Shown here: positions 1 through 64,000 of the stretch, piece by piece
Position numbering within the stretch: position 1 is the stretch's first letter
How the letters are laid out: every line of letters begins with the position of its first letter
From: Prolixibacteraceae bacterium
GTDB lineage: Bacteria; Bacteroidota; Bacteroidia; Bacteroidales; Prolixibacteraceae
DNA: 64,000 nt
NCBI GenBank assembly: GCA_036504555.1
Contig: DASXUZ010000080.1
Coordinates: 4,003 to 68,002 of the forward strand
Direction: 5' to 3'
The notes under the pieces: generated by a model
Told to the model about the DNA's origin: nothing
The model's database searches: none
The model's input: the letters and a program-made list of their open reading frames with translations, nothing else
Position numbers and translations under genes: made by a program

Positions 1-1
1 C

Positions 2-475
2 AAAAGTATATGGGCAGGGATTGCAGCCATCGGGTTTGCCATCCTGTTCAATGTTCCGCGCCGCACGATCTTTGCCATCTGGGGCATGGGAGCTATCGGC
101 GGATTGATCAAATTCTCGGCCATGCATTTTGACCTGGGGATTGTTTTTGGCTCCTTTTTGGGCGCCACAGTTATAGGAATCATCAGCATTCAAATGGCGC
201 ACTTACGTAAAAGTCCCCCGCTGGTTTTTTCCATTCCATCGGTCATCCCCATGGTTCCGGGGTTCTTTGCCTACAAGATGATGCTGGGGCTCATTGCACT
301 GACCACCATTGAAAACACCGATGCCTACCTTCAGACACTGATTGAAACGGTCAACAACGGGGCAAAAATGATGTTTGTGCTCATTTCGCTTGGAACGGGA
401 GTTGCCATTCCAATGCTGCTATCCAGGAAAGAATCGATCAAGAAATCGAAATTCAATAAGAAAGAAGTTGTTTAA
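2..475 (+). CDS. Threonine/serine exporter family (ThrE/YjjB-like) membrane protein, 5'-truncated by the window edge
   Basis: The frame is open from base 2 (KSIWAGIAAIGFAILFNVPRR...). It is hydrophobic and carries the YjjB-like segment PSVIPMVPGFFAY. Confidence 0.8.
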   Translation, partial: KSIWAGIAAIGFAILFNVPRRTIFAIWGMGAIGGLIKFSAMHFDLGIVFGSFLGATVIGIISIQMAHLRKSPPLVFSIPSVIPMVPGFFAYKMMLGLIALTTIENTDAYLQTLIETVNNGAKMMFVLISLGTGVAIPMLLSRKESIKKSKFNKKEVV

Positions 476-502
476 TTCGGTCAATAGCCGAATTATTAAA
501 TC

Positions 503-536
503 AAAAAGAGCTGGTCCATTTGGAACAGCTCTCTTT
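503..536. terminator. Probable bidirectional intrinsic terminator
   Basis: AGAGCTG...CAGCTCT stem flanked by A/T runs, between convergent genes. Confidence 0.6.
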
Positions 537-616
537 ATTTATAACAGGTGTAAGTCTTGCGGGGATGAAATCTCCTATTCAAATTCCTTATCATTGCGAA
601 GGGTCGATTAAGTGAA

Positions 617-973
617 TTATTTTCCACTTCTAAGTTCCTCCAAGGCAACTTGCTTATTTGAATATTTTTCGATTTCCCGATCGGCTGTTTTTGCAGTATA
701 AGAATCGGCAGAATTGAAAAAGACCATTTCATTGGTTGTACCTCCTTCAAATTCACGCTTAAGTTCTATTTCTGACTCCAATGTTTCATTCTGTGACTGT
801 ATTGTTCTGTATATATCTTCAAACATTGCTGACTCACTTGCCACACTTTCCACTTTTCCTGAAACATCATTTGAAGTGACTTCTCTTTTGTTTACAGTGG
901 TTGCATTGATATTCGCAAGTCCAACTACTCCCAATGCCACCATTCCAATAAATGTTCTAATTTTCGTATTCAT
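617..973 (-). CDS. Small exported acidic hypothetical protein (118 aa)
   Basis: Signal-peptide-like N-terminus (MNTKIRTFIGMVALGVVGLANINA), E/S/T-rich mature part, and it fills the gap between a terminator and ispE. Confidence 0.7.
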   Translation of the reverse strand: MNTKIRTFIGMVALGVVGLANINATTVNKREVTSNDVSGKVESVASESAMFEDIYRTIQSQNETLESEIELKREFEGGTTNEMVFFNSADSYTAKTADREIEKYSNKQVALEELRSGK

Positions 974-1120
974 AATTCGTCTTTTAAATGTTTTTCCGGG
1001 TCCATCCCGGTACTTTCCTTTTTATTTTGTTTTCACTATTAAGACAGGTGAAAAGGCAAAAAGGTACAGGATAAACAGTTAAATAAAAGACAAACCTTTC
1101 TTAATTAAATATTAAAGGAT

Positions 1121-1933
1121 TTATAATTTTTGGCTGAATGTTAAGAATGATGAGGGAAACAGCTCCTTCCACCCCAATGGAAGTTCCTGAAAAAGTCCAA
1201 AGACACAGGAGCCGCTTCCCGACATGGAGGCATAAGCGGCACCCAAATCGTACAGGCGCTCCTTTAAGGCCCCGATCTCCGGATACTGCTGAAAGACAGA
1301 TGATTCAAATTGATTGATCACTTGATCCTTCCATTCCTGAACAGGAAGTTGGATCAAGGTTTTTAATGAGTTGGCTGGTTTGGCAGGAACCACCCATTGA
1401 AAGGCTTTGGCAGTAGAAACTTCAATTGGTGGCTTAACCAGCAATATGAACCAACCGTTAAGAACAAGTCGTACAGGCTCCATCATTTCGCCTCTCCCCG
1501 AGGCAAAAACAGGATAATTGCGAATAAAAAACGCACAATCGCTTCCCAGGATGGCCGCATATCGTTCCAATTGTTCGCCAGAAAGGGTCAATCCGAAGTG
1601 CTTATTCAACATCAAAAGCATAAAAGCACCGTCAGCGGATCCACCACCCAAACCAGCTCCAAAGGGTATTTGCTTGTGCAAATGAATTTTTAAGGGTGGC
1701 AAACTGAAGTCTTTCTGTAGCAAGCGGTAGGCTTTCATCACCAGATTCGACTCCGCCTCACCCGAAATCTGGATCCCACTGGATGAAAAATGAACTTCAT
1801 CTCCAACAACAAATTCAAGTGCATCGCACCAAGCCACGGGAAAGAAAATGGTTTCAAGATTATGAAATCCATCAGCTCGCTTTGACGTGATATTTAATCC
1901 AATATTTATTTTGGCATTGGGAAATACGATCAT
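1121..1933 (-). CDS. ispE: 4-diphosphocytidyl-2-C-methyl-D-erythritol kinase
   Basis: PNAKINIGL, GFHNLETIF, GHMP motif IPFGAGLGGGSAD, and MSGSGS. Start moved to MIVFPNAK (ATG at 1933). Confidence 0.97.
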   Translation of the reverse strand: MIVFPNAKINIGLNITSKRADGFHNLETIFFPVAWCDALEFVVGDEVHFSSSGIQISGEAESNLVMKAYRLLQKDFSLPPLKIHLHKQIPFGAGLGGGSADGAFMLLMLNKHFGLTLSGEQLERYAAILGSDCAFFIRNYPVFASGRGEMMEPVRLVLNGWFILLVKPPIEVSTAKAFQWVVPAKPANSLKTLIQLPVQEWKDQVINQFESSVFQQYPEIGALKERLYDLGAAYASMSGSGSCVFGLFQELPLGWKELFPSSFLTFSQKL

Positions 1934-2216
1934 AGAACAAAAGTAAAAAATTACAAGAATCTTCAGACTGTTTAACCTATAAACCATTCAATGTTATTTA
2001 TTTCTGACATTTTCATTCAATGATGTACAACAAGTTAGAATTCTGGATATTTTCGCTCAGTTTTTCCTTTTTTTGAGGAGATATGATGAAGAATCGAATC
2101 GCTTTTTTTACCAACAATGCATCAGAGGCCAAACCCAGGAGGCAAAAACCCAAATCGCATTGTGATTCAAACAAAGCGTTACAAACTAAATATTTAACCA
2201 ATATTATTAATTACGG

Positions 2217-4520
2217 ATGGAAAATTCAAAACGGAACGATGCATTACGAACCGATGCATTAAATTATCACAAGGAAGGCAGACCGGGCAAGATACAGGTG
2301 GTACCGACTAAACCTTACAGTACGCAACGCGATTTATCATTGGCTTATTCACCGGGCGTGGCCATCCCTTGCCTCGAAATAGAAAAAGATCAGCAACTTG
2401 CTTACGATTACACAGCCAAAGGAAACCTCGTGGCGGTCATTTCAAACGGCACGGCCGTGCTTGGATTAGGCGACATAGGAGCCCTGGCCGGAAAGCCAGT
2501 GATGGAGGGCAAAGGTTTGCTGTTCAAAATATTTGCCGACATCGATGTATTCGATATTGAAGTAGATGAGAAAGATCCTGCAAAGTTCATTGAAGTTGTA
2601 AAAGCCATTTCTTGCACTTTTGGAGGTATTAACCTTGAAGATATTAAAGCCCCTGAATGTTTTGAAATTGAAGAAAAACTCAAGGAAGCCCTGGACATTC
2701 CAATCATGCATGACGATCAGCATGGAACTGCCATCATTTCCGGGGCAGGATTGCTCAATGCCCTTGAAATTGTTGGAAAGAAAATCGAAGATGTCAGAAT
2801 TGTTGTCAATGGCGCAGGCGCTTCTGCATCTGCCTGTTCATTGTTATACATCCGTCTGGGAGCCGATCCTAAAAAGCTGGTCATGGTGGATAGTAAAGGT
2901 GTCATTTCTGTACGCCGTACCGATCTGAACAGCCGCAAGAAACCATTTGCTACCGAGCTTCCCTGCAATACGCTTGCCGAAGCAGTTGCAGGTGCTGATG
3001 TATTCCTGGGACTTTCAGTGGCTGATATTCTTACTCAAGATATGGTTCGCAGCATGGCAGAGAACCCCATTGTGTTTGCCCTGGCCAACCCAAATCCTGA
3101 AATTTCGTATACCCTTGCCATTGAATCACGTCCTGATTTGATTTTTGCCACTGGCCGAAGCGATCATCCCAACCAGGTAAACAATGTACTTGGATTTCCT
3201 TATATTTTCCGGGGCGCGCTCGATGTGCGGTCAACGGGTATTAACGAAGAGATGAAAGTGGCCGCGGTGCGTGCCATCGCTGAGCTGGCCAAGAAGCCTG
3301 TTCCCGAAGTGGTAACTGCAGCTTACAACACCACTCACCTCAGTTTCGGACGCCAATATATCATTCCAAAACCATTGGATCCCCGCTTACTCGTGACTGT
3401 TGCCCCTGCCGTTGCAAAGGCGGCCATGGAAAGCGGTATCGCCCGCAAACCAATCCTGGATTGGAATAAATATGCCGAAGAATTGCGCCAGCGAATGGGA
3501 CTTGACAACAAGCTAATCCGTGGACTGACTGAAAAAGCAAAAGAAAATCCAAAACGGGTGGTTTTTGCTGAAGCCAACCACATTAACATGCTGAAAGCCG
3601 CACAGGTCGCCCGTGCTGAAGGTATTTGCATCCCTATTCTTTTGGGAAATGAGGAAATTCTTGAGAAACGTTTCCGCAAGCATAGCATCGAACTTGATGG
3701 GGTTGAAATCGTTAATCTTCGCCACGATCGCGAAGAACCCAACCGCAAACGATATGCAAAGATGCTGACCGCCAAACGTCAACGCGAAGGCATGACCTAC
3801 AATGAGGCATACGAAAAGATGTTCGACCGCAACTATTTTGGAATGATGATGGTCGAAGCAGGCGATGCTGATGCCTTTATCACCGGCGTATATACCAAAT
3901 TTCAGGATGCCATTATCCCGGCCATCGAAATTGTTGGCATGCGCGATGGCTTGAGTCATATTGGAGGAATGAACATTGTTACCACCAAGCTCGGAACCTT
4001 CTTCTTTGCTGATACCATGGTTAACAACCACCCTTCGAAAGAAACCTTGATTGATATTGCCAAGCTGACCCATGACGCCGTCAAACTTTTCAATACAAAG
4101 CCAGTGATGGCCATGCTTTCTTATTCCAATTTTGGGGAACGAAATGTAGGTAGTCCAGCCATGGTTCATGATGCTGTTGATTATCTTCACAAGAACAATC
4201 CGGGAATGATGATTGATGGAGAAATGCAGATGAACTTTGCACTCGACCGTGAATTGCGTCACGAGAAATTCCCATTCTCCAAGATTGACGGAATGAATGT
4301 AAATACACTCATTTTCCCCAACCTAAGCTCATCGAGTATTGCCCATAAGCTGATGTTGGAAATGGGAATGTGTGAAACCATCGGACCAATCCAAATGGGC
4401 CTGACCAAACCAATCCATATCCTGAATGTGGAAAGTTCGGTTCGTGATATCTTGAATATGGTCACAATCGCTGTCATCGATGCCCAGGTAGAGGAACAGA
4501 AACTGAAAAACATTCAGTAA
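2217..4520 (+). CDS. maeB: NADP-dependent malic enzyme with C-terminal phosphotransacetylase-like domain
   Basis: LSLAYSPGVA, NGTAVLGLG, GKPVMEGK, INLEDI, HDDQHGTA, then a PTA-like domain (KRVVFAE...DGEMQ); 767 aa. Confidence 0.96.
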   Translation: MENSKRNDALRTDALNYHKEGRPGKIQVVPTKPYSTQRDLSLAYSPGVAIPCLEIEKDQQLAYDYTAKGNLVAVISNGTAVLGLGDIGALAGKPVMEGKGLLFKIFADIDVFDIEVDEKDPAKFIEVVKAISCTFGGINLEDIKAPECFEIEEKLKEALDIPIMHDDQHGTAIISGAGLLNALEIVGKKIEDVRIVVNGAGASASACSLLYIRLGADPKKLVMVDSKGVISVRRTDLNSRKKPFATELPCNTLAEAVAGADVFLGLSVADILTQDMVRSMAENPIVFALANPNPEISYTLAIESRPDLIFATGRSDHPNQVNNVLGFPYIFRGALDVRSTGINEEMKVAAVRAIAELAKKPVPEVVTAAYNTTHLSFGRQYIIPKPLDPRLLVTVAPAVAKAAMESGIARKPILDWNKYAEELRQRMGLDNKLIRGLTEKAKENPKRVVFAEANHINMLKAAQVARAEGICIPILLGNEEILEKRFRKHSIELDGVEIVNLRHDREEPNRKRYAKMLTAKRQREGMTYNEAYEKMFDRNYFGMMMVEAGDADAFITGVYTKFQDAIIPAIEIVGMRDGLSHIGGMNIVTTKLGTFFFADTMVNNHPSKETLIDIAKLTHDAVKLFNTKPVMAMLSYSNFGERNVGSPAMVHDAVDYLHKNNPGMMIDGEMQMNFALDRELRHEKFPFSKIDGMNVNTLIFPNLSSSSIAHKLMLEMGMCETIGPIQMGLTKPIHILNVESSVRDILNMVTIAVIDAQVEEQKLKNIQ

Positions 4521-4566
4521 ATATTGTTTGTTTAACTCACAAAAGCATTAATTATCAAATAATTAG

Positions 4567-4596
4567 AAGCCTCCTTGGTTCATCCCAAGGAGGCTT
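4567..4596 (+). terminator. Intrinsic terminator downstream of maeB
   Basis: Perfect 12-bp stem AAGCCTCCTTGG / CCAAGGAGGCTT with a 6-nt loop, followed by a T-rich run. Confidence 0.85.
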
Positions 4597-4625
4597 ATTT
4601 ATTTTTGCCAATACTACCAGCACCC

Positions 4626-4747
4626 TATGCCAGGGCTATTGCATCTGTAATCTATCTGTAATCTATCTGTAATGTATCTGTATTCTATAATACAGATACA
4701 TTACAGATAGATTACAGATAGATTACAGATGCAATAGCCCTGGCATA
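4626..4747. repeat. Perfect 122-bp palindrome (59-bp arms, 4-nt loop CTAT) built from 11-bp units ATCTGTAATCT
   Basis: Arm 4626-4684 is the exact reverse complement of 4689-4747. Each arm holds about 4 tandem 11-mers. Confidence 0.97.
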
Positions 4748-4830
4748 AGGCCTTGGTAAAAAAATGCTGTGGCAATTTGACATCCATGGTCATCTTAAAA
4801 TCTAGAATAAAATCAGGGTATTTATTTTTC

Positions 4831-7353
4831 TTACAATTTAATTTCAAACTTAGCCCGCAGACCAAAGCTTGGCGCTCCCAATACAGATTCTGGGGTAACT
4901 CGCCAAATAGCTTCTACCCTGAAAAGACGGAAGATGTTCTCGACACCGGCTCCCAATTCAATATATGGATTGGTCATTTGGCTTACCCCGATTGGAAATT
5001 CAACAATTTGCTGGTGCTTATCGCTCAGCGAACCAATCATTGCCTTGGCTGAAAACACTTCTCGTAACCCGGTTTTTTTCAACAAGGGCAGACGATTGAA
5101 TACAAACCCGTTCAGATGATATTCAAGGTAAGCATGCAAATATTTATCGTGGACATATTCCAGAAAGTTCAACATGTTGAAGTCGTATGAATATAGGCCA
5201 AATGTCTCGTTTCCGCGAGGAATGTCAAGCATGGTGTATGGAAGCTTTCCAAAGTAGATTCCCCCTTCAAGGGCGTAATTTAAGCCCGTCTGGCCAAGCA
5301 TGACGTTTTGGGCAATGGTACTGAAAACATGTCCATAATAATTGTCCCTGCCCGAATAGAAAACCTTACCCCCACCCAGTGATAGGTGGATAATGGGATA
5401 ATTGGTGGCCATATAGACGCGCAGAAATTTGTCATCGATTACCTTTTCCTTCCACGAAAATCGGTTGTCGATACTTACATCAAAAGCCGAGACTTGATTT
5501 ACCGAACTTCCAGCCCGAAGAAACGGATAGAATTCAGGGGAATAATGCCGGGTGTAATTGGCACTCAGCTTATTCAGAAAGCCGGGATGCCATTCATATT
5601 CATACGAGGCAGCCGTCTTTTGTTCCCTGAATAGTTCGTCGAGTTCATCACGTTTGAAAATCTGGGAGATGATGTTGTTCTCTGTTGGAGAAAGTGCATT
5701 CTCATAGAGAAACAGAATTTTTTCATTTTCGCCCGAACGGATGATTTTATCGTCGTAGGAAATTTTTGCTACTTGTCGGTGAATGGTTGGAAACTTGTAT
5801 CCAAAACCAGCCATACCGTTCACCTTTTTATTGAGGAACCCATAACCAAGTCCTCCCCAAAGCATATAACGGGTACTGATTTCGCTACTGGTTCGGACTC
5901 CTGCAAACAAGTGGATTCCTTCGACCTTGTTGGAGGAAATGGTATTGGGATAGGGCCCGAATTCCAATTTACCCAGGTCGTAATAGCCAGTCATGACCAT
6001 ACGGACCAGGTTATCTACAAATTTGACTGTTCCGATCCGGCTCACCGAATCAATGGTAGCGCTTATTTCGTGTTCGCGCTGGTTGAGCTCTTCAAGCCGG
6101 TGCGATTGCCAGTAGGTATTGTCACGTTCGGTGGCATCGGGAAGCTTGATCGTTTCGTATTTTCCCGTGGCAGTTGAAAGTTTAACATTTGAGGCTTGAT
6201 TGACTGTCACACTATCAATGACCGAGGACTGGGTAAAAAACAGGCTGACAGGCTTCTTTGATGGATTATTTTTTAAAGGAACATAGTTGAAAACGGCATC
6301 AATCTGATTTCTTCTGAAAAATGGAATCGAATCGTTGACCAATTGGTAGTTGCTTTTTAAGCGCATACTTTTCAGGAAATTCAGGTAGCTGGTGTTGGCC
6401 AGGGTGCCGTCAATTTCAAGAAGCGAATAATTCTTATTTTCGGTAATCATATATCCTTTAAATACCCTGTCGCCAGCCCGCCGGGGAATAAAATGAATTT
6501 TATACTCTTTCCGACCGGCCTGAACTGTACTATCCACTAAAAAATACTTGTAATAAAACCATCCGTTGTCAGCCAATGGACTCACGAAATTTTGGGAGAA
6601 CAAGTTGATGAAATTGTCATAAAAATTCAACTCTATATCCAGGGCACTGGTATAACCTGAAATTTCATAGTCGTCAAGAACGCCTACACCGGAAGTTTTA
6701 TCAGCCAACACGGTAGATTTTTGTTTGCTGGGATTTTTTTGAAATTCATTAAAAACAAGCTGTTCCGAAAAATAGATCGGTAGATACCTTGAACTATCGA
6801 GGTCTGTTTTAAATACAGACTGGTTGCTTCTGAAAGCTCTTGAATTAATCATTTTATCACCCACATTGCGAAGATGATACTCCCATTTGGTGTATTTCCG
6901 ATACGAATAACGGGGGTATTTGGAGGGGTTATTTTGTTTTTTGTGATCGGTCATTTCTTTCAAAAGTCGTCTCACAGGGCCCTCATCAGGCTTTATTTTT
7001 ACTTCTGAAATCATGATCAATTCCGGCATCATCGTTACTGTCAGCACGTTCGATGTGAACGGCTTTATTGCAATGGTTTTAGGGATATAACCAACTGCAG
7101 AGAAATTAACTGAATCAACCTTTGCCTTGCTAGTGAGTTGAAAGTGTCCCAGGGTATCGGTTGAAACGCCAATTTGGGTATTTTTGAATACCACACTAAT
7201 GTATGGCACGGGCTGTCCTGTTTTTTGATCGGTCACCTTCCCGCTGACAATGGTAGGCTGCGAAAGAGCTGTTCCAAAGGCAAATAGCAACAATATTAAC
7301 AATGGAATTTCGCGGCTAACGAAAGTCTCCACTGAGAGATATTTTCTGTACAT
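4831..7353 (-). CDS. Carboxypeptidase-regulatory-like domain + DUF5686-type outer-membrane protein
   Basis: Signal peptide, TIVSGKVTDQKTGQPVPYISV...GVSTDTLGHF N-domain, and a beta-barrel-like C-terminus (YIELGAGVENIFRLFRVEAIWR...FEIKL). Confidence 0.85.
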   Translation of the reverse strand: MYRKYLSVETFVSREIPLLILLLFAFGTALSQPTIVSGKVTDQKTGQPVPYISVVFKNTQIGVSTDTLGHFQLTSKAKVDSVNFSAVGYIPKTIAIKPFTSNVLTVTMMPELIMISEVKIKPDEGPVRRLLKEMTDHKKQNNPSKYPRYSYRKYTKWEYHLRNVGDKMINSRAFRSNQSVFKTDLDSSRYLPIYFSEQLVFNEFQKNPSKQKSTVLADKTSGVGVLDDYEISGYTSALDIELNFYDNFINLFSQNFVSPLADNGWFYYKYFLVDSTVQAGRKEYKIHFIPRRAGDRVFKGYMITENKNYSLLEIDGTLANTSYLNFLKSMRLKSNYQLVNDSIPFFRRNQIDAVFNYVPLKNNPSKKPVSLFFTQSSVIDSVTVNQASNVKLSTATGKYETIKLPDATERDNTYWQSHRLEELNQREHEISATIDSVSRIGTVKFVDNLVRMVMTGYYDLGKLEFGPYPNTISSNKVEGIHLFAGVRTSSEISTRYMLWGGLGYGFLNKKVNGMAGFGYKFPTIHRQVAKISYDDKIIRSGENEKILFLYENALSPTENNIISQIFKRDELDELFREQKTAASYEYEWHPGFLNKLSANYTRHYSPEFYPFLRAGSSVNQVSAFDVSIDNRFSWKEKVIDDKFLRVYMATNYPIIHLSLGGGKVFYSGRDNYYGHVFSTIAQNVMLGQTGLNYALEGGIYFGKLPYTMLDIPRGNETFGLYSYDFNMLNFLEYVHDKYLHAYLEYHLNGFVFNRLPLLKKTGLREVFSAKAMIGSLSDKHQQIVEFPIGVSQMTNPYIELGAGVENIFRLFRVEAIWRVTPESVLGAPSFGLRAKFEIKL

Positions 7354-7509
7354 GTTCTGTTTTCTGTTTCTTCTGAAAATGGGACTGAATAATTAAACTT
7401 TCGAAACTCCTGAAAGTTTAATTATTCGAACCAATGAACAAAATTGTTGAAAAAAAAGAAGCACAGAAATGCAAGTAGGACTTTTTTGCTGAATGTTAAG
7501 TTTTAGTAA

Positions 7510-8805
7510 TTATTTCAGGTAGTCAACCATGAAGGCATTTTTAGGACCTGCAACATTTTTATCCCAGTCAGGTCGATCCACTGCATTGGGCCAAGAATGT
7601 TCACGGTAAGTCACTGGATAAATGATTACTTTCCCTTTTGCCTGATTGATTGCTGCATATATGGAAGTCGAGGGACAAGTTTGGTCGATCAAGCCGATTT
7701 CAACAACAATGGTAGCTTTTGAATTGCGCAGCAGATGAGCCGTATCAAAATAAGGAAGTGTTTTTTTCATTTTTTCTTTGTTGGCAGGTCTCTCAAAAGG
7801 TTGCGGCCATCCACCCTTGCGCCCCACCAGTGTACCACCCCAGTCACACATGGCCGGAACAGTAGCCACCACGGCACTTACCCTGGGATCGAGGCCTGCT
7901 GCTGCCAAAGCCTGTCCCCCACCCTGGCTTTCCCCGATCACGATAATGCGTTTACCATCCCATTCAGGCAGTGTAGTGATAAAATCAAGGGTTCTGATCA
8001 ATCGAAGGTACATGCCCCTGAAATAAAAATCATCCCTGTTTTCAAGGCCCTGAACGTAGTAATCTTTCAATTCACCCGCTTCAAGGTTGTTGTAATATTC
8101 GTCAGGTTGACCGTTGAGCATCCCATGCGCATTGAGGTCGAAGCACAAGGTCCCTTTCCCCATTTTGGCATACCGCAGTGCCTCCTCAGCCCTGGATTTA
8201 CACCAAGAACCTTTGACTCCGGCGGCATGCACCAGCAATACAATGGGAAGTGAGTGAGGGGCTGCTTTCACAGGTTTTGCAAAATATCCCCGGGCGGGTT
8301 TTGGACCCGTGCAGTTGATTTCAGTGTCAAAACAAACCAAGGCCATTTCCTTGCTTTCATTCTTACCGAATTTAACTTCCAGCGGAATGGCCCTTAGGTT
8401 TTTCTTTTCCGTGTCCCAGTAAGCATTGAATCCCTTGGGAGGTTTGGTACCAGGCTTTATTTTTTGTGCATCCACGATCATTCCAATGGCTTTCTTTTCT
8501 TCTTTGAGGCGGGCTTCAACAATAAAAGAACAGGGTTTTGAGGAAGAACCTTCGTAAATAAGAATTGAATCTGCCTGTACCAGAAAAGCTTTTTTTGAAA
8601 CGACCTGATTATTGTTCATGCGCACCACCACCTTCAATGAATCAATGGAAGGATTGGGAACAAATGCAAATACACGGATCTTTTCACCCTTGCTGTAAAT
8701 TCCTGAATCGTGTGATTGCTTAAGCTTTATTGTTTCATTTTGCGCTGTAGAGACATATCCTGACAGCAGGATAAAAAACAAGATCAGTAAATTTAATTTT
8801 TTCAT
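7510..8805 (-). CDS. Secreted acetyl xylan esterase / cephalosporin-C deacetylase family (CE7-like)
   Basis: Nucleophile elbow GESQGGG, LVHAAG, YFDTAH, GLIDQTCP...H. Signal peptide from MKKLNLL (8805). Confidence 0.85.
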   Translation of the reverse strand: MKKLNLLILFFILLSGYVSTAQNETIKLKQSHDSGIYSKGEKIRVFAFVPNPSIDSLKVVVRMNNNQVVSKKAFLVQADSILIYEGSSSKPCSFIVEARLKEEKKAIGMIVDAQKIKPGTKPPKGFNAYWDTEKKNLRAIPLEVKFGKNESKEMALVCFDTEINCTGPKPARGYFAKPVKAAPHSLPIVLLVHAAGVKGSWCKSRAEEALRYAKMGKGTLCFDLNAHGMLNGQPDEYYNNLEAGELKDYYVQGLENRDDFYFRGMYLRLIRTLDFITTLPEWDGKRIIVIGESQGGGQALAAAGLDPRVSAVVATVPAMCDWGGTLVGRKGGWPQPFERPANKEKMKKTLPYFDTAHLLRNSKATIVVEIGLIDQTCPSTSIYAAINQAKGKVIIYPVTYREHSWPNAVDRPDWDKNVAGPKNAFMVDYLK

Positions 8806-8877
8806 TTGGTTTAGGTTTAAACGATTATCTTTCAATTAAACTGAATATTTGAATCAGGTGGTAACAATTCCTGCCTC

Positions 8878-11295
8878 CTATTTCGCAATATTCAGGTTGT
8901 CAGTTTCCTCAGGGAATTCAGCATCGTAGTCAGTGGTGTCATTCTCATCTTCCTCATCGTAAATTTCAATGATCGGTTCCGTAAATGACTTACTGGTCAG
9001 TCGTTTATCGAGCGAGAGCAAAAGTGAAGGGAGCACCATGATATTGAAGAACATGGCGATGAGCAGCGTGGTAGAGATCAGGATTCCCAGCGCCTGGGTA
9101 CCTCCAAATTCAGAAACAATGAACACGCTGAAGCCCAACACCAACACGATACTGGTGTAGATCATGCTGAACCCAGCCTCACGCAGGGCGCTGATGGCTG
9201 ATTGTCTGATATTGCCATCGGTCATTTTCAGCTCGTGCCGGTAACGCGAAAGGTACTGGATGGCATTGTCGACCGATATGCCCAGCGCGATACTAAATAC
9301 GATGATGGTCGATGGTTTGATGGGGATACCAGCAAATCCCATGATGGCAGCCGTTATCAGCAAGGGAATGATATTGGGGATCATCGATACCAGGATCATG
9401 CGCAAGGAGGAAAACAACAGGGCCATGAGCAACGAAATAAGCAGGATGGCAATGCCCACGCTCTCAAACAGGTTTCGGATCAGGAAATTGGTTCCTTTTG
9501 CATAGACCACGCTGTTACCAGTCAGTTTTACATCAAATTTGGCAGGATCAAAAATGCTGTCCACCTTTGGATGGATGGAAGCCATGAGCGAATCCATGTG
9601 TTTGGTGCCCACATCAGCCATCTGAAAACTGATCCGGGTAATTTGTTTGGTGCTGTCGAGAAACGATTTTAACAATGCGGAACCTTCTCCCTGCACGTTC
9701 TGGGGAATATAGCTCAATATAAAGTTCTTTTCCATTGAGCTGGGAAGGGCATATTTGGTGGAATCGCCTCCATAGTAGGATTGTCGTGCAAACTTTAATA
9801 CTTCGATCAGTGAAAGGGGTTTCGAAAATTCGGGATGCTGATTGATTGTTTTCTGCAACTGATCGATCTTCTGCATGGTCGAATAGGTCATGATACCGTT
9901 CTTCTTCCTGGTATCGACTGAAATTTCGAAGGGCATCACCCCGCCAAAGTTCTTCTCAAAGAATTTCAGATCCAGGTAAATGGGATCATTGGCCCTGAAA
10001 TCATCGACTATCTTTCCTGAAGTTTTCATCATCCACAGCCCCACGCTTGCAACAATCACAAGTGCGGCAGCGATGCCGTAGATCAGTTTGCGGCGCTCAC
10101 TGATCAAATGGATAATCTTATCAAGAACAGCCCCAAAGAAGTTGCTGTCGAGGTGTTTTAAATGTTTGGGCTTCGGAGGTGCCACCAGGCTAAAAATGAT
10201 CGGCAGCAAGATAATGCTGAGCACATATAAAACCATGATGTTGATAGAAGTCACCACACCAAATTCGCGCAGCATCTGGTTGGGAACCAGGATAAAGGCG
10301 GCGAATCCAAGGGCAGTCGCTGCATTGGTCATCAAGGAAGCGAAGCCGATTCGCTGGATCACCATCGACAATGCCCGCATTTTATTGCCATGACTTCTGA
10401 ATTCCCAATGGTATTTGTTGAGAATATAGATACAGTTCTCAATGACGATAATCACAATGAGCGATGGAATCACTCCGGTGAGGATGGTTATCTTGAAATT
10501 AAACAGGACGGTTGTGCCCAACACCCAGAGGATGCTGATCCCCACTACCAACAGAGAGCTGAATACTACCTTCAACGACCTGAAAAACAAGAACATGATA
10601 AACGCGGCTACCACGATGCTCAGGATAATAAACAGGAAGAGCTCGTGCTTGACCTTCTGCATGGTCACTGTACGGATATAGGGTATTCCTGAATAATGGA
10701 TATCGACCTTGTTGGCCGTTCGATAGGCTTCAACAGTTTTGACAATCTGATTGATCAGGGGGATGCGGCTGATATCGTTTAGTTTCTTTTTGTCAAGGGT
10801 GATGGTCATTAAGGTTGCCTTGGTGCGCGAATTATAAAGCAATCCCTCATAGATTTTAAGGCTCAGGAACTTGGTTTTCAGGCTGTCGACCTCGGCTTGA
10901 GTGCCTGGCCTTTTTCGCACCAGGGGAAACACATCGAATTGGTGAGTTGAATCGTTTTTAACCAGGTTGATCGCCTTTGAAATACTTAAAACTTCGCGAA
11001 CACCTTCTATTTTGCGGATGGAAACGGCCAAATCGTCCCAGGCATTTAGCTGCTCAAGTTTAAAAATGTCGGGATTGATGGCTCCAATGACGATTACATT
11101 GCCGTCTTCACCAAAGAGCGCCTTGAACTTCTGATATTCAATTTTGGTACTGTCCTTGTCGGGTAACAGCGAAGAGTTTTCGTATGATAGCCTGACATCT
11201 TTTGCCTTGTAAGCCATGAAAGCAGTCGACAGGGCAAGGATCACAATCAGTAAAGTCCTGTTCTTTAAAATGAATCGGGAGATATGTATAAACAT
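8878..11295 (-). CDS. MMPL/RND-superfamily membrane transporter
   Basis: Two repeats of TM cluster plus large loop, with HYSGIPYIR and LGISVDNAIQYLSRY motifs. Confidence 0.88.
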   Translation of the reverse strand: MFIHISRFILKNRTLLIVILALSTAFMAYKAKDVRLSYENSSLLPDKDSTKIEYQKFKALFGEDGNVIVIGAINPDIFKLEQLNAWDDLAVSIRKIEGVREVLSISKAINLVKNDSTHQFDVFPLVRKRPGTQAEVDSLKTKFLSLKIYEGLLYNSRTKATLMTITLDKKKLNDISRIPLINQIVKTVEAYRTANKVDIHYSGIPYIRTVTMQKVKHELFLFIILSIVVAAFIMFLFFRSLKVVFSSLLVVGISILWVLGTTVLFNFKITILTGVIPSLIVIIVIENCIYILNKYHWEFRSHGNKMRALSMVIQRIGFASLMTNAATALGFAAFILVPNQMLREFGVVTSINIMVLYVLSIILLPIIFSLVAPPKPKHLKHLDSNFFGAVLDKIIHLISERRKLIYGIAAALVIVASVGLWMMKTSGKIVDDFRANDPIYLDLKFFEKNFGGVMPFEISVDTRKKNGIMTYSTMQKIDQLQKTINQHPEFSKPLSLIEVLKFARQSYYGGDSTKYALPSSMEKNFILSYIPQNVQGEGSALLKSFLDSTKQITRISFQMADVGTKHMDSLMASIHPKVDSIFDPAKFDVKLTGNSVVYAKGTNFLIRNLFESVGIAILLISLLMALLFSSLRMILVSMIPNIIPLLITAAIMGFAGIPIKPSTIIVFSIALGISVDNAIQYLSRYRHELKMTDGNIRQSAISALREAGFSMIYTSIVLVLGFSVFIVSEFGGTQALGILISTTLLIAMFFNIMVLPSLLLSLDKRLTSKSFTEPIIEIYDEEDENDTTDYDAEFPEETDNLNIAK

Positions 11296-11507
11296 CGTGG
11301 AAGATAAATTATCTAATTTTCAGCATTGTATCAAAGGAATTACATCCCTATAAATTTTGTTTTTAAAATGCCGGATAAAGCCCACCAATTCGTATTTTTA
11401 TGGTCTTGTTAGTCTATACAAACAGGTAATTTTTATTTTCAGCAGCGGCAAAAATAGTTATTTAGAAATAAAAAATGAATTGTGATACAACATTCGTTAA
11501 TCTAGAT

Positions 11508-11515
11508 TAATTTTG
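11508..11515 (+). promoter_or_regulatory. Bacteroidota primary-sigma -7 box
   Basis: TAATTTTG matches TAnnTTTG just upstream of the K+ transporter gene. Confidence 0.55.
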
Positions 11516-11534
11516 ACTCCAATATTCGTCTTAT

Positions 11535-13349
11535 ATGTTTCTTTCAAAGTTGCCATTCTTCAAGTTTAATTGGGAAAAAGATAATTTTAGTCTGAAAAGC
11601 ATCATCAACTGGATACTTTTCGTTTTTACGTTTTGCCTTTTTGTCATGGCATTACTCGAAATTGGTTTTCGTAAACCGGGCGATTATTACGGGGACCATA
11701 TTTATAACCTGTTTTTTCGGATTTCATATTCTGTTGTTGGAATTTTATACCTGGTTCGTTCTATTTTTTTCAAAGGCAATACCGCCAACCGAAAGGTATA
11801 CTTCACACAACTCCTGATCGGCATTTTCCTTGTCCTTTTCTTCATTCCCATTTTTGTGGTGAGCTATGGCGAGACTTTTGAATACTACATGTATCAAACT
11901 TCAGGCATCCAGATGCTCTCTTTCCTGTTGTTTTTTCTTGAATTGTCAAGGATGGAACTCAATGTGATGATCAAAGTGTTGAACCCTGCTCAATTGTTTA
12001 TGGTGAGCTTCGCTTTTTTCATTTTTGTGGGTGCCACCTTGTTAATGATGCCCATGTCGACTACATCGCCCATCAATTTTATTGATGCTCTTTTCACCTC
12101 TACCAGTGCGGTGTGTGTGACCGGATTAACAGTTGTTGATACCGCTACCAGGTACACATTTCTAGGGAAATTTATCATCCTGGGCTTGATTCAGGTCGGT
12201 GGAATCGGTGTGATGACCATCACCAGCTTTTTTGGTATCTTCTTCAAAGAAAAAGCGTCTTTTCGCGAACAGTCTATGTTGCGCGATTACCTGAGTGAAG
12301 ATAGCTTTGATGCCATTTTGAAGTCATTGATGAAAGTGGTGCTCATTACCTTATTGATCGAAGCAATCGGAGCTACATGTGTATACTGGTCCCTAGAAAA
12401 GAATGCTTTGGGATCGGTGAGTGACAACCTGAAATTTTCAATCTTTCATTCCATCTCTGCTTTTTGCAATGCCGGTTTTTCAACCTTGACCGATAATTTA
12501 TACGATGTACGTATCAGGACCAATTACAGCGTTCATGTTTGGTTGGCCAACCTCATTGTATTGGGAGGAATTGGATTCCCGGTGTTACTGAATTTATATC
12601 AATATTGTAAAAGCCAGGTCATTTGGGTGATCCAATACATCAAAACGCGTAAACCTTACCAGCACCGGGTAGGAATGATCACTTTAAACTCAAAAATAGT
12701 GATCTTTTCCACCTTTATCCTGTTGGTCTTTGGAACGCTGGCCTTTATGTACTTTGAAGCCCAACATACCCAATTGGGCATGGATACCAAAGCACGATTG
12801 GCGATGTCCTATTTCCAAAGTGTTACGCCCCGAACTGCGGGATTTAATAATTTCAGTATGTCAGCTCTGGCAATGCCCTCCATACTGATCATGACCTTTC
12901 TAATGTGGATCGGAGCTTCGCCCGTATCGACCGGGGGTGGTATCAAAACCAGTACATTTGCCCTGGCAATTCTGAACAGCTTCCGAATCATGAAAGGGAA
13001 AAATCACATTGAGGTGCACCGTTACGAAATTCACGAGTATTCGGTCAACAAAGCTTTTGCGATTATCACCCTCTCGATTTTCATTATCATTGTTGGTGCT
13101 TTTGGCATATATATTTTCGATGGACAAGCTGGCATGGTAAAAATCATCTTTGAATGTTTTTCGGCCTTTGGAACCGTAGGATTATCGTTGGAATTAACAC
13201 CCCATTTAACTGCTCAGTCAAAAACAATTCTAATTTTGCTCATGTATGTGGGGCGAATGGGAAGCATTACCCTGTTGCTCTCACTGGTAAAATCGTATGG
13301 TAATTCGTCTTTGTACCGTTACCCAAAAGAGAATGTAATAATAACTTAG
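11535..13349 (+). CDS. trkH: Trk/Ktr potassium uptake membrane subunit with N-terminal TM extension
   Basis: Filter motifs STSAVCVTGL, SAFCNAGF, TPRTAGFN, GGGIKTST and SAFGTVGLS. Confidence 0.93.
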   Translation: MFLSKLPFFKFNWEKDNFSLKSIINWILFVFTFCLFVMALLEIGFRKPGDYYGDHIYNLFFRISYSVVGILYLVRSIFFKGNTANRKVYFTQLLIGIFLVLFFIPIFVVSYGETFEYYMYQTSGIQMLSFLLFFLELSRMELNVMIKVLNPAQLFMVSFAFFIFVGATLLMMPMSTTSPINFIDALFTSTSAVCVTGLTVVDTATRYTFLGKFIILGLIQVGGIGVMTITSFFGIFFKEKASFREQSMLRDYLSEDSFDAILKSLMKVVLITLLIEAIGATCVYWSLEKNALGSVSDNLKFSIFHSISAFCNAGFSTLTDNLYDVRIRTNYSVHVWLANLIVLGGIGFPVLLNLYQYCKSQVIWVIQYIKTRKPYQHRVGMITLNSKIVIFSTFILLVFGTLAFMYFEAQHTQLGMDTKARLAMSYFQSVTPRTAGFNNFSMSALAMPSILIMTFLMWIGASPVSTGGGIKTSTFALAILNSFRIMKGKNHIEVHRYEIHEYSVNKAFAIITLSIFIIIVGAFGIYIFDGQAGMVKIIFECFSAFGTVGLSLELTPHLTAQSKTILILLMYVGRMGSITLLLSLVKSYGNSSLYRYPKENVIIT

Positions 13350-13360
13350 AATGATTTAAT

Positions 13361-14029
13361 ATGAACATTGTAGTCATCGGATTAGGAAATTTTGGGGCTT
13401 CTCTTGCAAAAATTCTTACCTCATTGGGTCATGATGTATTGGGGGTGGATAACGATTTGGCCAGGGTTGAATACTTTAAAGACGCTGTTGCCAATACCAT
13501 CAGTCTGGATGCTACCGATCCGCACGCCCTGCGACTGTTACCTCTCAAGGAAGCAGATGTATTTGCAGTCTGTATTGGTGACGATTTCGGGATTTCTGTC
13601 AAAATTGCGGCATTGCTGAAGAAATTTGGCGTTGCAAGGGTCATTTGTCGCGAAAGTTCATCGATTCATCTGACAGTGCTCAATGCCATTGGCATCAAAG
13701 AGACCATTAACCCAGAGTACGAATGGGCAAAGATTTTTGCTCAGAAACTTCCATTGGTTGGCATCCAAAACCTGTTCTCTATTACCGAATCATTCAAGAT
13801 TGTGGACCTTTTTGTGCCTATTTCGCTGATTGGCAAAAAGTTTTCACCTGCCAATTTTAGAAAAGAGATGCACCTAAAGATAATTGCTTTGAAAAGGAAC
13901 CACCGAATCGTTTATTCTTCTGCTCTGGCAGCCGAAGATGAAGATAAAAATGAAATTGAATTCAAGGAAAACGACACCTTGGTTTTGGTGGGCGAATTAC
14001 GTGACATTAAAAGGTTCCTCCATGGCTAA
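13361..14029 (+). CDS. trkA: Trk/Ktr potassium uptake RCK (NAD-binding) subunit
   Basis: IGLGNFG Rossmann motif, INPEYE and a TrkA-C-like tail; co-oriented 11 bp after trkH. Confidence 0.92.
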   Translation: MNIVVIGLGNFGASLAKILTSLGHDVLGVDNDLARVEYFKDAVANTISLDATDPHALRLLPLKEADVFAVCIGDDFGISVKIAALLKKFGVARVICRESSSIHLTVLNAIGIKETINPEYEWAKIFAQKLPLVGIQNLFSITESFKIVDLFVPISLIGKKFSPANFRKEMHLKIIALKRNHRIVYSSALAAEDEDKNEIEFKENDTLVLVGELRDIKRFLHG

Positions 14030-14261
14030 TGTCAGGTCTCAGCTGTTGTGACGATTTAAGAGTGGGCTATATTCCTTGGTTGTGCAATTTATTGGATTCG
14101 TCCCACTCATGGGTAATTGATAATATGAATACCTGGTATTTTTCAATCCAGCAATTGACGACCATATAAGTGTATTTAGAGGTTTTCAGTGAAAAAGGAT
14201 TGATTCTTCAAATACCCAGGGCTTACACCAAATTACAGGACCTCATCAATTCAAATCCATG

Positions 14262-14433
14262 TTGCACCGTTTGCACGATTTGCACGATTTGCACGCCTGA
14301 TAGTTTTATTTGATCCAGTTCAATGGTTTGTTCTTTTGAGAAAGGGAAAGTAGAAAAAGGGAGAAAATGTAAATCGTGAGAATCATGCAAACCATGCAAA
14401 TCGTGCAAAACGTGCAAAACGTGCAAAGTGCTC
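14262..14433. repeat. Foldback element family 1, copy A: 4x TTGCACGAT-like 9-mers, spacer, 7 inverted 9-mers
   Basis: TTGCACCGT TTGCACGAT TTGCACGAT TTGCACGCC ... TGCAAATCG TGCAAAACG TGCAAAACG TGCAAAGTG CTC. Homologous over its whole length to 37426-37569. Confidence 0.92.
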
Positions 14434-14602
14434 ATTAAATGGCAGTATGCGGGGTGGGTAGATTTATACTTGCTCTTTGGGTTTTACCCCCATGGATGAT
14501 CGGGCAAACTTATTGGCAATGTTTTAGTATAAAGTAACCACTCAAATTATTCCAGCGGAATGCATTTCTGTGAAGACCCGTTTTTAAAGATCTATGCCAA
14601 AA

Positions 14603-14636
14603 TAGACCTATTACTCGAGACACGACAATAGGTCTA
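14603..14636 (-). terminator. Hairpin overlapping the apbE stop codon
   Basis: 10-bp stem TAGACCTATT / AATAGGTCTA. Confidence 0.55.
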
Positions 14637-15641
14637 ATCCTCTTCCACAATCATTTTCTTCATTCCTTCCGAGAAGTAAACCTCATAGACGCCCTCGGGA
14701 TTGCTGTACACAAAATAAACTTCAATTCCCTTTAGTTTTGAAAGCAGTTCCTTGCTTTTGTCAATTCCCACGACCATAAAAGCAGTTGCCCAGGCATCAG
14801 CCGTGATGCAATCATCACATACGACCGTGGCACTCAACAAGGTATTGCGGGCTGGGAATCCTGTTTTAGGATCAATCGTATGGGCATATTTCACCCCATC
14901 CTCCACAAAAAACTTCCGATAGTTTCCAGAAGTGGCAAGGGCTTTGTTGTCAATTTCGATGATCGCCTCCAGGTCGTTACCAGGCATCATATTGCCCTCT
15001 GAAGGCCGATCGATGCCAATGTGCCACAATTTATCCTTGCCATTGGTCCCTTTTCCCCGAACTTCTCCCCCAATTTCAACGAGGTAATTTTTAATACCTT
15101 TCTCTTTAAAAAAATCACAGACAACATCTACCGAATAACCCTGGGCAATGGCATTCACATCGATTTTTACACCAGGATATTGCTTGATCACTTTATGGCC
15201 TTCAAGTTTTACCTTATCCATTCCAACATATTGCAGCAAGCTGTCGATGTATGCTGTATCGTGCTTGGCAACAGGGCCATTTCCAAACCCCCAGGCACTA
15301 ACAACAGGGCCAACGGTAATGTCGAAAGCTCCTCCTGAAACGATGTTCACCTCAGCCGATTTATTGAAAACTTCCACGAACCAGTTGTCAGCTTCAACGG
15401 TGGGATCATTGTTGTTAATCCTTGAAATAATAGAGGTTGAATCGTAAATGGAAAGTGACCGATCAAAAGCCTTCAGAATGGAGTCAATGTCAGTGCTGTA
15501 ATCCTTGTTGTTTGAATTCTCATAGGTAATGTGGTAGGTAGTGCCTTGTGCAAATCCTGAAATCTTCAGGTATTCACTTTTTTTATCCCGGCAGGAGGCC
15601 ATTAACAGAATGGATATCAATGCAAGAAAGGTAAATTTCAT
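14634..15641 (-). CDS. apbE: FAD:protein FMN transferase (lipoprotein)
   Basis: Lipobox LMASC, GFAQGTTYHI, IDVNAIAQGY, EIGGEV, ATSGNYR, HTIDPKTG and ADAWATA. Start placed at MKFTF. Confidence 0.95.
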   Translation of the reverse strand: MKFTFLALISILLMASCRDKKSEYLKISGFAQGTTYHITYENSNNKDYSTDIDSILKAFDRSLSIYDSTSIISRINNNDPTVEADNWFVEVFNKSAEVNIVSGGAFDITVGPVVSAWGFGNGPVAKHDTAYIDSLLQYVGMDKVKLEGHKVIKQYPGVKIDVNAIAQGYSVDVVCDFFKEKGIKNYLVEIGGEVRGKGTNGKDKLWHIGIDRPSEGNMMPGNDLEAIIEIDNKALATSGNYRKFFVEDGVKYAHTIDPKTGFPARNTLLSATVVCDDCITADAWATAFMVVGIDKSKELLSKLKGIEVYFVYSNPEGVYEVYFSEGMKKMIVEED

Positions 15642-15819
15642 GGCTATTGTGTTTGCTGATTGGTAAATTTTCATGACAAATGTAGAATATATAAGCTAGG
15701 CCAACAAATGATCAGCTTAGAGGTTGAAAGTTTCTTTTCCCATATTGAAACCTACTTTTCATTTTAATCATTAATTTGGTGCCCGATAAAATTAACACAA
15801 GAATTCAAATATAGAACCC

Positions 15820-16710
15820 ATGAATGGTATTCGATTATTCGCTTTCATCGCCCTTTGCATGATCTCACTGATTTCATCCGCAGCTCCCGACAAAAAGGAA
15901 GAGATAAAACTTCGCCTCTTTAGAGGGGAACATTATACCTATGACATTACCCAGGAAAATACCATTAAGCAGGATCCCGGGGATGAAGTCATGTTGTCAC
16001 AAAAGATTGGATTAAAAATCCGCCAGGATGTAATTGAAAGGCTCGGAAACGGAAACTTCGTGATGGAAGCTTCCTTCCTGAGTTTCAATTTATTCATGGA
16101 TCACAAAGGAATCAAGCAACGATACACTTCAGATACAGTGAATGTTCAAAATAAATTGTACAAATCATTGAACTTTTTGACGACCATCAAACTGAACTAT
16201 GAAGTTTCGCCCGAGGGGGTGGTAAGTAAACTAACTGGATTCGAAACCATTACAGAATATATCCAATTCGATCCAGAGTTGTCCAGGCTGCTCCGATGTT
16301 TCGGCAGTGAAGAGTTCATGACTGAATTTTACAATTATATTCCTGCCCAAAATGTTGCAGTGGGTGACCATTGGAGCGCAGGAGGAATTTTGCCCGATAT
16401 GATGAAATTGAAATACGACATTCTCTATACCCTCAAGGAGGCATCGGTTCAAAACCTGACACTGAACAGGGGAGCCTCTTTTAACTATTCAACTGAGGTA
16501 CCCCTGGCGGGCGACAAAACTGGCCAGCTCAATGAAACCGGATCCCAAAAAGGCATTCTGATCCTTGATCCAAAAACACACATGTGCATATCCTCTGACT
16601 TGGATCAGCAAATAGAGATTAACTTGCCCAGTGAAAACAAACCAGATGAAGAAAAAATCACCCCCCTAAAAGTGAATACCCGTACAAAAATACTTTTGGT
16701 AAAAAAATAA
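15820..16710 (+). CDS. Secreted hypothetical protein (DUF6263-like)
   Basis: Signal peptide, an LRLFRGEHYTY...Q pattern, and P.QNVAVGDHW typical of this Bacteroidota family. Confidence 0.65.
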   Translation: MNGIRLFAFIALCMISLISSAAPDKKEEIKLRLFRGEHYTYDITQENTIKQDPGDEVMLSQKIGLKIRQDVIERLGNGNFVMEASFLSFNLFMDHKGIKQRYTSDTVNVQNKLYKSLNFLTTIKLNYEVSPEGVVSKLTGFETITEYIQFDPELSRLLRCFGSEEFMTEFYNYIPAQNVAVGDHWSAGGILPDMMKLKYDILYTLKEASVQNLTLNRGASFNYSTEVPLAGDKTGQLNETGSQKGILILDPKTHMCISSDLDQQIEINLPSENKPDEEKITPLKVNTRTKILLVKK

Positions 16711-16808
16711 ATGAACACCCATTGAAGGTAAATGGGTCAAGTGCCTGAATATTTGAAATGATTGCCTAATTTTGAATAGCGGCTTGTAACTCTCTTCAAC
16801 CAGCAATC

Positions 16809-17348
16809 ATGAAACAGGCACCACGACGGTTTGATATCAGACGAATCATTATTTTCGTTCTTCTGGTCACTCTTATGACCCTAATTGCCTCGCTGACCAT
16901 CGGTAAAGAGATATATAAAAGCAATGAGAACGGACTGTTCTCCTTTGCCATTGTGAATTTTTCGGGCTATCTGTTCTTCTTTCTCTTTATGCCCATTGAG
17001 CTGGCCTTCATCATTTACCTTCACGCTGGGTACGATCCCCTGATGCTCAACCTGGTGGCATTGTCAACAGCCATTGGTTCACAGGCCATCGATTACCTGA
17101 TCGGATATTATTTCAGCACCGATATTATCGACCGCTTGATAGGCCGCAAACGGTATGAAAAAGCAGAAGATAAAATCCACCAATACGGCAACCTGGCCCT
17201 ATTTTTTGGCAATTTCCTACCCGTTTCGTCCCCTGTGATTTCACTGGCTGCGGGTATGCTCAAATATAGGATCAAAAATGCCTTGTTTTTCAGCACCTGC
17301 GGATTGATCTGCCGATACGTTTTACTTACACTGATTTTTTCAAGCTAA
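16809..17348 (+). CDS. DedA/VTT (SNARE-associated) membrane protein
   Basis: Hydrophobic; GSQAIDYLIGY and FFGNFLPVSSPVISLAAGMLKY. A TAATTTTG box lies at 16767-16774. Confidence 0.8.
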   Translation: MKQAPRRFDIRRIIIFVLLVTLMTLIASLTIGKEIYKSNENGLFSFAIVNFSGYLFFFLFMPIELAFIIYLHAGYDPLMLNLVALSTAIGSQAIDYLIGYYFSTDIIDRLIGRKRYEKAEDKIHQYGNLALFFGNFLPVSSPVISLAAGMLKYRIKNALFFSTCGLICRYVLLTLIFSS

Positions 17349-17379
17349 GAATCCTTCGTTCAGACCTTCAGACATTGAA

Positions 17380-18213
17380 TCATAGCAAGTCCGCTTCCAG
17401 CAACAGCTCTTCCATTTCTACCTGAACATTGATCGCTTCGTTACGTGCCTTTTCGGCAAAGTCCACACCATCGGATGCATAAATAATCTGGCGCGATGAA
17501 TTGACCAGCAATCCACACTTGTCGTTCATGCCGTATTTGGCCACCTCTTCCAGGCTTCCACCTTGTGCACCAACACCGGGGACCAACAGAAAATGATCAG
17601 GAACCAACTCCCTGATTTCTTCCAGCTTCTCGGCCTTGGTAGCTCCTACCACATACATCATATTATCGGTAGTTCCCCATTGCTGCGAGGTTTTAAGCAC
17701 TGTTTCAAACAATTGTTCCCCTGTTTCAGCATTCTTCAGAAATTGAAAATCGGAGGCTCCCTTGTTCGAAGTCAAGGCCAGCAGAATGACCCAGCGGTCA
17801 AGGTAAGTCATAAACGGTTTGATGGAGTCTTCGCCCATGTAAGGAGCAACAGTGACGGCATCAAAATCCATGTGATCGAAAAATGCCCTTGCATACAGAT
17901 TCGAGGTGTTGCCTATATCGCCACGCTTGGCATCGGCAATAATGAATTGTTCAGGATACTTCTCCCGGATATACTTCACCGTTTTTTCAAGGCTGATCCA
18001 TCCGGCCACTCCCTGGCTTTCATAGAAAGCAAGGTTGGGTTTATAGGCCACGCACAAATCCTGTGTGGCATCAATAATTTCCTTGTTGAAGGCAAAAATA
18101 GGATCACTCGTCTCATTCAGGAAACGGGGAATCTTCAGAATATCCGTGTCCAATCCGATGCACAGGAAGCTGCGCTTCAGTTTGATCTGTTCAAAAAGTT
18201 CTTCTCTATTCAT
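17380..18213 (-). CDS. pyrF: Orotidine-5'-phosphate decarboxylase (type 2)
   Basis: [44 protein letters not shown] and NSSRQII. Confidence 0.97.
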
Positions 18214-18218
18214 GTGTT

Positions 18219-18384
18219 AAAAAAAGATTACACGGATTTCAAAAAAAAAGATTACACGGATTGCTTCCATGTTTTCTTATTTCTTATTCCTCATTTATTA
18301 TTTCTTATTTCTAATTTGAAATGAATGATTAACCATCCAACCATTTAACCATCTAACCCTTCAACCATCTAACCATTAACCATT
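18219..18384. repeat. Three adjacent simple-repeat blocks filling the prfA-pyrF spacer
   Basis: 2x AAAAAAAGATTACACGGATT (18219, 18243); 7x 7-bp TTTCTTA-like (18273-18321); 7x 7/8-bp AACCATCT-like (18331-18384). Confidence 0.9.
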
Positions 18385-19468
18385 AGATTTCAGCTTCCTT
18401 CAGTCTCTCGGCATTTTCCTCCACCTGAAGCTTGTCGATGATTTCATCCAGATCGCCGCCAACGACAGCCTGGAGGTTATAGATCGTCAGGTTGATACGG
18501 TGGTCGGTGATTCGTCCCTGTGGCCAGTTATAAGTTCGTATTTTGGCTGAACGGTCCCCGGTTGATACCATCGTTTTGCGTTTCGAGGCAATGACATCGA
18601 GGTATTTCTGATGTTCCTGGTTGTAGATACGGGTACGCAACTCGATCATCGCCTTTGCAAGGTTCTTGATCTGCGATTTCTGATCCTGGCAGGTCACCAC
18701 GATTCCCGTTGGGATATGGGTCAGACGGATGGCTGAATAGGTCGTGTTAACCGACTGCCCTCCAGGCCCTGATGAACAATAGGTATCTTTGCGGATGTCG
18801 CTGTCTCTTAGATCGATGTCGAACTCTTCGGCTTCTGGCAACACTGCCACTGTTGCAGCCGAAGTATGAACGCGACCTGCAGTTTCAGTTTGAGGTACAC
18901 GCTGCACACGGTGAACGCCCGATTCATATTTCATGATCCCATACACGCCTTCACCCGAGATGGTGGCCACAATTTCCTTGTACCCCCCTGAAGTGCCTTC
19001 ACTGGTGTTGGTTACTTCCATGCGCCAACCCCGTCGTTCGCAGAACTTGGTGTACATGCGGAATAAATCGCCTGCAAAGATGCTGGCCTCATCGCCACCT
19101 GTACCCGCCCTGATTTCAAGGATGGCATTTTTGCCGTCTTCGGGATCAGCCGGAATGAGCAGCAATTTGATGTTTTGTTCCTTTTCGGCAATGACAGCTT
19201 CCGAAGCTTCAATTTCTTCCCGAGCCATTTCGCGCAGATCTTCATCGGTTTCCTCGGCCAGCATTTGCTTGCCCGATTCAATATTGTCGATCGTTGCCTT
19301 GAATTCCCTGAACGCAGCGACCAGTAATTCAAGCCTTTTATATTCCTGATTTAATTTGACGTAGCGTTTCATGTCGCTCATCACCGATGGATCAGTGATT
19401 TGCGTTCCTACTTCTTCGAACCGATACTTAATCGATTCGTATTTTTCCATTAATGAATAGTCTGCCAT
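18383..19468 (-). CDS. prfA: Peptide chain release factor 1
   Basis: GGQ motif (SSGPGGQSVN), PxT motif (VPQTE), YESGVHRVQRVP and IRTYN; no internal frameshift. Confidence 0.97.
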   Translation of the reverse strand: MADYSLMEKYESIKYRFEEVGTQITDPSVMSDMKRYVKLNQEYKRLELLVAAFREFKATIDNIESGKQMLAEETDEDLREMAREEIEASEAVIAEKEQNIKLLLIPADPEDGKNAILEIRAGTGGDEASIFAGDLFRMYTKFCERRGWRMEVTNTSEGTSGGYKEIVATISGEGVYGIMKYESGVHRVQRVPQTETAGRVHTSAATVAVLPEAEEFDIDLRDSDIRKDTYCSSGPGGQSVNTTYSAIRLTHIPTGIVVTCQDQKSQIKNLAKAMIELRTRIYNQEHQKYLDVIASKRKTMVSTGDRSAKIRTYNWPQGRITDHRINLTIYNLQAVVGGDLDEIIDKLQVEENAERLKEAEI

Positions 19469-19538
19469 ATATAATAAGATGATAGATGTTTGATAAAAAA
19501 GATATTAGACCAATGCCTGGGTATTCCGCAGGGCGTAG

Positions 19539-20708
19539 CTAATACTCGAACTCGCCGAACTGCGATTGGATGGTAAGTTTTTTGCCCTCGAAAGCCTCTA
19601 CGCGGCCAACAATGCGGGCTTCGATGTTGTATTTTTCTGAAATGGCCATCACCTGCCCGGCATATTGCGGGGCAAGATAGATTTCAAAACGGTGTCCCAT
19701 GTTGAATACTTTATACATTTCCGACCAGCTTGTTCCTGATTCTTCCTGAATCATTTTAAACAACACCGGAACATCAAACAAGTTGTCTTTGATCACATGT
19801 ACTTTGTCGACAAAATGCAGCACCTTGGTTTGTGCCCCACCTGAACAATGAATCATTCCATGAATATTTTTACGCATTGCTTCCAAAAGGTCCTTCACCA
19901 CGGGGGCATAGGTACGCGTTGGCGAGAGAACCAGTTTCCCGGCATCCAATCCAACTTCGGCAACCAGGTCGGTCAGCTTTTTTGTTCCAGAATATATTAA
20001 ATCGGAAGGGACTTCCGGGTTAAAGCTTTCAGGGTATTTTTGAGCCAGGTAATTGGCAAACACATCGTGACGTGCTGAGGTAAGGCCATTGCTACCCATG
20101 CCGCCATTGTACTGTTTTTCGTAGGTAGCCTGTCCAAAGGAAGCCAGTCCTACAATCACATCACCTGCCTGAATGTTATCGGCTGAAATCACATCCCCGC
20201 GCTTCATGCGGCAGGTCACCGTTGAATCCACGATGATCGTACGCACCACATCGCCCACATCAGCCGTTTCTCCGCCTGTAGGATAAATATTTACACCCAT
20301 TTGGCGCAATTCAGCACACAGCTCTTCAGTGCCGTTGATAATGGCTGCAATGACCTCTCCGGGAATTTTATTTTTGTTTCTTCCAATGGTGGACGAGAGC
20401 AGGATATTATCCGTAGCCCCCACACAAAGCAGGTCGTCCAGGTTCATGATCAGGGCATCCTGTGCAATGCCTTTCCAGACTGATAGATCCCCGGTTTCTT
20501 TCCAGTACAGGTAAGCCAGCGACGATTTGGTTCCGGCGCCATCAGCATGCATGATATTGCACCAATCGGGATCGCCTCCCAGGATATCGGGGATGATCTT
20601 GCAAAATGCTTTTGGATACAATCCCTTGTCAATATTTTGAATCGCATTGTGAACGTCTTCCTTGGAAGCCGAAACACCACGCGCCATATACCTGTTCTCT
20701 GCTGACAT
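19539..20708 (-). CDS. purM: Phosphoribosylformylglycinamidine cyclo-ligase (AIR synthase, Bacteroidota type)
   Basis: RGVSASKEDV, HADGAGTK, GGETAD, GSNGLT, HCSGGAQTK and FNMGHR. Confidence 0.93.
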   Translation of the reverse strand: MSAENRYMARGVSASKEDVHNAIQNIDKGLYPKAFCKIIPDILGGDPDWCNIMHADGAGTKSSLAYLYWKETGDLSVWKGIAQDALIMNLDDLLCVGATDNILLSSTIGRNKNKIPGEVIAAIINGTEELCAELRQMGVNIYPTGGETADVGDVVRTIIVDSTVTCRMKRGDVISADNIQAGDVIVGLASFGQATYEKQYNGGMGSNGLTSARHDVFANYLAQKYPESFNPEVPSDLIYSGTKKLTDLVAEVGLDAGKLVLSPTRTYAPVVKDLLEAMRKNIHGMIHCSGGAQTKVLHFVDKVHVIKDNLFDVPVLFKMIQEESGTSWSEMYKVFNMGHRFEIYLAPQYAGQVMAISEKYNIEARIVGRVEAFEGKKLTIQSQFGEFEY

Positions 20709-20740
20709 ACAATCTGAATTACCGAATCAATTTTGTGCCG

Positions 20741-20748
20741 CAAAGTTA
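20741..20748 (-). promoter_or_regulatory. -7 promoter box for purM-prfA-pyrF
   Basis: The minus strand reads TAACTTTG, 33 bp upstream of the purM start. Confidence 0.6.
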
Positions 20749-21204
20749 ACACTTTTAGGGAAATAAAAAGTAGGACAATGTAGCTCCTCCCAATTCAAGG
20801 CAAAGAATCTTCGAATTCAAGCCCTCCGGTGAAAAATAAACAGGTCAATCTTTTACTGAGGGCTCAATTCAGCCAAAGCAGCGTTCAAATATCTAACATT
20901 GGCATTGTTATGATTGAACAACTGAAGGGGATTTGTGTTAACAGTAAACAAGTTGCTGAATAAAATGATTGATATGAAGTTCGCTTCATTTCAATACACC
21001 GACAATGCTGATAGAATCTTGTCATTTTCAATAAATTATATGGAAGTAAAGACATAAAATAAGTTCCCCTTTGATTGAATTTCCAATTTCAAATCGGTAC
21101 ATTTAAAAAATATTTTACCAAAGCGGCAAATCGCATATCTTTTTTGTAAAAGAGCAATGCTATTTACATAAATCAACAGTATTTTAACTTTATAAATTCA
21201 TGCT

Positions 21205-22800
21205 ATGAAAAAAATTTACCTTTTGTGTTTGATTTTGTTTGCCTTTACCAGTCTCACAATGGCTCAAACCATTGAAAACTTTGAAAGTCTGAAAATGAGC
21301 CATTTCTCTGCCGGAACCAACGGTTCGGTCGGTGTGGTGGCCAATCCTGATCCTTCGGGCATCAATACCAGCGCCAATGTTGGCCAATTGACACGTAATT
21401 CCGATGGCGATCCCTGGGCTGGCTGGTATGCTACCCTTCCCACACCCGTTGATGTGACTGCCAACAAGTACGTACACGTGAAAATTTACAAATCACGCAT
21501 TAGTCCCGTTGTTTTTAAATATGAAAGAACAGGCGGGGATTCTGGAGACGTTTATTCCTTGAATCCACAAACCAAGACAGATGAGTGGGAAGAATTGGTT
21601 TTCGACATGAGTAAGGTGAGTGGAAACTATGTAAAAATCGTATTTATCCCCGATTTTGAAAATCCGATTACCATAACCAGTGAAGTCACCATCTATTTTG
21701 ATGATTTTTACGTGAACAACGATCCAACCGTTGGAAGCGCTCCCGTCACGTTGATGGAAGATTATGAAAACATTACATTAAATCCGATGCTGGCAGGCGC
21801 TGACGATGCAAGTTCATTCTCACTTCTGCCCAATCCTTACAAAACGGAACTGAACTCAAGTGACTATGTGATCGAATTTCTGCGTGACAAGAACGGTAAC
21901 CCATGGGGTGGTTTCTGGTCCAAACTGCCAACTCCCATTGATGTCACTGTTAACAAATACGTTCATGTGAAGGTCTGGAAATCACGAATCAGTCCCTTGA
22001 AATTCAAGATTGAAGGCGGAGCGGCCGGTAACCTTGAAGTTGCCAGTATGAGCCCCCAGACCAAAACAGGGGTTTGGGAAGACATTGTATTTGACTTTTC
22101 ATCCAAAACCGGTACCTATCCCATCATTGCCTTTATGCCTGACTTTGAAGATCCACTCACCTTGACCCAGGATTTGGTCATCTATTTCGATGACATTGTA
22201 CTGAACAACGTGCCTTCTTCAGCCGTTCCACCCCAACAAACAATTGAAGTCGACATGAGCAACTCTGGAATGACCACCGGTTCAACCGTATGGATTTCAG
22301 GAACGATGGGTGGAAGCCGCGGAACATGGGCTGAACCTGGTACCATTGCCCAAAATGAAATGCTCGATCCTGACGGTGATGGTATTTATACCATCAATTT
22401 CTCCTTGGCCGACGGTGGATATGAATATAAATTCTTCTGGAATACCGGTTGGGCCAATGGCGACAATGGTCCTGGAAACAGAGCCTATACAGTTTCTGGC
22501 AACACCTCTTTATACTATGAATGGGGCGTTGATGGTTTTACCGAGACTACTTCAGCCAAACAGCTTTCAGGGACCTCCTTCAAGGTCTTCCCGAATCCTG
22601 TTACCAACATGTTAACCATTCAGTCACCTGACATGAAAGGCCTTGTTGTTTCTGATTTATTGGGCAGAACAATCAGGAATTATCAATTTCAGGCCGTTAA
22701 CAGCAAGCAAGTAGATCTGAGCGGACTTCAGTCAGGGATCTATTTAATTACTGTAAAGACCAATGACGGAACTTATACTTCAAAAGTTATCAAGCAATAA
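21205..22800 (+). CDS. T9SS type-A sorting (CTD) cargo protein with two tandem CBM-like beta-sandwich repeats and a CBM20/48-like module
   Basis: Signal peptide; duplicated ~160-aa unit (NP..DPWAGW..LPTPVDVT.NKYVHVK..KSRISP...WEELVFD...YFDD); MLDPDGDGIYT...YEYKF; CTD FKVFPNPVTNML...GIYLITVK...KVIKQ. Confidence 0.85.
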   Translation: MKKIYLLCLILFAFTSLTMAQTIENFESLKMSHFSAGTNGSVGVVANPDPSGINTSANVGQLTRNSDGDPWAGWYATLPTPVDVTANKYVHVKIYKSRISPVVFKYERTGGDSGDVYSLNPQTKTDEWEELVFDMSKVSGNYVKIVFIPDFENPITITSEVTIYFDDFYVNNDPTVGSAPVTLMEDYENITLNPMLAGADDASSFSLLPNPYKTELNSSDYVIEFLRDKNGNPWGGFWSKLPTPIDVTVNKYVHVKVWKSRISPLKFKIEGGAAGNLEVASMSPQTKTGVWEDIVFDFSSKTGTYPIIAFMPDFEDPLTLTQDLVIYFDDIVLNNVPSSAVPPQQTIEVDMSNSGMTTGSTVWISGTMGGSRGTWAEPGTIAQNEMLDPDGDGIYTINFSLADGGYEYKFFWNTGWANGDNGPGNRAYTVSGNTSLYYEWGVDGFTETTSAKQLSGTSFKVFPNPVTNMLTIQSPDMKGLVVSDLLGRTIRNYQFQAVNSKQVDLSGLQSGIYLITVKTNDGTYTSKVIKQ

Positions 22801-22809
22801 ACAATAGCC

Positions 22810-22867
22810 AGGAACTGTTTCAAGGAGATGTAAAAGTCAAATTTTCATACCCTTTGAAACAGTTCCT
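22810..22867 (+). terminator. Hairpin/terminator after the T9SS cargo gene
   Basis: 14-bp stem AGGAACTGTTTCAA / TTGAAACAGTTCCT followed by a T-rich run; the loop is long. Confidence 0.65.
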
Positions 22868-23384
22868 TTCTTTTTAAATCCATTGAACCGCGCAAAGATT
22901 CAACCCTCCAGTACTTGAAAGCTTATTCAGAAATAACCGCCCAGATGAAACTGTATCATTGGCAGAATTCATGTGGCGGCCTATCTATTTTAAGAAGCCT
23001 GTCAACTCCACAATACGCCTGGTTTTATATCGTCCCAGCTTTTCCCATTCTTCAGATTCATTCAGTCCTGCTCTCGTCGCTGGTCAAAATATTGCGCCAA
23101 CACTTCCGAAATCCACAAATTGGCTTCTCAAATACTCCCTTAAGTACCATCACCAACCAGTAGCTTGATTAGTTTCAGGAGCCTATCGGCTTCCCTTTCC
23201 CTTCCTGTAATCTTTATTGTATTACAAACGGATAAGCTATTCGAATGAATCTCTCCTGCCTGAGCTAATTTCAAAAACACTCCTTGTGATTTATCACCGA
23301 AGTGTATCAGTCTTCGGCTTTAATCTCCTATCAGTTTTTGGCAAGTTCCTGTCAAGGCCCGACTGTCTTTACATTGTTATTTGG

Positions 23385-23488
23385 CAGTTAGTTTTTATAT
23401 CCCTCATGGATGGTTCATACATGGTTTATGGATCTAAACATACACAAAGCATGCACGAACTATGCACGAACAAAGTAAAAACCATGAA
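23385..23488 (-). repeat. Foldback element family 2 (104 bp), copy A
   Basis: The minus strand reads TTCATGGTTTTTA CTTTGTTCGTG CATAGTTCGTG CATGCTTTGTG ... TAAAAACTAACTG and aligns without gaps to 61173-61276. Confidence 0.9.
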
Positions 23489-23565
23489 ACAAACAGCAAC
23501 AAAACACCCACCAAACCCTGGCAGAGGGTCTGTCAATTGAGCGCAGGTAAAGGCCTGGAATAATT

Positions 23566-25545
23566 CTATTCGTGGAAGTCGTTCGACAGTACCCTGAATT
23601 CGGTTCGCCGGTTGAGTGCCTTGGCAATTTCCTGTTGTTCAGGAGTCAGTTTCAAGATAAATTCCTCGGTCAGTTCATCGTTGCGTTTGAGGAAGTCGTA
23701 TTGTTTGGCGATTTCGCGGGTTACTTTCTTGGGCCAGGTTTCCCCATATCCCTTGGCAACCAATCGTGCTGGGGTGATTCCTTTTGAGATCAGGTAATCG
23801 ACCACCGACTGAGCCCTTTTCTGTGAAAGGGAGGAGTTGAATTCTGCACTACCGACATGGTCGGTATGGGCCATCAACTCAATGGTAATGGTGGGGTTCA
23901 GCGTTAAGATGCGCACCAGCGAATCGAGGGCTAATTTTGATTCATCGGTAATTTCATAACTTCCGAAGGCATAATTGATATTGTTTACCTTCACCGGTTC
24001 ATCGGTGGGTGATAGTTTCAGATCGAACCTGAATTCCTTGCTGTCTTCAAGTCCAACGGTGGAGGCTTTGACCTTGTCGTTCAGGAATCCATCCTTGAAA
24101 GCGGCCAATACATATTCGGTTTCAGGTTTCAACTTGATCTGGAAACGCCCGCCATCAGCCCGCATCTTCAGGTTGGTGCCGTCGGTTCCAATGATACGAA
24201 CCAGCGCACCATCAATCTTCTGGTTGGTTTCCTTGTTGGAAATTTCACCCGTTACATTGAATATTTTTGGTGGCAGATAAAATGAATAGATATCGTCGCT
24301 TCTCGAACCTTTCCGGTTGGAGGAGAACAATCCCCTTTCGACATCGCCTTTGATGAAGACCATCCCAAAATCATCACCGGGGGAGTTGATCGGTGCTTTC
24401 ATGTTCTCTACCGTCCACTTCTTTTTATCATCTTTCACGGCCTTAAAGATGTCTAAACCGCCAATGCCGGGAAGGTAGTTGGAGGAGAAATACAATTCAC
24501 CGTTTTCGCGGATCGAAGGGAACATTTCATCGCCCGGGGTATTGATTTCAGGGCCCAGGTTCTCGGGTTTATCAAACTTGCCACCCCCTTTGTCGGTGGC
24601 CACCCAAATATCTTTTCCCCCGTATCCACCCATCCGGTCCGACACGAAATAGAGTTTTGTACCGTCTTCACTCAGCGAAGGTTGGGCTGCAATCAGGCTG
24701 TCACCCACCAGTTCGATCAGCGTTGGCTCTGACCATTCGCCCCTGGACTGGTTGGCGGCATACAATTCAGCCCCCATATCTTTTGTTTTGTCAAAACGAC
24801 AACGGGTAAAGATGATTTGATCGCCCCTGGAAGAGAGTGTCGCGGCACCTTCATCGCTGGCCGTATTGATTAATTCATTTTCATCGATCAGCTTTGGAGT
24901 AGCCCATTTCTGCTTCTGGACTTCAAATGAACTGGTAAACAAATCCGAATAGCGAGTCCCGGTAATGTTGCTGGTACGTTTTCCTGTTACCTGTTCGCGG
25001 GTAGAGGTAAATATAATTTCATTGTCGCGGCCTCCTACAAAAACCGGGCAATAATCACTGTTCTTTGAGTTCAGCTCCTTGACGATATTCACGATATACC
25101 GGTTGGGCGAATCGAGCCAGCCACTGACTACCTTGCTGGCTTCCAAGCCGTTTTTAGCCCATTCGTCATCGGGCTTAATGGCCAGGTAAGTTTGATACCA
25201 GGTAATGGCCTCGTCGTATTTCTGGGTAGCCCTTAAACAATCGGCATAGTGCAACATACACAAGGGCTCGGTATAATTTCGCTTGATGGTATTCTTATAC
25301 CAGACAGCGGCTTTGGCGAAATCGCTTAACTTGTAGTACGATTCGGCAATGCGGAAGGCCATTTCCGATTTTTCCTCCTTGAGTTTCTGACTGCGGTAGG
25401 CTTTTCTGTATTTTTCGATGGCATTGTAATGTTCCCCAATCTCATAGGATACGGCACCGGAACGCAATGATCGCGAGCCGGAACAAGCGCCGAGCAGAAC
25501 AACCATCAAGATCAGAAATATTTTGGGAAAAACCTGGTTCTTCAT
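23566..25545 (-). CDS. porE: PorE-like lipoprotein: TPR + PD40 propeller + CRD + OmpA C-terminal domain
   Basis: Lipobox LLGAC, TPRs, PD40 repeats (AQPSLSEDGTKLYFVSDRMGGYGGKDIW) and an OmpA domain (AHTDHVG...LSQKRA...GYGE...NRRTEF). Start at MKNQVF. Confidence 0.85.
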   Translation of the reverse strand: MKNQVFPKIFLILMVVLLGACSGSRSLRSGAVSYEIGEHYNAIEKYRKAYRSQKLKEEKSEMAFRIAESYYKLSDFAKAAVWYKNTIKRNYTEPLCMLHYADCLRATQKYDEAITWYQTYLAIKPDDEWAKNGLEASKVVSGWLDSPNRYIVNIVKELNSKNSDYCPVFVGGRDNEIIFTSTREQVTGKRTSNITGTRYSDLFTSSFEVQKQKWATPKLIDENELINTASDEGAATLSSRGDQIIFTRCRFDKTKDMGAELYAANQSRGEWSEPTLIELVGDSLIAAQPSLSEDGTKLYFVSDRMGGYGGKDIWVATDKGGGKFDKPENLGPEINTPGDEMFPSIRENGELYFSSNYLPGIGGLDIFKAVKDDKKKWTVENMKAPINSPGDDFGMVFIKGDVERGLFSSNRKGSRSDDIYSFYLPPKIFNVTGEISNKETNQKIDGALVRIIGTDGTNLKMRADGGRFQIKLKPETEYVLAAFKDGFLNDKVKASTVGLEDSKEFRFDLKLSPTDEPVKVNNINYAFGSYEITDESKLALDSLVRILTLNPTITIELMAHTDHVGSAEFNSSLSQKRAQSVVDYLISKGITPARLVAKGYGETWPKKVTREIAKQYDFLKRNDELTEEFILKLTPEQQEIAKALNRRTEFRVLSNDFHE

Positions 25546-25828
25546 TTTAAGATCAACGTTACGCGGTAAAAGTAACCAATTTAAATCCAATCTGAAAAAC
25601 GCAAAAGGATTATTTAAAGTATGGGGAAACAGATAAAAGATGGATTTTCTTTTTATTTGGGGTATATAGTCCTTCTTTGGGTAAAATCAGCAGTCAAATG
25701 AAGGGGTCTTCCTCCAGATTTCGAAGCCTTGAAGTCATTGTCAGCTTCTGGCATTGCGGCAGGGATTGACCAATACAAAAAAAGGCCTCCATGCTGTATG
25801 GAAGCCTTTTTAGGTAGTTTGAAAATAA

Positions 25829-28018
25829 TTATTTCACGAATAATAATTCCCTGTATTTTGGCAATGGCCACAGTTCGTTGTCCACGATCAACTCAAGTTT
25901 GTCGATGTGGGTACGAATATCATCCAGATAAGGTCGTACAGTCTTTTCGTAGGCGTAAGTCTTTTCCTTTTCAGTTTCAATGATATTGGCCACTTTTCGG
26001 GCTTCGATCAACTCTTTTACCTTGGCTTTGATGGAAGAAACATGACCACCAATTTCCCTGATCAGTTCAAGACGGCCTTCAGCAAGCGATTTATATTCAT
26101 CATCGCTGAATACGAGTTTCAGGTTCTTCACGTTTTCAAGCAACATTGACTGGTACTGAATAGCAACAGGTACGATGTGGTTAATGGCCAAATCGCCTAA
26201 CACGCGGGCTTCGATCTGGATCTTCTTGGTGTATTTTTCCAATTCAACTTCGATACGTCCTTCAATTTCTCTTGGGCTCAACACACCCATTTTGCCATAC
26301 ATTTCAATGACGCGTTTGTCGTGCAATGCTTCCAGAGCAGTAGGAACGCTGGTAATGTTGGTCAAGCCGCGTTTGGCAGCTTCCACTTTCCATTCATCGC
26401 TGTAGCCGTTACCGTCAAAGCGGATGGCTTTAGATTCGATGATCAGTTTTTTCAATACCTGGAAGATGGCTTCGTCTTTTTTAATGCCTCCTTCAACCAA
26501 TGCATCTACTTCTACCTTGAATTTAACCAGCTGATCGGCTACGGCAGTATTGAGTGCAATCATGGCAGAGGCACAGTTTGCAGAAGAACCTACAGCACGG
26601 AATTCAAAGCGGTTACCGGTAAAGGCAAACGGAGAAGTACGGTTACGGTCGGTGTTGTCCAGGATGATTTCAGGAATACGGCCGATGTTTAGTTTAAGAG
26701 CTGTTTTTTCATCCGGGGTCATCTTGCGGTCAACGACAGCTTCTTCCATCATATCCAACATTTTGCTTACTTCAGTTCCGAGGAAAGCTGAAATGATTGC
26801 AGGTGGAGCCTCGTTTGCACCCAGGCGGTGTGTGTTGGGAGCGGTCAGGATGCTGGCGCGCAACATGTCCTGGTTCACATGCAAAGCCTTCAGGGTGTTG
26901 ATCACAAAAGTGAGGAACTGAAGGTTTGATTTTGGGTTTTTCCCGGGGGAATATAAGTTAACACCCGTATCAGTGGCCAATGACCAGTTGTTGTGTTTTC
27001 CAGAACCGTTGATCCCGGCGAATGGTTTTTCATGAAAAAGAACGGCAAAGTTATGACGACGTGCAATCTTTTTCATCAAGTCCATGATCATCTGGTTGTG
27101 ATCATTGGCCAGGTTACATTCTTCATAGATAGGGGCCAATTCGAATTGGTTGGGAGCAACCTCGTTGTGACGAGTCTTACAGGGGATTCCCAATTTGTAT
27201 GCTTCGTTTTCCAGGTCTTCCATGAAACGGAATACGCGGGTAGGAATTGAACTGAAATAGTGGTCATCCAATTGCTGATCTTTTGAAGCAGAATGTCCCA
27301 TCAGGGTACGTCCGGTCATCACAAGGTCAGGGCGGGCCATAAACAAGGCTTCGTCAACCAGGAAATATTCCTGTTCCCAACCTAAATTGGCGCTCACCTT
27401 GGTCACATTCTTATCAAACATCTGGCACACGTCAGTGGCAGCTTTATCAACAGCAGCAAGCGCCCTCAGAAGCGGGGTTTTATAATCAAGTGCTTCGCCG
27501 GTGTATGAAATAAAGATGGTAGGAATACACAATGTATTGTCAACGATAAAAGCGGGAGAAGAAGCATCCCAGGCCGTATAACCGCGGGCTTCGAAAGTTT
27601 GACGGATACCTCCACTGGGGAAAGAGGAAGCATCAGGTTCCTGCTGAGACAACATTGACCCGGACAAAGATTCAACAACCGTCCCATTTTCACCATGAAC
27701 AACAAATGCGTCATGTTTTTCGGCTGTGCCATCCGTTAATGGGTGAAACCAGTGTGTAATGTGAGTGGCTCCATTTTCCAGAGCCCATGCTTTCATGCCC
27801 TGAGCAACCTGATCAGCCATTTTGCGATCGATGGCCGTTGCATGGTCAATTGCATCCACAACTGCCTTATAAGCCTCTTTCGACAGGTATTTCTTCATTT
27901 TCGTACGATCGAATACACACATGCCGTAAAAATCAGAAACCAGGTTGTCTTCTCTTTTAACTTCTACCGGTTTTCTACGAAGAACTTCTTCCAAAGCCCT
28001 AAATCTGAATTGTGCCAT
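25829..28018 (-). CDS. glnA: Glutamine synthetase type III
   Basis: 729 aa; THWFHPLT, EPDASSFP, GWEQEYF, HNEVAPNQFE, HEKPFAGINGSGKHNNW and NRTSPFAFTGNRFEFRA. Confidence 0.96.
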   Translation of the reverse strand: MAQFRFRALEEVLRRKPVEVKREDNLVSDFYGMCVFDRTKMKKYLSKEAYKAVVDAIDHATAIDRKMADQVAQGMKAWALENGATHITHWFHPLTDGTAEKHDAFVVHGENGTVVESLSGSMLSQQEPDASSFPSGGIRQTFEARGYTAWDASSPAFIVDNTLCIPTIFISYTGEALDYKTPLLRALAAVDKAATDVCQMFDKNVTKVSANLGWEQEYFLVDEALFMARPDLVMTGRTLMGHSASKDQQLDDHYFSSIPTRVFRFMEDLENEAYKLGIPCKTRHNEVAPNQFELAPIYEECNLANDHNQMIMDLMKKIARRHNFAVLFHEKPFAGINGSGKHNNWSLATDTGVNLYSPGKNPKSNLQFLTFVINTLKALHVNQDMLRASILTAPNTHRLGANEAPPAIISAFLGTEVSKMLDMMEEAVVDRKMTPDEKTALKLNIGRIPEIILDNTDRNRTSPFAFTGNRFEFRAVGSSANCASAMIALNTAVADQLVKFKVEVDALVEGGIKKDEAIFQVLKKLIIESKAIRFDGNGYSDEWKVEAAKRGLTNITSVPTALEALHDKRVIEMYGKMGVLSPREIEGRIEVELEKYTKKIQIEARVLGDLAINHIVPVAIQYQSMLLENVKNLKLVFSDDEYKSLAEGRLELIREIGGHVSSIKAKVKELIEARKVANIIETEKEKTYAYEKTVRPYLDDIRTHIDKLELIVDNELWPLPKYRELLFVK

Positions 28019-28339
28019 AACTTAAAGTTTTAAGGATTATCTTATTTTGTATCAATTTTGTTTGAATAACCACATAACAAAAATATACAAATTATAAATT
28101 AACATTCAAAATATACAGGTAAATATCAATTTATTTACAATTATTTCAATAACGGCCTTAAAATATAAGAGTCTTTCCAGATTTTCAGTCTATTTTATTC
28201 CATTTTGCCCTTTTTGATGAAATTTGAAATATTTAAAGTTAAAATTTAAAGTTCCGATCGGGGAGGGCAAAAAAAATACATCCCCTCCGGCATTGATTTG
28301 CCGGGGAGGATGTATATGCGATGGAAAGAAATCGAACTA

Positions 28340-29578
28340 TTATTTCTTTTTCTTTCTGGATTTGACTGTTTGGGCTGTTTTTTCTTCTTCCACCATCAGG
28401 GCTTTCCAATCGTTGGGATTATCCTCCGACAAATCGATGGTGGCCGTGTAGTCTTCCTTGTTGATGAGCAGAACTTTTACTTTCTGATCCAGGAATGTTT
28501 CAATTTCATCCAGAACAGGTTTTTCTTCAGGGCTGCAAAATGAAACGGCCAGCCCCTTTTTCACCCCGCGTCCGGTTCGTCCGACGCGATGTACGTAGTT
28601 TTCGGCCACTTCAGGCAAATCATAATTGATTACATAATCGACATCGGGGATATCAATGCCCCTTGCACTGACATCAGTGGCAATAAGAATTTTCACCTCT
28701 CCGGTCTTAAAGCGGTTCAACACATCGATCCGGTCCTTTTGATCCTTATCGCCATGGATGGTGAGGCTTTCGATCTCCACCCTCTCCATGGCCTTAAAGA
28801 CCCTTTCGGCCCTGACTTTTGTACGGACAAATACCAGAATCTTTGAATCAGGATGTTCTTTGACCAATCGCTCCAGGAAATAGCGCTTGTCATCCATATC
28901 GATCATTGCCACCGAATGGGTTACATTTTTAGCCACCGGATTCTTGGGCGATATCTCTATACGAATGGGATTTGAGGTCAGTGAATATGCCAATTCCTTG
29001 ATTTCAGGACTGATGGTCGCTGAAAAGAAGAGCGTCTGCCTGCTTTTGGGAAGATGGTGGATCAATTGCCGAATGTCGTTGATAAACCCGAGTGCCAACA
29101 TGTGATCCGCCTCATCGAGTACCAGCACCTGAATTTTATCCAGCAGGATGTGCCCCTGGCTCACCAGATCAAACATGCGGCCTGGAGTGGCGATTAAAAT
29201 ATCCACTCCGTTTTTCAAGGTCGATATCTGGGGATCCTGTTCAACGCCTCCAAATACACAGGCTGTTTTAACCCTTGTATACCGGCCAATGGTTTGAAAA
29301 ACCTCAGTCAGCTGCAAGGCCAGTTCGCGGGTAGGCACCATCACCAGGCAGAAAATATAATCGCTACGACTACTACTTTTTAATTGATGAATGATATCGA
29401 TCACAGGAATGGCGAACGCGGCTGTTTTGCCTGTGCCGGTTTGAGCAATGGCCAAAACATCATCTCCTTTCAGGATGGGAGAGATGGCTTTGTATTGAAT
29501 ATCGGTGGGCCGGCGAAAGCCTAAACTTTCAAGACTTCGTTTTATATCAGAAGAAATGCGGTAATCGTCAAATTTCAT
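28340..29578 (-). CDS. DEAD-box ATP-dependent RNA helicase
   Basis: Q motif, AQTGTGKT, PTRELA, TPGR, DEAD, SAT, ARGID and HRVGRTGR. Start at 29578 or 29587. Confidence 0.96.
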   Translation of the reverse strand: MKFDDYRISSDIKRSLESLGFRRPTDIQYKAISPILKGDDVLAIAQTGTGKTAAFAIPVIDIIHQLKSSSRSDYIFCLVMVPTRELALQLTEVFQTIGRYTRVKTACVFGGVEQDPQISTLKNGVDILIATPGRMFDLVSQGHILLDKIQVLVLDEADHMLALGFINDIRQLIHHLPKSRQTLFFSATISPEIKELAYSLTSNPIRIEISPKNPVAKNVTHSVAMIDMDDKRYFLERLVKEHPDSKILVFVRTKVRAERVFKAMERVEIESLTIHGDKDQKDRIDVLNRFKTGEVKILIATDVSARGIDIPDVDYVINYDLPEVAENYVHRVGRTGRGVKKGLAVSFCSPEEKPVLDEIETFLDQKVKVLLINKEDYTATIDLSEDNPNDWKALMVEEEKTAQTVKSRKKKK

Positions 29579-29761
29579 ATTACTCATTGATTATATGACT
29601 ACAAAGTAACACATTTTTTAGACGATTTGTGGTAGAATCTGTATGAGGTAAAACGAGGGGTCTCTTTTAAAGTCAAATAATGGTCAAACAAATCACCCGT
29701 AAGGATAAAAAAAAGGAAAGTCAATTCTGACTTCCCTGTATCATATAGAAATTATGAATCT

Positions 29762-30235
29762 CTATTTACTGGCATCTGCTTTACGCGCTGAATAGTTGAT
29801 GTGCAAGGCAGCTGCTTTACGCAACTCAAGCTTGATCTCACCGACGATTTGCATCTTTGTGAATTCATCCACCTTCAGGGAGGTTACCATGAAAGGGATT
29901 TCCGATTCATCCCTGGAAGCCCTTTCGGCAATGATAAAGTTTGCAATGTCAGAGACTTTCTGGAATTGGTCATTTAACTGAATTGTTGGTTCAGTACCAT
30001 GAACTTTGACATACTGTTTCTGAGGAGGTCCGACATAAATGTAGCTAACCAACGATTTTTTCTCCAGCTTAGTCAGTTCGGTAGCTGTAGGTATTTTAAC
30101 TTTCACCATTAAACTGACGTCCCTGATAGTGGTAGTCACCATGAAGAAGAAAAGGAGCATGAATACAATATCAGGTAATGAGGCCGTGGAAATTGCTGGC
30201 AATTCCTTCCCTGCACTTTCTTTAAATTTTGACAT
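29762..30235 (-). CDS. exbD: Biopolymer transport ExbD/TolR family protein
   Basis: STASLPDIVFMLLFFFMV TM motif with the conserved Asp. Confidence 0.9.
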   Translation of the reverse strand: MSKFKESAGKELPAISTASLPDIVFMLLFFFMVTTTIRDVSLMVKVKIPTATELTKLEKKSLVSYIYVGPPQKQYVKVHGTEPTIQLNDQFQKVSDIANFIIAERASRDESEIPFMVTSLKVDEFTKMQIVGEIKLELRKAAALHINYSARKADASK

Positions 30236-30813
30236 TATTTTCTCCCTCCTATCGTTTTAGGTTCAGCTTCTGATATTCTTGAAGGGACAGCCTCCCTGAT
30301 AGCATCTTTCTGCCCTGTAGTACAATCGAGATACTTTTTACCGAATTTCTGGAGGGCTAAATCATCTCTCAATTCATTGATTGCCGCCACCAATTCGTTT
30401 TGTACAGCGATATACATTCCATATTGGGTTCCATGATCGTTTCGAAGCGAAATGACCCCTTTTGTTACCGGCACAGTTCCCAAAAGTGGGATTTCCGTAA
30501 TTTTTGTTTCCGGCAGATTTTCAGCGCTACCCGCATTTAACATGAATTCCTTGGCCTTTGCACGAAGATCTTCAACCTTGGAAATCTCACCTTCAACCAT
30601 CAAACGATTGTTGGCATCCAACAAAACGGTAAACACATTTCGTTCTTTGATCGGCGGAGTATCATCCTTCTCCTGATTTTCAGGAGGCATCTGTGGCAGA
30701 ACACGTTCCAAACCACTATCAACATCCATTGATGTTGCTGTAATAAAGAAGATTAGCAGCATAAACGCAATGTCAGCCATTGATGCAGAAGGTATTTCTG
30801 GTGTTTTTTTCAT
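30235..30813 (-). CDS. exbD: Biopolymer transport ExbD/TolR family protein (second paralog)
   Basis: SASMADIAFMLLIFFIT; 1-bp TAATG overlap with the next gene. Confidence 0.9.
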   Translation of the reverse strand: MKKTPEIPSASMADIAFMLLIFFITATSMDVDSGLERVLPQMPPENQEKDDTPPIKERNVFTVLLDANNRLMVEGEISKVEDLRAKAKEFMLNAGSAENLPETKITEIPLLGTVPVTKGVISLRNDHGTQYGMYIAVQNELVAAINELRDDLALQKFGKKYLDCTTGQKDAIREAVPSRISEAEPKTIGGRK

Positions 30814-30838
30814 CTTACTTTTTTTTGAAAATTAAAGT

Positions 30839-31294
30839 TTACTTAAAAAACCCAGAGATCGCTGACCATACAATGGTGAGTATCGAAATTGCAATCAGGA
30901 TGTAGGAGGCAATCAGTCCGGTTCCGATCCAAAGTAAAATAGTGGGGGTAACGGTCCCGTTTTGAACAAATTTATCAGCACCAAAGAATTTTGGCATCTC
31001 GGTATCTGAGAACAAATAAGAAACACCAATAACAGCCACTAAAAAACCAATGCCAATCAAAGCATTTTTGGTAGCTTTTTTATCGGATATTGTATTTACA
31101 AATTCCAATACTACGGCTGCAACACAGACCACTGCGAGCAAAATATAGGACCAATAGAGATTGCTGCCAATCCATTGCAACATCCCTGGATCACCTGTAT
31201 TTGGATCAAGATTAGCCCACAATGAAACAATCAGAAATAGTGAAAAGGCCAGAAGTACCCATAATATGATAGTTGTTATTTTAGCAAATTTCAT
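30839..31294 (-). CDS. Four-TM hypothetical membrane protein inside the exbB-exbD operon
   Basis: Four hydrophobic segments; 8-25 bp spacing to its neighbours. Confidence 0.8.
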   Translation of the reverse strand: MKFAKITTIILWVLLAFSLFLIVSLWANLDPNTGDPGMLQWIGSNLYWSYILLAVVCVAAVVLEFVNTISDKKATKNALIGIGFLVAVIGVSYLFSDTEMPKFFGADKFVQNGTVTPTILLWIGTGLIASYILIAISILTIVWSAISGFFK

Positions 31295-31302
31295 GGGGTC
31301 AA

Positions 31303-32115
31303 TTATTTTTTAGAATTGAATTTCACCAAGATATCAATCAAAGAAATAGAGGCGTCTTCCATGCTGTTAACAATACTGTCAATTTTAGAAACGCTGTAAT
31401 TATAGAACACCTGAAGGATCATCGCTACAATCAAACCGCCAATGGTTGTGATCAAAGCCACTTTGATACCCCCGGCTACCAATGAGGGGCTGATGTCTCC
31501 CGCAACTTCAATGGCATCGAAGGCCTGAACCATCCCGATTACTGTTCCAAGGAATCCCAGCATAGGGCCCAGGGCAATAAAAAGGGCAATCCAAACCAAT
31601 CCTTTTTCCAATAAGCTGGTTTGAACACCTCCATAGGCAACAACGGTTTTTTCAACTACATCCAATCCTTCGTGTGAACGATCCAATCCCTGGTAGAAAA
31701 TACTTGCCACAGGACCGCGTGTATTTCTACAAACTTCCTTTGCCGCTTCAATACCACCGGTATTCAATGCTTCTTCAATTTTTTCCAGTAATTTTTTGTT
31801 GTTCGTGGAGGCAAGATTTAAGTAAACAACTCGCTCAATAGCAATGGCAAGACCTAAAATCAAACAGATAAGAATTGAGGTCATGAAACCTGGACCCCCT
31901 TCAATAAATTTTTGTTTCAATGCGCTGTGCATTGACTGGCCTTCCTCTGCCTGAGCCGCCGCAACTTCATCGGGATCGGTAACTGGAGCTTTTTGTGCCT
32001 GAGATTCTTTTTTGATTTCAGTTTGGCTTGCAGGTGTATCCTGAGCCACTACCAGGCTGGATGCTGTTGAGTATAGCATGCCTAGAACTGCAATTAAAGC
32101 AATTAGTTTTTTCAT
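31303..32115 (-). CDS. exbB: MotA/TolQ/ExbB proton channel protein
   Basis: GPMLGFLGTVIGMVQAF and VAGGIKVALITT.GGL motifs. Confidence 0.93.
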   Translation of the reverse strand: MKKLIALIAVLGMLYSTASSLVVAQDTPASQTEIKKESQAQKAPVTDPDEVAAAQAEEGQSMHSALKQKFIEGGPGFMTSILICLILGLAIAIERVVYLNLASTNNKKLLEKIEEALNTGGIEAAKEVCRNTRGPVASIFYQGLDRSHEGLDVVEKTVVAYGGVQTSLLEKGLVWIALFIALGPMLGFLGTVIGMVQAFDAIEVAGDISPSLVAGGIKVALITTIGGLIVAMILQVFYNYSVSKIDSIVNSMEDASISLIDILVKFNSKK

Positions 32116-32292
32116 ATTGGTTAATATTTTAATTAGTAAATCTTTAAATTATAAATTGTGTTTATCTGTCAGTCATTTCCCAACTTCCAACTTCTTTTTT
32201 TCAAAAGATCAAACCACCAATTTTAATGACTAATAAAGAGAACTTATTTAAAATAATTATAACCCCTATATAAAAAAACTAATTTCTGAAAG

Positions 32293-32380
32293 CGGAGAGA
32301 GAGGGATTCGAACCCTCGGTACCCTTTTGAGGTACACACGCTTTCCAGGCGTGCCAGTTAAGCCGCTCCTGCATCTCTCC
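32293..32380 (-). tRNA. tRNA-Ser (anticodon GGA)
   Basis: Minus strand: GGAGAGA acceptor stem, anticodon arm CACGC-CTGGAAA-GCGTG, long variable arm GTACCTCAAAAGGGTAC, GGTTCGAATCC T-loop, discriminator G; CCA not encoded. Confidence 0.97.
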
Positions 32381-32443
32381 AATACGATCTGGCACTCAAT
32401 TTCAGTGTGCAAAATACGAAAAATAAGTGAATAATTAAACTCA

Positions 32444-33475
32444 CTATTCACTTATTTCCCCAATCAAACTTTTATTTAAATGTAACTTGATTTCTTCGTG
32501 TTCCAAACCTTGTCCCAAGAGGAACATCAGCTTGGTAATTGCCGCTTCTGTGGTCATATCTTTACCGCTTACCACACCTGCATGCTCCAATTCATTGCCC
32601 GTTTCATATCGTCTCATATCGACTGCACCGCCCTGACATTGAGTGACATTCAAAAATATGATTTTTCGTTTGATCGCATTTTTAATCAGACCAATCATCC
32701 ACCGGTTGGTTGGAATATTGCCCGATCCAAAGGATTCCAAAACCACTCCTTTCAAGCCTTGAATATTTAAGATACTTTCAAAAACCATCCTTCCCATCCC
32801 TGGGAAAAATTTCAAAACAACAACATTTTCGTCAAAATGGGTTCTTACTTTGAGGATTCCCTTATTGGCCGAATGGTGAATGTTCTCTTGGAAGTACTTT
32901 ATTTCAACTCCTGCATTGGCCAGGGAAGGATAATTTACCGATGAAAAGGCGCTGAAATCGTCGGCATGCCTTTTCGAAATCCGATTGCCCCGATATAATT
33001 TGGAATTAAAATAGACACACACCTCCGGCACAATGGATTCCCCGTTTCTTTTGGCGGCAGCTATCTGTATAGCCGTAATGAGGTTTTCCTTGCCGTCAGT
33101 CCTTAATATCCCAATCGGAAGTTGTGCTCCGGTCAATACAATGGGCTTATCCAGGTTCTCGAACATATAACTGAGAGCGGAGGCCGTATAGGCCATGGTA
33201 TCGGTGCCATGCAAAATCACGAATCCATCGTATTTGTGGTAGTTCCGTTCTATGGTGTTGGCTATTTTGACCCAGATCAAGGGAGTCATGTTCGAGGAAT
33301 CGATCGGGGGTGAAAAAGTCACTACCTGAAGGTTGTAACCCAAACGATCCAGATCGGGAACCTCTTCTTGAATGTGATCAAACTTTACGGGAACAAGAAT
33401 GCCGCTCACTGGCTTTTGAACCATCCCAATGGTGCCACCAGTATATATGATAAGAATCGAAGGTCTGTTTTTCAC
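32444..33475 (-). CDS. ansA: L-asparaginase type I
   Basis: IYTGGTIGM, IDSSNM, HGTDTM, GNR..K and ESFGSGN; GTG start. Confidence 0.95.
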   Translation of the reverse strand: MKNRPSILIIYTGGTIGMVQKPVSGILVPVKFDHIQEEVPDLDRLGYNLQVVTFSPPIDSSNMTPLIWVKIANTIERNYHKYDGFVILHGTDTMAYTASALSYMFENLDKPIVLTGAQLPIGILRTDGKENLITAIQIAAAKRNGESIVPEVCVYFNSKLYRGNRISKRHADDFSAFSSVNYPSLANAGVEIKYFQENIHHSANKGILKVRTHFDENVVVLKFFPGMGRMVFESILNIQGLKGVVLESFGSGNIPTNRWMIGLIKNAIKRKIIFLNVTQCQGGAVDMRRYETGNELEHAGVVSGKDMTTEAAITKLMFLLGQGLEHEEIKLHLNKSLIGEISE

Positions 33476-33503
33476 TTCTCTTTAGATTGTCTGACAAAAG
33501 TAC

Positions 33504-34271
33504 TTAAATCCCGAATAGTTTCCGGGCATTCTCAGTGGTAATCTTTGCAATTTCTCCAACAGTCATTTGGTGAAGGTCGGCAATTTTTTGGGCAACATAA
33601 ACCAGGTAAGAACTTTCATTGCGCTTCCCGCGAAAAGGGACAGGTGTCAGGTAAGGAGAATCAGTTTCCAGAATCAGGTGAGATGGATCTATCTTGCTGA
33701 TTATCTGATCAAGCCCGCTTTTCTTGAAGGTTACAATTCCACCTACCCCTATTTTGAAACCAAGCTCAATGATTAATTGTGCCTGTTCATAGGTGCCTGT
33801 AAAACTATGGAAAACACCTGTCAGTTTTTTATCGTTCGTCTCCATTAATACCTTGTAGACCTCATCAAACGAATCGCGTACATGGATTACTACCGGCAAG
33901 TCGTATTGACGGGCAAGTTCAAGTTGAAAGCGAAAGGCGTGGGTTTGTTCCTCCAGGAATGCAGTTTCCCAAAATAAATCGATCCCAATTTCCCCGATAC
34001 CATAAAATTTACGTTTTTTCAACCAGTACTCCACCACCTGTAATTCTTCCTGGTAATCATTGTTCACCGATGTCGGATGCAATCCCATTAGGGGAATACA
34101 AATGTGCGGATAGGTATCTACCATATCGAGCAGATTTTTTACCGACGAACTATCAATGTTGGGAAGTATAATTTTCCTCACATCATTGGAATAGGCACGT
34201 TGAATCACTTCATCACGGTCATGGATGAAATCGGTTGAATAAATATGAGAATGGGTATCAATCAACATTTT
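33504..34271 (-). CDS. tatD: TatD family deoxyribonuclease
   Basis: IDTHSH, GLHP, GEIGID, IHVR, GVFHSF and LETDSPY. Confidence 0.95.
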   Translation of the reverse strand, partial: KMLIDTHSHIYSTDFIHDRDEVIQRAYSNDVRKIILPNIDSSSVKNLLDMVDTYPHICIPLMGLHPTSVNNDYQEELQVVEYWLKKRKFYGIGEIGIDLFWETAFLEEQTHAFRFQLELARQYDLPVVIHVRDSFDEVYKVLMETNDKKLTGVFHSFTGTYEQAQLIIELGFKIGVGGIVTFKKSGLDQIISKIDPSHLILETDSPYLTPVPFRGKRNESSYLVYVAQKIADLHQMTVGEIAKITTENARKLFGI

Positions 34272-34382
34272 CTGCAAAATTTGACCAAAATAAGGGAAAA
34301 TTAACCACCCAAATATGAAGCCAATATTATTTTATTGTGCGGGAAGAACAATTTATTATAAATTTATTGCCAGTAAGGGATT

Positions 34383-34440
34383 AAAAAGGAGTGTTCTGAA
34401 AGTCTGTCTCGGGAAACAGACTTTCAGAACACTCCTTTTT
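34383..34440. terminator. Long perfect hairpin terminator downstream of gdhA
   Basis: 25-bp perfect stem (AAAAAGGAGTGTTCTGAAAGTCTGT and its complement) with an 8-nt loop. Confidence 0.85.
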
Positions 34441-34463
34441 ATTATTGCTATCGAATTAACCGA

Positions 34464-35798
34464 TTAAACGATTCCCTGAGCGAGCATGGCATCAGCCACT
34501 TTCACAAAACCTCCGACATTGGCACCTACCACATAATTGACCTTGTTCCCGTTTTTACCATATTTGACACAGGTATCATGAATTTCTTTCATGATGCGGT
34601 GCAAATACATGTCCACTTCTTCTTTTGGCCAATTCATCCGAATTGAATTTTGAGACATTTCAAGGCCAGAAACAGCCACTCCACCAGCATTTACTGCTTT
34701 CCCGGGAGCAAAAGTAATGGCTTCAGTCAAATAGCTGACCGCCTCAGCGGTACATCCCATGTTGGAAGTTTCAGCCACCAGGAAGCATCCGTTTTTAACC
34801 AGTAATCGGGCATCTTCCAGGTTCACTTCATTCTCGCAGGCACAAGGGATGGCAATGTCAACGGCGCACTCCCATGGCTTTTTGTCAGCAACAAATTGAG
34901 CGCCGAATTCCTGTGCATAAGGCTGAACTACATCGTTATTGGAAGCGCGAAGTTCAAGCAAATAGTCAACTTTTTCGCCTTTGATACCCTCTGCATCATA
35001 TATATATCCATCGGGTCCCGAAATGGTCACCACTTTTCCGCCCAGTTCGTTGATCTTAGTGATCGCTCCCCAGGCCACATTTCCAAAACCTGAAACACTG
35101 AAAGTTTTGCCTTCTACCTCCTTTCCCAAGGTTGTGAGCATATGTTGTACAAAGTAAACGGCACCAAACCCGGTTGCTTCAGGACGGATCAAGCTTCCGC
35201 CCCAGCCGATTCCTTTGCCCGTCAGAACGCCCGTGAATTCATTCTTCAGGCGTTTATACTGTCCAAACAGGAAACCAATTTCGCGGCCACCGACCCCAAT
35301 ATCTCCAGCAGGAACATCCGTATTGGGTCCAATATGGCGGTATAACTCGCTCATAAATGATTGGCAGAATCGCATGATTTCATTGTCAGACTTGCCTTTG
35401 GTACTAAAATCAGATCCACCTTTTCCTCCACCCATGGGAAGAGTGGTAAGGCTGTTTTTGAAAGTCTGCTCAAATCCTAAAAATTTCAAAATACTGAGTG
35501 TAACGGTGGGGTGAAACCGCAATCCACCCTTGTAGGGTCCAATGGCTGAATTGAATTCAACGCGGAAACCGCGGTTAATCTGAACTTCGCCACGATCATC
35601 AATCCATGGAACGCGGAAAATAATGGTGCGCTCAGGTTCTACCATTCGCTCCAGTATTTTGGCTTTTTGATATCTTGGATTTTTCTGATAGACATCCCAC
35701 ACCGATTCTACCACTTCCTGAACTGCCTGATGAAACTCGCGTTCGCCCGGTGTGCGGGCTTTCAGAGCTTCCAAAAATTCATTGATGTCTGCTTTCAT
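34464..35798 (-). CDS. gdhA: Glutamate dehydrogenase (GdhA family)
   Basis: GPYKGGLRFHP, LPMGGGKGG, DVPAGDIGVG, RPEATG, SGFGNV and KAVNAGGV. Start at MKADINEF; -7 box TAACTTTG at 35916-35923 (minus). Confidence 0.96.
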   Translation of the reverse strand: MKADINEFLEALKARTPGEREFHQAVQEVVESVWDVYQKNPRYQKAKILERMVEPERTIIFRVPWIDDRGEVQINRGFRVEFNSAIGPYKGGLRFHPTVTLSILKFLGFEQTFKNSLTTLPMGGGKGGSDFSTKGKSDNEIMRFCQSFMSELYRHIGPNTDVPAGDIGVGGREIGFLFGQYKRLKNEFTGVLTGKGIGWGGSLIRPEATGFGAVYFVQHMLTTLGKEVEGKTFSVSGFGNVAWGAITKINELGGKVVTISGPDGYIYDAEGIKGEKVDYLLELRASNNDVVQPYAQEFGAQFVADKKPWECAVDIAIPCACENEVNLEDARLLVKNGCFLVAETSNMGCTAEAVSYLTEAITFAPGKAVNAGGVAVSGLEMSQNSIRMNWPKEEVDMYLHRIMKEIHDTCVKYGKNGNKVNYVVGANVGGFVKVADAMLAQGIV

Positions 35799-36127
35799 CT
35801 TTTTATAATTTGTTTTTACTGGTCCTAAAATCACCCCTGCCGGTCCCTGTGAAGATTGGGAATATGCAGAGATTTTATCAATGGAAAATATTTTCCTTAT
35901 TTTTTAATTGATAGCCAAAGTTAGGACATTCAAGTGGTGTAAATTCTAATTCAAAAAAAACAGACAATAATGTAATTAACAGATTATATGATTGTTACTT
36001 GATATCAAATGAATGTTTAACAACATAGGTTGACTTTCGTCAGTATTTCAAACGCCCAGGAAGGGACTAAAATGAAAAATCGGGAACAATGTGGCCATTC
36101 TTCCCGATCCTTGTCCAAATTAGTGGA

Positions 36128-37354
36128 TTATGCTTTGGCTGCAGATTTTTCAACTGCCCGAAAAACCCTTAAAAGATTACCACCCCATATTTTCTTTATT
36201 TCATTTTCAGTATACCCTCTGCGAAGTAACTCCAGGGTAATATTTGGGAACTGGCTCACATCGGCACAATCGCGCAATCCGCCACCTCCATCAAAATCAC
36301 TGCCAATACCCACATAATCAACACCCACCAGCTTCTTCACATAGTCAATATGATCGACCATTTCCTTGATCGTTGGAAGTTCGCTGGTATAACTGGCCTG
36401 CACATCATCCCATTCCTTTTCAAAAACAGCCTTGTCTGCTTCCGACATGCTGTTATAGGTGGTCCTGTATATTTTATGAAGTCGTTTTTCAGTCTGGAAT
36501 TTAACAGAAGTTGTATCTGGTTCCTTGATATACACATCCAGCAGACAAATCTGAATCACACCCCCCTTTTGGGCCAGCTTTTTAATCATCTCATCGGTCA
36601 TGTTACGATTGTGCATCGCCACCGAACGCACTGAACTGTGGGAGGCGATCACCGGAGCCTTGCTCAATTCAATGGCATCAAAAAATGACTTGTCCGATGC
36701 ATGTGAAATATCTACCATCATTCCCAGGCGGTTCATTTCAGCGATCACCTGACGGCCAAAATCGCTCACCCCCTTGTGCTCTGCCGGAGCTGGATCGCTC
36801 GACGAATCACAGATATCGTTGTGGAATGAATGGCAAAGGGTAATGTATCGAACGCCTCGTTTGTAAAACTCTTCAACACGTGACAAATCCGTTGCAAGAG
36901 GAAATCCATTTTCCATACCTATATAGGCAGCTCGCTTACCTGTTTTTTCAATGCGTTCCAGATCATCCGCCTTGAGGGCAAGCGTTACAAGATCGCTGTT
37001 GTTTTTGACCATGGCATGAATGGAATCAAGCATTTGATTGGCCAGTGCATATACCTTCTGGTAATTTTCCTCAGTACGTGGCTTCTGCCCGGTAAATACG
37101 GCGAAAAACATGGCATCCAGTCCACCTGATTTCATGCGTGGCAAATCAACCCGGCTTTTGGGAGCCTTGTGCTCATCGCGGATGTTGAACCCCGGTTTAA
37201 TCATCTGCATGGGGGTATCGCAATGGGTATCAATGGTCAAACAGTTGGCATGGATGCGCTGTGCCTTCTTTTCCAGTTTATTCATATCCTTTTCAGTTGT
37301 AAAACCCATTAGCATTCCTAAAGTCAGGCAAAGGGTCAGCGCTTTTGTAATCAT
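36128..37354 (-). CDS. Membrane dipeptidase (peptidase M19), exported
   Basis: IDTHCD, GMENG, YITLCH, VDISH, IASHSS, GSDFDGGG and GGNLLRV. Likely start MITKAL. Confidence 0.92.
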   Translation of the reverse strand: MITKALTLCLTLGMLMGFTTEKDMNKLEKKAQRIHANCLTIDTHCDTPMQMIKPGFNIRDEHKAPKSRVDLPRMKSGGLDAMFFAVFTGQKPRTEENYQKVYALANQMLDSIHAMVKNNSDLVTLALKADDLERIEKTGKRAAYIGMENGFPLATDLSRVEEFYKRGVRYITLCHSFHNDICDSSSDPAPAEHKGVSDFGRQVIAEMNRLGMMVDISHASDKSFFDAIELSKAPVIASHSSVRSVAMHNRNMTDEMIKKLAQKGGVIQICLLDVYIKEPDTTSVKFQTEKRLHKIYRTTYNSMSEADKAVFEKEWDDVQASYTSELPTIKEMVDHIDYVKKLVGVDYVGIGSDFDGGGGLRDCADVSQFPNITLELLRRGYTENEIKKIWGGNLLRVFRAVEKSAAKA

Positions 37355-37425
37355 AGCTTCAGTTGATTTTTGGTTTTGAGATTCCAAATGTAATGAAAAA
37401 AACTATTTTGTAATTTTCATCATTT

Positions 37426-37569
37426 TTGCACACTTTGCACGATTTGCACGATTTGCACGGCTGTTGTTTTTAATCAATTTTGGTTCAAAGACTTGTTTTT
37501 TTGAGAAGGTGGAATAGAAAAGAGAGAAAATGCACATCGTACAAAACGTGCAAATCGTGCAAAGTGCTC
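37426..37569. repeat. Foldback element family 1, copy B (4 + 4 nine-mers)
   Basis: TTGCACACT TTGCACGAT TTGCACGAT TTGCACGGC ... TGCACATCG TACAAAACG TGCAAATCG TGCAAAGTG CTC, with the same central spacer as copy A. Confidence 0.92.
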
Positions 37570-37673
37570 TCCCAATTACCTTCCCCATCGAAAAAACAGG
37601 GCCATTCATCGAAAAAAATTGCAGCCTGATTGAATTCTCTCGATCTTCGTCTCAGAATTAAAAATCAACAATT

Positions 37674-38399
37674 ATGAAACTCAAGAAATTAGTGCTCATT
37701 AGCGGAATCCTGTTCTTTATTTCAGGATGTGGTGACTTTTTCATGATCTGTTCGCTGAACCACTTCTACCTGGAGAAAGATGTCACCCTGGCTCCCGAAA
37801 TTGAGGGCAGTTGGACTGTCCATCCGCTACGCGCCAAATCGGATACAACAGAGGATCAATCCAGCATCTGGCAATTGGCCGACACAACTTCTATATGGCA
37901 AATCAAACAATTCTTTTCAGAAGAGAAAGTAAAGACCAAAAGGGGCCAGGATTCTATTGTTTTCAAGCCTCAGAATCATTACGTTGTAAAACTGACGGGC
38001 CAACATCCAGATTCCATACGCTACCAATACCGACTGGATCTGTTCCGCATAAAGGGCAACTTGTATGCCGACTTCTGCGCTTATGAATCACCGGCAATAA
38101 AAGGCAGCCGGGTGGAAAAAGAAAATTACCTGACCGTACACACCCTTGCCAGGGTTCGAATTCACAATAAGCAACTGAATGTTTCGTGGCTGGGGTCGGA
38201 ATACATGCGAGACATGATTGAAAAGAAACATGTCAGGATTAAATACCATTATGTGCAGGATGCCCAACGATTGTTGCTCACCGCCTCATCGGAAGAATTG
38301 ACCAATATGATTGAGCGATATGCTGATCAAACGCGCTTTATTGACTGGCAAGACCAGCCTGCCATGTTACAATTAACTCCCATCAATCCACTGCCATGA
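37674..38399 (+). CDS. Hypothetical lipoprotein
   Basis: Lipobox FISGC; ATGA overlap with the downstream kinase gene. Confidence 0.8.
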   Translation: MKLKKLVLISGILFFISGCGDFFMICSLNHFYLEKDVTLAPEIEGSWTVHPLRAKSDTTEDQSSIWQLADTTSIWQIKQFFSEEKVKTKRGQDSIVFKPQNHYVVKLTGQHPDSIRYQYRLDLFRIKGNLYADFCAYESPAIKGSRVEKENYLTVHTLARVRIHNKQLNVSWLGSEYMRDMIEKKHVRIKYHYVQDAQRLLLTASSEELTNMIERYADQTRFIDWQDQPAMLQLTPINPLP

Positions 38400-39640
38400 A
38401 AATCATACGTCTAAAAAAACAACTCTTCAATGGACTGCACCTGCTATTTTGGTTCATATCATTCAACTTCTGGCATGTAGTTTTAAACCCTGGAGTCGAA
38501 TCCACTACTGTAATCCAGGGAATTGAAGTGGGATGGGATCTTATTCTGCTTGTTAATTTTCTGTTTCTGGTCTACTGTTCACTCCCTTTCATTTGGGTGT
38601 TCAAGAAAGCTCCAACGTGGATAAAAATTCTGGTATCGGTATTATTCCTTGTCCCCATTGGCTATGCAATCCTTGAGACACTCAAGCCAGATAGTTCATA
38701 TGAAGATGTCGAACTTCTTGTCGATTACTTTATTAAAAACTTTCTTTATGTCCTAATCTTTCACCTGACCATCATTGCTGCTGTTTATTTTAACCTGAAA
38801 GTCTTGTTCTCCTGCTATTTAAATAAAAGCCACTTCGGACACTACCTGATCTACACCGTTGGATTGACCGTTTTGACTGCCTTGCTCAATTACGCCTTGT
38901 TTAATCTTTTCATCGATCAACTATTCCCCAGCCTGTATTTCATCTCCTATTTCAGAATTTGGGAACTTTTATTGATCGTTGCAGCCTACCTGGTTTTCAC
39001 CAGCGTATTGTTCCTGATCGGACAGTATGCCCTGATGCTCATTGCCAGGCGCGATGCAGCACAAAATGAACTCTCAGCCCTGAAAGCGCAGATCAACCCC
39101 CACTTCCTGTTCAATAACCTGAATACCATTTATTCAATGTCCGCACAAAAGGATGCACGGACCCCGGAAGTAATCCTGAAACTCTCTGACTTTCTACGCT
39201 ATGTGCTTTATGATACGGCAAGTGAAACGATCCCACTGGAAAAAGAAGTGGAGATCATCCAAACCTACGTAAGTTTGCAAAAAGAACGCTTGCATCCTGA
39301 AATTACGCAGGTCGAACTAACGACCCATGGAAACTTTTCAGGGATCGCCATTGCTCCTTTACTGTTGATCCCCCTGGCGGAGAATTGCTTTAAGCATGGG
39401 GTGGGAAAAAACCGGGGCACTATCAAGATCTTCATAAGTTTTGATGGAAAGCAGTTGCTTTTCAAGACTGAAAACAACATTGCCCTGCGTGAAAAGACAA
39501 ATCATGAAGAGACTGGGGGAATTGGGATCAATAACGTGGAAAAAAGACTAAATTTGCTATACCCTGAGCATCATTCCTTTGAATATCATCCAGAAGGAGA
39601 ATTCTTTAAACTGGAGATGAGAATTGAACTAAGAAAATGA
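38396..39640 (+). CDS. LytS/YehU-type sensor histidine kinase
   Basis: About 7 TM segments, then LKAQINPHFLFNNLN, LRY, PL..E and ENCFKHG...GGIGINNVEKRL. Confidence 0.93.
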   Translation: MKIIRLKKQLFNGLHLLFWFISFNFWHVVLNPGVESTTVIQGIEVGWDLILLVNFLFLVYCSLPFIWVFKKAPTWIKILVSVLFLVPIGYAILETLKPDSSYEDVELLVDYFIKNFLYVLIFHLTIIAAVYFNLKVLFSCYLNKSHFGHYLIYTVGLTVLTALLNYALFNLFIDQLFPSLYFISYFRIWELLLIVAAYLVFTSVLFLIGQYALMLIARRDAAQNELSALKAQINPHFLFNNLNTIYSMSAQKDARTPEVILKLSDFLRYVLYDTASETIPLEKEVEIIQTYVSLQKERLHPEITQVELTTHGNFSGIAIAPLLLIPLAENCFKHGVGKNRGTIKIFISFDGKQLLFKTENNIALREKTNHEETGGIGINNVEKRLNLLYPEHHSFEYHPEGEFFKLEMRIELRK

Positions 39641-39644
39641 AAAA

Positions 39645-39734
39645 GTGGTCAGGTGCAGTGGTCAGTCGCAGTGGTTAGCTAACCTGGCACTTGATCGGCA
39701 CGCAACCTGGAACTTTGAACTTGAAACTTGAAAC
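39645..39734. repeat. Short-repeat block: GTGGTCA-type 13-bp repeats, GATCGGCACGCAAC, then 4 heptads (TTGAAAC-like)
   Basis: Direct reading. The 14-mer at 39693-39706 is identical to 42516-42529. Confidence 0.8.
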
Positions 39735-39743
39735 TTTTATCCC

Positions 39744-40430
39744 ATGAACTGCATCATTGTAGAAGACGAACCGGCTGCTCAGTCGCTGTTGGAGCACAAC
39801 ATATCGCTTTGCCACGACCTCCATTGTAGTGGCAGCTTTGCCAATGCCTTTTCGGCCCAGGCCTTCCTGGATACCAACACGGTGGATCTGATTTTTCTCG
39901 ATATCAACCTTCCTGAAATGTCGGGTGTGAGCTTCCTGCGTACATTGGTCCATCCTCCGATGGTCATTTTCACCACCGCCTATCCTGAGTATGCGGTCGA
40001 TGGATTCGATCTGGAGGTGGTCGATTTCCTGCTCAAACCCTTTTCCTTTGAGCGGTTCTGCAAGGCAGTCAATAAAGCCAAAGAACGGATTAACCTCAAA
40101 GCGGCACCTGTGGGATCTGATAAAATAAGTGTCAAATGCGATCGTCGGATCTACCAGATCGGAATCAATGACATCCTGTTCATTGAAACCTGCGGAGACT
40201 ATGTGACCATCCACTTCTCCGATAAAAAACTCATGGTACACGGAACCATGAAAAGCTGGGAGGAAAAGCTCAAGGGATTTTCATTCCAGAAAGTTCACCG
40301 TACAGCACTTGTCAATCTTTCAAAAATCGATCACATTGAAGGCAACCTGATTTATACCGGTGCGCACAAACTTCCATTGGCAGAGCCCTATAAATCAGAA
40401 TTGTTTGACAAAATGTTTAACTCCCAATGA
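39744..40430 (+). CDS. LytTR family response regulator
   Basis: CIIVEDE, DLIFLDINLP, FTTAY, DFLLKP, and a LytTR domain (FQKVHRTALVN). Confidence 0.95.
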   Translation: MNCIIVEDEPAAQSLLEHNISLCHDLHCSGSFANAFSAQAFLDTNTVDLIFLDINLPEMSGVSFLRTLVHPPMVIFTTAYPEYAVDGFDLEVVDFLLKPFSFERFCKAVNKAKERINLKAAPVGSDKISVKCDRRIYQIGINDILFIETCGDYVTIHFSDKKLMVHGTMKSWEEKLKGFSFQKVHRTALVNLSKIDHIEGNLIYTGAHKLPLAEPYKSELFDKMFNSQ

Positions 40431-40454
40431 AAGCAGTCCTGAGCCCCTGAATAA

Positions 40455-40495
40455 AAAAGACCCTGTCCGAATGATTCATCCGGGCAGGGTCTTTT
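40455..40495. terminator. Bidirectional terminator
   Basis: AAAAGACCCTGTCCG / CGGGCAGGGTCTTTT stem between convergent genes. Confidence 0.85.
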
Positions 40496-40514
40496 CAAAT
40501 ATAAGACGTTCAGC

Positions 40515-41225
40515 TTATTTTACCAGCTTGGCATCTTCCATGATCACTTCATAGAAATAGCCATATCCAAAGTCTTTCTTCAGGTTGATGGTTCCTTCAA
40601 AAGTAACCACATCGTCCATCTTCACACCATCAAGGGTGGTAACGGTGAGATCAAAATTTTCACCATCCTTGGTTCCATCCTGTATATGAATCCAGTTTTT
40701 CCCCATCACGCCCTCATTGATTTTAACTACCTGACCTTTCATCTTGATTTTCTTGCCTGCATAAGCGCTTCTGTCGGTATACAATTTGGCAATCGATAGA
40801 CCATCCTGCGCAGGACCAACCGAGATGCCTTCCTTGGCTGTAATGTTGGGCTGCACTGGTTTGCTGGGCATTGCTTTTTCGCCTGCAGGGGTAGCGGTGA
40901 TCGGTTCTTTGCTGATTCCATTGACAAAGAATACAGTTTCGAAAGTGCGGTTTAATTCCTTGCTGTTAAAATTATTCATTTCAAGGGCATCGGTGTAATA
41001 ATAAACTTCCCCCGGAGCGGCTTCCTGACGACCTACGGCAATCCAGAAATCGGCATTGTTTTCACTTACTTTCAAGTACGTGTAGTTGGAAGTCTGAACA
41101 ACGTCTTCCACCTTTACCTGGTGCATGGCAGGATTGGCCAGCGTTTGAGTGGTGGGCACCTTGTTCTTTTTCACACAGCCCGTAAAAGCCACCAGCATTA
41201 CAATAATTACTAAGAATGATTTCAT
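40515..41225 (-). CDS. NrfJ-like lipoprotein with two small beta-barrel (SH3/OB-like) domains
   Basis: Lipobox FTGC; YTYLKV...WIAV N-domain; GQVVK...MGKNWIHIQDGT...KDFGYGYFY C-domain. Confidence 0.65.
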   Translation of the reverse strand: MKSFLVIIVMLVAFTGCVKKNKVPTTQTLANPAMHQVKVEDVVQTSNYTYLKVSENNADFWIAVGRQEAAPGEVYYYTDALEMNNFNSKELNRTFETVFFVNGISKEPITATPAGEKAMPSKPVQPNITAKEGISVGPAQDGLSIAKLYTDRSAYAGKKIKMKGQVVKINEGVMGKNWIHIQDGTKDGENFDLTVTTLDGVKMDDVVTFEGTINLKKDFGYGYFYEVIMEDAKLVK

Positions 41226-41613
41226 ATTTAGAATTTTAATGATTTACAATTTTTTATGAGGGCATAAAAATAATAATTGTAACGATAAAAATTTCCTTTT
41301 TCTTTCATTTAGGTCAATCCAAAATTCTTTTCTGCCATCATGGTTCAAAAACAGACCCTTTCACTATAAATATATGACAGATATTCAACACTTTATAAAA
41401 CTTAGCAGCGCAATAACCTGACTGTATTTTTAATTTTATTGACCATTCCCACTCACATTTATTAATTAAATGAATCATCTGACTTTTTTATCATTCACCT
41501 GCAATCTTTTGGGCCCCGGAATCCAATAATCAGAACAATAAATTGTAAATTTAATCAATATTTCATTTCCATTTATCATTCAAAAAAAACCAACAAATCA
41601 AGGAGGAATAATT

Positions 41614-42462
41614 ATGGATCAACCGATAAAAGAGAGCTTCTGCGATCACGCCAGGGGCAAAACAAACCGTCGTGAGTTCATCAAGAAAACAGTGGTATTG
41701 TCAGGGGGTTCAATTATTGCTTTCTCCCTGTTTCCCAGCTCCCAGCTGGATGCCCAGGTTACCCAGACTGATGATCCGAGGCTTTACACCGAAACCATCC
41801 GGTACAAGGGTGAAACCGGGCAGGTCATGGCATACCTGGCCAAACCAAAGGGTGAAGGTAAATACCCGGCAGTCCTTGTAATTCATGAAAACAAGGGACT
41901 TCAGCCGCACATCAAAGATGTTACCCGCCGCATGGCTTTGGAAGGATTCGTGGCCCTGGCTCCCGATGCCCTGTCGCCACAAGGAGGAACCCCTGAAAAA
42001 CCTGAAGACGCTACCCTGCTGTTTCAGAAAATGGATTATGAGGCCACCAAAAAGGATTTTACAGCCGCGGTGGCTTACCTGAAAACAAACCCGCTCACCA
42101 CCGGCAAAGTGGGATGCACAGGATTCTGCTGGGGAGGAGCCATGACCAACCAGGTGGCCGTCAACTCACCCGACCTGGTAGCTGCAGTGCCCTATTACGG
42201 GATGCCGCCAAAGGACGAAGAGGTTCCCAAAATCAAGGCCTCCATGCTTCTACATTATGCGGGCAACGACCAGCGCATCAACCAGGGCATCCCGGCTTTC
42301 GAGGCAGCCCTGAAAAAAGCAAACATCGATTACAAGCTATTTATGTATGAAGGGGCAGAACATGCCTTCAACAACGATACAAACCCTGAACGATACAACA
42401 AGGCAGCCGCCGACCTGGCATGGAAACGTACGGTTGATTTTTTCAAGGAAAAGCTGAAATAG
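41614..42462 (+). CDS. Dienelactone hydrolase family protein (YghX-like) with Tat signal
   Basis: NRREFIKK Tat motif, VIHENKGL, nucleophile GFCWGG, D-I and HAFNND. Confidence 0.93.
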   Translation: MDQPIKESFCDHARGKTNRREFIKKTVVLSGGSIIAFSLFPSSQLDAQVTQTDDPRLYTETIRYKGETGQVMAYLAKPKGEGKYPAVLVIHENKGLQPHIKDVTRRMALEGFVALAPDALSPQGGTPEKPEDATLLFQKMDYEATKKDFTAAVAYLKTNPLTTGKVGCTGFCWGGAMTNQVAVNSPDLVAAVPYYGMPPKDEEVPKIKASMLLHYAGNDQRINQGIPAFEAALKKANIDYKLFMYEGAEHAFNNDTNPERYNKAAADLAWKRTVDFFKEKLK

Positions 42463-42473
42463 GTAGCAGCAGG

Positions 42474-42571
42474 CATGGAGCTTGGAGCAGGGGGCCTGGG
42501 GCACAGAACGCCCCCGATCGGCACGCAACGTTGAACTTTAAACGTTGAACCTTAAACTTTGCACTTTAAAC
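42474..42571. repeat. 14 in-phase heptads including GATCGGC-ACGCAAC and 6x NTTRAAC-like units
   Basis: CATGGAG CTTGGAG CAGGGGG CCTGGGG CACAGAA CGCCCCC GATCGGC ACGCAAC GTTGAAC TTTAAAC GTTGAAC CTTAAAC TTTGCAC TTTAAAC. Confidence 0.85.
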
Positions 42572-42597
42572 TCTCCAAGCCACCAGCTTTCCGCTCC

Positions 42598-43743
42598 TCA
42601 CACCATCTGTTCATTCCTCCACACCTCGGCCACCTCCTCGACAAAGGGCTTGCAGTGTTTGAAGAAATGCTTGTATCCTTCACACAAGTAATTCAATCCC
42701 GGTTCGCCTTTGGGCGTTTTAATGAACCTGTCTTTTGGGCATCCGCCGTTACACATCGACCTGACATCGCAGTTAAGACAGAAGAGCGGCATTAAATAAA
42801 GTTTTTCAAGTCCAAACACTTCCTGCCTTCGGCTATTGAGCAATTCGACCAGCGGTGTCTGGTTAATGTTCCCGATCAGGTGCTGCGAATCCACGTAATG
42901 ATCACACGAATAAAAATCGCCGTTGCGTTCAAGCACTGGCACCCCGCCGCAGGTTTCCTTAAAGATGCAAAGGGTGTGCTCCTGGTCAAAGGCCGTACGA
43001 AGCGCTTCCTCAAATATTTGTACTTTCACAGTCCCGATATCCATGGCCTTCCACTCATCGAAAATGACACAAAGGAACCGGCCAAATGCCTTGGCTGAGG
43101 TCGAACTTTCAGTCACTACATTCCAGCCCGTGGGAAGCCTTTCAACCAAGGGAAGAAAGGTAATGAATTCGCACTGGATCGATTTGAAGAAGCGGTATAC
43201 CCGCAAGGGCTGCTCAACATTCGCCGCATTGACGACACACAGTATTTCACATTGAACACCGTATGATTTTAAAAGCTCATACCCACGCATCGTTTCCTTA
43301 AAACCTAGCTGGCCTTCCTTTCCGCCACGGTAAACCGAATGCAGATCTTCAGGTCCGTCGAGGCTGATACCCACCACGAAGTTTTCGACAGCCAGAAACC
43401 GGCACCAATCATCATCCAGCAAAGTGCCGTTGGTTTGCAATCCATTGGTAATGTGGCAACCTGCCGGCTGGTGCTTTCGCTGTAACTCCACGATGCGTTG
43501 AAAATAAGGCAGACCAGCCATTGTTGGTTCGCCCCCGTGCCATGAAAAAAAGATCGTTGATCCCGTTGTAGCCTTGATGTGCTGCACGATGTATTCTTCC
43601 AGCAAGGCTTCGGTCATGCACCCGTTCCTTTCCGCTGGATACAGGCTGCTACTTTTCAGGTAATAGCAATACTTACAAGCCATGTTGCACAATGATCCAA
43701 CGGGCTTTACAAATACCTGGAAATCTGCTGCAGCTTTCTTCAT
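42598..43743 (-). CDS. Anaerobic sulfatase maturase (radical SAM/SPASM)
   Basis: KPVGSLCNMACKYC, WHGGEPT, QTNG, and SPASM cysteines (CIFKETC, YSCDH, C..C...C.GGCPK, LC.GY). Confidence 0.93.
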   Translation of the reverse strand: MKKAAADFQVFVKPVGSLCNMACKYCYYLKSSSLYPAERNGCMTEALLEEYIVQHIKATTGSTIFFSWHGGEPTMAGLPYFQRIVELQRKHQPAGCHITNGLQTNGTLLDDDWCRFLAVENFVVGISLDGPEDLHSVYRGGKEGQLGFKETMRGYELLKSYGVQCEILCVVNAANVEQPLRVYRFFKSIQCEFITFLPLVERLPTGWNVVTESSTSAKAFGRFLCVIFDEWKAMDIGTVKVQIFEEALRTAFDQEHTLCIFKETCGGVPVLERNGDFYSCDHYVDSQHLIGNINQTPLVELLNSRRQEVFGLEKLYLMPLFCLNCDVRSMCNGGCPKDRFIKTPKGEPGLNYLCEGYKHFFKHCKPFVEEVAEVWRNEQMV

Positions 43744-44058
43744 GACCCTAATTTGTTTTTTTACTGAAGTTCATTCACCAGTTAATGAATCATTCGAAAC
43801 TTGACAATCACTTTCATCCCAACCATAACACATGGTTCGCTCAACATCCTACATGCCAGCAACTTCAATGCATTGAACGGATGATTCATTGTTGATATTA
43901 AGATACGATAAAATTATTACACAAATGCCCTAAAGGGCAAAAATAAATTGCATTATTCTCAGGCAATATAATATTTATTAATAACTTGCGTGGGTAAATC
44001 AGTTTAAATTTACGACCTTTTTCCCATGCATACCAACCATTTAGACCTTTAAACAACC

Positions 44059-44634
44059 ATGAGAAAATTAAAACTTCAGGTACAAATGACCATCGACGGT
44101 TATATCGGGGGGCCAAACGGTGAATTGGACTGGATGGTCTGGCAATGGGACAATGAACTTATTAAATACGTTTATGAAATAACTGAGCCAGTTGACTGCA
44201 TCGTTCTTGGACGAAAGCTTGCTGAAGGCTTCATTCCTTACTGGGCATCGGTGGCCTCAAATCCTGATGACCCTGAATTTACAGGTGGCAAGAAACTGAC
44301 CGATACCCCCAAAGTCGTTTTTACCAAAACCATGGACAAGTCCTTATGGGACAACACGGTCCTGGCAAAAGGCGATCTGGTTGACGAAATCATTCAGCTA
44401 AAAAAACAAGAAGGTCAAGACATGATCGCCTATGGCGGTGCCACCTTTGTATCGCAACTCATCAAACACAACCTGATTGACGAGTTTCATTTATTCATCA
44501 ACCCAACAGCCATAGGCCGCGGAATGACCATTTTCAAAGACCTTGACAACCACCTCAACATTACATTGATAAAATCGACCTCCTTTGACTGCGGAATTGT
44601 GGTTCATCATTACGAGCCAAAACACAACCTATAG
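44059..44634 (+). CDS. Dihydrofolate reductase / RibD C-terminal domain family protein
   Basis: QMTIDGYIGGP, LGRK, PKVVFTKT, YGGATF, LIDEFHLFINP..IGRG. Confidence 0.9.
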   Translation: MRKLKLQVQMTIDGYIGGPNGELDWMVWQWDNELIKYVYEITEPVDCIVLGRKLAEGFIPYWASVASNPDDPEFTGGKKLTDTPKVVFTKTMDKSLWDNTVLAKGDLVDEIIQLKKQEGQDMIAYGGATFVSQLIKHNLIDEFHLFINPTAIGRGMTIFKDLDNHLNITLIKSTSFDCGIVVHHYEPKHNL

Positions 44635-44798
44635 TGCAGAAAAGCCTCTGAGCTTAACGGGATCATAAAAAACACCTTGCACTTATTTCCCCCAACCAAA
44701 ATTTGCTATTGCCACAACGGATCTTGTTTAGTGAAACATTGACCCCATGCCTGTGGCATTTCCTGAAGCTGTCAGGTAGGTCTTTGACTGCTGTCCGA

Positions 44799-44902
44799 TT
44801 CATAGTTTTTACGCTCTTCGTACTAGGTTCGTGCATGGTTCGTGCATGTAAACATACATAATCATTGCAGGATCATGGTATCAATTCAGTAAAAACCAGG
44901 TA
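44799..44902 (+). repeat. Foldback element family 2 (104 bp), copy B
   Basis: TTCATAGTTTTTA ... GGTTCGTGCATGGTTCGTGCATG ... TAAAAACCAGGTA; ungapped alignment to copy C. Confidence 0.88.
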
Positions 44903-44970
44903 TCAAACACAAGCCTGATAGCAGCAGATCATTTCCTAAACATGAATTGGAAGGATCGAAAAAAATTTGA

Positions 44971-45207
44971 ACTCTTACAGATGTGTCGGTCGATGGGACC
45001 TGGTTCTATGATTTTAAAGACATTGACCTGCAGGCCGATCATTATTCCATTCAGCAGGATTGTTTTTTGATTGAGCGCCGTAACATCCATACCTTGTTTA
45101 TTAAAATTGAAGCAAATCCCCTAACTGTGAATAGGGTTATCACAGTGGGTCTTGGGGCAGGTGATTATTTTGACAGGCTGACGATTACTCAAAAAGCAAA
45201 AAAATAA
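44971..45207 (+). pseudogene. 5'-truncated gene fragment resembling the C-terminal BACON-like beta-sandwich of Bacteroidota lipoproteins
   Basis: The ORF (VSVDGTWFYDF...IKIEANP..NRVITVGLGAGDYFDRLTITQK) has no signal peptide and an in-frame TGA at 44968. Confidence 0.5.
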
Positions 45208-45261
45208 CTATCATTGACAAAAAAAACGCAAGGTCATCTGGACTGATTACATCAACATGGA

Positions 45262-45636
45262 ATGAAAACGAAAAAGGAATTAAAAGCGGAATACAAACAA
45301 ATGAAGTTCCGAATGGGGGTATTTCAAATCAAGAATACGGTCAATGATAAAATATTTATAGAAAGCAGTACTGACTTAATTTCGATCTGGAATAGACACC
45401 GGTTTCAATTGAATCTGGGAAGCCATCCCAATGCTGAATTGCAAAAAGACTGGAATGCCTTTGGCGAGGACAAGTTCAGTTATGAGATATTAAGTGAAAT
45501 TAAACATTTGGAATCTGAAATTATCCAATATCAGAAGGAAGTAAAAATACTTGAAGGAATGGTCATAGAAGAACTTCAACCATTTGACGACAAGGGTTAT
45601 AACAAAAGGATTAAGATACAAGAATCCTTCAACTAA
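45262..45636 (+). CDS. GIY-YIG nuclease superfamily protein (LuxR-associated-like subgroup)
   Basis: MGVFQIKN...KIFIESSTDL..IWNRHRFQL..GSHPNAELQKDWN.FG...F.YEIL. Confidence 0.8.
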   Translation: MKTKKELKAEYKQMKFRMGVFQIKNTVNDKIFIESSTDLISIWNRHRFQLNLGSHPNAELQKDWNAFGEDKFSYEILSEIKHLESEIIQYQKEVKILEGMVIEELQPFDDKGYNKRIKIQESFN

Positions 45637-45932
45637 AGAGATAAGACTGCAATGAGAACAAGCCCTTCAGGAGGATCCAATGGTTGGGCTTGATTGTTTT
45701 AAAGGAACTGAATCCATGGAGCTGGCTTGATCAAATTGAACAGCCCTGGCATTTTAGCTATATGAACCGTCATTTTGTGCATGGCAGATCAGATATTCTA
45801 AAATTACATTTACTCTCAATTCAATATTTACCCCATTGAAATGCTGTTTGACTCGGATATCTGGTAAATTTTATGTAATTTTCGGGGTCTGATAAAGGGG
45901 ATAAGACCAACTAACTGACTGAAACCTAAAGA

Positions 45933-47573
45933 ATGAAAAATATTTACACCTGTTGTGCCATATTGCTATTTGCAGTCCTTTGCACCATGGCCCAGGGCCA
46001 GGATAAGCCGACCTATGACAGAGCCAATTGGTTGATCAAAGCCGAGAATTTCAAGCCAAAACTCACTGAAACCATCGTACACCCCACAAGCATTGTGAAA
46101 TTGGTGGAGGACAAAGCCTCATTCCAGGGATGGAAAACAGAGCCAGTGTCAAAAGCGGATGAAATTTACAAGACTTCGTTTAAGAATATCAAAAGTGTGG
46201 TGGTCGATTTTGGCAATCACTATACCGGTTACTTCACCTTTAAGCTGGGGGTTTTGAGAGGCACTGCCGATGGTCCTGTTCGCTTTAAATTGACCTTTGG
46301 GGAAGTTCCCTCTGAATTGGCCGTTCCGTTTGACCCCTATCCCGGCGCACTGAGCAGGGCCTGGTTGCAGGATGAAGTGGTGACGGTCATGGATATTCCA
46401 GCCAGCGTGACCCTGGAGCGCAGGTTTGCCTTCAGGTACGTAAAAATCGAACTGCTGGCCAGTTCAACATACTACGATTTTAACATTTCTGAGATGCAGT
46501 TAAAAGCCGTCAGTTCGGTCAGCAAAATGCCCGACCCATTGGCCAGTTCAACCGAACCGATTGTAAGCGACATCGATCAGGTGGGATTGAATACCCTCAG
46601 GGAATGTATGCAAACGGTGTATGAAGACGGCCCAAAAAGAGACCGTAGGTTATGGATCGGTGATTTATACCTTGAATCGCTGGCCAACAGTTATTCCTTT
46701 AAAAACTATGATCTGACTAAACGCTGCCTCTATTTACTGGCAGGCCTGAGTGGAGAAGAAGGATACCTGGTTGGGACCGTTTTCGAAACGCCCCGGCCAC
46801 ATGCACAGACTGGCCAGTATTTATTTGATTATGCCCTGCTCTACAATGTTGCCTTAAAAGAATATGCGGCAGCGACCAATGACCTTGAAACGGCCAATGA
46901 TCTTTGGCCATTGGCCAAAAGACAGCTGGATATCATTTACAAATATGTGCAGCCCAACGGACTACTCGATTACGAGAAGGCGAATAAGGAATGGTGGCTG
47001 TTTTTTGATTGGAAAGATGGATTGAACAAGGAGGCAGCTTTGAATGGCTTATCCATTTATGCACTGAAACAGACCTATGAGTTGGCAAAAATCCTTCACA
47101 AGGAGGCGGAATTAAAAGAGGTGCCAAAACTTATTCAGAAAATGACCGAAGCTTCGCGCAAGCAACTGTTCAACAAGACAAGCAGCTTGTTTGAATCGGG
47201 CAAGGACCACCAAATCTCGTATGCCTCGCAGATTTGGATGATACTGGGGGGAGTTCTTTCAAAGGAAGAAAGTCAGAAAACATTGAAGGCATTGGTAAAT
47301 ACTGAAAGCGCGTTAACTCCTGGGGGTCCCTATTTATACCATTATTTTATCCAGTCATTGATTAATTCAGGAATGAACAAGGAGGCAAAAAGTTATCTGA
47401 TCAGTTACTGGGGTGGAATGGTTAAAAAAGGAGCAGATACCTTCTGGGAGGTCTATGATCCCAAAAATGAATTGCTTTCACCCTATGGATTTTATCCCGT
47501 CAATAGCTATTGCCACGCCTGGAGTTGTACGCCTGTTTACTTTATCAGAAAATATCCTGAAATATTTCAATAG
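45933..47573 (+). CDS. Secreted alpha-L-rhamnosidase-like glycoside hydrolase (GH78-type (alpha/alpha)6 barrel)
   Basis: Signal peptide, VVDFG..TGY, EDGPKRDRRLWIGD, GADTFWE and SYCHAWS. Confidence 0.85.
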   Translation: MKNIYTCCAILLFAVLCTMAQGQDKPTYDRANWLIKAENFKPKLTETIVHPTSIVKLVEDKASFQGWKTEPVSKADEIYKTSFKNIKSVVVDFGNHYTGYFTFKLGVLRGTADGPVRFKLTFGEVPSELAVPFDPYPGALSRAWLQDEVVTVMDIPASVTLERRFAFRYVKIELLASSTYYDFNISEMQLKAVSSVSKMPDPLASSTEPIVSDIDQVGLNTLRECMQTVYEDGPKRDRRLWIGDLYLESLANSYSFKNYDLTKRCLYLLAGLSGEEGYLVGTVFETPRPHAQTGQYLFDYALLYNVALKEYAAATNDLETANDLWPLAKRQLDIIYKYVQPNGLLDYEKANKEWWLFFDWKDGLNKEAALNGLSIYALKQTYELAKILHKEAELKEVPKLIQKMTEASRKQLFNKTSSLFESGKDHQISYASQIWMILGGVLSKEESQKTLKALVNTESALTPGGPYLYHYFIQSLINSGMNKEAKSYLISYWGGMVKKGADTFWEVYDPKNELLSPYGFYPVNSYCHAWSCTPVYFIRKYPEIFQ

Positions 47574-47693
47574 GTTTCAGGCCAGGCACTGAGGATACTT
47601 GAATAAATCAACAATCACTTTCATTTACCCTTCAATGTTTGTTTATTTGTAGGAATCAATGTCGGGGTTACAATTTAAAATAGATAGAAACAG

Positions 47694-48413
47694 ATGAAGA
47701 TTTTTATAGCAATATTGTTGATTTGCACCACAGTAAGCGTATTTGCCAAGAAAAAAGAGAAGAATACCCTGTCGAAAGATGAAATAAAATCAGGCTGGGA
47801 ATTGATTTTTGATGGAACAACGACCAAGGGCTGGAGAGGCTATGGCCAAAAAACGATGCCCGAGAAAGGATGGGATGTGGTTGACGGCAAGCTTCATTGC
47901 ATGGCCAATGGCGGTGGGGGTGATATTATTTTCAACAAGAAACTTACCAACTTCAAATTGGAGCTCAGCTGGAAGATCAGTGAAGGCGGCAACAGCGGCA
48001 TATTCATTTACGGCAAGGAGGTGGCAGGAACCCCTATTTACCATTCGGCTCCTGAATACCAGTTACTGGACGATCAAAACCATGCCGATGCCAAGGACGG
48101 GAAGGACGGGAACCACAAATCAGGCTCACTCTATGACATTCTGCCGGCTGTTCCTCAAAATGCGAATCCAGCCCTCAAATGGAATCAAGCCAAGATCGTT
48201 TCAAAGGACGGCAAGGTTGAATTTTGGCAGAACGACGTCAAAGTGCTTGAGTTTCAAATAGGCAATGCAAATTGGAAAAAACTTTGTGCCGGGAGTAAAT
48301 TCAAAGACTGGCCTGATTTTGTAAACAATCCTGCAAAAGACGGATACATTGGTCTTCAGGACCATGGCAATGAAATTTGGTTTAAAAATATCAAGTTGAA
48401 AGTCTTGAAATAG
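47694..48413 (+). CDS. DUF1080 (3-keto-disaccharide hydrolase-like) secreted protein
   Basis: GWELIFDG, W.V.DG, GNSGIF, EYQLLD, WN..KI and GYIGLQDHG..IWFKNIK. Confidence 0.92.
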   Translation: MKIFIAILLICTTVSVFAKKKEKNTLSKDEIKSGWELIFDGTTTKGWRGYGQKTMPEKGWDVVDGKLHCMANGGGGDIIFNKKLTNFKLELSWKISEGGNSGIFIYGKEVAGTPIYHSAPEYQLLDDQNHADAKDGKDGNHKSGSLYDILPAVPQNANPALKWNQAKIVSKDGKVEFWQNDVKVLEFQIGNANWKKLCAGSKFKDWPDFVNNPAKDGYIGLQDHGNEIWFKNIKLKVLK

Positions 48414-48446
48414 AAATAAAACAAAAGATAAATGCCCCTGACATGG

Positions 48447-48476
48447 AAAGCCGTTTCTTTAAGTAGAATCGGCTTT
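48447..48476 (+). terminator. Intrinsic terminator
   Basis: AAAGCCGTTTCT / AGAATCGGCTTT stem followed by a T run. Confidence 0.7.
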
Positions 48477-48597
48477 TTACTTTCAAATGATAGGCCTGAA
48501 GGGTATTTTGATTTCGAATATAATTTTTACTCCAATGCAGTTAGCAAATTTGAATATTTATACATTATTTTAAGAACCCAAAAATCTCTTAACTAAA

Positions 48598-49842
48598 ATG
48601 AACAAATCGACTAACAAACAAGGTTGGACCATCACCTTTGCCGCATTGGGCATCAACCTGGTCATGGGCGTTCTCTATTCGTGGGGCGTCATCAAAAAAG
48701 CACTGGTAAGCGACTGGGGCTGGACCAACACAGAAGCGGCCTTGCCCTTTACCGTTTCAGCAGCCTTCTTTGCCCTTACCATGATTTTTGCAGGACGCGC
48801 ACAGGATAAATTCGGGCCCCGAATGGTCACCATCTTCGGGGGCATCATGCTCGGTGCCGGCTTAATTGCTTCGGGTTTTGTGACCAGCCAAATGATGATG
48901 GTACTTACCTTCGGGGTCATTGGCTCCATCGGGATCGGGCTAGGTTATTCGGCCGCCACACCCTGCGCCATGAAATGGTTCGATTCCTCAAAAAAAGGAA
49001 TGATCGCCGGCATTGTGGTTGCAGGAGTTGGCCTGTCGCCTGTATACATCACCCCGATTACGGCCAGCCTCTTGAAAAGTTATGGAATCAGCAACACGTT
49101 TATCATTTTAGGCATTTTTGCCATTGCAGTGGTAATCCTGTTGTCATTTTTCTTAAAAAACCCACTGCAAGCAGAGGTTCCAAAAACAGCAGGCCAACAA
49201 GCTGCCCCTGCATCCAATGCAAACGATTTAACCTGGAGCCAGGTTACCCGGACACCCCAGTTTTATCTCTTGTGGGTCATGTACCTATTGGCTGCAACGG
49301 CAGGCTTGATGCTGATCGCCCATCTTCCAAGCATTGCTGTTGCCCAGGCTGACTGGAAGACTGCGGGATTTATGTTGGTTGTCATCCTTTCAATTTTCAA
49401 TGCCATTGGCCGCCTCGGGGCAGGTGTATTGTCGGATAAAGTGGGCAGAACAAGGGCCATGATGATCGTATTCATGCTTCAGGCAGTCAACATGTTCCTT
49501 TTCATGTTTTATACCTCCATCCCATTGCTCGTCATGGGCTCTGCAATTGCAGGTCTGGCCTACGGAGCCGTATTTTCACTTTTCCCTACCACCACTGCCG
49601 AATTCTTCGGGATGAAAAACCTGGGCGTCAACTACGGCCTGATCTTTACAGGCTGGGGAGTGGCCGGTGTCATTGGCCCCATGCTGGGTGGGCTGGTGGC
49701 CGATAAAACCGGCGCCTACAGCAACGGATACATTGTGGCGGGGGTATTTCTTTTAATTGCTACCCTGCTGGTCAGCATCCTAAAATCCCCAAAAGTAAAG
49801 CCCGTAGATGTCAAAGAACCACAGCTTTCGTCCATCAGTTAA
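48598..49842 (+). CDS. MFS transporter, oxalate/formate antiporter (OFA) family
   Basis: 12 TMs; AGRAQDKFGPR, GIGLGY...KWF..KKG and GRLGAG.LSDKVGR, LGVNYG. Confidence 0.9.
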   Translation: MNKSTNKQGWTITFAALGINLVMGVLYSWGVIKKALVSDWGWTNTEAALPFTVSAAFFALTMIFAGRAQDKFGPRMVTIFGGIMLGAGLIASGFVTSQMMMVLTFGVIGSIGIGLGYSAATPCAMKWFDSSKKGMIAGIVVAGVGLSPVYITPITASLLKSYGISNTFIILGIFAIAVVILLSFFLKNPLQAEVPKTAGQQAAPASNANDLTWSQVTRTPQFYLLWVMYLLAATAGLMLIAHLPSIAVAQADWKTAGFMLVVILSIFNAIGRLGAGVLSDKVGRTRAMMIVFMLQAVNMFLFMFYTSIPLLVMGSAIAGLAYGAVFSLFPTTTAEFFGMKNLGVNYGLIFTGWGVAGVIGPMLGGLVADKTGAYSNGYIVAGVFLLIATLLVSILKSPKVKPVDVKEPQLSSIS

Positions 49843-49868
49843 AGCTTCAATTTACGAAATATTATTCA

Positions 49869-49917
49869 CTTATAAAACAGCAGCCTGGAAAGATTTTCCA
49901 GGCTGCTGTTTTATAAG
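49869..49917. terminator. Perfect 23-bp hairpin terminator
   Basis: CTTATAAAACAGCAGCCTGGAAA-GAT-TTTCCAGGCTGCTGTTTTATAAG. Confidence 0.88.
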
Positions 49918-50037
49918 ATCCAATGTGCTAAGACTAAAAGGAATCAGAGTTCGGACAAGTTTTTATTGGCACATTAGAGGTTCGATTAACCATTTATCTG
50001 GTTGTAATTCTTTATCTTTGTTTAAAGTCAAACAATC

Positions 50038-50280
50038 ATGAGCGTATTAGAATTCAAATCAAAAATAGGAAAACAATCGATTGATATTCCCAAAATAATT
50101 CCAACAGTATTAATTACTGCCGATGGAATAATTGCATCAGGGGATTATAAATCAATAGATTCAAATATTTATGATGCAACTTATTTACTGGAATCAATTA
50201 ACAGGGAGCTAAAGGATTTTGAGCAGGGAAGAACCCATTCACATGAAACTGTACGAAAGTTATATGAGAAATATCTTTGA
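50038..50280 (+). CDS. Small hypothetical protein with an antitoxin-like C-terminus
   Basis: Own -7 box TATCTTTG (50013-50020). The C-terminus LESINRELKDFEQGRTHSHETVRKLYEKYL resembles RelE/ParE-associated antitoxin tails. Confidence 0.6.
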   Translation: MSVLEFKSKIGKQSIDIPKIIPTVLITADGIIASGDYKSIDSNIYDATYLLESINRELKDFEQGRTHSHETVRKLYEKYL

Positions 50281-50342
50281 TCATTCAGCTGATGTCAGAA
50301 AAACAAAAATATATAAAATCTACCTCAATAATCCAATCAAGA

Positions 50343-52817
50343 ATGGAACTTCAGACCAACCCGCAATTAGAGCTTGCCTTTGATTTTCTACAATATACCA
50401 ACCAGAATATTTTCTTAACTGGAAAGGCGGGAACGGGTAAAACCACTTTTCTGCGCAACCTGAAAAAGCTATCACCCAAACGAATGGTGGTCGTTGCCCC
50501 AACGGGTGTGGCTGCCATCAATGCGGGAGGTGTAACCATTCACTCATTTTTCCAGATGTCATTTGGGCCGCAGGTTCCGCAGAATCCCGAACAGATCAGA
50601 CCTGTCACGGTACCTGTCAATGGAAATGACGCCGCCAGGATCAATCGTTTCAGCAAACAGAAAATCAACATCATCAGAAGCCTTGATTTATTGGTCATCG
50701 ATGAAATCAGCATGGTGCGCGCTGACGTGCTGGATGGAATTGATGAGGTATTGCGCCGCTATAAAAACCGGTACAAACCTTTTGGCGGGGTGCAATTGCT
50801 CATGATCGGCGACTTGCAACAGTTGGCCCCCGTTCTGAAAGACGATGACTGGAACATTCTGAAACCCTATTATGAAACCTGCTTTTTCTTCAGCAGCCAT
50901 GCCCTGAAACGATCTAAATTCACTGGCATCGAGCTGAAACATATATTCAGGCAAAGTGATCCGCGGTTTATTGCCCTATTGAACAAAGTGCGTGAAAACC
51001 AGATGGATGATGCCACCCTTTTGGAATTAAACCAACGATACATTCCTGGGTTTAATCCTGAAGAGAAAGAAGGCTACATCACCCTTACCACGCACAATTT
51101 CCAGTCGCAGCAAATCAACAGTGAAAAATTAAGTATGCTGAAGTCCAAATCCATCCGCTACAAGGCAGAAGTGACAGGCGACTTTCCAGAGTACTCCTAC
51201 CCGACTGATCCCGAGCTGGAATTAAAAGTGGGATCTCAGGTCATGTTTGTCAAAAACGACCTCTCCCCTGAAAAACGCTTCTACAACGGTAAGATTGGAA
51301 AAATCATCAATATCACCAAAACTGAAATAGAAGTTCAGTGCCCTGATGACAACGAGTCGATTGATGTGGAGACCGTGAAATGGGTAAATACCAAATACAC
51401 GCTCAACGATACCACCCAGGAAATCACCGAGGAAGAAATCGGTACCTTCACCCAATTCCCGCTCAAACTGGCCTGGGCCATTACCATTCATAAAAGCCAG
51501 GGGCTCACCTTCGAAAGAGCCATCATCGATGCGCGTGCGTCGTTCGCCCATGGACAAGTGTATGTTGCCTTGAGCCGATGCAAAACACTCGAAGGATTGG
51601 TATTGAGTTCAACGATCTCTCCCACCAGTGTCAAAAACGATACCACGGTCATCCAATTCACTGATGAGGTGGAACGCAAACAACCTGGAGCCGCTGAACT
51701 GGCTCAATCGCGCAAGGAATACGTTCAGCAATTGCTCACTGAATTGTTTGATTTCAAACCCATCCTTTTGCAAATCCAGTATATACTCAAGCTTTGGGAA
51801 GAAAATTCGTCTCATTTACTGGGCACCCTCAAAATACAACTGCAAGGAATGATTTTACCCCTTCAAACGGAATTGATCGAGGTAGGAACCAAATTCGACA
51901 CGCAACTTCGCAACCTGATTTGGGCAGGCGCCCATGCCGAAAATGACCCGGCCCTCCAGGAACGGATCAGAAAAGCGGCTGCTTATTTCTCCGCAAAGCT
52001 GGAAGTATTAATCGCCCAGCCTTTATCGGTAGCCACTTTCGATACCGACAACAAGACCATCCGCAAAAACTTCAACGACACGGTCGATAAACTGAGCAAG
52101 GAAATTTACACCAAGAAAGTCTGTTTCGATGAATGCAGCAATGGTTTCACCATCAAGAGCTACCTGGAAACAAAAGCAAAAGCTGCGATCGAAATTCCTG
52201 AAACTGGCCCAAAGGGACAGCCATCGGCCAGTGCACCGACCTTCACCCGGTATCCTGATTTTTATAGCAAGCTCAAGAAATGGAGGGAAGAAAAATCTAT
52301 TTTGCTGAATGAAGAAATTGCCCGTATCATTCCTCAAAAAACCCTGCTTGAAATTGCACAAACCTTGCCTGTATCAAGGGCAGAACTGAAGGCAGTCAAA
52401 GGAATGGGGGGAACCCGGCTTCAACAGTTTGGCCGCGATATCCTTGAAATGGTCATCGCTTTCCGCCGGCTGAAAGGATTGGATTTACCCATGCACCCCG
52501 AGAAAGAAGCCGAAAAGGCCGGGATGGATACCAAACAAATCAGCTATGAACTGTTCAAAAGCGGGCAGTCAATTACACAGATTGCCACTGAACGAAATTT
52601 CGCTCCTACAACCATTGAAGCGCATCTGGCTCACTATGTGGGTCTCGGCCAATTGGAAATCAACCGTTTTGTTGAATCCGCCAAAGTTAAAACCATTGAG
52701 GCATACATTCTGAAAAACAAAACAAACCAAATCACTGATATTCGTGCAGCCATTGGTGATAGCTACACTTATTCCGAAATCAGGTTTGTGATCAAATATT
52801 TAGAGGCAAGGCACTAA
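50343..52817 (+). CDS. PIF1/RecD-like SF1B helicase with C-terminal HRDC and HTH domains
   Basis: TGKAGTGKTT, APTGVAA, IDEISMV, GDLQQL, FRQ, LAWAITIHKSQG, YVALSR; HRDC (LKKWR...KGMG..RLQQFG) and a terminal HTH. Start placed at MELQTN. Confidence 0.92.
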   Translation: MELQTNPQLELAFDFLQYTNQNIFLTGKAGTGKTTFLRNLKKLSPKRMVVVAPTGVAAINAGGVTIHSFFQMSFGPQVPQNPEQIRPVTVPVNGNDAARINRFSKQKINIIRSLDLLVIDEISMVRADVLDGIDEVLRRYKNRYKPFGGVQLLMIGDLQQLAPVLKDDDWNILKPYYETCFFFSSHALKRSKFTGIELKHIFRQSDPRFIALLNKVRENQMDDATLLELNQRYIPGFNPEEKEGYITLTTHNFQSQQINSEKLSMLKSKSIRYKAEVTGDFPEYSYPTDPELELKVGSQVMFVKNDLSPEKRFYNGKIGKIINITKTEIEVQCPDDNESIDVETVKWVNTKYTLNDTTQEITEEEIGTFTQFPLKLAWAITIHKSQGLTFERAIIDARASFAHGQVYVALSRCKTLEGLVLSSTISPTSVKNDTTVIQFTDEVERKQPGAAELAQSRKEYVQQLLTELFDFKPILLQIQYILKLWEENSSHLLGTLKIQLQGMILPLQTELIEVGTKFDTQLRNLIWAGAHAENDPALQERIRKAAAYFSAKLEVLIAQPLSVATFDTDNKTIRKNFNDTVDKLSKEIYTKKVCFDECSNGFTIKSYLETKAKAAIEIPETGPKGQPSASAPTFTRYPDFYSKLKKWREEKSILLNEEIARIIPQKTLLEIAQTLPVSRAELKAVKGMGGTRLQQFGRDILEMVIAFRRLKGLDLPMHPEKEAEKAGMDTKQISYELFKSGQSITQIATERNFAPTTIEAHLAHYVGLGQLEINRFVESAKVKTIEAYILKNKTNQITDIRAAIGDSYTYSEIRFVIKYLEARH

Positions 52818-53061
52818 TTAACCGCCTATATAAACACATTCGAACAGACTATTTTCTGTCGCCTTTTTTCTCCACCTTGCCTGCAAATGAGCCGTTTCGG
52901 CTTTACAGAAAAGTGGCGATACATGTTTTTAAACAAATCAGAAAAATAGGAAATTTCATAATTTTTTATCAATTTAACGGCCTGATTTAACAGTGAGGTA
53001 GCAGTGCATTTTTGTTCTTACTTCAAAGTTAAAACTTTTAAACCAACTAACCATTCACGTT

Positions 53062-54630
53062 ATGAAAGCTGACAGCCCAAAGTTTTATCATTCGCTGTTT
53101 ATTACCATCCTTCGGGTATCCATTGGCTGGCATTTCCTCTTTGAAGGAATCTCCAAAATTGTACAGGGAAACTGGACCGCTTCCACCTATTTACTCAATA
53201 CCACGGGCTTTCTTTCGGGATTCTACCACTGGATTGCAGGCTCTCCGGGGCTTTTGATGGTGACTGATATCCTGAACATGTACGGGCTGCTGCTCATTGG
53301 ACTTGCCCTCTTTATTGGCTTATTCAGCCGCTATGCTGCACTGGCAGGGGCTTTGCTGCTTACCCTCTATTATTTTGCCTATCCACCTTTCGGCAACCCG
53401 ATGATGAACACTTCAGACGGTCATTTATTCATGGTCGATAAACTGTTTATTGAAGCTGCCGCCCTCTTGTTTCTCTTCTTTTACCGTGAACAAGGATATT
53501 GCATTGATAACCTACTTGACGCATACCGCAGTCGCAAGAAATCACCAGTTGCCGCTACTGCATCCACCACTGAAGAAGTGAACTCACGCCGGGAAGCGCT
53601 GAAGAACCTGGCTACCATACCCGTATTGGGAGCAATGGGCTGGGGAGCGGTGAACAACTTCAACACCTATGGCGTCGATGTCATGTCGGGAGCAACCATC
53701 CAGGTCAAGCAGACCGCCTTAAGCGAACTGAAAGGCGCATTGCCCAAAGGCAAGATCGGGAAGCATGAAATCAGCCGACTCATTGCCGGGGGAAACCTGA
53801 TTGGCGGATGGGCCCACTCGCGCGATTTGATCTATGTGTCTACCCTATTCAAAGCATACAATACCGAGAAGAAAGTTTATGAAACATTGATGCTGGCCGA
53901 ACAAGCGGGCATCAACACCATCAATATCGGTTTCCCTTCCAATCCATTGCTGGCCAAATACAAGAAGATGACCGGCAGCAATATCAAGATCATCTCCCAG
54001 ATTGCACCCAAACTGGACAACAGTAAGCTTTCGGAGGTTGGACCTCATACTGACAAGAAGCTCTATTTTGAATTCATTGACCAGGCCATCGATGCCGGGG
54101 TGGATATTCTCCAGGTGCAGGGAAACTGGTGTGACTGGCTGGTACGAGACAACAAGATTGAAGTGATCGATGAGATGATCGCCTACATCCGCAAACAGGG
54201 TTACACCGCCGGACTGGCAGCCCATTCGGTTGAATCACTCATTGCATGCGCCGATCAGGGCATCATTCCTGATTATTACATGAAAACCATGCACCACGAT
54301 CAATACTGGTCGGCCCACCCACGCGAATTCCGCTTCCCTTTTGAAGTGGACGGAAAGGAATACCTCGACCACAACCGTTTTCACAACAACATGTTTTGTC
54401 TCTTCCCTGAACGTACCGTAGAATTTGTGGCCAAGGCAACAGTGCCGGTAATGGGTTTCAAGGTACTGGCCGCCGGCTCCATCGAACCACAGGATGGCTT
54501 TAAATGGGCCTACGACAACGGGGCAGACTTTATTTGCGTCGGGATGTTTGACTTCCAAGTTGTCAACAATGTGAATATTGCCATAGACTGCCTGAATAAA
54601 ACCAACCGTACGAGACCCTGGCACGGATAA
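53062..54630 (+). CDS. DoxX/DoxD membrane domain fused to an internal Tat-like segment, a DxxSGAT motif and an aldo/keto-reductase-like barrel
   Basis: LRVSIGWHFLFEGISKI and 4 TMs; SRREALK (aa 175-181); DVMSGAT (aa 206-212); LPKGKIG...ISRLIAGGN; MGFKVLAAG...ICVGMFD. Confidence 0.8.
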   Translation: MKADSPKFYHSLFITILRVSIGWHFLFEGISKIVQGNWTASTYLLNTTGFLSGFYHWIAGSPGLLMVTDILNMYGLLLIGLALFIGLFSRYAALAGALLLTLYYFAYPPFGNPMMNTSDGHLFMVDKLFIEAAALLFLFFYREQGYCIDNLLDAYRSRKKSPVAATASTTEEVNSRREALKNLATIPVLGAMGWGAVNNFNTYGVDVMSGATIQVKQTALSELKGALPKGKIGKHEISRLIAGGNLIGGWAHSRDLIYVSTLFKAYNTEKKVYETLMLAEQAGINTINIGFPSNPLLAKYKKMTGSNIKIISQIAPKLDNSKLSEVGPHTDKKLYFEFIDQAIDAGVDILQVQGNWCDWLVRDNKIEVIDEMIAYIRKQGYTAGLAAHSVESLIACADQGIIPDYYMKTMHHDQYWSAHPREFRFPFEVDGKEYLDHNRFHNNMFCLFPERTVEFVAKATVPVMGFKVLAAGSIEPQDGFKWAYDNGADFICVGMFDFQVVNNVNIAIDCLNKTNRTRPWHG

Positions 54631-54645
54631 ATAAACGATGGTGCA

Positions 54646-55200
54646 ATGAATCAGGAAGCTGAAATTCCGATACCTATCCGGTTTAATTCCTTTAAACATC
54701 ATCGGGATTATATCCTGGAGGTTCTGAAAACGGCCTCTCCTGAATTGATTGCAAGCCTGTTGGACCCCTTGTGCAACAATTATATCGACATTTATTCCGG
54801 GACCCTCACACCGGAGGCTATTTTTCATCAGGTGATTGACATCCTTCAATCCAACCAGGTATTTCAGCCAGATGACTTTACCTCCTGGGTCGATACCATC
54901 AACGGTTACCGGCAAATCACTCTGGTAGACCAATCGGAATGGGTGCTCAGAAAAAGCAATGAAGAGGAACGTTACATTCACCTGCATCCGGCACGCACAG
55001 GACCTTTCTCCATGCGTTTTAAGGGTTCTACCTTAAAAACAGTCTGGATGCTGAAAACCAATTCCCCAAGCCCTCAGCACTCCCCCTCACTGGAAAAAGT
55101 GAACCAGTTAAGAATACAGATTGGCCTTTCACCCGTCAAAAAGCTAGACCGAAGCAAGGGTATTTTAAACTGCTATGAAAAATTCTTTTTGCAGGACTGA
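54646..55200 (+). CDS. Hypothetical cytoplasmic protein (184 aa)
   Basis: Clean ORF 15 bp after the DoxX fusion; candidate motifs FNSFKHH and YIHLHPAR. Confidence 0.75.
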   Translation: MNQEAEIPIPIRFNSFKHHRDYILEVLKTASPELIASLLDPLCNNYIDIYSGTLTPEAIFHQVIDILQSNQVFQPDDFTSWVDTINGYRQITLVDQSEWVLRKSNEEERYIHLHPARTGPFSMRFKGSTLKTVWMLKTNSPSPQHSPSLEKVNQLRIQIGLSPVKKLDRSKGILNCYEKFFLQD

Positions 55201-55357
55201 AATAGTTAGAATCTTTACAGGCCTTTAAAGTTAATAATTCCTTTGTGCTTTACAAAATGAATCCTTGAACAAAAACAATCCGTAAAAAGTTGTGTTTCAT
55301 TTAGGAAAAAAGAAACCATCATATTGAAATGAAGCGTGAAACTGAAATTAAAAGCTT

Positions 55358-56119
55358 ATGATCCAGGCTTGTTTTCGCTTTTATGAAGAGTTGAATGATT
55401 ACCTGCCTGAAGAAATGCGCCAGGAGTGGATTGAAAGTCAGATTGAAATTGTAGCATCAGTGGGAGAAATTATTCAATCATTGGGAATTCCATTGGAGGA
55501 GGTGGATTTAATCCTTGTAAATGAGCAATCCAGAGGGTTTGATTACCAACTCCATGATGGTGACCGGGTATCGGTATACCCGGTATTTGAATCGTTCGAT
55601 GTGTCAGAACTGAATCAGTTAAGGGAAAAGCCACTTCGCAATCCAAGGTTTATCTGCGATGTTCATTTGGGCCGATTGTGCAGATACCTGCGTATGTTGG
55701 GATGGGATACCCTTTATTCCAATCATTATGACCCGAAAGAAATGATTGAACTATCCCTCCAGGAAAAACGCATTCTCCTTTCACGAAGTATTCAAATCAT
55801 TCGCCACAAGGAATTGACCCATGCCTGGTGGGTCCGCTCTGCCAACCCTTTGGAACAGCTGAAAGACCTGGTGAATAAACTGGATTTATCAAAACTCATC
55901 AATCCATTGACCCGTTGCCTCAATTGCAATTATGAGCTGGCAGCCGTAGACAAAAGTGAAATACTTCAAGACCTGGAGCAAAGGACATCAACTTATTACA
56001 CTGAATTTTTCAAATGTCCCAACTGCCACCATATATACTGGAAAGGATCACACTATGAAAATATGCTCAAATTCATAGACCATCATTTGTTAAACAAAGA
56101 ATTCATTTCATGGCAATGA
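55358..56119 (+). CDS. Mut7-C protein: ubiquitin-like domain + PIN-type RNase + Zn ribbon
   Basis: FRFYEELNDYLP...EVDLILVN...GDRVSVYP; RFICDVHLGRL.RYLRMLG.DT; CLNC...CPNCHHIYWKGSH. Confidence 0.93.
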   Translation: MIQACFRFYEELNDYLPEEMRQEWIESQIEIVASVGEIIQSLGIPLEEVDLILVNEQSRGFDYQLHDGDRVSVYPVFESFDVSELNQLREKPLRNPRFICDVHLGRLCRYLRMLGWDTLYSNHYDPKEMIELSLQEKRILLSRSIQIIRHKELTHAWWVRSANPLEQLKDLVNKLDLSKLINPLTRCLNCNYELAAVDKSEILQDLEQRTSTYYTEFFKCPNCHHIYWKGSHYENMLKFIDHHLLNKEFISWQ

Positions 56120-56388
56120 AGTTAATTCCAATCAAAGTAGAAAGTCATTCGGGAAGCAAGGCTGATGAATATCCTACCAGCTTTTACTGGATGAACATTC
56201 AGTATGAAATCAAAGAAATAGCGGATCGTTGGTACCAGGCTCAAGCGACCCCAGAGAGCCCGGTAGCCAACTATTTTAAAGTGCGCACAGCCAGTAAACG
56301 TGTTTTTGTCCTCAAACATGAAATAGAAAGCGATCAATGGTATTTGGTTGCACCTGAACATCCGGGATTTGGATTTTCTTCCAATTGA
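56116..56388 (+). CDS. Small beta-rich hypothetical protein translationally coupled to Mut7-C
   Basis: ATGA overlap with the Mut7-C stop; VESHSG.KADEYP..F, EI.DRWY and YFKV...VLKHE...W pattern. Confidence 0.75.
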   Translation: MKLIPIKVESHSGSKADEYPTSFYWMNIQYEIKEIADRWYQAQATPESPVANYFKVRTASKRVFVLKHEIESDQWYLVAPEHPGFGFSSN

Positions 56389-56464
56389 TCATTGGATGAA
56401 TGCAGGCCCGATCTAATTGAAAAGCAAATTATTACTCTCCCAAATTAGGTTTTAATCTTAGCCC

Positions 56465-56535
56465 GCAATAACTACAATAACTTCAATAACGACAACAATG
56501 CCAATCGTAGTTATTGAAGTTATTGAAGTTATTGC
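56465..56535. repeat. Foldback of 9-bp units (CAATAACTT x3, 13-bp spacer, inverted x3)
   Basis: The 29-bp arms 56465-56493 and 56507-56535 match at 27/29 positions. Confidence 0.9.
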
Positions 56536-56639
56536 AATTGAGTATTTCAGAGTCTATGGTTTTGCAAACCGTCGCCCGATTCCCGGAAAGGAAGCTATGA
56601 AAAAATAACCGGCCCTGTTGAGAAGCCGGCTATTTATAT

Positions 56640-56825
56640 TTAATTGCAGATAGCCCTTCGGGATCGTTTAAATGCAAAGCTTAGATTCAACACGATGGAC
56701 AATCCGATGAATAGTCCCTCCAAAAAATCAACCACATGACTCCCCGGTAAAAACCTTCCCATCAAAAGGGCGATGGCCAGAAGGAGCGTTCCTATGGGAT
56801 AAGCCAGTAATTGTTGGTATTTCAT
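56640..56825 (-). CDS. Small two-TM membrane protein (61 aa)
   Basis: Two hydrophobic helices and a basic tail; 13 bp downstream of the adaptor gene on the same strand. Confidence 0.6.
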   Translation of the reverse strand: MKYQQLLAYPIGTLLLAIALLMGRFLPGSHVVDFLEGLFIGLSIVLNLSFAFKRSRRAICN

Positions 56826-56838
56826 TGTTCCTAAAGGT

Positions 56839-58179
56839 TTATTTCTTCACTTTAAACAACTCTTTTTCATCCACCTTTTTTACCTGTGTACTATCATTGA
56901 GCAATTTATTGATGGCATTAAAAGGAGCAACCACTATTTCATCTCCTGCTTTTAAACCTTCCAGTATTTCGATGTTCTCGCTATCCTGGATACCAGTCTT
57001 TACGGGTTGCTTGAATACTTTGCCTTCTTTGTACACAAATACCACTTCTACCTTTTCATCATCCTTTGATTTGGGTCCCTGGGTGGTAACCGCTTCAGTT
57101 TCGCCTTCAGGCTTTTCTTCGTCGTCCTTTTTAACTTCTTCCTTCACATTGCTCTTCAGTGAACGGGTGGTGACTGCCTGGATAGGTACCGAAATCACAT
57201 TCTTCCTGGTTTCAGTCTGAATATCGACTGTTGCCGACATACCGGGCCTGAAAGGATATTTCTTGCCTGAAACAGTATCGGTTAAATCTTTATAGGAGCT
57301 GTCGAGCAACAGGATTTTCACATTAAAATTGGTCACCTGGTCCGTTGAACCACCTACCACGTTGGCAGAATTGGCAATTTCGGTCACAATTCCCTTAAAC
57401 TTGCGGCCCAGGTAAGCATCCACTTCAACCAAAGCTGTATCGTTGAGGTTAACGCGGACAATATCATTCTCATTCACATCAACCTTGACTTCCATCAGGT
57501 GAAGATTGGCGATCACCAGCAATTCGGTTCCGGCATACATATTGGTCCCTACCACGCGTTCGCCCTTTTCCACATTCTTGCGTGAAACGGTTCCATCCAT
57601 GGGGGCATAAATCTTGGTTTTCACCAGCTGTTCCTGTGCCTCTGCCACCGATGCTTCAGCCGACTTAACGGCAAACTCTGCAGCCTTTACTTCCGACTGG
57701 GCCACTTTAAAGGAAGCCTGTGAGGTTTCAAAGTCTGAGACCGCAATGGCGGCTTGCTTGAACAAGGAATTGGAACGTTTAAAAGCCATATCGCTTTCAA
57801 TCAAACGGGCATCGGCCTGGGCCAATCGGGCCTGTGATGAGCTCAAACTTGCATTTGCCCTGTTGAGCGACTGGATGTAAATATCGGGCTTAATGACCAG
57901 CAAAAGCTCTCCTTTCTTGACTTCATCCCCTTCTTCAACGTCCATCTGGATGATTTCACCTGAAACATCGGGACTGATTTTGATTTCCGTTTCGGGCTGC
58001 ACCTTGCCATTGGCCGTGATTAACTCGGTGATGGTCTTGCTTTCAACCACCTTGGTCGATACATTAATCTCAAAGTCTTTCCCAAACCAACCTTGTTTTT
58101 TACCCACTATCAGGACAATGATCACAATTACCACCAGGATAATGATGTAAGGCAGAAATTTATTTGATTTCTTCTTCAT
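56839..58179 (-). CDS. Efflux periplasmic adaptor subunit (MacA/HlyD family)
   Basis: N-terminal TM, ANGKVQPETE.KISPDVSGEI, coiled coil, IYAPMDGTV, FRPGMSA and VISVPIQAV. Confidence 0.93.
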   Translation of the reverse strand: MKKKSNKFLPYIIILVVIVIIVLIVGKKQGWFGKDFEINVSTKVVESKTITELITANGKVQPETEIKISPDVSGEIIQMDVEEGDEVKKGELLLVIKPDIYIQSLNRANASLSSSQARLAQADARLIESDMAFKRSNSLFKQAAIAVSDFETSQASFKVAQSEVKAAEFAVKSAEASVAEAQEQLVKTKIYAPMDGTVSRKNVEKGERVVGTNMYAGTELLVIANLHLMEVKVDVNENDIVRVNLNDTALVEVDAYLGRKFKGIVTEIANSANVVGGSTDQVTNFNVKILLLDSSYKDLTDTVSGKKYPFRPGMSATVDIQTETRKNVISVPIQAVTTRSLKSNVKEEVKKDDEEKPEGETEAVTTQGPKSKDDEKVEVVFVYKEGKVFKQPVKTGIQDSENIEILEGLKAGDEIVVAPFNAINKLLNDSTQVKKVDEKELFKVKK

Positions 58180-58389
58180 TATAGATTGAATATTGAATTT
58201 GCAATATATGTATGGTTTAACTTTAAAATATTACACCCTTTCTAAAAATGTGCCTAATATTTCGAGCCGTTAAATTTAAGTGCAAAAACATTACGCGGAA
58301 TAAAATGTTATCCTTTTTTAATAATATTATTTCACGGGGGTTCGATTGATCTCCTGAATGAAAAGTTTCTGTAACAAAATACCGAGAGA

Positions 58390-59949
58390 TTGATGAACCA
58401 GGCAAATTTAAAAATTGAAACACCCCTTTCCGAACTGACCGGGAATAACGTACCACTGAAAGAGTTTCTGAATAATTTAAAGGCGAAGATGAAACTCGTT
58501 TTCCATGACCGAGCTAACATTGATCAATTGGCGATCAAACGCGGCATGCCTCCTTTTGTAATGCGTGAAATCATGAGTATGAACCCTTTATCGGTCGGAA
58601 TCCCCGCCGAATTTGGTGGCAGGGGCTGCAAAATGGAAGAGTGCATCGCCTTGCTGGCCACTGCCTCCTATGAATCCCTGGCCCTTTCGCTGACTTTTGG
58701 GATCAACTCGGCCCTGTTCCTTCAACCGGTTGCCAAATACGCACAACCTGAGGCCAAGGCTCCTGTGTTTGAACGATTCCTTCATCATCAGAACATGGGT
58801 GGCTTGATGATTACCGAACCCGATTTCGGCAGCGATGCACTGAGCATGCAGACTTCCTTTTCTGAAAAAAACGGCAAATACCATCTGAAAGGTACCAAAC
58901 ATTGGGCCGGACTGACCGGCTGGGCTGAATTCTGGCTCCTGACAGCACGTGAACGAAGCCAGGCTGGTGACCTCAAACGGGATATCGATTTCTTTATCTG
59001 TGACGTAAACAGCCCGGGACAAAACATCGTGGTTGAAGAGTTTTATGAAAATTTAGGACTTTTCCAGATCCCCTACGGGCGAAACAGGCTCGACGTTGAA
59101 ATACCAAAACTACAAAGGCTTACCCCTCATACGACAGGGGTAAAAATGATGCTCGATTTACTACACCGCAGCCGCATGCAATTTCCCGGGATGGCCATGG
59201 GATTTATCCAACGCCTGCTGGATGATTCGATCGCCCATGCCAACAACAGGCTAATTGGCGGAAGACCCCTGTTAACCTATGACCAGGTTCAGCAGCGATT
59301 GGGCCGCCTCCAGGCCTCCTACACCATCTGTTCGGCCATGTGTGCCAACAGCAGTTCAAAGGCAGGCATCGAAAACGATCTTTCACTGATCGGCTTTGAA
59401 GCCAATTCCGTCAAGAGCGTGGTGACCGACCTGATGCAGGAGGCCGCCCAATCGGCTACCCAATTGGTTGGGGCACAGGCATACAAGCTCGATCACATCG
59501 CCGGAAGAAGCATCACCGATAGCCGTCCATTCCAGATATTTGAAGGCTCGAACGACATCCTGTATGCCCAGATTTCCGAGAGCCTGGTAAAGCTGATGAA
59601 GAAATCGAAGGAAAGCAACCTGTTTCAATTCCTTCAACACTTTCACCTGACCTCCCAATCAGCCCTGTTGTTGAAAGATATGCTCGATTTTGATTTAAAC
59701 CTGGAACTGCCACAGCGCAAAATGGTGGAATTGGGCCAGATACTGGGTCGCATCGTATCATTTGAAATGGTGATCAACCTGGGCGAGAGCGGATACCGGA
59801 GTGATTTAATCGCCAATGGACTGCACTTCCTCAAACAGGAAATTGCCTCCCTATTCAAGGGATTCAATTTCAGCAATGAAATCATCGTGGTCGAAGATTA
59901 TCAGGAGGAAAGCAACTGGATGAATTTTATCCCTGCTGTTGGTTCCTGA
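58390..59949 (+). CDS. Acyl-CoA dehydrogenase family protein with C-terminal extension
   Basis: GLMITEPDFGSDA, LKGTKHW and FQIFEGSNDIL. Confidence 0.85.
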   Translation: MMNQANLKIETPLSELTGNNVPLKEFLNNLKAKMKLVFHDRANIDQLAIKRGMPPFVMREIMSMNPLSVGIPAEFGGRGCKMEECIALLATASYESLALSLTFGINSALFLQPVAKYAQPEAKAPVFERFLHHQNMGGLMITEPDFGSDALSMQTSFSEKNGKYHLKGTKHWAGLTGWAEFWLLTARERSQAGDLKRDIDFFICDVNSPGQNIVVEEFYENLGLFQIPYGRNRLDVEIPKLQRLTPHTTGVKMMLDLLHRSRMQFPGMAMGFIQRLLDDSIAHANNRLIGGRPLLTYDQVQQRLGRLQASYTICSAMCANSSSKAGIENDLSLIGFEANSVKSVVTDLMQEAAQSATQLVGAQAYKLDHIAGRSITDSRPFQIFEGSNDILYAQISESLVKLMKKSKESNLFQFLQHFHLTSQSALLLKDMLDFDLNLELPQRKMVELGQILGRIVSFEMVINLGESGYRSDLIANGLHFLKQEIASLFKGFNFSNEIIVVEDYQEESNWMNFIPAVGS

Positions 59950-59969
59950 AAAAGATGGCGCATTTTTTG

Positions 59970-59977
59970 TACTTTTG
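59970..59977 (+). promoter_or_regulatory. -7 promoter box upstream of the small GIY-YIG-like gene
   Basis: TACTTTTG matches TAnnTTTG. Confidence 0.55.
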
Positions 59978-60044
59978 CCCCCTGACCGGGACAACAGGAA
60001 TGAACCCTGCTGGGCGCTGAGGTAAAAAAAACGAATCTTATAAT

Positions 60045-60290
60045 ATGAAGTTCTATTCCTACGTTATATACTCGCAAACATCGGGTGCATTTTATTACGG
60101 TTATTTCGAAGATCTTGAAAAAGCACTCGAAATGCACAATTCAAACCTGATTTCACCCACCAAAGAGCGCGGCCCTTGGGTGCTGATGTATTCAGAAAGC
60201 TTTGAAACCCGGTTAAAAGCCATTCGGCAGATGAGTTTCTACCGATCGGTCAAAGGTCAAAGGTTTCTGAAAAATATGCTCAATTTCTAA
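60045..60290 (+). CDS. Small stand-alone GIY-YIG (UPF0213-like) protein, apparently lacking catalytic residues
   Basis: FYSYVIYS...FYYG..DLEKALEMHN...GPWVLMYSESFETRLKAIRQM follows the UPF0213 pattern. Confidence 0.8.
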   Translation: MKFYSYVIYSQTSGAFYYGYFEDLEKALEMHNSNLISPTKERGPWVLMYSESFETRLKAIRQMSFYRSVKGQRFLKNMLNF

Positions 60291-60435
60291 TCCGATGTGC
60301 TATTTTTGCAAAACTTTATAACGGAAGGTTCATCAACAAAGGTTTGTTAATAAATAATTGGTGGACCAGCTTCATTCTAAGAATTGTATGTTCGATCTTT
60401 ATTAAATTTGAAAGAAAAATTAATACGTTTAAGCC

Positions 60436-60954
60436 ATGAAAAAAATCATCTTAGTTGCTTTCACTCTTGCCCTGCTCACCAGTGGATGTAAGGTTTTCAA
60501 GTCATCTAAAAAAAGCCAGGCCGCAACCCCCAAAACAGAAACAAGCGCAGACACAAAAGTATTTTCAGTGCCCGCTCCCACCGGTGTACGCGACAATCCC
60601 ACTTCGGATACCATGTACGCACCAGCTGACAAACCCGTTGAGGGCACAGTAACCGGCAAACCCGTTTCAGTGCGCAGTGAAAATTTCACATTGACCTCTG
60701 AAGACCAGGCCGCTTATGGAAGCAAAAAATTCTTTGTCATTGTAGGTAGTTTCAGCAGCAACGAAAATGCCGGTAAATTCAAACAGGATTTAACCCAGCA
60801 GGGATTTAAGCCCATCATTCTGCACAGCGAAACTGGTTATTACAGGGTATGTGTCGACAGCTTCAACGACGAAGCAGCAGCCCGTAACCGCGTTCAGGGC
60901 ATCAGGACCCAATATCCAAAATACGCCGACAGCTGGTTACTGATCAGGAAATAA
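60436..60954 (+). CDS. SPOR-domain lipoprotein
   Basis: Lipobox LTSGC, linker, then FFVIVGSFS..NA...YYRV...A..WLL; -7 box TAAATTTG at 60403-60410. Confidence 0.92.
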   Translation: MKKIILVAFTLALLTSGCKVFKSSKKSQAATPKTETSADTKVFSVPAPTGVRDNPTSDTMYAPADKPVEGTVTGKPVSVRSENFTLTSEDQAAYGSKKFFVIVGSFSSNENAGKFKQDLTQQGFKPIILHSETGYYRVCVDSFNDEAAARNRVQGIRTQYPKYADSWLLIRK

Positions 60955-60978
60955 AAAATATTTCAGCATAAATAATCT

Positions 60979-61014
60979 AAAAAAAAGGGATATCGCAGGG
61001 TGTCCCTTTTTTTT
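60979..61014. terminator. Intrinsic terminator
   Basis: A8-GGGATATC-GCAG-GGTGTCCC-T run. Confidence 0.85.
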
Positions 61015-61172
61015 TGGCTTAAATCCTGTTGCACCGTCAGGAAAATACATGCTCCAGGATTTGAGCCAACTTACTGATCGATCATCCATTGAATAAATCC
61101 ATCCTATTTTGCCTGTCTTCAGCCTCGTGGATGGTTACATGAAGGATTCCCACCTATATGCTTATTGTTAGA

Positions 61173-61276
61173 TTCATGGTTTTTACATAGTTCGTGCATA
61201 GTTCGTGCATGCTTCGTGCATGTAGAGATATACAAACCATGCACGATTTATGCATAAATCATCTAAAAACCATGAA
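61173..61276 (+). repeat. Foldback element family 2 (104 bp), copy C, with perfect 13-bp terminal inverted repeats
   Basis: TTCATGGTTTTTA CATAGTTCGTG CATAGTTCGTG CATGCTTCGTG CATG...CATGCACGA...TAAAAACCATGAA. Confidence 0.93.
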
Positions 61277-61406
61277 CTGATCAACTGTGGAACACGGCCC
61301 AAGGCTGAATACAATAGCTGTGGATTGAGTGAAATCATCCTTCCATCAATCATCCAGGTACAATCAGATGGAGAATCAATGATGCGATCAAACTAAACTG
61401 TAGGAT

Positions 61407-62429
61407 TTACAGGGTTTTCTTCTTGGATGAATTGCGGATAACCAGGCTGGTTTTCATCACAATTTGTTGCGGAGCGGCTGTTGGATTCTTGATGCGCTCG
61501 AAAAAAAGACGGGCCGCTTCCTGTCCCATCTCGAAGGTAGGATGGGTAACCGAGGTCAGGGAAGGCTCAACGACCGTGGAATGGAATTCACCGGTGAAGC
61601 CCACCAGGGCAATATCGGTGGGAATGGTCAATCCAAATTGTTTGATTTCCCGCATGGCGGCAAAAATAACCGTGTCGTTGATCCCAAAAATGGCATCGGG
61701 ATGCTTTTTCAACCGCAGCAGTTTGCGGGTGGCAACCGAGGCATCTTCGGGACTCATGTTGCACTGGGCCACCAGCTCCTCCTCAAATGGAAGGTGACAA
61801 TCATGGAGACCCTGCAAATATCCTTCATACCTAAGTTTTGAAATACTCAACTGTGCGGGCCCATTGATGAAGGCGATCCTTCGGCAACCGTTGTCATAGA
61901 AATGACGGGTCACCTGACGGGCAGCTTCCGTATTGTCGGCCACCACGCTTGGAACCTCATCGGTACGGCATACACGATCGAAAAAAACAAGGGGGATTTC
62001 ATGGTTGACCAGCACGTCAAAATGCTCAAATGTCTGGGTCTCCTGGCTCAGGCACACGATCAGTCCTTCCACCCGTGTGTTGAGCAAATTCTTCACCGAC
62101 TCGACCTCTTTCTCAAACGATTCGCTCGAAGAGGAGATCAGGATGTAATAGCCGTTCTGCTTGGCCACATATTCGATCCCTGAAATGACGGAGGAGAAGA
62201 AATGGGTCACCAAATCAGGGACGATCACCCCGATCATGCGGGTTTCCTGCCTGAGCAATCCCATGGCCAATGGATTGGGAGTATAGTTTCTGGAGCGCGC
62301 CAGATCCTGTACTTTCCGAATCATTTCATGACTGATTTCAGGGTGATTGCGAAGCGCCCTGGAAACCGTTGAAATTGATACATTCAGTTCAGTTGCAAGA
62401 TCCTTTAATGAAACATGCCGCTTGGCCAT
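61407..62429 (-). CDS. LacI family transcriptional regulator
   Basis: SLKDLATELNVSISTVSRAL HTH, YTPNPLA.GL, IGVIVP, FDR and DAIFG.ND; -7 box TAACTTTG at 62599-62606 (minus). Confidence 0.96.
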   Translation of the reverse strand: MAKRHVSLKDLATELNVSISTVSRALRNHPEISHEMIRKVQDLARSRNYTPNPLAMGLLRQETRMIGVIVPDLVTHFFSSVISGIEYVAKQNGYYILISSSSESFEKEVESVKNLLNTRVEGLIVCLSQETQTFEHFDVLVNHEIPLVFFDRVCRTDEVPSVVADNTEAARQVTRHFYDNGCRRIAFINGPAQLSISKLRYEGYLQGLHDCHLPFEEELVAQCNMSPEDASVATRKLLRLKKHPDAIFGINDTVIFAAMREIKQFGLTIPTDIALVGFTGEFHSTVVEPSLTSVTHPTFEMGQEAARLFFERIKNPTAAPQQIVMKTSLVIRNSSKKKTL

Positions 62430-62449
62430 AAATCTTCAATTTATAATTT

Positions 62450-62518
62450 TAAACACATAGGCACAGAGAAAACATAGAAAAAGAATTAAACTATGTGGCC
62501 TATGTATCTATGTGTTTA
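62450..62518. repeat. Imperfect foldback of 9-bp units (ACACATAG-like) with a 13-bp spacer, in the lacI leader
   Basis: TAAACACATAG GCACAGAGA AAACATAG / CTATGTGG CCTATGTAT CTATGTGTTTA. Confidence 0.7.
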
Positions 62519-62672
62519 TTTTTCATCTTTTTATATTGATTCATTGTACCTTCCCATACATCGGGAGGTCTCGTTTCAATCCATTGTTGTTGAATTGACA
62601 AAGTTAGCCTATTCTAACTTTTGAGGCCTATAAATGGGGCTTAAAATATGTTCCTAAACATTTTTTAAGCCC

Positions 62673-62686
62673 TGCAAAGCTTTGCA
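62673..62686. promoter_or_regulatory. Candidate operator palindrome between lacI and the permease gene
   Basis: Perfect 14-bp palindrome TGCAAAGCTTTGCA. A second candidate, AAAACCTGGTTTT, lies near 62796. Confidence 0.3.
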
Positions 62687-62850
62687 AGGCAAGAGATATT
62701 AAAATTCACTTGGCAAATTGGATTTCTTTCATGACTTTTGAAAGGCGAAGAAGAAAGATCGGCGAAGAAAAAATCAATTGACAAATAGAATTCAAAACCT
62801 GGTTTTCGCATTAAATTTAACTATAACCTAATAAATCTATTACTTAAGAA

Positions 62851-64000
62851 ATGGAAAAGACAAAAAAAGGTCTCTTTACAACTGAAGACGGAACAAATCA
62901 TGTATTTATTTTCTTTCTGGTTGCTCTTCTGTTTACTTTGTGGGCAGTAGGTAACAGCCTGATAGACACCATGGACAAGCATTTTCAGGATTACTACCAC
63001 CTGACAAAAGCCGACTCGGCCAATGTTCAGTTTTCGCATTACCTGGGGTATTTCTTTATGGCCCTACCGGCCGGATGGTTTATTTCTAAACTTGGATATA
63101 AATGGGGGATCGTTTTAGGTCTTAGCCTGGCGGCATTGGGCTGTCTGTGGTTTTATCCGGCCACCAAGATCGACGGGTTCTGGGCTGTCCTGTTGGGCGT
63201 TTGCCTGGTCGCCATGGGCTTTTCATTCCTCGAAACGGTTGCCAATCCGTATACAACTGTTTTAGGGCATCCCAAATATGCAGCTTCCCGAATTAACCTG
63301 GCACAGTCGTTCAATGCCATTGGCTGGCCCATTGCCCCCTATATTGGCGGCTTATATTTCTACCACACTGATACATCATTGAACTCACAGCAAAATGCTG
63401 TAATTGCCCATCAGACCATGTGGATCCCTTATGTAGGGCTTGCGCTTATCATTTTGGTGCTGATTGTCGCTTTCATTAAAAGCAAGATGCCCGATGTCGT
63501 TGAACATGACCACAGTAAAAGCGATTCTGAAGAGAATACCGTCAAAGTGGATGTATTTGGCCAGCAAGGCCGGTTGTCAACCATCCTCCTATATGTTTGT
63601 GCCATTATGTTGAGTTTTGCATTGGGCATGATCGTCCGCTTCTTTGTTCAACTGTTTTACATGGACCGGGAGACGCTTGGAAATCCCGAGGCGATGGTCG
63701 CTTTAAACCACCTTTTAAAGTGGGTATTTAATATTACGACCGCTCTTATTGGCATAGGGTCCATTGTTTTCATCACGGTTAAAAGAACCAAACTGATTCA
63801 TAAAAATAGTCTGTGGTCAGCCCCTCACTTTACCGGTGCAACTATTTCACAGTTCCTTTACGTGGCAGCACAGGCAGGTATCTTCAGTTTCTTTATCAAT
63901 TACATGGTAGAAGAAGTTCCGGCAATTGGCGAAAGCATGAAATCGAGCTGGTTTATTGGTGGAGAAAATGGATCCATATTAAGGAATGGCGCATATTTCC
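62851..64000 (+). CDS. FucP-family sugar:H+ symporter (MFS), 3'-truncated by the window edge; absent from the ORF track
   Basis: Hand translation from ATG 62851: LFTLWAVGNSLIDTMDKHF, KLGYKWGIVLGL, FLETVANPY, RINLAQSFN and QFLYVAAQ; open to the window end. Confidence 0.92.
   Translation, partial: MEKTKKGLFTTEDGTNHVFIFFLVALLFTLWAVGNSLIDTMDKHFQDYYHLTKADSANVQFSHYLGYFFMALPAGWFISKLGYKWGIVLGLSLAALGCLWFYPATKIDGFWAVLLGVCLVAMGFSFLETVANPYTTVLGHPKYAASRINLAQSFNAIGWPIAPYIGGLYFYHTDTSLNSQQNAVIAHQTMWIPYVGLALIILVLIVAFIKSKMPDVVEHDHSKSDSEENTVKVDVFGQQGRLSTILLYVCAIMLSFALGMIVRFFVQLFYMDRETLGNPEAMVALNHLLKWVFNITTALIGIGSIVFITVKRTKLIHKNSLWSAPHFTGATISQFLYVAAQAGIFSFFINYMVEEVPAIGESMKSSWFIGGENGSILRNGAYF

Follow-up and report, generated by a model that had tools for sequence, protein, structure and literature searches.

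A dispersed family of 150-bp foldback repeats with one conserved arm of phased 11-mers in a Prolixibacteraceae genome

Three short inverted repeats lie in the 64,000-nucleotide stretch of Prolixibacteraceae DNA analyzed here (hereafter the window), which is part of contig C80 of an assembly of 5.24 Mb in 322 contigs with 42.7% G+C. T9SS sorting domains are part of the evidence that assigns the organism to the Prolixibacteraceae (Bacteroidota). A preliminary description of the window pointed out their equal length and 11-bp periodicity, and proposed a MITE, a REP-like family or a nucleoprotein site as candidates. Small palindromic repeats (REP, REPIN, MITE, Ssn-related) shape bacterial chromosomes, and those of the Bacteroidota are barely described. 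What kind of element are these repeats, and what has kept their copies alike?

Anatomy and conservation of the repeat

As reported before, the three copies align without a gap over 104 bp (copy A, 23385-23488, minus strand; copy B, 44799-44902, plus strand; copy C, 61173-61276, plus strand), and we found a mean column identity of 81%. These 104 bp had been taken for the whole element and the 13 bp at either end for its terminal inverted repeats. The perfect 13-bp inverted pair is indeed present in copy C, and only there; in copies A and B, about nine of the 13 positions match by manual count. When 27 copies from the whole genome (described below) were anchored on their conserved arm, between-copy identity exceeded the background of 0.27 across about 150 bp, symmetrically about the loop. 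The 104 bp are the core of a longer element, and the 13-bp ends are not its termini, since similarity continues beyond them on both sides and fades gradually over about 23 bp. By the identity profile and the alignment, copy C extends over about 152 bp (61149..61300, plus strand). TRF, the alignment and the profile together give the full extents of copy A (23361..23512, minus strand, with the conserved arm at about 23440-23474) and of copy B (44775..44926, plus strand, with the conserved arm at about 44812-44848).

The element starts with an outer arm followed by four 11-nt units, the first of them degenerate; after a loop of 6 nt come the mirror images of these parts. Three to four units are found in the left arm across the family. 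In copy C, the conserved left inner arm (61186..61221, plus strand) carries three TTCGTGCA boxes at 11-bp spacing, corresponding to the three tandem 11-mers noticed earlier (TRF period 11, 3.3 copies). The loop lies at the symmetry centre of the MFE fold (61222..61227) and is followed by the right inner arm (61228..61262, plus strand). The repeat had been described as 11-mers with degenerate inverted partners; the left-arm array stands, but the pair table and the substitution counts identify the right arm as a decayed complement of the 11-mers and not as a true inverted set. In copy C the two inverted arms, each of 45 nt, show 80% complementarity.

The left inner arm is the sole strongly constrained part of the family. 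Mean pairwise identity between copies reaches 0.854 in this arm, as against 0.599 in the right inner arm, 0.557 in the outer arms and 0.556 in the loop, and the identity profile has its maximum within the left arm rather than at the hairpin foot. This bears out the idea that the phased boxes are under sequence constraint. The small differences among the three units occupy identical positions in almost every locus; because they are position-specific and common to the loci, homogenization within the array is ruled out, and they point to a position-specific constraint on the left arm. Departures of the right arm from the complement are mostly C-to-T, G-to-A and A/T changes, which is ordinary A+T-biased drift.

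The length of the element is conserved as well, as had been supposed from the three copies: we detected no net shift in any of the 27 copies across the inner right arm, and none in 26 of the 27 across the outer right part. Between the anchor and the right half, at most one copy in 27 thus carries a net insertion or deletion, and on the left side the copy on contig C82 has one extra 11-nt unit. Set against an estimated 1,000 or so substitutions, and with an expectation drawn from general knowledge of bacterial indel rates, this deficit of insertions and deletions is striking. The constraint on element length is real.

The foldback is a property of the whole family, since 73.7% of the cells pair in register, far above the 33-44% obtained with partners slid by one to three columns. 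Covariation over the whole hairpin is weak (73.7% paired vs. 72.2% in shuffles). In the inner stem it is no better than in column shuffles, and in the outer stem it is modest (67.8% paired vs. 63.9 ± 1.2), a value reached by none of 500 shuffles. A conserved consensus hairpin was rejected because RNAalifold returned no conserved long hairpin for the family and inner-stem covariation stayed at shuffle level. By eye, the Bacteroidota promoter motif was found inside the element in a handful of copies only.

Distribution, history and superfamily of the repeat

The preliminary description expected many more copies genome-wide from the three in the window, and proposed a search with the consensus. 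Both blastn and iterated nhmmer returned the same 27 loci in the 5.2-Mb genome. All have E-values of at most 1e-22 on the better strand, and the next match, with filters off and E up to 100, has an E-value of 1; from this sharp gap, the 27 loci form a discrete set without a decayed tail. The expectation of a larger family was therefore correct, but not the density that the window suggested: 27 copies correspond to 0.33 per 64 kb, so that the window is unusually rich in them (P about 0.005).

With crude ORF-based gene calls on a fragmented assembly, all 27 copies are intergenic at an 80-aa cut-off, except for three with short overlapping ORFs that we took as spurious, and 24 of 27 lie in spacers at a 100-aa cut-off. 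Convergent spacers hold eight of the 24 classifiable copies, as against a background of 14-17% (P = 0.02-0.04), and divergent spacers three. In the window, the flanking ORFs are convergent at copies A and C, as had been observed, and co-directional at copy B, and each copy lies downstream of a gene and co-directional with it. No such rule was found genome-wide: relative to the upstream gene, the two orientations of the 27 copies divide 17:10, the ratio is 6:6 in co-directional spacers, and orientation is random with respect to GC skew (16/27) and to the majority gene strand (13/27).

Outside the 27 foldbacks, the assembly contains neither further clusters of the box sequence nor a solitary box array at any promoter. 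The family is absent by blastn from 18 genomes of the same genus and 12 of the same order, and a two-box pattern, run against 300 further Prolixibacteraceae genomes, matched no more than three times, each time by chance. We did not find any member among the plasmids and phages searched, nor in metagenome contigs, where two chance matches fell in high-GC coding DNA; exact 24-mer and 22-mer cores, searched more widely, gave nothing or chance matches inside high-GC genes. There was no Rfam match at the gathering score. Relaxed Rfam searches gave generic hairpins resembling microRNA precursors, on both strands, at 20-33 bits vs. cut-offs of 72-195. As far as we searched, the family is found only in this Prolixibacteraceae genome.

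A three-box pattern occurs in 16 arrays of unrelated bacterial and archaeal genomes (loci L118-L133), vs. seven for the reversed control. We rejected a relationship of these arrays to the family: because most are not foldbacks and the control gives seven, we take them as the base rate of 11-mer arrays containing TTCGTGCA. One of them, in a Terriglobales MAG (L131), is closely similar to the conserved arm and does not form a foldback.

The copies are related to one another in a star-like manner. Nearest-neighbour identity is 66-76% for every copy except those of a single pair (C195:19827-19953 and C280:32310-32438), which have 92% identity and at least 60 bp of left flank in common; there are no other near-identical copies. 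Since the flank is shared, this pair represents a segmental duplication that carried the element along, not a transposition. It differs by 8% in the element and by about 8%, from a manual count, in the common flank. Outside the conserved arm, the Jukes-Cantor (JC) distance between copies is about 0.65. This is slightly below the 0.80 that separates the four-fold sites of the neighbouring LacI-type gene, the one gene used, from those of the nearest sampled relative, and so fits a single burst after the split from that relative. Such a burst would also account for the lack of the family in relatives, of which the nearest one sampled has 84% identity in the neighbouring coding DNA, with an unalignable spacer and broken local synteny. 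Target-site duplications, which had been proposed as a check, were not detectable at any symmetric boundary: with k = 2-9, direct repeats appear in at most five of 26 copies, which is about chance, at low power for old copies.

This family is one old member of a superfamily of tandem-unit foldbacks. The preliminary description was right to see a repeat family, but the genome-wide superfamily was not visible from the window. TRF lists 606, 730, 672 and 671 arrays of period 7, 8, 9 and 11, respectively, vs. 228 of period 10 and 212 of period 12. For at least 389 arrays, a second array of the same unit lies in inverted orientation no more than 200 bp away. Their units are 7, 8, 9 or 11 nt long, with a single case of 10 nt, and belong to more than 100 word families; the TRF-based census misses the 27-copy family itself, whose right arm is too decayed. 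Convergent spacers hold 113 of 321 tandem-unit foldbacks (P = 3e-15), which are depleted between divergent genes. Seven relatives (G034, G033, G037, G042, G044, G016 and G013), sampled over about 390 kb (loci L098-L117), have three tandem-unit foldbacks vs. about 29 expected from the density in this genome, and none with 11-nt units. The bloom of foldbacks is thus lineage-specific, as far as sampled.

The 11-mer class, an operational group introduced in this work, comprises 143 cases in addition to the 27 studied here and is uniform: an arm has 3.8 units, the loop measures about 9 nt, and the arrays take up about 92 bp. The 27-copy family resembles it in its three to four left-arm units, 6-nt loop, intergenic position and covarying outer stem. 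The flanks of this class, unlike those of the 7-, 8- and 9-mer classes, are palindromic in a copy-specific way: a flank matches its own partner at 0.58 vs. 0.41 with those of other copies, and a quarter of the copies reach an identity of at least 0.75 over 24 nt. Insertion into hairpins that were already there, or outward extension of the palindrome by template switching, could have produced such flanks. Examples are found in the window at 4615-4758 and on contigs C124 (at 4034), C134 (at 21452) and C177 (at 25922).

Proposed origin, rival explanations and known systems

No cognate transposase had been seen in the window, and we did not find a partner gene in the whole assembly either (322 contigs; such a gene may lie in an unassembled part). 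We inspected the flanks of the Y1, GIY-YIG, PF13366 and PF05635 genes of the assembly. These genes were rejected as linked partners because none is flanked by TTCGTGCA boxes. Small genes between distant inverted arrays of abundant words were also rejected, being ordinary unrelated genes.

Several of these small genes do lie within other repeats. Inverted short-unit arrays bracket all four PF05635 genes, which encode the 23S rRNA intervening-sequence protein (C107:26858-27169, C29:211-522, C65:24633-24896 and C195:31365-31661), and two of the three PF13366 nuclease genes (C16:9064-9405 and C260:921-1271), the gene on C260 with three CACAGAG units of about 11 nt per side. Among the four Y1 HUH (PF01797) genes (C245:54153-54494, C154:13867-14208, C283:21572-21913 and C66:13819-14088), three are flanked by repeats other than the 27-copy family, one of them on both sides by inverted arrays of the tandem 9-mer AACCTTAGT and the others by hairpin repeats; the fourth has no repeats. 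One of the four Y1 loci is broken; translation of the three intact proteins gave a DH[VI]H motif and a Y-x3-Q-x2-HH motif that is full in two and ends in QH in the third. As judged by these motifs, they appear to fit subclass 1.2 of Quentin et al. (PMC6006769), which was reported to lack REPs, whereas three of the four genes here are flanked by hairpin repeats or AACCTTAGT arrays.

The window also encodes a stand-alone GIY-YIG-like ORF of 81 aa (60045-60290; PF01541 at 31 bits), the only small one in the genome, and there are no repeats in its flanks. The nearest family copy is copy C, about 880 bp away and beyond another gene. PF01541 is matched once more, within a reading frame of 604 aa on contig C4.

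The explanation that we favour, although we hold its chances to be about even, is a selfish, non-coding and non-autonomous foldback, similar to a REPIN or MITE, which spread in one ancient burst and of which one arm has been kept, probably as a protein recognition site. The family would have reached its approximately 27 intergenic sites in that one episode, once its lineage had parted from the nearest sampled relative, and the copies would have stayed in place since. A trans-acting, sequence-specific protein reading the phased TTCGTGCA boxes may have moved the element. The likeliest mover would be a small nuclease or transposase like those nested in sister foldbacks (PF13366, PF05635, Y1), whose gene would now be unlinked from the family, lost or unassembled. 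Preservation of one arm and of the exact element length presumably continues, through selection or through recurrent gene conversion around the boxes, while the complementary arm drifts towards A+T; such preservation suggests that the boxes are probably protein-bound even today. Against this reading are the lack of near-identical copies, the fuzzy ends, the lack of a box-bearing partner gene and the weak covariation over the whole hairpin. In addition, a pure fossil does not predict a four-fold slower change in one arm together with few indels, so that present-day function or conversion must be added; the indel deficit and the one-sided conservation are left unexplained by the simple fossil model.

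A related possibility, and a rather improbable one in our judgement, is that the foldback was domesticated, selection having held one arm (the three TTCGTGCA boxes) and the 150-bp length at 27 loci since the species separated, as a putative protein-binding network. If so, the network would serve chromosome structuring, replication-associated processing or 3'-end control, and the 11-mer foldbacks more broadly would represent a type of element not yet described, one that gains palindromic flanks specific to each copy.

We ranked the selfish foldback above a host operator network, an RNA element and a classical MITE. Winged-helix response regulators bind 11-bp-phased direct repeats head-to-tail, and 11 bp is close to one helical turn of DNA. 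The phased TTCGTGCA boxes could accordingly be candidate operators or architectural sites for a protein bound head-to-tail on one helix face, the 27 loci being a regulon or a nucleoid-structuring network and the palindromic remainder being secondary or a leftover of mobile origin. The one-helical-turn spacing agrees with this, as do the position-specific conservation of one arm only, the fixed length, and the persistence of the copies for about as long as the species has been separate. We nonetheless consider it unlikely. Convergent genes flank one third of the copies and divergent genes three of 24, the opposite of what operators would lead one to expect; box arrays at promoters are wanting outside the 27 foldbacks; orientation follows no rule relative to neighbouring genes (17/27). 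The same architecture recurs with unrelated words hundreds of times in the genome, which argues for a common generative process rather than many regulons.

Function at the RNA level is a more doubtful proposal. REP sequences of E. coli can stabilize or terminate upstream mRNA, and the repeat could act likewise as a long hairpin, or as a multicopy small RNA in which the conserved arm is the working part. It would fit that 11 nt is one turn of an A-form helix, that all three copies of the window lie downstream of and co-directional with a gene, and that the plus strand folds more stably (mean -33.6 vs. -27.0 kcal/mol; 20 of 27 copies), with many G-U pairs where the right arm has changed from C to T. 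Yet the better folding of the plus strand and the G-U excess follow from A+T-biased decay of the C-rich arm, and with orientation being random (17:10 relative to the upstream gene, 6:6 in co-directional spacers), we rejected a strand-specific RNA structure. The consensus has no T-run after the stem, RNAalifold and the inner stem give no sign of a conserved long hairpin, and the Rfam matches are generic, far below threshold and on both strands.

Among the candidates first proposed, a dispersed intergenic family with constrained length and boxes is well founded, but the marks of a MITE are missing. A classical MITE would derive from an IS by deletion and be mobilized by a DDE transposase with several sub-terminal binding sites in each inverted end; multiple phased transposase-binding sites are well known in transposon ends (IS21, Tn7, Mu ends). 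The small size, the inverted ends with repeated sub-terminal boxes and the intergenic spread are in line with this. However, the longer autonomous element with the same ends that would be looked for is not in the assembly, nor is any other box-bearing place, and direct repeats at the boundaries are at chance level (k = 2-9, at most five of 26 copies), although with low power for old copies. With ends that are not clearly sharp in addition, this reading is left without its defining marks, and copy-specific palindromic flanks of the kind seen in the 11-mer class are not expected from cut-and-paste transposition. We regard it as improbable. We find it harder still to credit that divergence does not reflect age, the copies having passed through an error-prone, substitution-only templated copying step (an RNA or single-stranded intermediate) that restored the box arm. 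Substitutions without indels, an invariant arm beside variable sequence and star-like relations would all result from such a step, but the substitution spectrum is that of ordinary A+T-biased drift and not of a targeted process, element and flank of the C195/C280 pair differ alike (8% vs. about 8%), and no reverse transcriptase or similar gene is linked to the family.

Among known systems, the REP, BIME and REPIN sequences with their RAYT proteins (PMC3116915, PMC2817692, PMC6006769) come close to the selfish foldback that we favour: they are short, palindromic, non-coding and extragenic, with inverted halves that form a long hairpin, are enriched at gene 3' ends, lineage-specific and free of target duplications, and Y1 genes with repeat arrays are present in this genome. 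Yet REP and REPIN sequences have a GT[AG]G (or CGTC) foot, whereas the consensus of the 27-copy family has no conserved foot at either end. A REP is one hairpin, while the arms here are four tandem 11-nt units. REPs flank their own single-copy Y1 (RAYT) gene, and none of the four Y1 genes is flanked by the family. REPINs have a master sequence and many identical copies, unlike this old star-like set with its 66-76% nearest neighbours, and conservation of one arm only also sets the family apart.

The Ssn nucleases are encoded by a small gene inside NTS/SRM hairpin repeats (PMC11893778). Similarly, PF05635 and PF13366 genes lie here between inverted repeat copies, with the repeat far more numerous without the gene. 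In the Ssn system, however, the repeats flank a small GIY-YIG gene (cd10448), while the 27-copy family does not bracket any gene and the GIY-YIG ORF at 60045-60290 is unflanked; the SRM hairpin motif of that study is not present in the sequence of copy C. The convergent GGGAATC heptamer arrays of Xanthomonas (Rehm et al. 2015, PMC4692102) are intergenic, can form stem-loops and are commoner between convergent than between divergent genes. They share with our family the dispersed intergenic pairs of convergent short-unit arrays and the preference for convergent genes, but consist of 7-nt G-rich units in variable number, as opposed to 11-nt units, about four per arm, in an element of fixed length with extra outer arms. 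The long inverted arms of short tandem sub-repeats in the FB and Galileo transposons of Drosophila (PMC3573991, PMC4168063) offer an analogy only: these are eukaryotic, kilobase-scale elements that depend on a P-superfamily or FB transposase, and there is no evolutionary link to the family.

Bacterial MITEs such as the Correia elements of Neisseria, the pneumococcal RUP and the enterobacterial ERIC occupy intergenic positions, measure 100-160 bp, end in inverted repeats and are often transcribed together with neighbouring genes. Their terminal inverted repeats are defined, and they come with target duplications (TA for Correia) and cognate IS families; for the 27-copy family we found nothing of the kind.

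Within this genome the foldbacks form a natural series that begins with young, near-perfect ones and ends with the old 27-copy family, in which one arm and the overall length survive about 0.65 substitutions per site between copies. Survival of one arm separates what the cell, or an enzyme of the element, still reads from what spread alone needed. As a 33-nt probe, the conserved arm gives a concrete means of identifying the protein. If the reader is a small gene product of the sister foldbacks (PF05635, PF13366, Y1 subclass 1.2), the family would help to assign its function.

Other foldbacks in the window and in relatives

Four tandem-unit foldbacks lie in the window (4615-4758, 14262-14427, 37425-37566 and 56465-56539). 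The one at 4615-4758 is a near-perfect palindrome with 70-nt arms that are 94% complementary and contain 11-mers of the ATCTGTAATGT type. It is one of at least 34 near-identical foldbacks genome-wide, and a young counterpart of the 27-copy family. Those at 14262-14427 and 37425-37566 are built of the 9-mer TTGCACGAT, which is repeated a variable number of times around a conserved spacer of about 70 nt, and belong to a family of about 16 copies in the genome. The heptamer TCGTGCA is common to this 9-mer family and to the 27-copy 11-mer family. We rejected it as the sign of a common reader, because by a rough estimate about one such coincidence is expected among some 100 unit families.

Just upstream of the LacI-type gene, at 62450-62518, we observed a short imperfect palindrome with CTATGTG-type words, which may be a member of the ACACATAG 8-mer family (11 foldbacks). 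In the nearest sampled relative, a different foldback with CACTTTAGACA-like units, partly N-masked, lies downstream of the orthologous LacI-type gene in the equivalent spacer (locus L012, G044:C362, about 1200-1500), and in two other relatives this spacer contains long tandem arrays of about 22-44 nt.
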